This document shows, piece after piece, positions 1-64,000 of a DNA stretch of 64,000 bases (the stretch's first letter is position 1; the number at the start of each line of letters is the position of its first letter). The notes under the pieces are model-generated. The model worked only from the letters and a program-made list of their open reading frames with translations, did no database searches and was not told the DNA's origin. The position numbers were made by a program, and so were the translations under genes. The DNA comes from the human T2T-CHM13v2.0 reference genome, Homo sapiens. The DNA is taken from assembly GCF_009914755.1 (NCBI RefSeq), contig NC_060926.1; one strand, 5' to 3'.

Positions 1-14
1 TTGGTGAATATATA

Positions 15-190
15 TTTTCATTTATCTTGGATAAATATTGAGGATTAGAATTGCTAGGTCATATGTTAAGGGTATGTTTAACTTCGTAAATAACTGCCAA
101 ATTATTTTCCAAAGCAGTTGTGCTATTTTATGCTAACCAATGTATAAAAATTTATTTGCTATCTATCTTTGCCAACACTTAGTATTTTAT
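15..190 (-). mobile_element. Old L1M (L1MC/ME-type) 3' fragment
   Basis: Degenerate antisense L1 3' motifs: gaattgctaggtcatatg, aactgccaaattattttccaaagcagttg, gccaacactt. Confidence 0.65.
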
Positions 191-195
191 CTATT

Positions 196-242
196 GTATT
201 AGCCAGGGTTCTCCAAAGAAACAGACCAATAGGAGATCAGAT

Positions 243-293
<51 letters not shown>

Positions 294-392
294 TTTCAAA
301 CTATATATATTGTATGTACGTTGTATGTGTAAGTTATAAGTTATAAAAGGAATTGGCTCATGCAATTATGGAGGATGAGAAGTCCTGAGATC
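196..392. mobile_element. MLT2-type (ERVL) LTR fragment containing a GATA repeat
   Basis: tgtattagccagggttctccaaagaaacagaccaatagga ... aggaattggctcatgcaattatggagg. Confidence 0.75.
243..293. repeat. (GATA)n tetranucleotide microsatellite
   Basis: About 12 perfect GATA units seen directly. Confidence 0.97.
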
Positions 393-769
393 ATGGACAG
401 ATTTTCCAGGCTGGGCATTATATGGGTTCAGTATTAAATAAAACTTTGAAAGTTTCAAATATCTGCATGATTTTCTTCATATTTGAAGGCTTTACAACTT
501 TCAGGTGTATGCACTGAAACATTTCAGAGTAGTTTCATTCTTTTAGGCATTTAGGATGATAAATATGATCATTTAAATTTTTTCCCACAATTTTTTATTG
601 ATATATTTTCGGGGTATATTGAGTATTTAATTTTGTGAATAGGATTTTCCATACACTGGAATTTTTCCATAAATGGGCACCTGTATGCCAAGAACTGTTC
701 AAAGTGCCTGATGATTTTTAAATTATTTAATCATTTAATCATCATAACTATAGGATGTAGTTACCAATA

Positions 770-870
770 CTACCCGTATTTTACAACTGTCTGTGGCACA
801 GAGAGAAATGAATAACTTGTTCATGTTTGCAGAGCTTGTAAGTAAAAGAGCTGGGAATAGAACCCAAACA
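770..870 (-). mobile_element. MIR fragment
   Basis: cccgtattttaca...ggcacagagagaaatgaataacttg...agagctgggaatagaaccca core. Confidence 0.6.
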
Positions 871-1601
871 GAATATTGTTTCTTCTTGGGTTCTATTGTA
901 ATTCTAATCCAATTCTGGATTTTCAAAAATCATCTTTGATTAATATACCTGGGGCTTAATCTGTAATATATTTGGTCTTTGTCCTAGGTTCTACAGGGGT
1001 CTTTGTTCCCATCTACATTCTTGACCACTACGCTATATTGCCTCTCTAGAGAGTGATATGTTTTCTCTTCCTATGGGGTTTTAATTTCTGAAATTAAAAA
1101 ATGGCTAATATAAGACATTGCACCTAGCTGGGTGTATGATAGGCCTTGGGGAGGGGCCAATAAGATCCTCACATATTTTTTATTATACCCTTACAGGAAA
1201 ATATTCACTTTTCCCAAAGCAAAATACACTATCATTTAGACACTATAATTTCTAGATATTGTAGAAATAGAAGAAAAATCAAAAAGCTATTTTTCCTACT
1301 CTGTACTCACTACTCACACACTCAATACAACACTTCTGGCTCCAGATGTATGGGATTTCTTTCTCACACACACTGTGTGAGAAAACAATCAATCCTGCAG
1401 TAGACTCTCCAGCAGACACCATCTGGCTGTCCTTTAATTCCATTCTGACACTACCTACCTGGAGATGATGTCAAATCCTGAAGGTTGCGAGCTCAGTCCC
1501 ACAAGATTATGCCCACTTCAGATGTCAGTTGAAAGCCCCAGGTTGTTACCTATGCTTCTGAATGACCACTGGGTTCTCACAACCCCCTCCTCAGGGCTTG
1601 A

Positions 1602-1968
<367 letters not shown>

Positions 1969-2125
1969 GAGGTAGCCGCCGCAGGTCGCTTCAGCTGTGA
2001 AGCCCGGTAGGAGCCCTCTGGGTGTAGCCCTGCCTGCCGGGTGGAGCCCCGCGGGTTGCCGCTGCCGCTGCCATGAAGAAGCAGTTCAACCTCATGAAGC
2101 AGGTGGCCAACCTGACCATGGGCGG
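1969..2125 (+). pseudogene. ARHGAP17: Retrocopied 5'UTR and first coding exon of ARHGAP17 (RICH1)-like gene
   Basis: GC-rich leader and Kozak gctgccATG at 2073 encoding [17 protein letters not shown], versus the recalled ARHGAP17 N-terminus MKKQFNRMKQLANQTVG; similarity stops after 53 coding nt. The symbol denotes the parent gene. Confidence 0.85.
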
Positions 2126-2240
2126 CCTTTCAACCCAGCTCCTGCACCCAGCGGAGGTGCAGATGCGGGAAAAGCCTCTGCAGCAGCATTTGACAGATGA
2201 TGCCCCAACCCATCAGGTCCAAGTCCAACCAGGTTCCTAA
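2073..2240 (+). CDS. Intact 55-aa chimeric s[58 protein letters not shown]; translation unproven
   Basis: Translated by hand: ATG 2073 to TAA 2238-2240; below the 60-aa cutoff of the ORF track. Confidence 0.25.
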
Positions 2241-2259
2241 GAAACACAGCAGAGGAGCA

Positions 2260-3115
2260 GGGATTGGCATCTGCTCACTCTTTGATCTATTTGATTTCAG
2301 GTGGTTTGGTTTATGCGGATCCTGGGTAAGAAGAATACTCCAAACTTGGTGTTATCTTCCTAACAGGCATTATAATAGTCTCCCTGGTATATGTATTCTC
2401 TCAAAGGTTTTAAGTGCTTCCATGCAGCCATCTCCAGAATGTCAAATGGTCTCTCTTCAACTGAATGACAAGAGATGAAAGAAAGGTGTGACCATGAGGA
2501 CACCATAACCAATGAATGACGTGCTGAGACCAGAAATCCAAAATCATGGTAACTGAGAGTAGCACAAAGGCTCTAAGTTTTGGTCACACTCTTACCTAAA
2601 TGAGAACCTGACCAAAAGGGAAGTTTTTTTAAACAAAATTATGGGAGGCCATTGTTTTGGACTGAGCTCATGAGCTGGGACCCAATAGACCAAACCAAAC
2701 CAAAATGGAGTCCCTCGTGCTAAGACTTTAAGGAAACACATAGATCCTAGAACAGACCACAGACCAGGTTTTGTTTTTCTTCCTCAAATCTCTATAACAA
2801 ACATTCCTCACAGCATAGGTATCCACCCTGTGAGGTTCCCATTAAATCTTTTAACCAAATTCATTTCCTCTCACCTAGAGATCATCAAGCTTCAGGACAT
2901 GCTACAAGGGTTCCAGCCAGTACCAGGTGGAGACACCACCCCTGGCCATCAAGGAGCTACCCTTCCTCCACAAGACAGAGCAGGACAAATGTTCCATGAT
3001 CCCCAGTAGGTAGGGACTACACCCCAAGCCAGCATGAAGCAGTTACGGAAGAAAGACCATCAGTCTCTCCACCTGCCATAAAGATTTACTGGAATCCCGT
3101 CTTTCAGGGAGGAAA
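2260..3115 (+). mobile_element. ERV1 (MER4-group/MER51-int-like) env C-terminus and 3'UTR with polypurine tract
   Basis: Degenerate env TM/cytoplasmic tail (WFGLCGSWVRRILQT...ILSKVLSASMQPSPECQMVSLQL); PPT agggaggaaa 3106-3115 directly before the LTR TG. Confidence 0.75.
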
Positions 3116-3440
3116 TGAGGCAGGAGAACAGGACTTGGAGGCAGGGAGCCTGAGGACTTCCCAGAACCAAATCAAATGGAAACACTTCAGCTATGACAGG
3201 AAATACCCTCTCCTTTTACATAGGGCGTACACCGAATAAATGACTTTGTAACTTCACCCTTTTCATTTATGTAGGGCGTACACCAAGTAACCAGTGGAAA
3301 CCTCTAGAGGGTATTTAAACCCCAGGAAACTCTGTAACTTGGCCCTTGAGCCACTTGCTTGGACCCACTTCCACCCTGTGGCGTGCGCTTTCATTTTCAA
3401 CAAATCTCTGCTTTTGTTGCTTTGCTCTTTCAAAAAAAAA
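3116..3440 (+). mobile_element. MER51-type 3' LTR (U3-R only) ending in a poly(A) tail
   Basis: Starts tgaggcaggagaacagg; TATA-like tatttaaa at 3312; degenerate PAS aacaaa 3399-3404; A9 at 3432-3440; U5 absent. Confidence 0.8.
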
Positions 3441-6400
3441 GAATATTACAAAGGAAACAGGTGAACAGCAGATGGAAGAGATGCACTGGGCAAGGCATGT
3501 GGGAAGGGGTGTGCAGCTTCCATGCCTTCTCTGGGCATGCTACCTTCTAGGAACCTCCACATGTTCAATTATCCAGAAGCTCCTCAAATCTCATCCAAGA
3601 ATTTTTATAGAGCTTTATCTTTGGCTCTCTCCCTCCTTTCCCCACCCTAAGTCACCTCATTAGGATAAACTCAGGTGTGACCAAAAGGTCTTGAAACAAA
3701 AGACACTTTTATTACTCAGGAAATTCTAAGAGTTTTAGGAACTTTGTACAAGAACCAAATATTATAACAAAAGATGCTCCTGTCACTCTTATCACTCAAA
3801 AAACAACAAGGGTTTAGAAGGTCTATATCAGGAAACGAGGACAAAAACCATACACATTTCACATTAAACCACAGGTAAATTAATCAAAGATTATTTTTTG
3901 AAAATCCAGAATTGGCATCAGACAAACAATAATTCAAAAAATTTGGAGGGGCTTCCAGATGGCTAACTGAAGGCATCTGGTACTCACCTCCTCCACAAAG
4001 AAGAACCGAAATAGCAAGCAGATAATCACACTTCAAATAGATCATCTAAGAGAGAACACTGAAATTCAACAGAAAAGTGACAAGAAACATCTAAGCAAGG
4101 AAGGAGAGGAAAGTGAGGCAGCCTTCTCCGCCAGGATCAGCTGGGAGCCTGGAGGGGCTCCCGAATGCAGAGAAAGGGTAAGCGAAATACACCCTGAAGT
4201 TCACATCCCCACCGTGAACTCCTGTAATCCTAGCCATAGGAGACCCCCTCAGCCCACACAGGCCCTGAGACTGTACAGAGAGCCGCCTGGAGACCGAGCA
4301 ACTGCATTGCTCCAGAGAGGAGGCTCACACTGGGTCCCACCCCATGCCCAGTCCTAAGCAACTACAGAAAGGTGCCATATTGACAGCCCAGTCCCCACCA
4401 GACTGCTTCCTGCCCAGGGGCCCAACAGCCCCTGCCTGTTCACATCCTTGGAGCCACATTGACATATCCCACCCACTAGCACTGCTGTATTAGGGCTGAA
4501 ACACAAGTCATTGACAAAGACCCCACTCCCGCCAGCAGCAAAGTTGCTGTGCATTTTCACAGACCTGAACACAAACTCTCACACCCTCAGCTGCCACCAC
4601 TGTGGGCTGCTGCTACCAAGGCCAAAGTGCTAGCAAAGACGGCACTCCCCAGCTACCTGTATGGCTGCTGCCACTGAAAGCAACCCCATCCTCCCAAGTA
4701 GCAGGCTGAAGCACAGCCACTGCCACACCCAACCAAAGCACTCCACTGAGGGCTTAGGGATCACCCAACCCCGGCCTACCACAGCCAGAGCCTGCATGCA
4801 CCACTATGGGATTTGAGGACAGGTCCATCCAGTCTGGCTCTATCCCCTGTGCCCCAGTGCATAGGATTGCTGTCTGGAGGCCTGGAGGCTGCCCAGCCCA
4901 GTCCACCACCATTGGCACCTGAGCATTTATCCCAGGGGCCTGAGGTCTGGCCTACCCAACTTGCCACTACAACCACAGTTGGCACCCACCCACATGTACC
5001 GCCTGTGAGCCTGGAAACTGGCCTGTCAAACCTATTGCAGCCACCACCAACACCAGCACAAACCACTTGGAAGCCAGAGTGTTGTCCTGCCAATGCTACT
5101 ACCATCACCCACGCCATGCCAACTGCCCACAGGACTGAAAACATGCCCACCTGGCCAGCCCACTGCTGCCACTTCCAGCACCTGAGCAAGCTGCCTAGAG
5201 GCCTAAGAATTGGCCTGCCTGGACCTGCTAACACCAGTGCCATGTACACTGCCTTGGGGCCCAAGGACAAGTACACTTGGCCTACAGCTGCCACCATTAG
5301 GGCTCAAAGATAGGTCCACCTAGCATTTCCATTCCCAGCAAAACTTCACCACTGCCTCCACTAATAACCACACCATAAGCCACTAGGGAAATCACAGACA
5401 CCACTGACGTTGAAGAAATCATGCAGAGACTACACTACTGCACACACCCAGAATCAAGGCCAAAGTGCTGTACCCAACCAACACCATAGATACATCTTCA
5501 GAAAAAAGTTTTCTCCTAAGAAAGCAAATTCAACAGGTTAGAAGAAACAACTGTAATACCAGATATGCGGATACATGAAAAAGCAAGGAAATATGACACC
5601 TCCAAAAAAACACAGTAATTATCATAAAAGACATGTACAAAATCCTGGAAAAAGAATTCACAATAATGATACTAAAGAAGCTAAATGAAATATAAGAGAA
5701 TACAGAAAAACCATACAAAAAAATCAGTAAAACAATTCATGATATGAATGAGAAATTTACCCAAGAAATAGATATCATTAAAAAAAAAACCAAACTAGAA
5801 TGAAATACAAAATACATTTGAAAGCTTCAGTAATAGACTAGATCAAGCAGAAGAAAAAAAAAAGAAATTCTAGAACTGCATAATTTATTAAATGAAATAC
5901 AAAATACATTTGAAAGCTTCAATAATAGATTAGATCAAGCAGAAGAAAAAAAAAACAGAATTTAAAGATGGTCTTTTGAAATAAGCCAGACAGAAATAAA
6001 GAACTTAAAAATAAAGAATTAAAAAGAATGAACAAAGCCTACATGAAAAACGGGAGACACCATAAAACAGGCAAATATTTGAATTTTCAATGTCTCACAA
6101 GGCAAAGAGAAAACAAAAGGGACAGAAAATCTATTTAACAAAATAATAGCTGAAAACTACCCAAGTTTAGCAAGAGATTTAGACATCCAGGTAGGGGAAG
6201 CTCAGAGATCTCCAATTAAATACAATTCAAAAAGATCTCCTCCATGGTACATTATAGTTAAATTGTCAAAAGTAAAAGACATATAGAGAATTCTAAAAAC
6301 AACAAGAGAAAGGTGTGTCGTTACTTACGAGGGACCTCCCATCACACTAACAGGGCATTTCTCAGCAGAAATCTTACAGGACACAAGAGAATGGATTAAT

Positions 6401-7015
6401 ATATTCAAAGTGCTGGAAAAAAAAAACCAAACCAGACTGTCACAGATAGTATACCCAGCAACATTATCCTTCATAAATAAAGAAGAAATAAAGTCTTTCC
6501 AAGACAAGCAAAAGCTGAAGAAATTCATCACCCCATATCAGTCCTTCAAGAAATGCTTAGTGGAGCCCTATGTCTGAAAAAAAAAAAAAGGGTGATATCT
6601 ACCATCATGCAAACACTTGAAAGTATAAAACCCACTGGTACAGCAGATACAGAAATAAGAAAAAGAAAGGACACAAACATCCCCAATACAGAAAATCACC
6701 AAGCCACTATGATAAATAATAAGAGAGAAAGACAGGAACAAAGGATATACAAAACAGCCAGAAATCACTTAGTAAAATGACAGGAATAAGCTCTCATATA
6801 ACAATATCAACCTTGAATCTAAACAGATTAAACTTTCTACTTAAAAGATATAGACTGTCTAAATGAATTTTTAAAAATATGACTCAACTGTATGCTGCCT
6901 ACAAGAAACATCTCACCTGTAAAGACACACATAGACTGAAAATACAGGGACAGAAAAAGATATTTCATACAAATGAAAACCAAAAGTAAGCAGGAGTAGC
7001 TATGTTTATATAAGA

Positions 7016-7394
7016 TGTATTAGTCCGTTCTCACACTGCTATGAAGAAATACCCAAGACTGAGTAATTTATATAGGAAAGAGGTTTAATTGACTCATGGT
7101 TCCACATTGCTGGGGAGACCTCAGGAAACTTACAGTCATAGTAGAAGGCAAAGGAGAAGCAGATACCTTGTTCACAGGGCAGCAGAATGGAGTGAGTGCA
7201 AGCAAAGCAAATGCCAGATGCTTATAAAACCATCAGATCTCGTAAGAACTAACTCACTATCACAAGAACAGCATTAGGGAAACTGCCCCCATGATCCAAT
7301 TACCTCCACCTGGTCCCACCCTTGACAAATGGGGATTATGGAGATTACAATTCAAGGTGAGAAGTGGGTGGGGACACAGAGCCAAATCATACAA
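7016..7394 (-). mobile_element. THE1D/MSTA-type MaLR solo LTR inserted in the L1
   Basis: tgtattagtccgttctcacactgctatgaagaaatacc ... gggacacagagccaaatcatac; 5-bp TSD taaga/tcaga. Confidence 0.9.
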
Positions 7395-7675
7395 TCAGAT
7401 AAAACAGACTTTATGTCAAAAACAGTAGAAAGAGACAAAGAAGAGATAACAGAAGGTTGGTTAATAAATAACGAGCATACAATTAGAAGGAATAAGTTCT
7501 AATGTTCAATAGCAGAGTAGGGTGACTATAGTTAACAACAATGTATTGTATTAGCTATTAGCTAGAAGAGGGGACTTGAAATGTTCCCAACACATAGAAA
7601 TTATTAATACTCAAAGTGATGGATACCCCAAATACCCTGATTTGATCATTACACAATATGCATGTAACAAATTAT

Positions 7676-7969
7676 GGCCAAGCATGGTGGTTCACACCTG
7701 TAATCCCAGCACTTTGGGAGGTCAAGGTGGGAGGATCACCAAGCCCAGGAGTTTGAGACCAACCTGGGCAACAGAGCAAGACCTTGTCTCTACAAAAAGA
7801 TACAAGAACTAGCAGGCATGATGGTGTGTGCCTATAGTCCAAGCTACTCAGGAGGTTGAGGCAGGAGGATCTCTTGAGCCCAAGAAGGTCAAGGCTATAG
7901 TGAGCCAAGATCATGCCACTGCACTCCAGCCTGGGTGACAGAGTGAGATCCTGTCTCAGGGGAAAAAAA
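7676..7969 (+). mobile_element. AluJ in the L1 3' end
   Basis: Dimeric Alu with J-type gagcccaagaaggtcaaggctatagtg. Confidence 0.9.
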
Positions 7970-9607
7970 ATCATCACATGTATTCTATAAATATGTACAA
8001 ATATTTGTATCAATAAAAAATAAATAATCCAAAAAAAAGTAATGTCATTAATGATCTAATATCATCAATTTTAGGGTCTTTTTTTCTGTTCAACATTTTT
8101 AATAGAATTTTGTAACGCCAAAACAATCAACTTTCACATAACTAGACAGAAAACCACCTTATACTTAACTAGTAGGTGTCATAAATTGTTCTCTATTTCT
8201 GATTTTGATGAAGAGACTTGTCTGATTGCCATTCTCTATATGATAACTTCATATACCTGAAGTTGGTAATTAAGTTTCTCCTGAAGCCTTAATAATCATG
8301 ATTCTTGAAACTTCCTTTATAAACTCCAATTCCCAAATCTTTAGTCAGTTACTTTGTTATGGGTTCTTGCCAAGTTATCCTCACTTTTTCATGTCTTTTA
8401 AAAATTGTTGAGATCCAAATTGGACACGTTCCACTGTTTATTATTAAAATGTCTTTATCATTTTATCACTCCCTCTTGTGAGTATTGGTTTTGGAGTCAG
8501 GAAATGTAGCATCTACTCCCCTCGTTCCAATTTATTAGCTGTTTTGTATTGTGTAAGTCATCTAATTTATCTTTATCCTGGTTTGCTTACATGTAGGTCA
8601 TAGGAATTGGACTAGAATATATTTGTTGTCTCTAGATGGTATAATTTTCTGATTTCCTTCAGTGAAACACAAACATTTAACGGATATCTGTGTAGAACTA
8701 ACTTTTTTGCATTCCCTTCTGAAAGCTTTTTTTTTCTTCACAAAGCAAATTCTTCTTCATTTATCCCCAGAGAGCTCAGCGTACTTATTTTTTTCAGCTT
8801 GTCAAAGTCATTCAGAATTATAGTTTTCCATTAGGTGAGAGATTCACTTAAAATATCTGTCCTTCAATTGCAACATGCAGTATCTGGGGTTGGGGAGGAC
8901 TAAAATATTCCTATGTGTATTCAATCAGTTTCAAAATTTTTTATAAGATAAACTAGTATGTTAACACTTAGTTTCATAAATGAAAGGTTTATCAAGAGAA
9001 GAAATAGGTCAAAAGGTTAGATTAATCAATCTTTACTGTTCCTCTTCCATTTTCTCCCTTTCAATAATATTTATTTAACATCCTCATTTACTGGGCGAGG
9101 TGCTGTGCCAATAAAGCATAACAGATGTATTTCTTACCCTTGAAGAACTCAGATACAAAAATAGGTATCATTGAAGTAAGGAAAAGGGTAAGAAATAGAC
9201 TTAAAATATGCAGAGAATAGATGACTCTTTTAAAGTATATGTACTTTTACCAATATCTGTTGATTGGGCTCTAGCAGTAAAAGGGTCTTCATCTCCAAGG
9301 CTGACAGACCTCATGGACTTGGGCAATAATAGCTTCTGCCTCACTCAGCTCCATATGACTTTCAGGAAAGATCTTTTCTGGAAATAGACACTATTTTTAT
9401 TCTTTTACCGCTACTGTTTTCTCACACCTATCTCCTCTCTATTTCCTTTTTTATCCTCCTCCCCCCGCACCCTCCCCAATATACTTACTACCCTACTTTG
9501 TATATGGATAATCCAGTTCAAGTACTTCATGTACAGTCAGCTCCATACTCTCCTTGCCAACTGGGTTTCCAAAATCAGTATCAACTTTTTTCTTAAAATT
9601 ACTCTCA

Positions 9608-9794
9608 GGTTGGGGGCAGGGGGAGGGAGGGCATTAGGACAAATACCTAATGCATGCATGGCTTAAAACCTAGATGACAGGTTGACAGATGCAGCAAACC
9701 ACCAGGGCACATGTATATCTATGTAACGAACCTGCATGCTCTGCACATGTATCCCAGAACTTAAAGAAAAATTTTTTTAAAAAAAGAAAAAAAA
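9608..9794 (+). mobile_element. 5'-truncated L1PA 3' end
   Basis: ggcattaggacaaatacctaatgcatg...gtatcccagaacttaaag plus A-tail; TSD aaaattactctca/aaaatactctca. Confidence 0.9.
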
Positions 9795-12050
9795 TACTCT
9801 CAAATTCTTTCTTCCTATGATAAAGCCGTCCTGAGAAATAATAATATCAATCAAGTGTAACATCTTTCTGTAAGGAGGCTGAGAGTCGTTAGTTGCTGGA
9901 GTGAGGTATAGATATTCTTAACTTGCGGTCACATAGTGGAAGAAAGGTCATGGAAACTACAAAGGAAGAGTTGGAAAGTTCCTGGTAGGACTTAAATGGA
10001 AAGAGATAAATCTTAGAAATATTCCAGCAATATTTGAGAAAATGCAGTGTCCTAAGGGGTAGATGCAATGGAGGAAAGGAAGAATAGAATAAGCAGTCTG
10101 TGGATATCCTGATGTTCTCATTTGTAACACTAGATAAGGTACTGGACAGTTAAGAGAAACAGCAACAGTCGAACTTTCATGAGAGGGATTTGATGGTTAA
10201 ATCATTAGTCACTAACTCACTCTTGATGCAAACATAAACATCCAGCCTTCATTCCTTTTTAAAATATGGCTAATGGTGTTCCCCTACTGAGGGAACATCA
10301 AAAATAACAATAAAAATCATTGAAAAGTTACTAGTAAAATGTCCCTTAAATAATATCTTTTCTTTCCTGAATTTTTTCCAAGCTTTATTCAATTTTTTAT
10401 AGATTTAACATGTGTTGTTTAACTCAGGCAGAATACAGCTATCCTATTTAGATACCTAAAGAATTTTTTCCTTTGTCAATTGAAAAATATTATTCATGCC
10501 TATAAAGTTCTAATAGTGATCATCATAATATAAAATAAGATTTGTGCTTTTCTTCTTTTTCAAATAAAATGATATACAAGGGAAAACTAGTCATGAAAAT
10601 GGCAGTGAACACAAACATGATAATGGGGAGATGCTGAATCAGGTAAACCACAATATTCGATATAAACCAAATCATTTAAGAATTCCTTTTCCAGAAACGG
10701 ATGCATTTAAATTGCTATTTAGGTGCTCTTACACATTGCTGTTTATAGGGTATGGTTAAATCCACTATTCATTTAGTAACAGTTCAGTTGGTAACGGTGT
10801 TAATGAACAAGGTATAATTTGGGCCATTTATTTAAGCCCTACAAGTACTTCCAAGCAAGGAAAAAGGATCTTCCTCTCTGCAGGGGCCCATAGGTAGAAA
10901 AATACTGATTTTATATGGATTCTGGTGACAATGTTAGAGTCAATAAAAGTTTAAAGTTAAACATCTAATGGGATTTTTTTTTATTCAGTGGAAATAAAAT
11001 TCAGTGCAGTCGTGTTCACAGGCTTTTCTTTTTTTGCTTGGTGTTTAAAAAAATGCTTCTGGAAGAGCTGAATGTTTTATTGATTAGCCAACCCAACAAT
11101 TTTTTACTATGTATAAATAATTGCTAGGTGTTTCAGCAAATTCTAGTTGTAAAAGTGACTGGAGTCAACATTATTTGGTAAATCACTATAATTCCTTACT
11201 ACACATTTTTCATATTTCAATTAACTTTTTTCCTCCACTAAGTACTAAACAATGAAATGAATGTACAGTTAGAAATAGTTTTGTCATGCCTGAACATTAC
11301 TATTTTATAAAGCACAACCATTTTTGGATACATAAGCTGGCAGTAAAATAATTGCATTTTATTTTAATTGATGCTTAAGTCTCTTTAAGACCATTATTAG
11401 CATCCTTTAGAGATGTTAAGCTAGAAAATATATTCATATTCATATAAGCTAGAAAATATATTCATATATTTAGCACTTTTCTGACACCAAGCAGTCCACT
11501 ATTGTCCTAGAGGGGTAGAGAGGTGACGAGGCCCACCAAAATGTAATTCTAGGACAGACAGTCCCAATGGTCATAGAGGATGAATATCTTAAACCATTTA
11601 ATAAAACTTCTATGGAAGAAGAAATGCTACTGAGTATCGTCATCATTTTGTAACAGCGGAGGTGGGTTTCAGACATGCTCCTTTCCTGTGTGTAAATGTG
11701 GAACATCTGTGGGAGCAAATGCCTGTGCAGGCTGTGCAAACAAAAATAGAAGGATTTCCATTTTGAAATCTCCTTCCCGGATATTGTTGGAGATGAAAAG
11801 AAAAGCAGACCAGATCCTTTTTATGGCATTTTAAGTTGGTATTTACAGTTGCTACAAAGGATAATTCTGTTTGCCCATTGTTTCAAGACAATGATCCTAT
11901 TGATGATTTTTTAATGTCCCCAAGCATGATTCACCTAAGTAGATAAAAGCAGTGATGCTTTTGGCAAAGGCATAGATTATATTACCTCTTGCTTAGTTCA
12001 AAGTCTCCATGATCACAGACCAGAAAGTAATTTGGAAAGGACGAATTCTA

Positions 12051-12260
<210 letters not shown>

Positions 12261-12726
12261 TTACTTTAAAAAATTCACTTGACTTTATTCAAGTAATAAT
12301 TAGAATATTTCAGTTAGATTTGGGTCATAACAACCTTGTCTGGTTATCACAATCTTAGACTAATTCCCTTAGTCACGCCAAGTTAATTTAGACTAAATGA
12401 TTGAAAACAATGGAGGAAAGTACTAACTACAGCATTTAGAATAATTTGATTTTTTTTCTTCTCTCAAGTGTTTATGAACCAAAGAATATATCACATGTTG
12501 GGGTTAGAAAATTTGTACATTACATAGTAATTCCACATAAGAATCAGAAGTCAGCAAATGTTCTTTTGGTCATTCTGGTTGAAGACAGATATACTAAATT
12601 ATTCTACAATTGCCAGTTGACTGTCTCATAAGTCCTGCTATGTTCTATTCACCATATCATGTAAAATAAACGTCCTTGTTTTTGGCATTTAGCAGATAAT
12701 TATTGGGGGCTTCCTTTATCCCTGAG

Positions 12727-13038
12727 ATGTAATCCCCACGTGTCAAGGAAGGGAGGTGATTGGATCATGAGGGCGGTTCCCCCAGGCTTTTCTCATGATA
12801 GTGAGTGAGTTCTCACGAGAACTGATGCTTTTATAAGCATGTAGTATTTCCCCTACTTGCCCTTCTCTCTTCTGCCACCATGTGAAGAAGGTCCTTGCTT
12901 CCTCTTCATCATCTATCATGATTGCAAGTTTAGGCCTCCTCAGCCACGTGCAACTGTGAGTCAATTAAACCTCTTTCCTTTATAAATTACCCAGTCTCGG
13001 GTATTTCTTTATTAGCAGTGTGAAAACAGACTAATACA
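12727..13038 (+). mobile_element. MSTA/THE1-type MaLR LTR (5'-incomplete)
   Basis: tgtaatccccacgtgtc...gagtcaattaaacctcttt...gactaataca. Confidence 0.85.
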
Positions 13039-13890
13039 TGTCACATATTAAAAACTGCACATTGTGAGCCTTATTTAATATGTTTTATTTAGAAAGTGTC
13101 ATGCCAATTACATTACTTTTTTAAATTATTTTGTCTCAAGGAAAGGGGCTATAGTGTGTTTCAGTTTAAGTGTTACTTATTATAAAGCAGCAACATTTTA
13201 ATACACTGAAAAAACCATTATAGTTGTTGAAAAGAAACTAGACCTGATTCATAAAGAGTAAGACAAAATTTTTGAGATTAGACAGCAATATTTTAAGCAG
13301 TGTGATAAAAGAATGACAACTGCCATTTTTTTTCCTTTTTAAAAAAATACCACTATTGATATATTAGAGTGGTAAGGTGATTCTGTGCAGAAAAGCTTGC
13401 AGTTGTTTTTAAAATTTTACTGGGTTTGTTAAACTAGAAAGCTGCTGATAGCAAATTATATGAATTATTCTAGAATTTCCTAGCAAAAGAGATTACCATA
13501 GTCTAACCACAAACTGTCATGTCAATTCCACATTTAAAAAGTAATTTTCCATGTGATATATGTAAAATTCAAAATAGTATTCACATTTGTTGAAATTTAC
13601 TAAATGTTTTTGCTGAATAGAGAACTTTTAAAACCTGGATTTTTTTCTTCACATTCTTATCCTTAAATTTACAACTTTTACCTTTTCCCTCTGTTCTCTG
13701 TAATTTAAGGATGTGGGGGAAATTTTTGCTATGAAGTTTAATGCACTTCATTGTGGTTTATGGGTGCAAAGTCTAAGTCATCAAAAGCATATTATGTAAG
13801 TCTGATTAGCCTTCTTGCAAAGATCTTTTGGAATTCATATCATATACTCTGCAATTAGAAGTAAAGATACGGATGAATATAGGGAAACCT

Positions 13891-14188
13891 GGCCGAGAGT
13901 GGCGGCTCAGGCCTGTAATCCCAGCACTTTGAGAGGCCAAGGTGGATGGATCACCTGAGGTCAGGAGTTCGAGACCAGCCTGGCCAACATGGTGAAACCC
14001 CGTCTCTACCAAAAATACAAAAATTAGCTGGGCATGTTGGTGCACACATGTAATCCCAGCTACTTGAGAGGCTGACTCAGGAGAATTGCTTGAACCCAGG
14101 AAGCAGAGGTTGCAGTGAGCCAAGATTGCACCACAGCACTCCAGCCTATGTGACAGAGCGAGACTCCACCTCAAAAAAAAAAAAAAAA

Positions 14189-14235
<47 letters not shown>
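13891..14235 (+). mobile_element. AluS with (CA)n microsatellite in the tail
   Basis: Full dimer, A-tail, about 19 CA units; TSD atatagggaaa(c/a). Confidence 0.95.
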
Positions 14236-14237
<2 letters not shown>

Positions 14238-15807
14238 TATAGGGAAAACTTGAGGTGGTATCCTTGATTGTACTTAACTGAATTCCAGAATTGAAGTGGA
14301 AACATGTTTTTATAATTACCATTTATTTTAGCTCTGTGTCAGTCTCTAATTGGATTTTTTTATAAACAACATTCATATAGGTAAAAACTTTAGAAATAAA
14401 ATTAGATGTTATGGAGGATATAAAACAAGGATGCTCTGAATTTGGTCTTTGAGAAGCTCAGAGTTTAATATGGGAGATAAGATATGTAAATAACCATGAG
14501 AGAGGGATGATGGGTGATGAGAAATGAACAGCTGGGATAATTTAGTGAAGAGGAAAACAGCTTCAGATAAGACTTGCTGAGGAATACAGCAGAGTTTTGG
14601 GAATTAGTTGGGTAGAAATTATCAGAAGTTGAAAAAGGCAGGGAAATTCATATTACATAACATTATTAATAATGAAGGAGTGATCATAACGTAAAATTAT
14701 TAAACTTGAGAAGCTGCAGTCGCTGTTATAACCGGTCAGGGGAGACCGGCAAGGCTATGATTCTGCCCTCAGCCTGTGTCTCAGGTCTGTTCATATTCTG
14801 CTCTTCCACATTTGTCTTTTCATATTTCAATAGCGAACCCCGTGAATATTGGAGGCAGTCAAGGGACTCCTTTTGACGAATTTCTGCATTTATTTTCTCT
14901 TTTTGCTATTCCATTTTTAATGAGCAGAATAACACATAAGAGAGGTTCATTTTCTAACAATGTTCATTCCACACTTACAACCAAATTCCAAGGCAACATC
15001 TGAGAGCGAGTCCTCAATTTGGAGCATTGGAGGCTGTGCAGATGATGAGAGGGGAAGTTGTTTTTCAGATGAGGTGCAGCTGAGCCAAGCTGACACCAGG
15101 AGAACTTCAGGTCATTAGGGATTCTCAAGCCATTTGCTGCTGCTGAAGGATTAATGTCGACCTAGGGTCCTGGGTGGATGCCAACTAGGATGATGGCTTG
15201 GGGAAAAATTAACTTGGATAAATTGAAAACTGCTCTTTGCCCATATATTAAACAATCTGGAAGCTCTCACTTTTCCATATGGTTTTTGTTTCTGGGCAGC
15301 CTGATTACAGATAGAAGCTGTATTTTTTATGTTATTCACGCAGAATACTGGGTAAGTAGAAAAGATTTAGACAACTGAATTAGATTTGGGGTAGGCTGCT
15401 TCAAATGTGTAGGTGATGGAGTGAACTGCATTCCTGAGGCTTCTAAGGTAGTCATTAGTAAGCGCATTGTGGCTACCGCAGGTGAAATTTATCTCATTAA
15501 TTTTAATTGGGGAAAATCATCTTTACTTCCTTTTCCTAATGGCTACACTTCATTCCATGGTTTAATTATGTTATTAACGCATCTCACCAAAAAAAGCAGT
15601 TCGTCTCTTCTTGATCTCCTAACAAGCATCTTACAACAGTTCATCCAAAACTTCCCCACTGTTTCCAAGTCCTTAATGCTTCACACTCATTCTCAACAAA
15701 TGAGCTCACTCCTATTTCATGAAGGAGCTAAGAGTCCTTTGGCATAAACTTCCTCTCTGATCTCTTCTCAGTTTTGGTTTCTAGACCTATCACGTCCCTT
15801 TCCCTAA

Positions 15808-16146
<339 letters not shown>

Positions 16147-17696
16147 TCCTTTTCTTCTAAGGCTCAGTGCTGTCTGGCTCGTTGCCTCTCCAAGCATGGC
16201 CTGAAGAGCAGAAACATCAGGCTTATCTGGGAGCTAGTTCCCATTGCAGACTCTCAAAGCCCATGCTGGACCTAGGAGTTAAAATGTGGATATTAGAAAG
16301 ATTCCCAGGTGATTTGTACACACATTTAACATTTCAATGTAGAGCCTAGTCGGTCCTACATTTCCCAGGACTATTTTTCTTATATTTAATTGCATTGTAA
16401 TATACCAATTTCTTCCTTCCTGTTAGCTTTTTATTAATACATGCTCATAGCTTTTTTCTATCTTGTAAGTCCTTTTTTTTCTCACCAGTTCTCACATTAC
16501 ACTTTAAAAGATTCTTAGCATGTTCTTAGCCCATGTTCTTGTTTTTCACAGCATCCTTTCATGACAACTCCCAGCATTTTACATCCACATGTACCCTGGA
16601 AAGTGCCCAGTGATCTCCAGCTTCCCAATTCAACAATCTAGTTTTAGTCCTCATGCCTTTACATTTTGTAGAGTTTGGAATTGTTCAGCATTTTCTTAAA
16701 GTTTTCTCTTTTGGCATCTTTTACACTAGACTTTGCCCAAGGCTTTAGTACACAGTGTTGGTTTTTTCTTTCTTTCCTGTTCCCAAATGTGGTTGAAGGA
16801 TTAACAGGAAGGAATGCTTAGCTATAAATGTGAGTTACCATAATCATAATAGATCCACTGCTTAATTCAGAATTGGGGCATCCCAGGGTAAAGTGAAGTG
16901 AAATCCAGAACTTGTATACATATATTTTTTTTCCTTTATTACTTCTCCCAGGAATGTATATATATTTGTTCAAAACAAAAGGAAAGGGGACTTAGGGAAA
17001 AGTCCCAGAGACTAAAAGAGCTATAGGTCCCTATTAGATTCTTTTGCATGCCATCTTCTAAGAGGAAAAAATGAGCTTAACAGCTTTTAGATTTTTTTTT
17101 TCATGATTGGGCATTTTGATATTATAACTATTCCTTTGATGGAAAGTCTCTCAGATGAGTTCTCTCTCCTTCCTCTATTTGATGGAAATAACTGCAGTTA
17201 TCAGAAAAAATGACCCAAAATTCTACCTTCTCAAGGATAACCACAGTTAACACTTTCGGGTTCATCTTTCTAAATTTACATTCAGATAGATAGAAGATAG
17301 ACATACAGATATATCTGTGTGAGTGTATAACACAAAACTTTTTCGTTACTACTTCATTTACAAAGAATGAAAGTAGATTGTTCCAAGTATTTACATAGTA
17401 TCGGCTCAAGTTTCTATGTAAAAACATATATATCTACATCACTTTTAATTGTTCAATATCATTCTGGTGAATGGCTATGACAATTTATTTCAAAGATTGT
17501 TTTTCATTCTTTTCAATGTTTTTCTCTTTTAAACAGTGTTTAAATGAACATTTATATATACTCAAAAATGAAATTTTTACATCAAGGGCTATATATATCT
17601 CCATAGTAAATGTATATTGCCAAACTGCCAACTAATTAATAGGTCATTCACAGTGTATATGAGTGTTTATTTCTCCTGATACTAACCAGTATTTGC

Positions 17697-17865
17697 AGGG
17701 CCAGAATTAAGCTCATATAAGTGCAGGACTGATACTTTGTTCATTATGGATCTTTTGCATTAATTTGCATCAAAATCTTATTCATCCCGGTTACTGAGTT
17801 TTTTGGCCCCTTACTAAATTTTGTGCTGGAGGCAAGTAATTTGTGTTACTCTAGTTCCAGGCCTG
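17697..17865 (-). mobile_element. MER96B-like hAT MITE
   Basis: Termini cagggcc...ggcctg; internal ttactgagttttttggcccc...aaattttgtgc; 8-bp TSD agtatttg/aatattgg. Confidence 0.65.
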
Positions 17866-17900
17866 AATATTGGGTCTCACACTTAAAAATAAAAAAAGCC

Positions 17901-18275
17901 AGCAGGGCACAGTGGCTTATGCCTGTAATCCTAGCACTTGGGAGGCTGAGGCAGGTGGATTGCTTGAGCTCAAGAGTTCGAGACCAGTCTGGGCAACATA
18001 GTGAGACATTGTCTCTCCAAGAAAATAACAAAACTTAGGCATGGGGGCACACACCTGTAGTCCCAGCACTTTGGGAGGCTGAGATGGGAGGATCACTGGA
18101 GCCCAGGAACTTGAGGCTGCAGTGAGCTATGATCATGCCATTGCTCTACAGCCTAGGAGACAGAGTGAGACCTCATCTCTAAACAAATAAATAAATAGTG
18201 ACCCTAGTAAACACCTGAAACTGTATTTATCTGGCTCAATTAAAATAAAAAATTATTTAAAAAATAATATAAAAA
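17901..18275 (+). mobile_element. AluJ with a 40-nt non-Alu 3' extension and second A-rich tail
   Basis: TSD aataaaaaaagcc (17888-17900) recurs as aatataaaaagcc (18266-18278), beyond the extension. Confidence 0.85.
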
Positions 18276-19460
18276 GCCAATATGACTGATTTGATAAGTT
18301 ATTTTGGTCTACATTTTTTAATTTCTAATGAGGATAAGAAACTTTTCCCATTTAATGATAATTTCTATTTCTTCCCCTAAATTGCTTGTCTATACTCTTT
18401 GTCAACTTTTCCATGAGACACTGTCTTTTGCTTTTTTATTTGTAGAAACTCTTCCTCTGTTTATCATACAGATTTATATAGCTTGTGGTAATTTCCCGTG
18501 GTATTTTTTTCACTTTCAATATTTTTTTGACACGATTGTTTTTACACAGAAGGTTGAAATTTTTCTGTAGTTATGATGTGAATACTAACATTATTTAGTA
18601 TGGAATGCTAACGTTTTAGTTTTATTTCTTCAAATATTTTTTCCAAAGAGAGCTGGAAGACCAAGCCCTCCTTGCCCTTGAGGGAAATGTTAACAGTTTT
18701 TGCAATTTTAAATAATTTGGGTATTTTAAAATGCACCATCAAAGTTCATAATAACAGGAAAAGGGAAAGACAGGTGGGGGAGAAGAAGTGGAGTAGAGAA
18801 ACAGGAGGTAGTGTGGGGGCTTTCCCATCCCTATAAGGAGCTTTTCAGAGGAGCTGGTTTCAGAGCTGCCTCTGGCAGCTCTCTGGTGAGGTGGCAGGAT
18901 CCCAGAAGGGATATGTTAAGCACTCAGGCAAAGGAGGCTGGTTCCCTATGTCCCCATGTGACACAGAAGCCATAGAGAGAGCAACCTGACTTAAAGACCA
19001 TCCGTGGACTTCGATATTGAGGATGGCAATGTGAGAAATTCCCTGGAAATTAAGAGCACTGATATTTGCCTCCCATCATGCCTCCCCACTCCACCTCCCA
19101 ACCCATCTAATTTTCTAGCTACCACGTCTCTCTAATTTCAGTGCAATGTTAGGGAAGAGTATCAACTATAATAAGGTTAGAATTGGATTAATTTAAAGGA
19201 AATAAAGTTCTATTACCTGTATACTCAAGTTTGGGCACAGACTTATACTTGCTAAATGATTACATTTAAAAATCTTTTCTTATATTTTTTATTTTTATGT
19301 AATGCTAAAAATAGGTTTTTCCACCCAAAATTAAAAAAAAATTCTGTAATTTTTCTATTACTTTAATGGTTTTATTTTTATTCTTAAATCTTTAAATCAT
19401 CTCGAGTTAATTTTCGTGTATTTTGTGTGTAGTAGGAATTTAACTTAAAAGTTGTTTCCC

Positions 19461-19712
<252 letters not shown>

Positions 19713-19859
19713 TTACTATCTCAACTACACATAGAATTTATAAATGGAATAAAATTGACAGTTTGGAAATGTGAAGCCAGAAGTTGTTACTTTTTTCCCT
19801 TTCTTATATTTTGTCAGTCTAGTTCCTTTCCTAACTTCCTTGGTCTTTGTCTCTTTCAG

Positions 19860-19991
19860 TTTATTTCACCCTGAAGCCAAAGAGAACTTTCTGAAAGACA
19901 AATTTGCTCATGCTATAATAGTTACTGACAAATATTTAAAGGACTAAGTTGTGTAAGGAATCTACACTGTCAGGCAGAACCAGGATTCCTG
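19860..19991 (+). ncRNA. Candidate non-coding internal exon (+ strand)
   Basis: Branch-like ctaac at 19831, pyrimidine tract, CAG acceptor, CTG/GTAAGA donor; stops in all three frames. Confidence 0.3.
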
Positions 19992-20400
19992 GTAAGAAAA
20001 TTTAGTACAAATTAAAATTGTCAAACAGTCAAGTGTCATGTCCTGTGTGGAATTAACTCCTTGTCCATCTTTGAAAATAATTTCAAGTGGGAAGACTATT
20101 TGTCGGGAATGCTTTGGAAGAAATGATTTCAAGATTTCATAATTGTGTTAAATATATGGAGTTCCACAGAACTTAAAATATAATAAAGAAAAAATCTATA
20201 ATTATTAAGATATCTACTGTTTAAGCATATTCACTTTTCTTGTTACAACTGTGTAAAATATTATTTAGTCATTTTGAATGGTTGTAGAGTTTTTTTCACA
20301 GCAAGAAATTATTAGAATTTGTAATAAGATTGCAATTAAGTTCTACCTTTATTTAATGGTTTTACAATAATGGAATTGAATTTTCTGGGCATCTAATAAA

Positions 20401-20702
<302 letters not shown>

Positions 20703-21774
20703 AAATTTATTTATAATTGTTTCCTTTGCTATTGGCATAGTATTTTATTGCAAAACAATGTTCTTATTAAATGTTAACATGTATTCTCTCAGTTTTATAT
20801 ATCTAATTATGATCTATTAAATAGGTATATATTAACCAGAATTTGATCTTGACATAACTCATTAAAATGATTTTTTCTTTTAATATAGAGTGATGTTATT
20901 AGACCAAAATCTTGATTTTTAAAAAAAAAAAATTTGAGACAAAAAGGTTTACTATACTTTCTAGCAATATCTATCAGCTTAACACTCATTATCAAAAGAA
21001 ATGGGGCAAAGAGAGCCGCAGAACTTCATACTTTCCTGATTTAGTCTCTGAACCACAATCTAGTTAAGAGTAGAGCCGCAGGGTTACTAATGTATTAGGA
21101 CTAAGGTCATGGAAGGGAATCAAGTGCCTTTTGCCTTGACTTGATTATTATTCAATGTTTCCCTTCAGGAACATTACATTAATTTTCAATTTCAGGAAGA
21201 AAATTACTTTTGTAATGCTTAGAACAGAACAGTAACTAGGTTCATCTAAAACCCGGACATTTGCCAACTGCCTTGAGATATTCTTGATAGATAATTTCCT
21301 CCCCCCTCCTCCCTGCATGCACTATGTTCTAATTGTCTAGTGAGTGGAAATATAATTTTGTGCTAAATGAGTTTCTGCAGATGTTATTTGGAGTACCTCT
21401 ATTATCTAGCTAATTCACAGGGGGCCGTCTGCCTGGATAAAGGTTTTAAATGCATAGTGGTTATGGAGTTCTGCATATTTGCCAATAAACAAATGTTTTT
21501 AGTAACATTTCTCATTTTCTTAATGTAGAATTTTAAAATGAGGTGGAGCTTAGCAGACGAAGAAAGGCAACAGAGTAAAGGAACAGCTCATCCAATGAAC
21601 AAACACTTGAGGGTCTACTGTGTACCTAACACTCTCAAAACTTTTTTCTCCCAAGGATAGCATATTCATTTATATTGTCTGCAAATTTACTCAATAAATT
21701 TTCTAGATTGCACAAAGAAACATTAACATTTATCAGAACATTCCAGGCTTTAAAATTTTTATTTATTTGGCATA

Positions 21775-22259
21775 TGAGCACTTTTTGAGCTTTGAGAACA
21801 TTTGTGACTGTTTCAAAGAATACTATGTTCTTTGTACCACTATATATATGGTGCAAACTGTTAATTTTTTCACTTTTTCCATGTACTAGAAGATTCCCTA
21901 AATGCTACTTTATGATGAGGTTAGAGCATAGATCCTGAGAATTAACTTTATGCTACCTGAAATCATAAAAATTGTATTATTTTTCTCCCTAGTTACATTT
22001 TGTGTTGTAAGTAGTGCAGACAACACTGGTCATAAGATACGGTTGTGCTTCCACTTGGTCTCTGTTTTTCAAAAGTATCAAATGCTTTAAACGTTAGTTT
22101 TGCCTAACCCCAATCCAATGAAATACACTCTTCAGTGTATTTCAATCCTAATGCATCTATTGCAACCTAATGCAACAGTTTGCACCATATATAGTGGTAC
22201 AAAGAACATAGTATTCTTTGAAACAGTCACAAATGTCTTCAAGGCATAAAAAGTGCTCA
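21775..22259. repeat. Inverted repeat, arms 21775-21862 and 22174-22259
   Basis: Direct reverse-complement comparison: one 2-nt indel and 5 mismatches, clustered at the outer end. Confidence 0.95.
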
Positions 22260-22262
22260 AAA

Positions 22263-22678
22263 AGTCATCTATTGCTTTGTGACAAATCACCTAAAAACTC
22301 ACCTAAACAAATCACCTAAAAGTGCCTTCAAACAACCACCATTTATTATCACAATTCTGTGAGTTGACTGGGTGGGTCTTCTGACATCTCAGCTAGGATG
22401 GCTGAGCCTATCTCTCTATCTTCCAGGAAGTAGAACTGGGCTGCTTCATAAGTCTGACTTCATATGACAGCTAGATTCAAAAGGATGAAATCAGTAGAGG
22501 TGAGACCTCTTGATGCCTTGGCTTGGAAGTCACATATTCTATTGGCCAAAGCAAATCACAAGGCCACCACAAATTCAAGGAGATGAAGAAATAGACTCTA
22601 CCTCTCTTGATTGGGTGAGTAGCATTGTCACTTTCTAGGGTGGAAGAAATTTTGGGCCATATTTAACCATCTTCCACC
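22263..22678 (-). mobile_element. Old MLT1 LTR
   Basis: agtcatctattgctttgtgacaaatcacc...ttctattggccaaagcaaatcacaaggcc...aaatagactctacctc. Confidence 0.75.
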
Positions 22679-22719
22679 TCTGGGAAATAAGAAAGTTAAT
22701 AAACATGGGTGCCATATAA

Positions 22720-23094
<375 letters not shown>

Positions 23095-23867
23095 AAACAA
23101 AAATGTTTAAATTGGCAAAATTTTAACAGACACTTAACCAAGAAACAGATCTATAAATAGGTATATATAAAGACATTCAATATTATGAGTCATCAGGGAA
23201 ATGCAAATTAAAACTACATATATCAAAATATCACATTGTATCCCATAAATATATATAATTATTATTGCTTAGTGAAAATTTTTTTAAATGTTAAACCACA
23301 ATGAAATACACACCTTATTTATTCTTCCATTCATTCACTCAACTTACATGTATTATTTTCCCCATACCAGACTTTGTGATAAGCAATTTTTATACAAATA
23401 TGTCATGTTTCTTAAAACTCCCAATAGACTTGAAAAATAGATGGCAAAACAGAGTGATGACTATTATAATAGAGAATGCACAAAATGTATAAAGGTACAG
23501 AGGAAGCAGTGACTAAACTTTTGAGACACTGGAGAAGGAGAAGAAGACTGAGTCTCTAGATAGTCATGAAGGAAGGGTGGGAGTTGACAAGAAATATAAA
23601 GGACAACGGATATTTCAGGAAAAGAAAAGCCCGTGGCATAGCACAGAGGTGGCAGAGCACAGCAGATTGGGGGAAATACAAAGAAGATTGGCTTGCAAGG
23701 GAAAGGAGCAAGTTTCATTGTGATTGATGGGTAGGGGAGCAGTACATTAGGCAATGAGATATGATTTGCCTTTCCTACTCTACTGTTTGATTCTTGGTGG
23801 GTGAACACAAACGATAACTCCTCCATCAAGATCTTTAATCTTCCCTTTCTCTTCTCCCTCCATGTAA

Positions 23868-24225
<358 letters not shown>

Positions 24226-24342
24226 ACTTATTACCTTTTACCTCATATTTAGATTATCCTCATGTCTAATCTCTATTATTAGACTGATGGCCTCTGTTAA
24301 CATAGGACTTAGGTCATTGCCCTTTTTCCTCAATACGTAGCA

Positions 24343-24764
24343 AAACAGGGTTTCCCTATGTTATACAGACTGATCTTGAACTCCTGGGCTCAGATGATCT
24401 TCCTACCTTGGACTCCCAAAGTTCTGAGATTACAAACATAAGCCACTGCACTCAGCCAAGATTCTATTTTTTTTTTCTTTTTTTGAGACGGAGTCTCACT
24501 CTGTGGCCAGGCTGTGGCACAATCTCGGCTCACTGCAACCTCCCTCCACAGTTCAAGCAATTCTCCTGCCTCAGCCTCCCAAGTAGCTGGTACTGCAGGT
24601 GCATGCCACCACATCGAGCTCATTTTTTTTTTTTTTTTGTATTTTTAGTGGAGATAGGGTTTCACCATGTTGGCCAGGATGGTCTCGAACTCCAGACCTC
24701 GTGATCCGCCCACCCCAGCCTCCCAAAGTGCTAGGATTACAGGCGTGAGTCACCATGCCCGGCC
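24343..24764 (-). mobile_element. FLAM-like monomer (24343-24457) next to an AluS (24468-24764)
   Basis: Two antisense Alu units; TSD aagattct around the second. Confidence 0.88.
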
Positions 24765-27409
24765 AAGATTCTTTACTTCCACAGGTCACCAATAATTGCT
24801 TGTTAAATTTTTACTGTATTAATTACTTTTTGGTACATGATGTTGATATGTTAGAAAGAGAAGACCAAACACAGGATAGTTTGCTGCAATTGTTTCATAG
24901 ATTTTTGATAGAAATGAAATTCAAATTGTCAATCTTATATATTATAGGTTTTCTTTAAAACAAGTACTTTTATGCATTTTTTAAATGTTTTGCTTTTTGG
25001 TATATATTTTTAAATTTTAGAATGTTTATAATTTAAAATATGGATTCCTTTCATGCCAGATTTTAAGTTGAACTCAGCTTTCTTGGACTTACACACTAGA
25101 ATTTGCTCTCACTACTGGCTTTATGTCCTGGAATCACGTTCTAACCGTAATTCAGAAAAGATGTGTTAAATACATTAGCAATGTGAGATAAGAAATGCAT
25201 TTATATATGGACCAATGATACATTCTTATACTCTGAAAACTCTCAGAGAATGGGCTTGGGGATAATGGGGAATAATTTGTTTCAGCATCTATTTGATCTA
25301 CACATTATATATAAATTTTTTGGAATAAAATTACACAAAACAAGGCTTAGCTAAAGCTTCTTGGCTGGTAGAAACGTGGAGATAGAGTAAAAAAAACATG
25401 GCGGAGTTAACACTTAGTGTATATGAGACCTGTAGCTATTAAGAACAATCTGGATTACTCAAGAAAGGAAAAGTTTTTTAATTCACAAAATTAACAAAGT
25501 CCATTGAGCATCTATTATGTGTGGCATACACAAGGGCTTTCATTATTTAGCTATATTCAGATAAAAGCTTTCACTTCCTGCTTTACATTACATGTCTAGA
25601 GAGACTTAGTTTCTACCTAGAACTAAAGAACACTTAAATAATTTATTCCTAGGTACAGAGATTTATCTTCTAATCCTATCAATCTTTCTCCATCAATCAG
25701 GCCAGTCCCTAACTAAACAGATGGGATTTTCAGCAAGCTCTGATGGCCAGCAGGCATAGTTGAGCCAAGAATGAAAATTAATTCCATAGACAATGACCTT
25801 CTTCTGAAAATGCTTACATAGTCAAGGTTTGCATTCAATCATTCAAGGAAGATGTATTCCACTTGATTTAAAAGAGGACTTTCGTTCTATTACTATATTG
25901 CTTGCTATTGAACAGGAACTCATAGGAAGGGTGTTTGTCAGAAAACAGCGTTCTCTGCCTCTTTCCAAAGGATGAGGTGTAGATCATTTAAAATACAATT
26001 TCTTCATTTGTAAAATAGGGTAGCAACACTCATCTCTTCTCTAACTGCAGTGATAGTATTTGTTACATCAAGAACCACAATAATTTGTCATGTATTTTGA
26101 GTGTAGCAGACTCAGATATCTGTAGCATGTTTCAAACTGTCTGCCGTCTTATATATTGCAGGTTTTCTTTAAAATCAAGTAATTTTATGCATTTTTAAAT
26201 ATTACAATTTATTAACTTTATTTTAGTAGATCCTGAAATAACTCTTTTAAAAAGTATAATAATTCCCTTTTTACTTGCAAAGAGACTAAAATTCAGCAAT
26301 GTTAAGAGTTTACCCAAGGTAACATTTCAAGTAACTGCTAGAAAAAAGATTTAGAACTGTGTGTCCTGAGTTCAAATTCAGAGCTCTCTTAACTCTTCCA
26401 TCTCTCCCTCTCCAGGAAATGCTATCTATTGTCATAGTATTCTCTCCAGATTGTTCACTGTGTCTTGTAACCTTCTTTATAAATTCTACACATTTCAAAC
26501 TAGACTTTTCTACCTCCAATCAACAAAAGCCTCATAACCATATCACCTCCAAGGAAATTAGTCATCTACTCCAAAAGAAACTGACTTATAACCAAAAATA
26601 GCCCTTCATGGTTTTATCAGTGATTAAAGCAATTTTTACCTAGAAACATTTATAATCAGGCACCAAAGCATACTGCTCTACTTTTTAAACATATTTTTAA
26701 TGAAATGAAAACATAAATGGTATCAATATCAATATAGCCTTCCAACTTCAGCTGAATGTAACAACTAAGTTGGGATATTTTCTCAACCTACAAAAGTAAT
26801 TAATTCACCACCTGGCTTCGTGCCTTAAAAGGATTAAATATAAAACATGAAAATTGCTTTCAGTTAAAGGGCAGTGAGATGAGATCACATGAGAACTTAG
26901 TAAAAGACGCACAAGATCAAAGACGGCACATTGGCAGCAGGTCAGGGGTACCTGTTTAAGCACAGCTATTCTCATGGTTCAAACAATTGACATTTATGTG
27001 GATTTATAAATAAGCAGGTTCAGTCAAGAAAGTGTCCCCAGTTTCTACTTTTTAGAAACTACTGGGGAGAATTGTATTTATTCTGGATTTTTGTCCTTAT
27101 TGGCCACCAACAGGTTTTTGGAACTAAGTGTCATTGATATAAAGGAAAGGACAACACTATTCCCCATCCCCCAAATTAAAAATAACTGTAGAAGATAGGT
27201 ATATGATTCATGTAGTGTTCTCTAGAATCCTAAATTTCCTTTTTTAGCCCTTAAAAGGAGGATTCAGATCACATTCTTATTTGATTCCCTCTTCCCACTA
27301 CATGTCTTGAAACATAACAGGCTTTCCAAAAAATATTTGATATCAGAATAATCAGGGTGGTAAGCCAGAGACATCCACAAATGAAATGCATCATTTGGTA
27401 AGCCAGTAT

Positions 27410-27612
27410 AATAGAGTCAGGGATTAGACCCTGGAGTTAGACCATCCAGGACAAATACTCACTCTGTTGCTTACTAGCTTTATGACCTAACTCATTGTTA
27501 AAAAGGAATAAAAGTGTTATGAATTCATTAAATAAAGCATGGTACATAATAAACTTAGCACAGTGCCCAGCACATAGTAAGTGCTTAATAAACATTATCA
27601 TTTATTGTTATT
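27410..27612 (+). mobile_element. MIR
   Basis: ctctgttgcttactagctttatgacct...acttagcacagtgcccagcacatagtaagtgcttaataaa. Confidence 0.8.
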
Positions 27613-27739
27613 GTAATTGGTCTGGCATCCAGCAGGGTATTTACCAGCTTTAATCATTATGTCTTTATGGCTCACAGAGAGAAATATGGGATGAATGATG
27701 GTTCTATTAGGTGAATACCAACTGGATAAGTGATGGTAT

Positions 27740-28910
27740 CAAAGACTGATGAGAAATGATTCAGGGAGTTTTCAGGAGCTATACCTCAGGGGTCTCTTTT
27801 TAGCCTCTTCTGATCAACATTTTTGTCAGTGTTTTGGTTAGTGATTTATCACATTTAAAGACTACCTAACATACCTGGTATAAAATGGCATCTAACATTA
27901 CCCAATTCAACCATTCTCAGCTTCTCTCTAAAATATTTGTGAAAAAATGAACAAAATACCAAAAACTGAAGATCAATAAATTGTGGAAATTCAAGAGGCG
28001 TTTGTACTATCAATACGACTTAAGAAGCTTCTACATTAATGTATCACAGTCAATAACTAGCCTAAAATGTATTCATGTGATTCAATTTATTGATTGCCTA
28101 CATGCACTCAGCACTGTGCTAGGATCTTGGGATTTATCAGTGAACAAAACAAATATCTCTATCCAGATAGAGCACGGGGATAGAGAGACATTAATCATAA
28201 TAAATAAAATATAATATATGGTGTGTTAAATTGTGTTAAGTGCTGTGAAATAAAATGGGGAGCAGAAGGAAATATTGGCAGAAGATGAGGGATGCAGAAG
28301 CAAACAGGTGGTCAGGGAAGGCCACCTCATTGAGATGATTAAATTTGAACCAAGGGCCAAAGAAAGCTTCAAGGAAGTGAGCGAGCTGACTATGCAAACA
28401 TCTGAGGTGAGGGGGGAACATTCCAGATAGAGAGCAGAACTGAAGTAAAGGCTCCAAGGTGGGAAGAATGAAGGAAACAAGATGTATCGTCTCCTTTCAT
28501 GTTTGTCCCTAAGTGGAAACAGAAAAACTGAACAAAAGGAGTTTGTTTTGGAAAACAGGAATAATGTATATGTTGAATAAGACAGTCAAAATCAAAATCA
28601 AAACAGACCAAACGGATTTAGATAAAATTTAATGTGCATAAATGTAAAGTATCCCAATTGAGCTTTTTTTTTTAAACTATAACTATAATATAGCAAAGAT
28701 ATAGCTTAACAGGATGTATCAAAGACTCTTGGGTTTTTAGCTGATTTTTTTAAATACAATTTGAGTCAACACTGGGAGTGGCTGCCAAAATGGCTATAAT
28801 ATTAAAATGTAATATCCCACACCAGGAAGTTGATATTTTGGCCCATCTATGTAGTTGGTCAAATCCAGAGAGTATATTGATCAGTCTGTGTCCCACACTT
28901 AAAAGTATAC
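27740..28910 (+). mobile_element. CR1/L3 RT fragments (about 27740-27865 and 28610-28910) interrupted by an L2 fragment (about 28070-28460)
   Basis: tacctcaggggtctc...ttcaacatttttgtcagtg and aaatttaatgtgcataaatgtaaagt are CR1-like; tttattgattgcctacatgcactcagcactgtgctagg is L2. Confidence 0.6.
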
Positions 28911-29155
28911 TCAGAGCAATGCAAACACTATGTTAGGAGACTAGTGGCCTGGCATTGGAGAAAGAGTTTATAAGACTAAAACTAAGAAGGTGGAAAAGGA
29001 AAAGCATGGAGTATGAATAAGAAAATGTTTAAATAGTCATTAGTATATATATGAAACACTTTCAGCCAGTTTTTCTTGCATAATCTTCACGTTTTCCAGA
29101 GCAATTATTTGTTGTTGCCTTTGTTTTTCTGGGGTTTTTGTTTTGTTTTGTTCTG

Positions 29156-29206
<51 letters not shown>

Positions 29207-29678
29207 ATCATCTCACCTTTTTAAGCCAAAAATTGAGGCTTTAAAATTTTTGCACATGTGCACAAGGAGGCAAGGAGGAGGATATTTACAGTAGTATTAT
29301 TTCTCATACTGAAAAATGAATAGAATCTAAAGATCCATCAGTAGAAACATAGATAAGCCGAAAGGTTAAATGAATGAACCAGATCTATACATAGCTATAT
29401 AGGTCACAAAAGGAAAGCTGAGTGAAAAAACAAGTTGCAGAATGGTATATACAATATGATGTCACTTATGAACATTTGCAAAACACAGAAGAATATTATA
29501 TACATATATAATACATATAATACATCTATACATATGTATTATATATGTGTTATATATGTATTGTACTTCAGTCTGCTCTCTATCTGGAATGTTCCCCCCT
29601 CACCTCAGATGTTTGCATAGTCAGCTCGCTCACTTCCTTGAATCTTTCTTTGGCCCTTGGTTCAAATTTAACCATCTA
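28333..29678. repeat. Inverted duplication, arms 28333-28447 and 29564-29678
   Basis: About 115 bp with 2 substitutions and 1 indel; both arms give the same translated peptide in the ORF track. Confidence 0.97.
29157..29203. repeat. (TG)n microsatellite
   Basis: About 23 TG units. Confidence 0.97.
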
Positions 29679-31494
29679 TACATATACACAATATAGATGT
29701 ATATACATATATGTTTGTGTATGTATACACATATATATATTTTTCTCTGTTTGTGTTCCTTCTTTCAAGAATTGCACTCCTCTTTGTCATTTCACTTTCT
29801 CCTCTGTTCAGTTCTACCTGTTTGCTCTTTTCTGGGAACTTGGTGAAGTCCTCACAAAGATGAGTCTTGTCCTGGGAGGAAAGTAAATAGGAAGGCTTAT
29901 CTAGAAAAACTGTCAGCTGGATTTTCAACTTTATTTTTCTCGTGTACCTTACCTATATATCCTTGCTTAGAATGCCCATTGCCATTGCCTGATAGATCCT
30001 TACCCAATCTTTAAGATCCAATTTAAGCCAATCAGCTAAAACACTTTCCTAATCACCCCTAATTAGAATGTAATTCTCCTTTCTCTTATTCTCTTAGCAT
30101 CTTACTTGACCACGATTTTAGCATGTCTTATAAAATGATTTATGTATGTCTGTCTTCCCACTAAAATGACTGCCCTTAGAGACCATGGCCTTTATCTTGC
30201 TTATGATTGAATTCCTCCTCAGCATCACAGGAAGTGCTCAACAAATATTGGTTTATCTCAACTTAATCCTTAGACTCTGTTGTCTGAAGGCTTTTTGATA
30301 TCTTGACACCATGTTATGGAGCCAATGACTTTGTTTTCCATTGCCCTAAAACTAGCTTTGTGATCCATACACTAGATCTAACTAAACCCTGCATCAATTG
30401 CTTGTCCTATTCTCTACCTTGGTAGACTTCTCCTTACTTTATATACCCATCAGCTCTTTCCTGAAATAACTCTCACTTCCACTGTTCTACTGTGTGGGTG
30501 TGTGCTTGCTTCCATGTGTGTGACTATGTTTCTACTTTCAAACCAATTATAATTATTTCCAATATTGAGAACTATAAACTTGTCATCAACAGGATTGCAA
30601 TATGCCTAATTTTTTCAGTTACTTCAATGCTAATTAAAAATTCACTATGTACAATCTTAGCAGATAATATCAGCAAGAATCAATAAACTGCTTTTAAATG
30701 GATTTTTCCAATTAATTGCAGGATTAAAAAGCTATTGGAGTTGAAAGAAGTATTACTGGAGGCTCGGAGTTTTCTGAAAGACATTCTGAATTAGCAGACA
30801 AAGTGGAGCTTTCTTAGATAGCTAATTTACAAATGAATCCAGCTGAATAATAACTAGCCCCAAAAGAAACTCAACTTGTGTAATATAATTCTGATTTTTA
30901 ACAGATATTTTCTTAGTAACCAGAACAACCAGTTCACATTGTATTTTTCTCTCACTCTTCCTAGGTTAATTTTTGTCCTTATTGAAGCACATCCTTTAGT
31001 AGTCCTTTCAGAAAAATTTGTGGGTGGTAAACTAACATAGTGTTTTTAAAAATGATTTATTTTGCCCTCAATTTTGGATGATACTTTTGCTCTAGTACTT
31101 TAAGAATATTATTCTCCTTGTCTTCTGGCTTTTATTAGTAACAGAAGTCTATTGTCAGTTTAATCACCATTCCTTTGGCAGTAATCTGTCTTTTCTCTCC
31201 ACTTATGTCAACATTTTCTATTTATAATTGTTACTCTCCATTTTTACTATATATCTCTAAGTTTAAATGTATTTTTATCACCTAGTCATTGCACATGTAT
31301 TTTTATTCTAAGAACTCAGCTCTTTTCTGTCTAGCTAAATTAATAGCCCTTAGCTTCAGTGTTAGAACCTGTTAGAACAACCTGGATAGCTTTCTCTATT
31401 TCTAGAAAATTATCAGAGTCATCTCTTCAAATCTAATTTTTAAAATTATCCTAGATGACTACTAAACATAAATTAGAACAGATCAGTCTGATGA

Positions 31495-31965
<471 letters not shown>

Positions 31966-34937
31966 AATTTAGAGTCTTGATGTGTTTTATAATTTGGTTT
32001 GCAGATTCGTTTTTAGTGGGAAGTGTTCTCCCTGTCTCCAGTCCACCCATTCTTTCCAATTTAGCAGTTTTGTGAACCCATCTGCATAACCTACTATTCA
32101 ATGGTGGGAAACCAGTTCAGAAACTTTTGTTAGGGGCATAGGGGTCCTGCCTTGTGGTAATAATGAATGCATAGTTTTTCTCAGATCTTGCCTTTAAGCT
32201 AATCCAGATCCTCCTGCCTCTGCCCCAATTTAATATAGCTCTAGGCAACTGTCATTAATAACTCTTTATAGCCTCCTTCATAGGAAAGAGCCATGTAGCC
32301 CTTAATTTCAAGTGATATCCCTGGCTCTAGTGCTCTATCTTCTGTAAAGTTTTGTTCTTCCTGTACCTGACACAAACTCCTAAGAGTTCCACAGCTTTAG
32401 CGTCTCTCAATATTTCACAATTATGTTCTCTTTGTAGTTCATGAAACATGTCTCTTAAGCATGATTATGTCCTTTTAGTTTCTTTTTTTATGTTTCCTGT
32501 CACATATAAGTATTTGTAGCTGGAGTCAGGGGAATGGTGCCTGATGTCTACCCTGCCCTCTTATCATTTACATTCTAGCTCTCCTTGAAGGAATTGTGCT
32601 CATCTCACTGGACACTTTCCCTCTTTCTCTACCAGTCTAATTTGGGAATGTCACCTTATGAGATTTGAGTTCCTTCAAATGAGCACAAGATGATGATCAT
32701 TGTTCCTCAGATGGAAGGAATTGGTCTGGTCCATGTTCATACGCTTTTTAATCCCAGTTAAATACCTGAAAAGTATGTGTACCCTATTCTCTATTGACAA
32801 TGGTGCACTAGCATCATTTCATACAATCAATTGGAACTTCCTGTCTATTTAAATCCACTGAGTTAATAATAGATGGGTACATCCTCTCTGCCTTAAAAAA
32901 CCTGACACTTCACAAGGTCTGGAAAACTGATTTTCTTGAACCTTGATTGAGTGGATTAGAGTGAGCACCTGGAGGGTTAGGTTCTCCTTTGTTTTCACCT
33001 GGTGAACTGACCATTACACAAGCAGTCTATTCCCTTAGTGGAAACTGCAGAATATATATATATATATGAGGCTCCTTGAAAGGGCAGAATGGACACTTAT
33101 CTTCAAGCTGTATCTGTGTTACAAAAATGCTGTTTTTACTTAGGTTATATGTTTACGCTGGTAGAGTTTTGAGTAGGCTAATGGAATGTGGCTGCGAGAT
33201 ACAGAATGTATTATAGAAAGAGTCAGTAATTGGCTGATAACACAGCAAGCTGGTAACCCATAGCAACAATCACCACTCTCAAACAGCAGTTTCAAAAATA
33301 TTTAAGAATTTAACCACCACTTTTTCAATACCATTTCTCCAGAATACTTACATGGATTTATTTGTATAGCAAAGATGAAAAGGAGAAGAAGGTACTAATG
33401 GAGAACAGAGAAACAGATATAAATAGAGAACAGAAACAGATAATAAAAGCTCTAGTCAAGAATCTCCCACTTTTGACTTTCAGTAGCACTTCCAGTGCAT
33501 CACATAATTTCTCTGTCTACAAAGTAGAAATGCTAATATTTGCCGTATCTTCAACTGATAAATACTCTTTGAACAACTAAAATTAAGACTCAACATCAAT
33601 AGAGTGTAGTGCTATTTTTACTAACATTTTTCAAAGCTTTCTACAATTTTTATTCCATTTGAAAATAATTGCTTAATTACATGAAAAGACATGAACACCT
33701 GACCAAAATAAGATTTCACACCCTGTGAAATTCACATAGAGCTGCCCCATGAATTTACAGAGGGAATAAATTGGACCTATAAACTTGGAGCCTGAGGTCA
33801 GGTTTATTCCAATCTAAAGCTTTTTCCAACTGTAAGGAAAAATTTAGCCTTGTTTTATGAGATGAAAAAGTCATCAAACATACTGCTCTTATACAACCGA
33901 GTGACTCAAAGTGCTCTTTCTCTCAGCAATTATCATGAGCTACAGGAATCAAATGAATTCAGGGGATGCTATGGGCCACTGTAAAAGGCCAGTGCTGGTG
34001 TTTTAAATGAAATCACTGAGTATTGTCAAATGAAGACTTGCATTATCAACAGTGCTAGCATTTGAAAAGGCACCATGTCTCTGGCTACCTATTTATCACC
34101 CACGTGGGTTGGGAGTGGAGGAGGATGGGTTTAGACTGGTTGCTGTCTCCATTTTTTTTACCATGCTTATTTTTAAAACATCTTCAAGGGTCATTAATGA
34201 TGGGTGACTGCAAATTTGCCAAATTCAGTGGTCTTTCCTCAAACCTAATCTACTGTAATGTCTCTGAAGCATAAATGACACTTGTTTCAAAACACCTAAT
34301 ACATCTGGCCAGTAAGGACACAACACTTGCCAGATACTTACCTCTGATAATATTAGATCTACTCATATGTTCCTACTATCATCTCTATGTTGAAGACTCC
34401 CAAAACTAAATGTCTAGCCCCAACCTCTCTGCAATCTTTACATTCACATTTCTAAAAACCCCAATCTTTAAATTTACATTTCCGAAAGCTTTCACTGAAA
34501 CAACGTGTCAACTCAGCATGTCTCTGAACACTCTACATGGGAACCACCCATTAACTCTCCATTTAGTAACAGTGTCAAGTCTTCATGTAGTGCCTCTTAT
34601 AATCAAATCTTCTCTTCTGGTTCTTGTTGTTATTTTTCTTTCTGTTGTTCATTACCTTCATTCAGGTCTCTGTTATTTTCACTGACACTACTACAGTCAC
34701 CTCCTAACTGTTCTCAATAGCTCCTCTTTGCCAGCCTCATGAATTCAAAATCCCAGGAATATGGCTAGGATTGCCGTGTGCACACACACTTTCCCTGACT
34801 AGACTTGTCTACCTCAGCTCCTCCACACACTCTCAACATTCCTATGAAACCAAGCCACTTGTTAGTCCCTAAATCACTGATTGTCCCCTCTGACATTGCT
34901 GATGTCTATTCTTCGAGAGTTTCCATAATTGCCTCCT

Positions 34938-35317
34938 GTTATGGACTGAATCGTGTCCCCCTGAAATTCATCTGCTGAAGCCCTAATCTCCAGTGTGACT
35001 ATATTTGGAAACAGAGCCTTTAAAGAAGTAATTAAGGTTAAATAATGTCATAAGTGTTGGTCCCTTATCCAATATAGCTAATGTCTGTGTAAGAGGAAGA
35101 GACACTAGAAGTGTGCATGCACAGAGGACTGGCCATATGAGGACACAGTGAGGAGGCAGCCACAGCACAAGCCACAGAAAGAGGCTCACAAAGAAACCAA
35201 ATCTGCTGGCACCCTGATCTTGGGCTTCCAGGCTCCAGAACTGTAAGAAATAAGTTTCTGTTTTTTAAGCCACCCAGTCTGTGGTATTTTGTTTTGGAAG
35301 ACCAAACAGACTCATAC
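34938..35317 (+). mobile_element. MLT1B-type MaLR solo LTR inside an L2
   Basis: tgttatggactgaatcgtgtccccc...ccagaactgtaagaaataagtttctg...gactcataca; TSD cctcc/ccacc. Confidence 0.88.
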
Positions 35318-35409
35318 ACCACCTCTGCCATGAAATCCTTCTGAATGAACTGTCCACTCTGTGGAGCCCTTTAACACTTTCTTCTGCACTGCTTTCATGG
35401 TACTCCTTT

Positions 35410-37010
35410 TTTTTTAACTTTTTGTCTTACAGTAATTTTAGAAATAACAGAAAAGTTACAGAAATAGAACAGAGAGTTCTTGAACATCCTTCATGCAGCT
35501 TCCTCTGTTAACATCTTACAAAACCAGGAAAGGAACATTCGTACAATACTATCAACTACAGACCTCATACTAACTTCACCACCTTTTTCTCTGATGTCCC
35601 TTTCCTGGTCCAGAGCAATACAGAAGCCCACATTGCATTTGGTTGCCCAGCCTCCTTAGACTCCTTCACTCTGTGATACTTCCTGAGTCTTTTCTTGTTT
35701 TTCATGACCTTTACATCTCTGAAAAGTACTGGACAGCTACTTTGTAGGCTGGCTCTCAGTTTGAGTGATGTTTTCTCGTGATTCAATTGACATTAGGCAC
35801 TCCTGACAGGAACACCATAGAAGTGAGGTTGTACCCTTCTCAGGACATCATGGTGATGGTGGCCAGGAACATGGTACCAATAGGTCTTATTTGGGTTGAT
35901 GGTAACCAGAATTCTTCACTGAACAGTCACTATTTTCCTTTTATAACTAATAAATAGCTGGAGGGAGATAGTTTTAAATTATGCAAATATTCCATTTCTC
36001 ATCAAACTTTTGCCCATGAATTTTAGTTTCCAACAATGAATCTTGCCTATAACAATTACTACTGCAGTGTATACCCAATGGTTATTATTTTATTTTTCTC
36101 ACACTTTTACTTCATTAATTTGATTTCTTCTATAAGGAAGTGTTTTTCCTTTCTCCTTCATTAATTTATTCAATTATTTAAATCAGTATGGACTCATGAA
36201 TATTTATTTTATGTGTTATAATCCATCACTATAATTATTTACTTTGTTCCCCAAATTGTTTCAGCTCTGGCCTTTGGTTCGGAGCTTCTTAAATTTGGCT
36301 GCTTGTCCCTCTCTATCTTTAAAGCCAGCAATGGCTGATTAAGTCTTTCTCACATTGCGTCACTCTGACACTGACTCTCCTACGTCCCTCTTTCACTTAT
36401 AATGAGTTTTATGATTATATTGGACCCACACAGCTCATTGAAAAGAATCTCGATTTTAAAGTGAGCTGATCAGCAATCTCAATTCCACCTGCAACTTTAA
36501 TTCCCCCTTGCCATGTAACATAACACACTCATGGGTTCTGGAAATTAGGACATGTATATTTTGAGTGGGGTGAGCATTCATCTGTCTCCCACAATACTTA
36601 TGCTTCCATTCTAATCCAACACTTCAAGGTTCACTCTAGCCTTCCCCTTTCTTTATTTGAAACTTCTTTCTCTGACAATGAGAAACCTGGCTCTCATTAT
36701 CTACGACATATTTACTTATTTGCTCAATCCTTATACACACATCAGTTTCAAAATTGCTGCCCCATACCCTGTGAGAAAAAAAACTCAGTAACTATAATAC
36801 AGTATTTATGCACAGTTCTATTTGTTTAATCTCCGATATACAGCCAAAATGCTGTTTCCCATAATTACTTGGGTTAGTTTTTCTCTTCCCCACCGCCTTC
36901 ACTGGGGTTATATCACTCAATTGCAGCACAATTAGGTCACTTGTTACTTCTCGTATTCCACTGGGAGGTCTCCCCACATGAAGGTTGATTCTAATTTATT
37001 TGTTAGGGGG
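35410..37010 (-). mobile_element. L1MC/MD 3' fragments with a nested MLT1 fragment (about 36300-36592)
   Basis: acattgcatttggttg, tgaaaagtactggacagctactttgtag; MLT-like aattcccccttgccatgtaacataaca. Confidence 0.65.
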
Positions 37011-37591
37011 AGTTATATGAGGAACAAAAGGATTTTCATCCAAATATACTCTTACTAGAAAATCAGCAATGTCATATGTGCAAGCCAGGATTTCCTGCTG
37101 ATAAATAAGAAACCAGCTGCTCAACAACAGCTCAATAAATATGTCCTGAAGAGTTTTCAAACCAGTGGACAACAGGCCAAATACAGACAATAGACCATTT
37201 ATTTGAAGTGCTATCTTCCAATAATAAGCCACCCTTTTTTACCTCAATAAAACTGCTCATAAAGTTACCAATTTTCACTTATTTCCTGAAAAATTAACAT
37301 TTATTAATTGGCCCATGTTAAGAAGTGGCTGCCACCTTCCAACAAATAATAAACTCTTTGATTTACCACCATCTTTGTATTTCCCAGCCTAGACCACTTC
37401 CTTCCTGTTCTGCCTAGGCCCTATATGCATTTGAGTTTGCATCCACTGATAAAGAGTTTAGCATGGATGCTAATACAGGAGGAGAGCCCTCAAATCCAAG
37501 AAAATCAGAAATCTGAAACACTTTCCATCCTAAGTATTTTTGAATAAGAGACACTCAACCTGTAGGTAACCAATTCGGTTTGGATTAACAA

Positions 37592-37870
<279 letters not shown>

Positions 37871-38703
37871 TAAGTACTTTATATACATTATATCATTTAA
37901 ATCTACAAAAAGCACTATGAAGGAGATAAAATCTTCCCATTTTACAAAAGAGAAAACTGAGGCCCCAAGAAGTTAACTTGATTAAGAGCACACTGCTACG
38001 AAGTGACACTTTGGACAGGGCTTCAAAGTACTTAAAGGTAACAGATCATGAAAACAGGTAGAGCAATAACATAGAGATTAGAGAAGTCTATGCACGAAAA
38101 GGTCAAAGAAAATCTAGAAAACAGAAAACTCGCAGAAAAATTAAATAGTACAGCAAAGAAAAAAACAGAAGGACAGGAAAATAAAGTCATAAGAACACTC
38201 AACAACAAGAGCAAAAAGGCAAGACTAGATATAAAGCACAAAGCAAAAAAGGCAAGACTAGAAAGGAAGCTAAGGAAGCAAGACCCAAGGCAGCAGCGGC
38301 AGAGTGGGGACAGAACCACAGGCACCCTCAGCCCACACACTCACTGGACATAAAGTAATTCTCTAGCTTCCGTCACATTGCATTAAATCATTCTTGTTCA
38401 ACTGATCTGCTTATCTGTTTCTAACTTCATCCACAGCAGTTGTGGATTGTCTGAAATAAATTCTTTAGAATGCGGGTGAATGTCAGTTGGTCCTGTTTAG
38501 CTACCCTATATGCCTCAGTAAAATCCCGTCAGTACCATATACAGTCGCAGTGCTAAATCGTACTCCTCAGTCATTCCCTTGAACCTATTCCCTTTTTGTT
38601 TCTAACCCTCCTACTTCCAGTTTGTACTTAGCTTTTTGTTTCATTATTGTTATTCTTTGTACTCATTAGTATGCTGCTAAAACCTTTATCAGAAGTCTTC
38701 CAA

Positions 38704-38818
38704 AGGGAAAGAGGGAGGAGAGTGGGAGGGAAGGAAGAAGGGAGAAAGGGAGGATAAGGAAAGAGAGAAGGAAGGGGGAAAGTAGAGAAGGAAAGAAAGA
38801 AGAAAAGAAAGAAAGAAA
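38704..38818. repeat. GA-rich low-complexity polypurine tract
   Basis: About 115 nt almost entirely A/G. Confidence 0.9.
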
Positions 38819-38819
38819 A

Positions 38820-39188
38820 TTTCTCATTTGTAGCATTTGCCAATTCCCAGGTGTAAACACTCCAGCCATGCTGATTTCAGGCTACCTTTGTGATGTCACC
38901 GAAAAAAGACTTGGGAAGAGATGTGCAGTAAAACATCACTTTATAGGATTTCCATCATGCCTCACATATACAAAAGATGTATTAATAGTATAGATAATAG
39001 TAAAATGTAGAGAAACAGACATCAGTTTGAAGTGTTTATTATTTTGTTTTTAACATAATGTATTTAATCATACTTGATATTATTTGATTTTTCATAATGG
39101 CTGTGTTTTATAGTCAGCTAACAAAATACCTGAAAATTTAACGATGGGTTCTCATGAGCCAGTGTCAGCCAGCTCAAGCACATTGCTG
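38820..39188. mobile_element. MER63-like hAT DNA transposon
   Basis: tgtagcatttgccaattcccaggtgtaaacact...ctcatgagccagtgtcagccagctcaagcacattgctg. Confidence 0.6.
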
Positions 39189-39271
39189 CTTATAACTTCA
39201 AACTTTGAGAGGACATGAAACACTTAGGTGGACTAAAGACCTTCTTTTCTGTTTTTTATAATTAAGTTTAA

Positions 39272-39573
39272 TTTTTTTTTTTTTTTTTTTTGAGACTGAG
39301 TCTTACTCTGTCACCCAGACTGGAGTGCAGTGGTGCAATCTCAGCTCACTCAACCTCTCCTTCCTGGGTTCAAGCAATTCTCCTGCCTCAGCCTCCTGAG
39401 TAGCTGGGACTACAGGCACGCACCACCATGCCTGGCTAATTTTTGTATTTTTAGTAGAGACAGGGTTTCACCACGTTAGCCAGGCTGGTCTCAAACTCCT
39501 GACCTCAAGTGATCTACCCGCCTCGGCCTGCCAAAGTGCTAGGATTACAGGCGTGAGCCACTGCGCCCAGCCC
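39272..39573 (-). mobile_element. AluSx-type
   Basis: Antisense dimer; TSD ttataattaa. Confidence 0.93.
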
Positions 39574-40268
39574 TTATAATTAATTTTTGACACTGAAGAT
39601 CTCTATTCCCTGAGACTGCCATGGGGAAGGAGAATTTTAATTTCAGTCTTTTCTTTGTACTACCTCTTCCATAGGTTGTGTCACCCAGTTCTGAGATCTT
39701 TCAAAGCACTGGAAGAGAACCGCCAAGTTCTCAGCTGTCAGTGCAAACTGGTGTCACTGAGATATCCATTGTCCTAGCTCATATAATGTCCAGGTCAGTG
39801 TCTTTCTGTTCCTCTGAGCCCTGTTTTGACACTAGAATCTTTGCCGTAGCTGCCTGCGGCTCCATCTGCCAAGGAGACGCCCCTAACCCCTCTAAGGTGA
39901 CGTTTTCCAGCAGCACTGCCAGAGAACAGGGTGAAGGGCCCTGCATTCCAGGACCCACAATAGCTCTGTTTTTCTTTCCTGTCTCTCCATTTCCAGGAGA
40001 ATTGTTCTCCACTCTGGGAAGGATATTTCTTGAAGAAAATTTCAGACTTCATGAAAATTTGCTTATTCTGAGACTCCCTTCCCCACTGTGAAGCTGAGGT
40101 TTTTTTGAAACAACATCAGAGAAGACTCCCATTATTGCTGTGAATTGCCCTGTCATATCCCTCCCCTGAGATAACACGTACCCAGCAACTACCAGCTTAA
40201 TTGGAGGAAAAGAAAAATGAGGGGAAATATAGTAATAAAATACAGGTTAATATTTTTTAAAGGTATTA

Positions 40269-40606
40269 CAGATTGAGCATCCCTAATCTGAATATCTGAA
40301 ATCTGAAATCCTCCAAAATCCAAAACTTATAGAACACTCACATGAGATAGTAACACTTTTGCTTTCTGATGGTTTAGTGTACACAAACTTTGTTTCATGC
40401 ATAAAATAATTAAAAAGTCTGCATAATATTACCTTCAGGCTATGTGTGTAAGGTATATATAAAACATACATAAATTTTAAGTTTAAACTTGGGTCCCATC
40501 CTCATAATATCCCATTATATATATGCAAATGTTCTAAAATTTGAAAAAATCTGAAATTTGAAGCGCTTCTCATCCCAAGCATTTCAGATATGGTGTACTC
40601 AATCTG
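40269..40606. mobile_element. Tigger4/MER46-type MITE
   Basis: Terminal inverted repeats cagattgagcatcc ... gtactcaatctg. Confidence 0.8.
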
Positions 40607-41117
40607 TCCTCTAGACATGAACTTGCCCCTTGGCATCTTTTGCCTGGCCATGCCTTTAGTAAATACTCCTGTTGGAAGAGGCATAATAGTCAAAATGGCG
40701 CCCATGCACATTCTAACATCTCTCTCTACTCCCCCTCCACCAGAACAACGAAAAGAGAATCCTCCTTCTCTCTTCTGGAAGCAGGAGAAATAGGTTTGGC
40801 TAAAAAAAAAATATGAAGTTTAGGGGAGCAGTTAAAAGAAGTATAAAGAACAAAAAGCCATACTGCTTTTCTCTCATAGTAGAAGTTTACCAATGCATAC
40901 ATATGGCTCTGAAACACATACACAAAGTGACTGCTGTCATTCTTAGAGCTGGAGTGCTCTCTTTGGTGTACTAGTCCCACAAAACCCACTCCTCTTCACT
41001 GCTCTTCACCCTGTGGGTTCCCCCTCCATTCTCTTCCCTGATTCTTCTCTTCAAAACCTTTCCAGCAGTTTCTGGAGGGTCAATGCAGCCTCATTGAAAA
41101 CCCCTGCTAAGCTTCTC

Positions 41118-41450
41118 TTTTTTTCTTATTTATTTATTTATTTTGGGTGGGGGACAGGGTCTCGCTCTTTTGCACAGGCTGAGTGCCGTGGCAAAATCAC
41201 AGCTAACTGCAACCTCCCCATCCCAAGCTCAGGCAATCCTCCCACCTCAGCCTGCAGAACAGCTGGGACTACAGGTATGAGCCACCACACCAAGCTAATT
41301 CTTTTTTTAATTTTTTTTTATTTTTTTTGGTAGAAACAGGGTTTCACCATCTTGCCCAAGCTCATCTCTATTTCCTGGGCTCAAGTGATCCACTGGCCTC
41401 AGGCTCCCAAAGCACTGAGATTACAGGCATGAGTCTCAGGCGGTGGCACC
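41118..41450 (-). mobile_element. AluJ
   Basis: Diverged antisense dimer. Confidence 0.88.
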
Positions 41451-41464
41451 TTGCTTTCTTTCTC

Positions 41465-42427
41465 TTTTTTAAAATTTCAACTTTTATTTTAGATTCAGGA
41501 GTACATGTGCAGGTTTGTTACATGAGTAGATTGCACGATGCTGAGGTTTCGGGTACAAATGATCTTGTCACCCAGGCAGTGAGCATAGTACACAATAGGT
41601 AGTTTTTCAGCTCTTGCCCTCCTCTCCCTCTCATCACTCTAGTAGTCTCCAGTTGTTCCCATCCTTATGTCTATGTATACCCAATGTTTAGCTCCCACTT
41701 GTAAGTAAGAACATGCGGTATTTAGTTTTCTGTTTTTACATTAATTTGCTTGGGATAATGATCTTTAACTGCTTTGATCTTGCTGCAAAAGACATGATTT
41801 TTTTCTTTTTTATGGCTGTGTAGTATTCCATAGTGTATATGTACCACATTTTCTTTATCCAATCCACTGTTGATGGGCACCTAGGTTGACTTCATGTCTT
41901 TGCTATTGTGAATAATGCTGTGATGAACATACATACAATTTATTTTCCTTTGGGTAAATACCCAGTAATGGGATTGCTGGCTTGAATGGTAATTCTGTTT
42001 TAAGTTCTTTGAGAAATCTCCAAATTACTTTCCAGAGTGGCTGAACTAAGTTATTACATTCCTACCAACAGTGTGTAAGTGTTCTCTTTTCTCTACAGCC
42101 TAGACAGCATCTGTTCTTTTTTGACTTTTCAATAATAACCATTCTGACTGGTGTAAGATAGTATCTCATTGTGGTTTTGATTTGCATTTTTCTGATGATT
42201 AGTCATGTTGAGCATTTTTTCGTGTTTGTTGGCTATGTGCATGTCTTCTTTTAAGAAGTGCCTGTTTATGTCTTTTGCTCACTTTTTAATGGGCTCATTT
42301 GGTTTTTGTTCATTGAATTATGTTCCTTATAGATTCTGGATATTAGACCTTCAAATTCATAGCTTGCAAATATTTTATCCCATTCTGTAGGTTGTTTGCT
42401 TACTCTGTTGATGGTTTCTTTTGCTGT
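41465..42427 (-). mobile_element. L1PA15/16- or L1PB-type 3' end, 5'-truncated
   Basis: tacatgtgcaggtttgttacatg...ttttatggctgtgtagtattcc...tatctcattgtggttttgatttgc. Confidence 0.9.
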
Positions 42428-43086
42428 CCTGATGAGGTTCTTATTCCAGCTATAGAAGAGCTGGGCTTGGAAGCTCCTCAGGCCAGACCCAGCAACATAG
42501 GTCTCTTATGTTGCAAGATTACAGTGCAGTGCATCTCTTGGTGTTCCTTCAGCCTCCCATGCTTCCCCCTGGCCTCTCAGGTCAGTTCACTTCAACATTT
42601 ATTTCCTGAATGCCTTCTGTGAATAAGGCATTTATGTAGTCACTGAGAATACAAAGATGAATACAACATAACTGTGCTCTCTTGCTACTCACAGCTTATA
42701 ATATGGTCAGTTCTTCAGAGGAAGAGGAAAATTTCATCTGGCCTCAAATCTCAGTGATCGCATTTGTGGGAACATAATGTCTGAAGTAAAGACTAAGTAG
42801 AAGTCTGACAAGCAAAAAAAGAAAAAAAGACAAAGACACTCCAAGCAAGAGAAACAACCTGAGCAGAAGCACCCAGGTATGACAGAAAACGTAGAGAGGA
42901 AAGGCTTCCAAAAGCAACAGAGATTCACAGGAAGCTCCACAGAAAAACGGGTGGTGCAAAAAATTAGGCAAGAGGGAAAATGGGGTTAGGCCATGTACCA
43001 ACATGTTCATCATTATACAGTGATTGGACTTGGAAAGGCAGAAGAGAAGCAAGAGCCAGCATCCTCATCTTATAAACAGAAAAGCT

Positions 43087-43407
<321 letters not shown>

Positions 43408-43752
43408 TTACCCAAGGTCACATCCTTACTCAGGAGCAGAGTTTAGGCAGTGTTCCAGGTCTTCTACTTCTAAATCCAACAATGTTCAGGGAGCTCTTCA
43501 TTATCTGATCCCTGTCTACCTACCACTTTCTATGGTGATACCCAGTTCCCAGCCTTGCTGTCCTTTTTCTCCTCTGGCACGTTTGTCTTCATATTTTGGG
43601 GCCTTTGCCTACACTTATCCCACTTAAAAGCCTTTCCCTCACTTAACCTTCTCAAATTCTGACCAAGAACTGATAACTTGCAACTCATGATTCAAGACCT
43701 TACTGAGGAGTCTGCTCCTTTAGAGTCCAGTGTGTGTCCTTCTAATACTCCT

Positions 43753-44113
43753 TGATATGGTTTGGCTCTGTGTCCCCATCCAAATCTCATCTCGAATTGT
43801 AATCCCCACATGTCTAGGGAGAGATCCAGTGGGAGGTGATTGGATCATGGGGGCAGTTTCCCCCATGCTGTTCTCATGATAGTGAGTGAATTCTCATGAG
43901 ATCTGGTGGTTTTATAAGGTGCTCTTCCCCCTTCACCACTCATTCTTCTCTCTCCTGCCACCTTGTGAAAAAGGACGTCTTTGCTTCCCCTTGTGCCATG
44001 AGTGTAAGTTTCCTGAGGCTTTCCCAGACACATGGAACTGAGTCAATTAAATTCTTTTATAAATTACTGAGTCTTGAGTATTTCTTTATGGCAGTGTGAG
44101 AGCGGGCTAATAC
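43753..44113 (+). mobile_element. MSTA/THE1D-type solo LTR
   Basis: tgatatggtttggctctgtgtcccc...ggctaataca. Confidence 0.9.
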
Positions 44114-45129
44114 AGTCCTTATCACATTTTGCTACTATTGTGTTTGGATTTGTCTCACCTTGTGAACCTGAGTGAGCTTCTTGAGGGACAGGTTCGGTGT
44201 TTTGCTCATCGTTAGCACAATACCTAGCATGCATGCAGCAGATACTCAGTAAATAATCGTTTACATTTAAATGACCATGAAAATGGGTGAATCTCATTTA
44301 GTAACTTTAAAAAGGGACTATTTGTTGTACAAATAACCTGTTGGCTACAAACTAAACCAATAATATAGCCAAGAAAGATGTTGGCTAGAATTGCAGCAAG
44401 TCATACGTATCGCTAAAATAAAATCCAAAGCAGCAACCTCGGAGAAGAAAGACATCATCTTGGAACTACTGGGCATGCAGCAGGTAAGTGGAACATCCTC
44501 TGTACCCTCCTTCCCTGCAGCTGTCACAGTGAGTCCATGTTTCCTTGACTTTTAATCAGAGCCACTATCCAATGTTAACAACACACATACAAAAGCAGCA
44601 GCTATTAATATAAGCAGAAGACAAGAGGGTTTTCTACTTTTCTCACTAAGGAAACCACATTTTGATAATTCTCCAGGTGGTTACAAAGAACAAACTCAAG
44701 CAAGAATGCTGGACTAAACTTAGTCCAAAAGGCTAATTGTGGAATGAGATGGACAAAAAGAACAAAGGTCAATGGAAGAGAATTCTCAGTAGATATAGAT
44801 TATTCAAATGTATAGTGCTTTTCATATTTCTCACTGAAGACTTAACACAAAAGAAATTAACAGGATCTATTTCTATTCTATGATTATGGAATTAGTACAG
44901 AAATAGTGACAAACTTCCATAGTGCATAAATCAAGAAAGATAAAAAGTATTTCTAATTCTTAATAGGAGCAAAGTCAAAAGGCCACAAGAAAAAAACTCA
45001 GCAGCAAGCCCCTTATTGCCTAGATTCACCAAAAAAAAAAAAGTACATACAGAAATTACCCTTTCTCCCTCTCCTGCCCTATGTGAAAACTGACTTGTGC
45101 TCTTCCCCTTAAGCATCTCTTTGCCTCTC

Positions 45130-45527
45130 GTTATAGGTTGAAGTCCTAACCCCCAACATCTCAGAATGTGGCTTTATTTGAAGAGAGGATTACCTTTGCA
45201 GAGGTAATCAAGTTAAAATGAGGTCAATATAGTGAGTCCTAATCCAGTATGGTTGATGTCCTCATGAAAAGGAGAAATTTGAAGACAGACACACCAAAGG
45301 AGAATGCCATGTGGAGACACAGGGAGAAGTTGGCAATCTACAAGCCAACGAGAATAGCCTGGAACAAATTCTTCCATCACACCCCTCAGAAGGAATCAAC
45401 CCTGACTGCACCTCCATTGCAGAGTTGTAGCCTCCAGAACTGTGAGACAATACATTTCTGTTGTTTAAGACGCTAAGTTTACGGAGTAAATTTCTGCTTG
45501 TTACAGCAGCCCCAGGAAACTATTACA
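45130..45527 (+). mobile_element. MLT1B-type solo LTR
   Basis: gttataggttgaagtcctaacccc...cctccagaactgtgagacaatacatttctgttgtttaag...aactattaca. Confidence 0.85.
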
Positions 45528-47201
45528 CTCCACCTCAGCATTTTCCTCCAGGCATCCCTCAACCCTGTTCTTCCAACATTTCCCAAGAAAGAAAGAAAAA
45601 AATATTACTTCACATATGTATATTATAAATCTTGCCATTTCATTTGCCTTCTTTTAACATCAGTGGGTAATCTTACCTCACAAAGTTAGATGTAATATGG
45701 AAAAACCTCTACAATTTTCAAACCCATAATAATCAAGTTCTATAATCACCAAAAAAGAAAAGTACAAAAGAAAACCAATGGTGAGAACTCTTATAAAGCA
45801 AGTACAAAGACAAAATTGGCTATGCACTATCATTAACAGAAGCTATCACGGCTCCTTTGTAATCTTAAGCAGCTATTCCATGATCTTTTCTCTCGCAATG
45901 ATGAACCGAACTTTTGATAAAATATTTGATCTCCTTTTAGCCAAAACTCTTCTTTATAAGCCCATTTAATATTCCAGAAGGATTTTCTTTCGTTTGAAGA
46001 AATATAAGTTTGACATTCTAAAGGCATTTGTATTTTAAAGCCTACAAAAAGATTTTTGGAGAGTACCTGGTGAAGTACCGACTTGCCCCTGTGGCTCAAA
46101 AGTTCAATTATTATAGACATTTCACTCAGAACAGCATTTCTGTCTTTTAACCTTCATCTAAATAAATGTTCATTTTTATAAAAATGTTCATTTTTCTTTC
46201 ACTATGATAGAGCTCAAGCCCTTGCAATATGTTTTAAAAGTTGTAGGAGATATACAATTATACTTTTTTCCTTTATTCATGGTTCTAAACAGTTGTCTAC
46301 ATCCCAAAATAAGATAAAACTTTGTTTCCTGCAGATCCAAGTTTCCCAAAAAGATATCAGTAAGAATAGATTGCAATTCTCTCAGAATGAGCATGTATCA
46401 GGCAAACATATCTCTTTTATTGTGTTTTTCTGCTGAAACACAAGAAATAGATACCCTAATTTTGGAAAGCTCACTCCTATAAAGACATTTCTAAACTGTG
46501 AGAAAATTAGCTCAACAATGAGGAATGAAACTCTCTTCCAAAAACATTTACACAATTTGCAAAGAGATGGCTAAAGCACATCTTAACGGGCAGATTGTGT
46601 TTGTTGTAGGTGGAAAGAGCTACAGAAAAGTGATTGAACATGACAAGACTCAGCTTTTAAAACCTGACTTCATTTGGCATCTAATAAAAAGAATCATGCT
46701 TACTTAATTCATGGCATTTTTCCCATATGAGAAACAGTAAAATTCAAATGAAGCAAAAAGAATAAAGTTGACAAAGATACAGTTTGAAAATGTGGCTGAA
46801 AACAAACCAAAGGTAAAATGACCTTGACTACCGTAATAGTCAGGGTTCTTTGTACCTAACAGAAACTGACTCTACCTAACTTAAGCAGAAAGAGAATTTA
46901 CAGGAAGAATATGGTGGAGCTCAAAGAATAAAATAGCCAGAAAGGACAGGAGCAGAATATCTCTAGCAATCTAGGTAGCAAGAACTAATGGGCATTCTGC
47001 CTGGACACTATCATTGGGTAAATCCACTTTAACTGCTTTTCCATCTAAATTAAGTCTAGGAAAAATCTGATTAGCCTACCTTGGTTACTCACCTAGAAGA
47101 GTTGAGAACCCTTTGACCAAGGTTGCTTGTAATGTGAGAAAGAGAAATTGAGAAGTGTTTAAGAGGAGAAGGAGAAATGGATGTTGGGTTGCATAAGTAA
47201 G

Positions 47202-47232
<31 letters not shown>

Positions 47233-47421
47233 ACATCCTCTTTAAGTAAGCTCATATCACAGTATAATACATACTCTACGTATTTTTGGAGAGAAAGTTT
47301 TTAAAACTTGCATTTCACTTAGCAATGACTTTATATAAAAGGCCTGGTGAACTTTTTAAAATGTTTATTAAAACTACAATTAACCTAAGTAAAAGTTTTT
47401 GACACACTAAAAAACAGTTAC

Positions 47422-47998
<577 letters not shown>

Positions 47999-49112
47999 AC
48001 TTCAACTGTGCAGACATTTCTTATAAAAATTCATTCTCAATTTTGCCTATTTTAGCTAAACTTTTGCAAATACTACCTGATCAGAAAGTCTACATCTAAT
48101 TTATGATTTTGAGCTTGGAAATTAGGCAGCATGAATTAGGCAGAAAAAATAAATTTGAAAAATTGTACAGCTCAGATTCTGAGGTTGATTTAGGAACTAC
48201 TATTCAAGCCACAAGATAAAGATTTTGCAGTTAATTACTAAAACATTTAATACTTCTGGGCATGAATAAAAGTATAAAAATGTAGTACTGATCTAATATT
48301 TTCAAAAACATACTAAAGGCACCATTCAATGGAGCAGACATTTAACAATAATCTTCTGCCAAATTCTGGGGCTGGAAAGATGAATAAGACATAGGTGCTC
48401 CCCCCCTTCCAGTCACTCAAAATTTAGAAGCCTTGTAATATATAATTGTAATTTTATATGGGAAGCAATAAAAGAATTACGTACATGATGCTGAAATAGT
48501 ATATAGAAGGAACGGCTTCTTAGGAGATGGATGTTTGATTGACTTTGAAAGATGAAAAGGTAATCAGAGTGGAAAAGACTTGCCAACCAAGAAAACAAAT
48601 AATAAAGGCCTTGAAATAGTAGGAAACATGGAGAGATATAGGAAAGGCAATAAATGTGCTATTGCTAGAGCATGACTTTGAAGTGACTACAGAACTAGTA
48701 GCTAGACTCAGGGCCATATCAAAAATGCTTTTTATGCTATAATAAGGAATTTTAACTTAATCTTACAGGTCAGCATTTCCTAAGCTATCTACCCTAAGAA
48801 CAAAAAGCTCCTTTGAAGAATTTCTATAAATGTTCATGCTCAACCCAATAAGCCTGAGAAATACTGCATACTAAAATTCTACGTAGTAGACATTACAGGT
48901 GAGGGCCAACATCTATTTCACCACCTTTTCAATAAAGTTTCATTGCAGCTTGAGGAACTGATTCCATCTGCAGAGAAGGGCCCTGATGAGTCTAAGCAAA
49001 TACAATATGTCTCCCTTGCCCAAGATTGATTAAGGAACTGTGACCTAGGCCAATCAGCACAGGACATTCTCCTGGTGACAGTTACTGGTCCAGAGTTGGA
49101 CCTAAACTATTA

Positions 49113-49483
49113 CAGTTGACCCTGAAACAACATGGAAGTTAGAAGCATCAACCCTACACACAGACAGAAATCTGCATAGTACTTTTGTCTTCCCAAAAAC
49201 ATAACTGCTAACAGTCTACTGCTGACCAGAAGCCTTGCCAATAATACTAAGAAACTGTTATTTTTAAAAATCATAGAGAAGAAAAAATACATCTACTACA
49301 CATTAAGTGTAAGTGGATCATCATAAAGCTCTTCGTCCTCATCATCTTCATGTTGAGTAGGCTGATGGGAAAATAGAAAGGGAAGGGATCTGTCTTGCTG
49401 TCTCAGAGGTGGCAGACTGGGGAGGAAATTCAAGTATAAATGAATTCAAGCAGTTCGAACCTGTGTTGTTCAAGGGTCAATTG
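49113..49483. mobile_element. Tigger2a/MER8-type MITE inserted in an MLT1 LTR
   Basis: TIRs ta|cagttgaccctgaaacaaca ... tgttgttcaagggtcaattg|ta. Confidence 0.85.
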
Positions 49484-49812
49484 TACATCAGACTGAACAG
49501 AAGTACTATTGTTCCATGATTGTAGAAAAACACTCTCTTTCTCTCCCAGAAGGCTTAAGTGAGAATAAATACAGCTTAAATGCTATAGGAAATGGGCAAT
49601 GATCCTATGACTACAAGAACCAACCTCAGGATGATATAAGGGTGGATGGCAGAGCAAAAGGTGAAAGAACCAGTCTTTGATGCCATCATTGAATTGCTGG
49701 ATCTAAAGAGAAGAATAAGACCTCATTTATGATGTCAACAGGGTCATTCATTCTTACAGGGAAGAAGGCACATATACAGTAATTTCAAAACACTTTAAAA
49801 AGTACTATAGTA

Positions 49813-50125
49813 GGCCAGGCAAAGTGTCCCACACATGTAATCCCAGCACTTTAGGGGCCAAGGTAAGAGGATCACTTGAGCCCAGGAGTTCAAGATCAGC
49901 CTGGGCAACATAGTAAGATCCCATCTCTACAAAAATAAAAATTAATTAGCAGGGTGTGGTGGCATGCCTGTAGTCCTAGCTACTTGGGAGGCTAAGGTGG
50001 GAGGATCACGTGGCTGGGAGGTCAAGGCTGCAGTGAGCCGTGATCACAACACTATACTCTAACCTGGGCGACAGACCAAAATTGTGTCTCAAAAAGAAAT
50101 TAAAAAATAAAAATAAAATAAATGA
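49813..50125 (+). mobile_element. AluJ
   Basis: TSD aaaagtactatagta on both sides. Confidence 0.92.
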
Positions 50126-52662
50126 AAAGTACTATAGTAAATTTTAGTACAGAAATGAAAAAACAAAGAAGAAGAGACTGACTCTCCTCTTTGTTTTTTG
50201 GCTCTCCTCTTCTTTCTAGTCAAGGCCAGAAAAAGCTTTACATGCGTTTCACCTAAATCTTGAGTAATGTACAGGAGTCCACAGTCTACAAGTTCAATTT
50301 GTTTTCATACACTGATATATTTAGCATTTTATATTATAGCCAAGTGGTCATAAAATTATGAAAAGTAAAATCATTTTTAAATGGAGGTGCTGACAAGTTG
50401 CATATGAATTTAAAATGCATTAAACATAGTTTATGATTTAGTCTCATTATACATAGTAGGATTGAAAAGGGAGTTTTTTAGATCTAACAGTCTAAGAAGA
50501 CATAAAACACCTAGAATAAAATAAAGATTTGGAACTACTCATGCATATTTTTTTCTGCATTTTAAACAACATACTGTCATTGTAAAAATCATGTGATTTT
50601 ATCTCCTATTTTTTCAGTTTTGCATTTATATTTTATTTTACAGATACCATTCTATACAGTGGAATTTCACTATTTGCCTGAGTTTAATGCCATTTCTCAA
50701 ATACCAATAGCCAATCATGATACAATTTAAATTGCTTGAAAAGGATTTTGTGATGGGCAATATAAAAGGCCATGACTGGGATCCTTTGAATATGTAGTCG
50801 AACTTTTTAGTTCTCATTAATACAGTAAGCCTTGTAATCACTGTTCAGCGAACTATACCTTTAATGTTGAGTTATCTTCCCATAAGTAAAATGTCAATTG
50901 TGCCATAAATGCCATTTGACTTGGGTTTTGTTTCTGCTTAAAAAAAGGGTATACAAATTATAATTGATGATATCATTTATTGCCTGAAAACACCAAACCT
51001 AGCAAGCTTTGTTTCCCCACCTAATGATTTAAGTGTGCTCTTACCCAGAAACATTCTGAAGAGTTTCTCACCACATAATAAAACAAAGTGTTATATTATC
51101 CTTATGACTTGTCAAAACCGAGGAATCGGAAAGAGACAGCCTGAAAAGGAAAACCACATCAAAGTTGTTTTACTTCCAGGAAAATGATTTGATCATTTAA
51201 AAATTTTAAAACTATTTTTCATATTTAATTGAATTTTTTAACCTAAGTTGTTGGAGATTGAAACATTCTCATCTATTTTATCTTAGCAAAATGAAGATAA
51301 ATGTAAAAATGCCATGTGCATTCTTTATTTAAAATGACTCTTCTTTGTGGAATAGAGGCTTTAGACATAAAGTTCTTCATCTGTAGCAATATTTTGACTA
51401 TCTTTATGCTGGAATCTTTATCCTGACAGTTGTGCAGCTGTACAGGTTTGCAGCTTTCTGAGCTAAACTCAAGAGGCTCTGAGTCCATGCCAGCTGTCTT
51501 TCAATTTCACATCAACTCTCTTGGTGCTTTGTCAGTTTAAAGCTTTTGCAAAGTTTGCAGGGCCTGAATTCATTAGATAAGGGAAATGAGTCATCTAAAT
51601 CTTACCCAACCTCAACTGCCATAGACACTCACTATTGTAAATTTCCTTCAAGATTGAATTGGAAAATAGACCCCATGGGTTTTTGTCAGTGTTGGTATTT
51701 GATGATACCCTTGTAACAGCAGCTGCTGAAGCTGTGTGTACCTCAATAAATTCTATTTTAAATTCCCTTTCCTTCATATTTTATATATAAAATTGGAAGG
51801 CAACGGCTGCAATAATAAGGGCAAAAAGGTCATTTAAAGTTCAGTTCACCAGGCACATGATAGGCAACTCATCACAAAGGCACTTTTTAAAAATAATTAT
51901 GGTTATTAGAAACAAAATCCATCTTGTTTTTAAAGAATTCTGCAGCATCTTAAAACAGGTAAGAAACAGATTGTCAGGGATAGTTAAGTTGGAACACAAA
52001 GCTTCAACAAACACAAGGATTTGACAATTCCTCTGGGAGTGAGGAGCAGCCTTATTATCACAAGCCATCACATTGATCTGTATTTTGGTACAGGAGGATC
52101 TTAGATCTGCAGAGACCCAGCCCTTACCACATGTTATTAGAAATATTTAAGTGCATGCCTGTATTTTAAACTGAAAGGGGGAAAAAAAACAATACTACAT
52201 GGAACAGAAAAAAAGTATCGATAACATTCTGTAAGACTATAAATAAATGAGTGCTTCATCCCACAAAGATTAAAATCTGTATAAATTTTGCCTTCTGGAA
52301 GTACTTTCCAAGACATTGAGGAAAGAAAACATGAAGTATCAAAACAGGAGAAATGACAGAGAAATAGAAATCGCCTGCAGTAGAATTTCAGGTTATGTTA
52401 ACCAAATGACATTTATTGCCCATTGCTTTTCTACAACTAAGTCATTACAGCACAGTGTGACCTAAAGCATGGTCTTCAGAATTAGAAAGAGCCACTTAGA
52501 ATGTATATGATCTTGGGGAGTCTATTCTTACTTTCTGAGCCTTAGTTGCCTTGTTTGCAAAATGGGGATACTATCCAATTCATGATGCCATGAAAAATAC
52601 TGCATGTCAAGTATCTGGCATATAGTTTATGAGCAAAAAAATGCTAACTATTAATTTTTAAT

Positions 52663-52948
<286 letters not shown>

Positions 52949-53185
52949 TTAATGGATGCCATAGTGTAAAAACTTTGTAACTGTATTGTTGCTGTCTCAA
53001 TTTATAACCCAGAGTAATTATTAAACCTATTCCTGGGAAATTTGGGGAAACTAGAGTGTCTATTGAAGTTCTCTTTGTGTATACCACTCATTGCCCTCTT
53101 GTGATGGGGAAGGAAAATACATGTAATGAAGAATTTAAGACATCTAACCAGTCAACTAGATACTTACTAGAGAGGCCCACAAGCT

Positions 53186-53393
53186 CTAATAATGCTGTCC
53201 AATAGTGCTTTCTCCAATGATGGAAATGTTCCATATCTGCACCATCAAATATGATAATGACTACATACTTGTGACTACTGAGCATGTGAAATGTGACTAG
53301 TGCCAACTGAGTAAACAAATTTTTATTTTATTTCAAATAATTCAAACATAAATAGCCATATGTGGCTAACACTGTCATATTGTGTAGCACATC
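53186..53393. mobile_element. MER3/MER33-type hAT MITE
   Basis: gctgtccaatag...aaatgtgactagtg...aatagccatatgtggcta. Confidence 0.75.
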
Positions 53394-53613
53394 TCTGATT
53401 GACACTTTCATTAGAACTTCTTAGGGAACATAAGAGAAAAGTAGATCTGAGTGAATAAAAATTCAGTAAAGATATCAAAAGGCCTGTTCCCTTAATGCAA
53501 TCCCTGGATCTTTAGAAACATGTTACTTACTGAGCTGTGATGCATCAAAACTTCTAATGGAATCAGCAGGGGCTTTGCCAAGTAATATGAGAGAAGTGAT
53601 GAGCTACTCAGAT

Positions 53614-53682
53614 AGTTCTGCCAAAGTGCGGTGGAGAGCTCTGCCCAAGTGTGGTGGAGAGCTCTGCCCAAATATGGCAGAG
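53614..53682. repeat. 23-bp tandem repeat, 3 copies
   Basis: agttctgccaaagtgcggtggag / agctctgcccaagtgtggtggag / agctctgcccaaatatggcagag. Confidence 0.9.
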
Positions 53683-53994
53683 ACAACTGTCAGCTGCTTG
53701 ATAAGATGAAAAATAGCAGGACTCTTTAGAACTGCCATTGTCATAAGCTTTCCAAAGAGGTATCCCTGAAAGAACCCAATGCCGACAGGAGCCACCTCCA
53801 GCAGAATCAATGCTTGACAATAAACAAGGAGTCATTGTTAGGGTTGGTTTGCAAAGACACAGTCACATCTTGGAAATCCTCGTCTCCTCTACTTTCAGTT
53901 GGACGTTATCCTTGTAGAAAAAGGATATGTGACCTAACATATGTTAGGATGTAAACTAACATATTCATAGGTTCTAGACACTAGGACAGCTTTA

Positions 53995-56620
53995 AGGGGC
54001 CATTATTCTGCCTAACCCTCACATACACACACAGTCCTACTGTAACAAGCAGACAGGATGATGTTTTGAGTCCCCAGGGAACAATGTCAGCTTAGACCCT
54101 ATTTCCAACAATTAACAAAATATTTGAGTACTCCCCTTTCCAAAATATATGATTATCCAAGTAAATGGTCATAGGTCCCTTTGAGTAAGGAATGATGAAA
54201 GTGTTACTCCTTATATGTGCTATATTGCAGGATACTTCTTCCTAAGAATTTGACCTCCTTTCAGTCAATGGGTTCTGGATCTAAGAACTGGCTCAGGTCT
54301 GTCAACTGAACAAAAGATTATGACATTAAATTGCAGTGGCTGCTCTTAGCTTCCTAATCATTAATACTTGATTTCTTTTGGTTGTATAGATTGTAAAATA
54401 CCATTGTTGACTACCCATCTGTTTTGCCCTTGGGAACATCATACTCTATCTCCACAGCTCACTCTGGGTCAGACATGCTTGGCTTCCACTCTGACCTTTG
54501 ATTGTTACAACAATTGTATTCACCTTGCTTCTGATAGTTAAGTGCACGACCTGACTTCCGTTATTTCAGGATTATTTCATGCTCTTTACTCTTCATGATC
54601 CCACTTCTATAATATCTTCTACTGTCAGCCCTGGCCTACAGAGGAGTGCCACCACTGAACTCAAAACAAAGCTAGCCATTCTGATTACTGCAGTTCACAT
54701 CACTATGGCTAATAGTTTCTTTTTTTTTTTCTTCCAGCAAGTTAAAGATGTCACCCCATTGGGTTTTTTTTGTTTTGCATATTTTCTAGATAAGAATTGT
54801 GATTTATTGTATTTGTTCTTCCCTATGTAATTTGTCTTTTTTTCTTTGACTGTTTTCAAGACTTCCTCTTTGTCAGACTACTTCCAGCAGATTGAATATG
54901 ATATGCCTAGAGATGCGTGTGTGTGTGTGTGTGTGCGTGCATGTGTGATTTTAATCATGCTTGGTATTCTTTGGTTTTGGTGTCTAATTGAATCTTTGCT
55001 TTAGTGTCTGTCATTAATTTTAGAAAATTATCAACTGTTGTGTGGTTGTTGTGGTGGTGGTTGTTGTTATAAGGGTGGAAGCATGCTCTTTTCAAGTTTT
55101 TGTTTTGTTATGTTTTGTTTTCGACAGGGTCTCACCCTGTCGCCCAGGCTGAGTACGGTGGCATGATCACAGCTCACTGCAGTCTCAACCTCTGGGGCTC
55201 AGATGATCCTCCCACCTCAGCCTTCTGGGTATCTGGGACTACAGTCACGTGCCACCACACCAGGCTAATTTTTGTGTTTTTAGTAGGGACGAGGTCTCAC
55301 TATGCTGCCCAGGCTGGTCTTGAAGTCCTGGGCTCAAGCAATCCGCCCACCTCAACATCCCAAAGTGCTAGGATTACAGGTGTGAGCCACCACACCTGGC
55401 CCTTTTCAGCTTTTTATATGCTAAGCAGAATCCAAAATCCCCTTAGTACTTTGACAAGTAAATTCTGTCCACTCCACAGAACATAGTCAGCTGGTGGGTG
55501 GTCTAGCCTTACATAGTATATCCATTCTAAAATTCTCTGAGCTTTCTGATTGTTTTTTCTGTGGAAGTTATGGCATTTTTACTTTTTTGCAATGTGGACC
55601 ATAACATTTTCCAAGTTTCTAAGCTCCAACGCAGAATGCTATTTCACCATCTCTTAAGGTCTTTTCAGTGTTAAACCCTGTATCATGATACAGTGATCTC
55701 CTATCAGTAAACTCTCCCTTATTCAACTTTCTCTTTTGAATCAGCACCCTTAGAATCCAGTCCCGTATAGACTCTTCAGTCCCTGCTAGTGTATGTTTGC
55801 TAGGTCCTGCAACTCCTTCCATCCCTTTGCTTGCTTACCAGGCTCAGCACTTCCCCAGACATTTCATGTTGTAATTTGACCCCTTGCTATTTGTCAGGAA
55901 ATATAGGAAGGAAGGTAAGGGTATATTCTGGAGGGGATGGGGGGGTTGGTGTAGACACTTTTTTTGCAAGGAAGAAACCTCTCTCTACATTGTCTATAAG
56001 CAACCACACCTCTCTACAATGTCTAAAAGAAGGAGAAAGTCAAAGGTTTAGGAAAACATAAGAATTTTAGATTTTCAAGTGTATTGACCCAGATGTTCCT
56101 GTCAGTAATCGCACTCCTTTACAAACAGGGCTGTGGATTCTGTAAATGGACCTACCATGATTGAAAATTCAACTTTCTTTGGAGCTCTGACACAACTATA
56201 ATTAAGCCCTGAGTTTAATCTTCAGCCTCTTCTGACCTCTGGCAGTAAATTAGAGTTTATGCTTCCAAAGAGGCCCTCTGGTTTTACCCTTCACCTTATA
56301 ATGGTAAAAAATCATCCTTCCCTTTTTATTCTTTTCCTGTAATGCATTGATCCACCCCAGGGAGAGCCATCTCATTCAATAGTCTATAAATTATGATTTC
56401 ACCTGAACCTCTCAAACACCTGACCTGTCATACCTGCCAGTGTTTTTCTTTTCAGCAGTATTCGATTACTTTTTATCACTCATGAAAGTTTTAAAAATTA
56501 CAATGAAAATTCATGCCAGGCTCTATTAGTGCTCCAACTACCAACAGTGATGGTAAACCAATTCTTAAGTCTCATTTTAGAATCTGCTTCCTAGGACCCA
56601 TGTTATTACTATATTATGGG
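53995..56620 (-). mobile_element. Decayed MaLR (MLT1) internal sequence, interrupted by an L1M fragment and an AluJ (55095-55401)
   Basis: ggggccattattctgcct LTR end, tcaatgggttctggatctaagaactggctcaggtc, and gaatctgcttcctaggacc 5' internal end. Confidence 0.6.
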
Positions 56621-57784
56621 CAGAATTTGCTGAAGGTTGGTCATTATTGGATTATTCCAACTTGCATCGTTGCTAAAAATATATAATTTATTGAACGTCA
56701 CTAAGTGCTAGAGATGATGGTAAATGCTTTGCATATATCAGCTCTTTAATTCTTTCAAGAATACAAGACAATTAATATTATTTTAGCTAAAGCTTAGAGA
56801 AATTAAGTCCTTTGTCCAAGTCCTCACTGTTTGTAAATAACAGCTTCTGGGGTGATCTGTCCTCAAAATTAACGCCCCCCAAATACTGTGCCAGAGGGCC
56901 TTGTTAGAATAAAATAAACTACATGATACTATTAAGTTTCTGTAATCTAAAATCTTTGTATTCTGAAAATATATTATTACTTTTACTGATGCTCAAGCCT
57001 TGATGTCTTTCTGCCCAGGCACATACCTGGGATAGATTCCAAGATGCACTAAAATATCATCCAGATATAAGATAAGTTCTGTTTAAAAAAAAAAATACTT
57101 AATGTATTTAATAGTACTAGGAAAAGAGGATGGATGGATTAAGAACATCAAAAAAGTTTTTAGAATCCACTCATTAAAAACCATAATTGAGGAGGGAAAG
57201 AAAGAAGGGACCACACAAACACTCAGCCCAGGTGGTTAACTTTATCTCTGTCTCCGCAGCCCAGGAAAAAGTAGTCAAACCAAGTCAACAAGAATGCATT
57301 TCTCATGATGAAATATGTTGTTACAGACTCTGTAACATTTGGCTCTATTTTTCAGGAGAGCTAGCAAAAATTTTAGCCAACCACTATACAGGTAAAAAAT
57401 AAGCAAAAGAAGATAAAAATACATGCTGCAAGTACTTCCAAACAACAAAACAGCTGAAAAAGTCAAGTAAAATTGATTTTTATTCAAATTGGGTTTACCC
57501 CTGTAAGGAGACTGTTGTCTCCTCTATTACAGACTGCATAGACATGCAAGCCAATGGTTTTAATTAGATTGGTGTGGTACACAGGCTGACTTCCGTATCA
57601 GATCAGTCAGCTGATACCTGGTCCAGCCCAGTTATTACAAAATAGGTAGGCAGATATTATAGATTTCCTGAACAGGTCAAAAATTTCTTCTGCCCCTATA
57701 AATGCTCCTCTGGGAAATTAAGTAAAGCAGTTACTTTCATGTGGGAACAACATGTGTGTTCTCTTTCAGTATCAGAAGCCTTTA

Positions 57785-58539
57785 TGAGAGGTGAAGCCAG
57801 CTGGACTTCCTGGGTTGAGTGGGAACTTGGAGAACTTTTCTGTCTGGCTAGATGATTGTAAATACACCCATCAGCACTCTGTAAAAACGCACTAATCACC
57901 GCTCTGTGTCTAGCTAAAGGATTGTAAATGCACCTACCAACACTCTGTAAAAACGCTCCAATCAGCGCTCTGTGTCTAGCTAAAGGATTGTAAACACACC
58001 AATCAGCACTCTGTAAAACTGACGAATCAGCTCTCTGTAAAATGGATCAATCAGCAGGATGTGGGCAGGGGCAAATAAGGGAATAAAAGCTGGTCACTCC
58101 AGCCAGCAGTGGCAACCCGCTGGGGTCCCCTTCCATGCTGTGGAAGCTTTGTTATTTCGCACTTCACAATAAATCTTGCTGCTGCTCACTCTTTGGGCCC
58201 GCACTACCTTTATGAGCTGTAACACTCACCACGAGGGTCTGCGTCTTCATTCCTGAAGTCAGCAAGACCATGAACCCACCGAGAAGAATAAAGAACTCCG
58301 GGTGTGCCACCTTTAAGAGCTGTAACACTCACTGCGAAGGTCTGTGGCTTCACTCCTGAAGTCAGCAAGACCATGAACCCACCGGAAGGAAGAAACTCCA
58401 GACACATCTGAACATCTGAAGGAACAAACTCCGGACACACCATCTTTAAGAACTGTAACACTCACTGTGAGGGTCTGCGGCTTCATTCTTGAAGTCAGTG
58501 AGACCAAGAACCCGTCGGAAGGAATAAATTCCGGACACA
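57785..58539 (+). mobile_element. LTR12 (ERV9) solo LTR
   Basis: tgagaggtgaagccagctggacttcctggg start, repeated ccaatcagcactctgtaaaa units, TATA-like aataaaa at 58082, U5 repeats, ends ccggacaca; TSD ttta. Confidence 0.95.
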
Positions 58540-60214
58540 TTTAGACTGAATATCAGTATTTCTCCACTACCTTTAGGCTACTTCAATCCAACTTCATGGG
58601 ATTTTTTTTTTTAATTAATGAAATTTGACAGTCAAGAGTCACTTTTTACTGACAGAAAAAGAGAAGTTAGAGAGGGAAGAGTGATTTCTGTGCTTGTGGA
58701 TACAGACATTCTACAGTCTGGCTGAAGCTTATTTTCTTCACTTATTTTTCCTTCACTAGTCATTTTCTCCTTTCAAATAATTACAAAAACAAACAAGTCA
58801 TTCAGTTCCAGCTCAACTCAAATTTTTATGTAATAAAAAAGATGGAATTATATGTTGAAGTCTCCTCACTGGTCTTGAAAAAGCAAACAGGATCTCTCTA
58901 GGAAATTTAGCCGTCAGCTTTACATTTTTATAGCTGCAAAGATACTGGTATAATCTCTTTGGTATTATCCAAGTAAGAACCATCGAGCTGAGTAATCTAC
59001 AAGATTTAATTAAAAACATATTATGTCCCACTGGGACTTTTTTCCACATCACAGAGGTAAGCCTTGTAGAATGCAGAGCATTTAGTAAAATTTTGGTTCA
59101 ATGTTAACATCACAGTCTGTGAACCATTTTGCAAGATTTGGTCCAGACAACAATGATAATAAAGAAGACCTTCCATTTGTAATTTAACAAAGTACAAGAA
59201 ATAATTACCACTAAATTGTTGTCTCAAATAAAGTACATATAAATACTGTTCAATATATTTATTATTACATGCATAGTGCTTCAGGAACAACACTTACACG
59301 AACTTAACATCTTAACATCTGAGACACTATATAAAATTGCTAAAAATCATTGAACACTGGCGAATGTATGTCCACCCACACACACCCCCAACAGAATGAT
59401 GTTCAATATTGAACAAGTGTCATATTATACAATACCATTTACCCATACTAGTTGAGAGAAGCAGAGATCATTCAAAAGAGACTAGCCAAAGCCTTTATAC
59501 TTAATTGTAAGGTTACTGTAAGAATTTTCCCCATAGAACTACTTTTCTTGAAATATTCTATTTAGTTTCAAAGAGGAAAATTTTTCAGACATTAATTTGA
59601 TTTCACCTGTATTTCTAGTCATTCATATAACTTTCTCTCTCAAAAAAAAAACCCTTAATTTTTTTATGTCAATGTTGTTCAGTAGGTGTTATTAATCCTT
59701 AATGTGTTAATGATCTTCCTTAGGATAATGTTCCCAACTCTTCATAAGAAGAAGAGTCAGTTCTCCAATTACCAAAATTAATTCTTAGTATGCAACACAT
59801 TCTTAAGTCAGTTGATTTGAACTTGGAAATAATGTCCCCAGAGGAACAATCTTGTAAGTGGTGGTTTTGATCCCAGCCCAGATTATACAACCAACAGAAC
59901 GAAATTCACCACAGCATCCTTCCACCATGTGTGTGGTGCTTTTTAGTAGTTAAGCACATCCATTCCTCCAGGTAGGGGATAGAAACGCAGTTGTCCCAGC
60001 TCCACAGTGAGAGCAGATAATTTCTGCTCTGGTCACAGTAGCTCAGAGTGGGGATCCAAGGATGTCCAGGGGCAGGCTGCTCTCCTGGGAGCTGTCCCCA
60101 TGAAGGAGCTCCTTGCTGGGAGCAGAGGGAGCCTCAACCAAAGGCTTCCCAGCTGCTTCTGCTCTGCTCCCCTTAAAGAAGGCTCTCCAAGCAGCAGCCC
60201 AGGAGAGTCTTTAC

Positions 60215-60700
60215 AATGAAAACTAGATCTTGTGGCTTTTCATATCAAAACTCTCCAAGGTTTCCCATCACACTTTGAAAAAAAATTCTAAGTCCTTACC
60301 CAGACCTGCATGATCTGGCCCCTGGCTGCTTCTCTGGTCCATTCCCAGCCAGTCTACCCCACCTCCCCACCCCACTCACTCTGCTCCAGCCACTTTGGCC
60401 TCCCTGTAATTTTTCAAACATTTCAAGCATGTGCCTACTTCAAATCCTCTGCCCCTGCTGATTTCTCTATCTGGAAAGCCCTCCTCTAAGAGGAGACATG
60501 GCTGGCTTCCTCACTTAATCTCCATCTCTGCTCTAATGCAACCTTCTTAGAGGAAGAGGTCTTCTCTGGTGGCTACAAAATAGCACTCCAGACACAATCA
60601 ATTGCCCCACTTCATTTTTTATCACAGCACTTAATAGTCTCAGACTCATATTATATATTTGCTTATCTTCCTTAGGATAGTGTAAGCCCCATTAGGGCAA
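60215..60700 (+). mobile_element. L2 fragment
   Basis: tcaaaactctccaaggtttccc...catgatctggcccctgg...ctctgctccagccac. Confidence 0.75.
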
Positions 60701-61430
60701 AAAAATTTTTTTACCACTTTATTTTCTTAAACAGTGCATTCCTCATAGTACACGTTTCACTATATGTGTCAAATAGATGAATGAGCAGTTTGGCTTTAAA
60801 AAAAATAAGAAAAAGAAAATGTTCACAAATCACAAGGCTAAAGTTAAAATTGGCTTCTATCACCTCAAAATTTACCAGCCAATCCCAGAGAATGGCGGTT
60901 GGCAATACAATAATTAAATATTTCTCTGAACAAAGAAAAGTCTGGAAAAATAACCAGTGATTTTTTAAATGAGTGTATGGTAACTTTCGTCTTATCACTT
61001 TGTGCCCTGATTGTAACCAGAAATGCAAAATGCTGTCTAAAACCGTACTCTCCCTACTCCTATATATTTTCCAAATTGTGCATATCTATATAGTCTTCCA
61101 AAGCTCTTGGCTCAAATGGCAATTACTTAAAGCTACTGGAATTCCCAGATGCAGCATCTTCACCTTCATCACACTGCAGCCTTTAAGGCTTAGAGAGACA
61201 CATTATACTCAACAGGAGTGAGGACTGCTAATGGTGGAATGACAGAATGTTAAACCTGAGACACCTAAGAAACTATTTAATCAGCCGCCTAAATTTATAT
61301 GTAAACAGATCAAGACCCAAAAACAAGAAGCCACTGATGAACATTTACTATTTTATTAAACACTTTCATAAAAAGGTTTTGTTTATAAGGGATTATTTAC
61401 CATTTTCCCTGTTTTTGTTGATTTACAAGG

Positions 61431-61790
61431 GTCTTAGTTTCATGCTGCTATAACAGAGTATCACAGACTGAGTAATTTATAAGGAAGAGAAATTTATTTC
61501 TCACAGTTCTGGAGGTAGGGAAGTCTAAGATCAGGGCACCAGCATCTGATGAGGTATTTCTTACTGTGTCACCCGGGCTGAAGGGCAAAGAGAAGGCAAG
61601 AGAGAGCAAGAGGGGCTGAACTCATCCTTTTATAAGGAATCCACTCATGTGAGAATGGCATTAATCCATTCATGAGTGCAGAGACCCCATGATCCTAACA
61701 CCATCCATTACGTCCCACCTCCTAACACCATTGAATTTGTGATCAAGTTTCTTACTCATCAACTTGCAGACACATTCAAACCATAGTAAC
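61431..61790 (-). mobile_element. MST/MLT1A-type solo LTR
   Basis: gtcttagtttcatgctgctataacagag...cacattcaaaccatagta. Confidence 0.85.
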
Positions 61791-61858
61791 AAACATAAAC
61801 TTGTTTTGTTTATTTTCCAGTTGTTTCTTTAATGAACAGCTCTTTAGAACCTGTTGTA

Positions 61859-62203
<345 letters not shown>

Positions 62204-62315
62204 TCAGTTCCTCTCCAGACATACACAACTCTAAATCACTAACTTTTTCCACATCTTGAGGCTAAGTCCTTGGATGGAGCTGAAACTGTCCTCAGATACA
62301 GAATGACTTCGTAGC

Positions 62316-62513
62316 TCTTAGTTAGTTTCATGCTGCTATAACAGAATAACAGAGTAATTTATAATGAAGAGAAATTTCTGAACAAAGAAAAGTGCCCTGA
62401 TTATAACCAGAAATGCAAAAATGCTGTCTACAACTGCATTCTCTCTACCCCTACATATTTTCCAAACTGTGCATATCTACGTAGTCTTCCAAAGCTCTTG
62501 GCTCAAATGGCAA
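62316..62513 (+). repeat. Composite direct duplication of 61432-61495 plus 60925-61122 (with internal deletion)
   Basis: Direct alignment; the ORF track shows duplicated peptides at 60973 and 62421. Confidence 0.9.
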
Positions 62514-62523
62514 GGTTCAGATT

Positions 62524-62613
62524 GGAAAATTGCCTCTGACCCTAGACTTGTTAACTGGGGAATAGACAGGAAAATAACCTCTGACCCTAGCCTGGTTAAC
62601 AGGGGAATAGACT
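62524..62613. repeat. 45-bp tandem duplication
   Basis: ggaaaattgcctctgaccctagacttgttaactggggaatagaca / ggaaaataacctctgaccctagcctggttaacaggggaatagact. Confidence 0.9.
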
Positions 62614-62723
62614 AGCCCTCTCCACAGTAAATGGTTTGTGGATAAATACATGACCCAATTAACACTAATTGCAGGACTCAGAAGTCCAACTCACAAGAGT
62701 CAACAGGAGAGGAAAATTCAGTG

Positions 62724-62742
62724 GGCCACCAGGGGGAAGCCT
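62724..62742 (+). promoter_or_regulatory. Possible CTCF-like motif
   Basis: ggccaccagggggaagc resembles the CTCF core CCACCAGGGGGCGC but lacks the conserved C after the G-run. Confidence 0.25.
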
Positions 62743-64000
62743 ACTTAAAAAGTTAGCCAACACAATTAAAAGCAGAGACAAGAGATGGAATGAACTATCC
62801 AGCTATGTCTACACCTTGATTTTTATGTTACTTGGGTCAATACACTGAGTTGAGTTTTCTGTCACATGGCACCAAAAGTATATGAACTAAGAAATAACTG
62901 CAAAGTGTTGTATGAATTTACAGAAGAAAAACAAATACAGGGTTATAATATAGTATTTGAACACACAACAATAGAGCTTTCCACATTGACTTGCCTTCAA
63001 TAAAGACGACCAGCCTTCTAAAACTGGAAGCAGTATAAATATATAGTTAGAAAGTTTCTTGGCTCTGGTTTAAAGCAAGGGATCTACTGCCTGAGTTTTA
63101 ATCATCTGCATTTCTTCTTCTATCCCAGTCTCTAAGAGAAATAAATGCCAGTAAATTGTTCTAGAAAGAAAAAACTTTGTGAATCAAATTTCTATTTTTA
63201 CTGGCTTATAAAAAAGTTCTTAATATAAAAAGATACTATAATTCTTTAAAACTGCAGCTGCAAAAAAATTAAGGTCAATTGGAAGATTTGTTTTTATTCT
63301 TAAGGCAAATAAATAGATGACTGTAACAACTGAATACATAACTATCCACAGTTCCTGTGGCCTACAAATGTAGCTACAGAAAAGATGCTGTCCAGCATAG
63401 CAGCTTTCAGCTGGGCAGAGTAATAGTGCCCAGCCAGAAAAGCTCAATTTTCCCTTCTCTGTGTGAGATCACTCACCTAATAGAGCTGGAAATAATAATA
63501 ACTAGCAAAACAAAATGGTACACTGAGATAAGCGCTTTCCAATTTGAACCCTGTTTAAAAGGGAGGATATAGTAAAAATCCTTTTTTAGCAACACTTTTT
63601 CCCATCCCAAAGAGCTTTAGAAGGTTTAATGTGCTCTCAGTTTTCTCTGGAGGGCCACAATCCATGAGTCATTTGGCTAAGTAATCTGCGTTCCAGACTT
63701 TTCTTTACTCAGAAGAATGTTTAGTTATTGTATGGCCAACTACTTCTATTTAGCTAACTTAGCCTTTACTACCAGGCATTGGCGGGGAAATTGAATTCAA
63801 GCATTTATTTGAAGGAGGTAGAGTCACAGTTGTTATGATTATCCATGGCTGTGTCTATATAGAAACAAAAGTTCTGCTTGTAAACATTAATGTAGAAAAT
63901 TAAATCAACCCAAAGATTTCGGGAGAAAAAAAATACTCTTACTTTTTTAAGTAAGTAAATTGATACCAATGTATTTTTACTATGAATTAGATGGAAAGCT

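What the first reader, a model, noticed from the sequence alone, without database searches (positions are those of the whole stretch)
1969..3440. Fossil of a germline transcript in which ARHGAP17 exon 1 is spliced into an ERV terminal exon
Seen: similarity to the parent stops at GGC GG (2121-2125), where I recall the parent exon 1 ending (GGC AG/gt). It continues into about 135 nt of unassigned sequence with several CAG-ending blocks (possible small exons), then ERV env and an LTR-provided poly(A) signal. Inference: the source locus made a truncated isoform, exon 1 spliced to an ERV and terminated at the MER51 LTR. It must have been present in germline or early embryo to be retrocopied. This would be an LTR-driven premature-polyadenylation (gene-trap) isoform that could attenuate the RhoGAP.
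Basis: partly seen in the sequence, partly recalled or inferred. Interest (0 to 1): 0.7.

Follow-up and report, generated by a model that had tools for sequence, protein, structure and literature searches.

The report
Fossil RNA of duplicated ARHGAP17 promoter
This is a DNA copy of a spliced RNA made from a duplicated fragment of the ARHGAP17 gene's first exon, not from ARHGAP17 itself, and it ends in a piece of an endogenous retrovirus that was likely spliced on from a neighbouring insertion probably lost since, so it is a fossil of a likely extinct RNA rather than a brake on ARHGAP17.

Summary
The retrocopy is real, but its parent is not ARHGAP17. Window 1969-2125 matches a duplicated copy of ARHGAP17 exon 1 on chr16, 92 kb upstream and next to LCMT1 (87% against 78%; non-CpG 95% against 82%). 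The 'unassigned' 2126-2273 is one exon 11 kb downstream of that copy, joined at exact GT/AG sites and antisense to a TRIP11-like retrogene. The duplicate carries none of the tested downstream ARHGAP17 exons, so this is no gene-trap isoform. The retroviral tail (2274-3431) stops at the LTR's poly(A) site. It has no source in chr16:25.25-25.43 Mb, and no copy scored genome-wide reaches the ~94% expected (best 88-89%). The junction sits on an AG found in 42 of 58 family copies, 9 nt short of the exon-2 donor, and two rearrangement breakpoints lie 4 and 8 kb downstream of exon 2. Best reading: spliced in cis, provirus later deleted (0.6); a template switch remains possible (0.22). A 13-nt target-site duplication brackets the copy together with an upstream Alu. 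It is an unannotated processed pseudogene of a mosaic lncRNA, of modest interest.

The parts
1665..1677 (+). left target-site duplication (13 nt), preceded by TTAT, an L1-endonuclease-type site
   Evidence: empty-site test in 7 of 8 copies of the host repeat
1678..1968 (+). full-length Alu with A-tail (A-run 1955-1968), inside the same duplication; AluS-type by recalled diagnostics
   Evidence: sequence
1969..2125 (+). copy of the duplicated ARHGAP17 exon 1 (chr16:25386628-25386477, minus strand), starting near its presumed start site; ATG at 2073
2126..2273 (+). copy of exon 2 of the parent RNA (chr16:25375389-25375229), antisense to the 3' coding end of a TRIP11-like retrocopy; 15-nt gap inside
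2073..2240 (+). 55-codon open frame across the exon 1/exon 2 splice; no Pfam match; no evidence of function
2274..3115 (+). 3' internal stretch of a class I ERV (env-tail-like; 2273-2778 is 80% identical to a chr6 copy that RepeatMasker labels MER57-int)
3116..3431 (+). LTR U3-R up to its cleavage site; hexamer at 3399-3404; family name untested
3432..3440 (+). poly(A) remnant
   Evidence: sequence
3438..3450 (+). right target-site duplication

Best explanation
The element is a processed copy of a spliced RNA from a duplicated ARHGAP17 first exon beside LCMT1, whose second exon was likely spliced onto a class I endogenous retrovirus that probably lay just downstream, supplied the poly(A) site and was likely deleted later. 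Steps: (1) shown: a segmental duplication left a second exon 1 with its own CpG island; (2) shown: exon 1 was spliced over 11 kb to a cryptic exon antisense to a TRIP11-like retrocopy; (3) inferred: exon 2 was spliced to the AG in the ERV's env tail and the RNA ended in the 3' LTR, with a 9-nt slip between short repeats at the joint, before or after copying; (4) shown by poly(A) and target-site duplication: L1 copied the RNA to chr2, probably into the tail of a resident Alu; (5) inferred: rearrangements downstream of exon 2 removed the provirus. The copy has no promoter of its own and most likely does nothing today (untested).
For: Parent identity. Exact donor GGGCCG|gtcggc and acceptor ttgacag|CCT at junction 1. 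AG immediately before junction 2 in 42 of 58 family copies, behind a short pyrimidine run; such acceptor-like AGs occur 8-15 times per ~1540 nt of ERV in 8 copies, so landing on one by chance is a few percent; the exon-2 donor G|gtatgg is 9 nt away. No source anywhere scored: best non-CpG identity 89.2% (internal) and 87.6% (LTR), inside the copy-to-copy range (mean 87.6, max 91.3 over 136 pairs), against 94.8 and 93.2% for exons 1 and 2. Two breakpoints lie about 4 and 8.3 kb downstream of exon 2, the second beside a tract 96% identical to its paralog, i.e. probably younger than the retrocopy. Template switching in L1 insertions is reported as largely restricted to U6/U6atac (PMC4476161, passages).
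Against: The cis provirus is not there to be seen: no trace, not even a solo LTR, in chr16:25.25-25.43 Mb. The model needs a 9-nt loss exactly at the joint, and gaps of this size are rare in the copy (one in exon 2, none consistent in the ERV part against 12 copies). A better-looking acceptor (long T-rich run then AG) lies 27 nt downstream and was not used. None of 58 copies shows a foreign exon joined at this AG, so its use is unproven. The junction has 4 nt of exact microhomology (chance 1.6%), which a template switch also predicts. The Alu inside the same duplication allows a multi-template event.
Confidence: 0.6

Rival explanations
1. Template switch: L1 reverse transcriptase began on a polyadenylated ERV RNA from an unlinked locus, copied 1.16 kb, then jumped at GCTC onto the spliced chr16 RNA (and perhaps again onto an Alu RNA).
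For: 4-nt exact microhomology and looser similarity around it; no ERV in cis; needs no 9-nt deletion; ERV RNAs of this family were retrocopied on their own (L016); one duplication encloses Alu and copy; Alu and copy ages cannot be separated.
Against: The similarity at the junction is only in the top 5% of 48000 random pairs, and its upstream half is unremarkable (22% of 916 AG sites and 28% of 1414 acceptor-like sites do as well). It leaves the AG and the 9-nt distance from the donor as two coincidences, and still needs the source provirus to have vanished. A lone Alu of another subfamily sits at the same site in a chr8 copy of the host repeat, so sequential insertion is easy.
Confidence: 0.22
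2. DNA-level joint: exon 2 was fused to the ERV by a microhomology deletion, either in a since-lost copy of the chr16 segment or inside a longer retrocopy after insertion.
For: Microhomology; the chr16 region holds direct and inverted duplicates with several breakpoints; both gaps in exon 2 are multiples of three.
Against: The breakpoint on an AG and next to the donor is again chance; the retrocopy's private changes in exon 2 mostly alter the opposite-strand frame (read by eye), giving no sign of a third constrained copy.
Confidence: 0.13
3. One reading: a truncated ARHGAP17 isoform, exon 1 spliced into an intronic ERV, attenuating the RhoGAP.
For: The exon is homologous to ARHGAP17 exon 1 and the copy keeps the ATG that the present paralog has lost.
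Against: Shared derived sites group the copy with the paralog; the next exon lies downstream of the paralog, and its second copy lies upstream of ARHGAP17 where it cannot be spliced to exon 1; no ERV match from exon 1 to beyond the BAR exon at 25256941. The rest of the gene below 25.25 Mb was not read.
Confidence: 0.03

Closest known systems
Processed pseudogene (L1 retrocopy) of a spliced lncRNA
   Same: intron removed at exact GT/AG, poly(A), 13-nt target-site duplication, TT|AAAG-type site, no promoter
   Different: the parent is a non-coding 5' duplicate, and one of its three blocks has no surviving source; no RefSeq row in the window
LTR-terminated host-ERV chimeric transcripts (recalled, general knowledge)
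   Same: host exons followed by ERV internal sequence and cleavage in the LTR R region
   Different: known only from the fossil; cis linkage and use of the acceptor are inferred, not shown; it does not truncate a coding gene
Template-switch chimeric retrogenes (U6/L1, U6/pseudogene, tripartite chimeras; PMC4476161, passages)
   Same: several RNA-derived blocks within one target-site duplication, full-length 5' block
   Different: no snRNA partner; the joint lies on splice-site-like positions; the paper itself names sequential insertion into a 3' tail as the alternative for tripartite forms
L1-mobilised HERV processed pseudogenes (HERV-W type; PMC5537654, search listing only)
   Same: ERV RNA ending in R plus poly(A), copied by L1
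   Different: 5' end is cellular, not an LTR R region; other ERV family

Membership tests
L1 processed pseudogene | intron removed at splice sites | tested here: met
   11,087-nt intron absent, exact donor and acceptor
L1 processed pseudogene | 3' poly(A) at a cleavage site | tested here: met
   A-run 3432-3440; same end as L016
L1 processed pseudogene | target-site duplication with empty-site support | tested here: met
   13 nt; 7 of 8 host-repeat copies contiguous; it also encloses the Alu
ARHGAP17 gene-trap isoform | exon 1 derives from ARHGAP17 itself | tested here: not met
ARHGAP17 gene-trap isoform | sense ERV downstream of ARHGAP17 exon 1 | tested here: not met
   no match in 25.25-25.295 Mb, which covers exon 1 to past the BAR exon at 25256941; further introns not read
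LTR-terminated chimeric transcript | AG acceptor at the host-ERV joint | tested here: met
   42 of 58 copies
LTR-terminated chimeric transcript | joint uses the upstream exon's donor exactly | tested here: inconclusive
   9 nt short of the donor
LTR-terminated chimeric transcript | provirus in cis, sense, downstream | tested here: not met
   absent from human chr16:25.25-25.43 Mb; other primates not testable
LTR-terminated chimeric transcript | RNA reads across the joint | not testable with these tools
   no transcript data
Template-switch chimera | 3' block traceable to an unlinked locus | tested here: not met
   no copy near 94% among the 40 scored in each of four searches
Template-switch chimera | microhomology at the joint | tested here: inconclusive
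   4 nt exact; wider similarity top 5% only
   no repeat library; internal part is related to MER57-int but that copy's LTR does not match; by recall the LTR looks more like MER61A/B

The most novel reading that the evidence does not exclude
The copy is the only surviving record of an extinct primate germline gene: a duplicated ARHGAP17 promoter drove an LTR-terminated RNA with an open frame of about 60 codons (ARHGAP17's N-terminal 17 residues plus new sequence) that ran antisense across a then-intact TRIP11-derived retrogene, and both the provirus and the retrogene's frame were lost afterwards in the human lineage.
Probability: 0.15. Interest if true: 0.6.

Novelty: new member of a known kind. 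Interest (0 to 1): 0.33.

Why it matters
It shows a retrocopy preserving an RNA structure, and probably a provirus, that the reference genome no longer holds, and it dates events in the ARHGAP17-LCMT1 duplication: the copy keeps an ATG and a reading frame that the parent locus has since lost. It says nothing about regulation of ARHGAP17. The by-product, a nearly intact TRIP11-like retrogene on chr16, may deserve its own look.

Tried and rejected
Several small exons in 2126-2260: rejected, one exon. A cis remnant of the provirus: flanks of 14 ERV copies against 180 kb of chr16 gave only Alus, other repeats and an unrelated, oppositely oriented ERV at about 25.353-25.361 Mb. The chr4 LTR at 87% as a solo-LTR remnant of the source: rejected, it is as close or closer to other copies (89.1, 88.1%). 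Other exons spliced to the same AG: 0 of 58 copies (149 further matches, the window's own exact match and the 148 with one mismatch, not examined). Dating Alu against retrocopy: inconclusive (Alu 7.6% from a local majority with imperfect CpG masking; retrocopy-private non-CpG changes 11 of 246 columns). Pfam LCM search found only an intronless chr15 gene; LCMT1 was confirmed by PDB instead. PDB search with the 20-residue ARHGAP17 start found nothing; the BAR search gave only E 0.57 on chr16. Motif search in papers for the LTR name gave unrelated hits. No paper with both TRIP11 and retrogene.

Full report
Anatomy. Window 1665-3450 is bounded by a 13-nt direct repeat found only twice in the window with up to one mismatch (shuffles give 0.37 matches on average). 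It interrupts an older repeat: of 39 other copies listed I fetched 8; in 7 the left and right flanks run on with a 13-nt overlap, and the eighth (chr8) holds a lone Alu of a different type at the same site with its own duplication. Inside lie an Alu (1678-1968), then three RNA-derived blocks and a short A-run.

Block 1 (1969-2125). The genome search gave two matches besides the window (3 of 3 candidates scored): chr16:25386479-625 at 87% and chr16:25294833-961 at 78%. The first match is a duplicate 92 kb upstream with its own CpG island, 4.8 kb from LCMT1 exon 1 at 25391413. Published LCMT1-AS1 primers map 4.4 kb upstream of it on the same strand (PMC12085119, passages), so it lies in the path of that lncRNA; whether it is an annotated exon I could not test. 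Non-CpG identity is 94.8% to the duplicate and 81.8% to ARHGAP17; informative columns favour the duplicate 26 to 12. The duplicate has since lost the ATG and one base; the retrocopy keeps both. The BAR exons tested were found only on the ARHGAP17 side.

Block 2 (2126-2273). One exon at chr16:25375389-25375220 (93.2% non-CpG), with a second copy (85.2%) upstream of ARHGAP17. The join to block 1 uses the donor and acceptor exactly. The exon is antisense to the 3' coding end of an intronless copy of a multi-exon chr14 gene with a GRAB domain (TRIP11 by recall). The retrocopy lacks 15 nt inside and the last 9 nt.

Block 3 (2274-3431). A class I ERV tail and LTR. A chr6 relative can be tied to a RepeatMasker row, MER57-int, by the 2.3-kb spacing to an Alu fragment (PMC8193847, supplementary table part 3 and passages), but its LTR differs, so the family name stays open (PMC5753468, passages, lists MER51 and MER61 LTRs under several internal types). 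The cleavage point matches that of an independent polyadenylated copy. There is no match in chr16:25.25-25.43 Mb. Four searches scored 40 candidates each (of 2021, 417, 1125 and 948). For 17 internal and 18 LTR-bearing loci taken from them, the best non-CpG identities were 89.2 and 87.6%, within the copy-to-copy spread. A true source should be near 94% and should rank first, so it is probably absent from this assembly (inference).

Junction 2. All 58 other exact matches of a 19-nt motif were read; 42 have AG right before the first ERV base of the retrocopy. The exon-2 donor lies 9 nt further on. The two sides share GCTC exactly (chance 1.6%), but the wider likeness is modest. Splicing explains both positions at the price of one 9-nt slip; a template switch explains the microhomology and leaves both positions to chance. 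Both need the source to vanish. For the cis model a route exists: the region holds direct and inverted duplicates, mostly 86-90% identical, with breakpoints about 4 and 8.3 kb downstream of exon 2 and tracts of 96-97.5% identity, which are probably younger than the copy (gene conversion could also give these). Strepsirrhines carry an extra AQP8 between LCMT1 and ARHGAP17 (PMC13163493, section 2.5), consistent with old instability here. Against: no remnant, no observed use of this AG, and a stronger-looking AG 27 nt downstream. My weights (0.6 splice, 0.22 switch, 0.13 DNA fusion, 0.03 ARHGAP17 isoform) are judgement, not a computed result; that the element is a retrocopy of the duplicate's spliced RNA I put at about 0.95.

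Age and function. About 6% non-CpG divergence from the parent suggests roughly 25-35 million years (calibration recalled). Alu and copy cannot be ordered. PMC4476161 (passages) gives both double switching and insertion into a 3' tail as routes to tripartite forms; PMC5470649 (passages) was read for background only. The promoter motif upstream of the parent exon is not in the copy, and the 55-codon frame has no Pfam match; nothing indicates present function, and no expression data were available.

Literature. Searches for LCMT1-AS1 (11 papers), ARHGAP17+LCMT1+duplication, LOC554206 and ARHGAP17/pseudogene/retrocopy (15 of 230 listed) showed no title or abstract start about this copy or the duplicate exon; some searches were background. 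GENCODE, Dfam and retrocopy catalogues were not available, and bioRxiv supplements, which may list it, could not be seen.

Verdict: a real, apparently unannotated processed pseudogene of a mosaic lncRNA; the ARHGAP17 gene-trap reading fails. Interest 0.33.

Noticed in passing
L031:2725-5408 (chr16:25372725-25375408, + strand): Intronless TRIP11-like copy, 75% identical to the chr14 gene, yet with open frames of 618 and 232 codons, a GRAB domain, dN/dS 0.46 over 552 codons (dS 0.55) and apparently only two frameshifts; neutral simulation left 0 of 2000 frames open at 0.10 substitutions per site. The chr2 retrocopy lacks one of the frameshifts, so it broke later. The second copy upstream of ARHGAP17 has stops. 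Looks like an old functional retrogene, recently broken.
   Followed up: partly
chr16:25.26-25.41 Mb (L022-L039): ARHGAP17 5' end and LCMT1 5' part are duplicated, with an inverted third piece at about 25.341-25.363 Mb and blocks in swapped order; five CpG-rich islands.
   Followed up: partly
L023:4830 (chr16:25294830): ARHGAP17 exon 1 appears to end at a GC donor (CAG|gcgagt), whereas the duplicate has GT.
   Followed up: no
window 1678-2125: The Alu keeps 15 CpGs, against 0-11 for 8 of the 9 other full-length Alus in the window (one has 16) and a median of 6 for 61 on chr16; the exon-1 copy keeps CpG o/e 0.58. Possible germline hypomethylation.
   Followed up: no
L111/L115 (chr8:102436090): Independent Alu at the same site of the same host repeat: a recurrent L1-endonuclease target.
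   Followed up: yes
L016 (chr14:42.755 Mb): ERV copy of the same family ending in poly(A) within the LTR, likely an L1 retrocopy of ERV RNA.
   Followed up: no
window about 3950-5200: GC-richer repeat that looks like an old L1 5' region (recalled) and overlaps the RefSeq enhancer 4409-4909.
   Followed up: no
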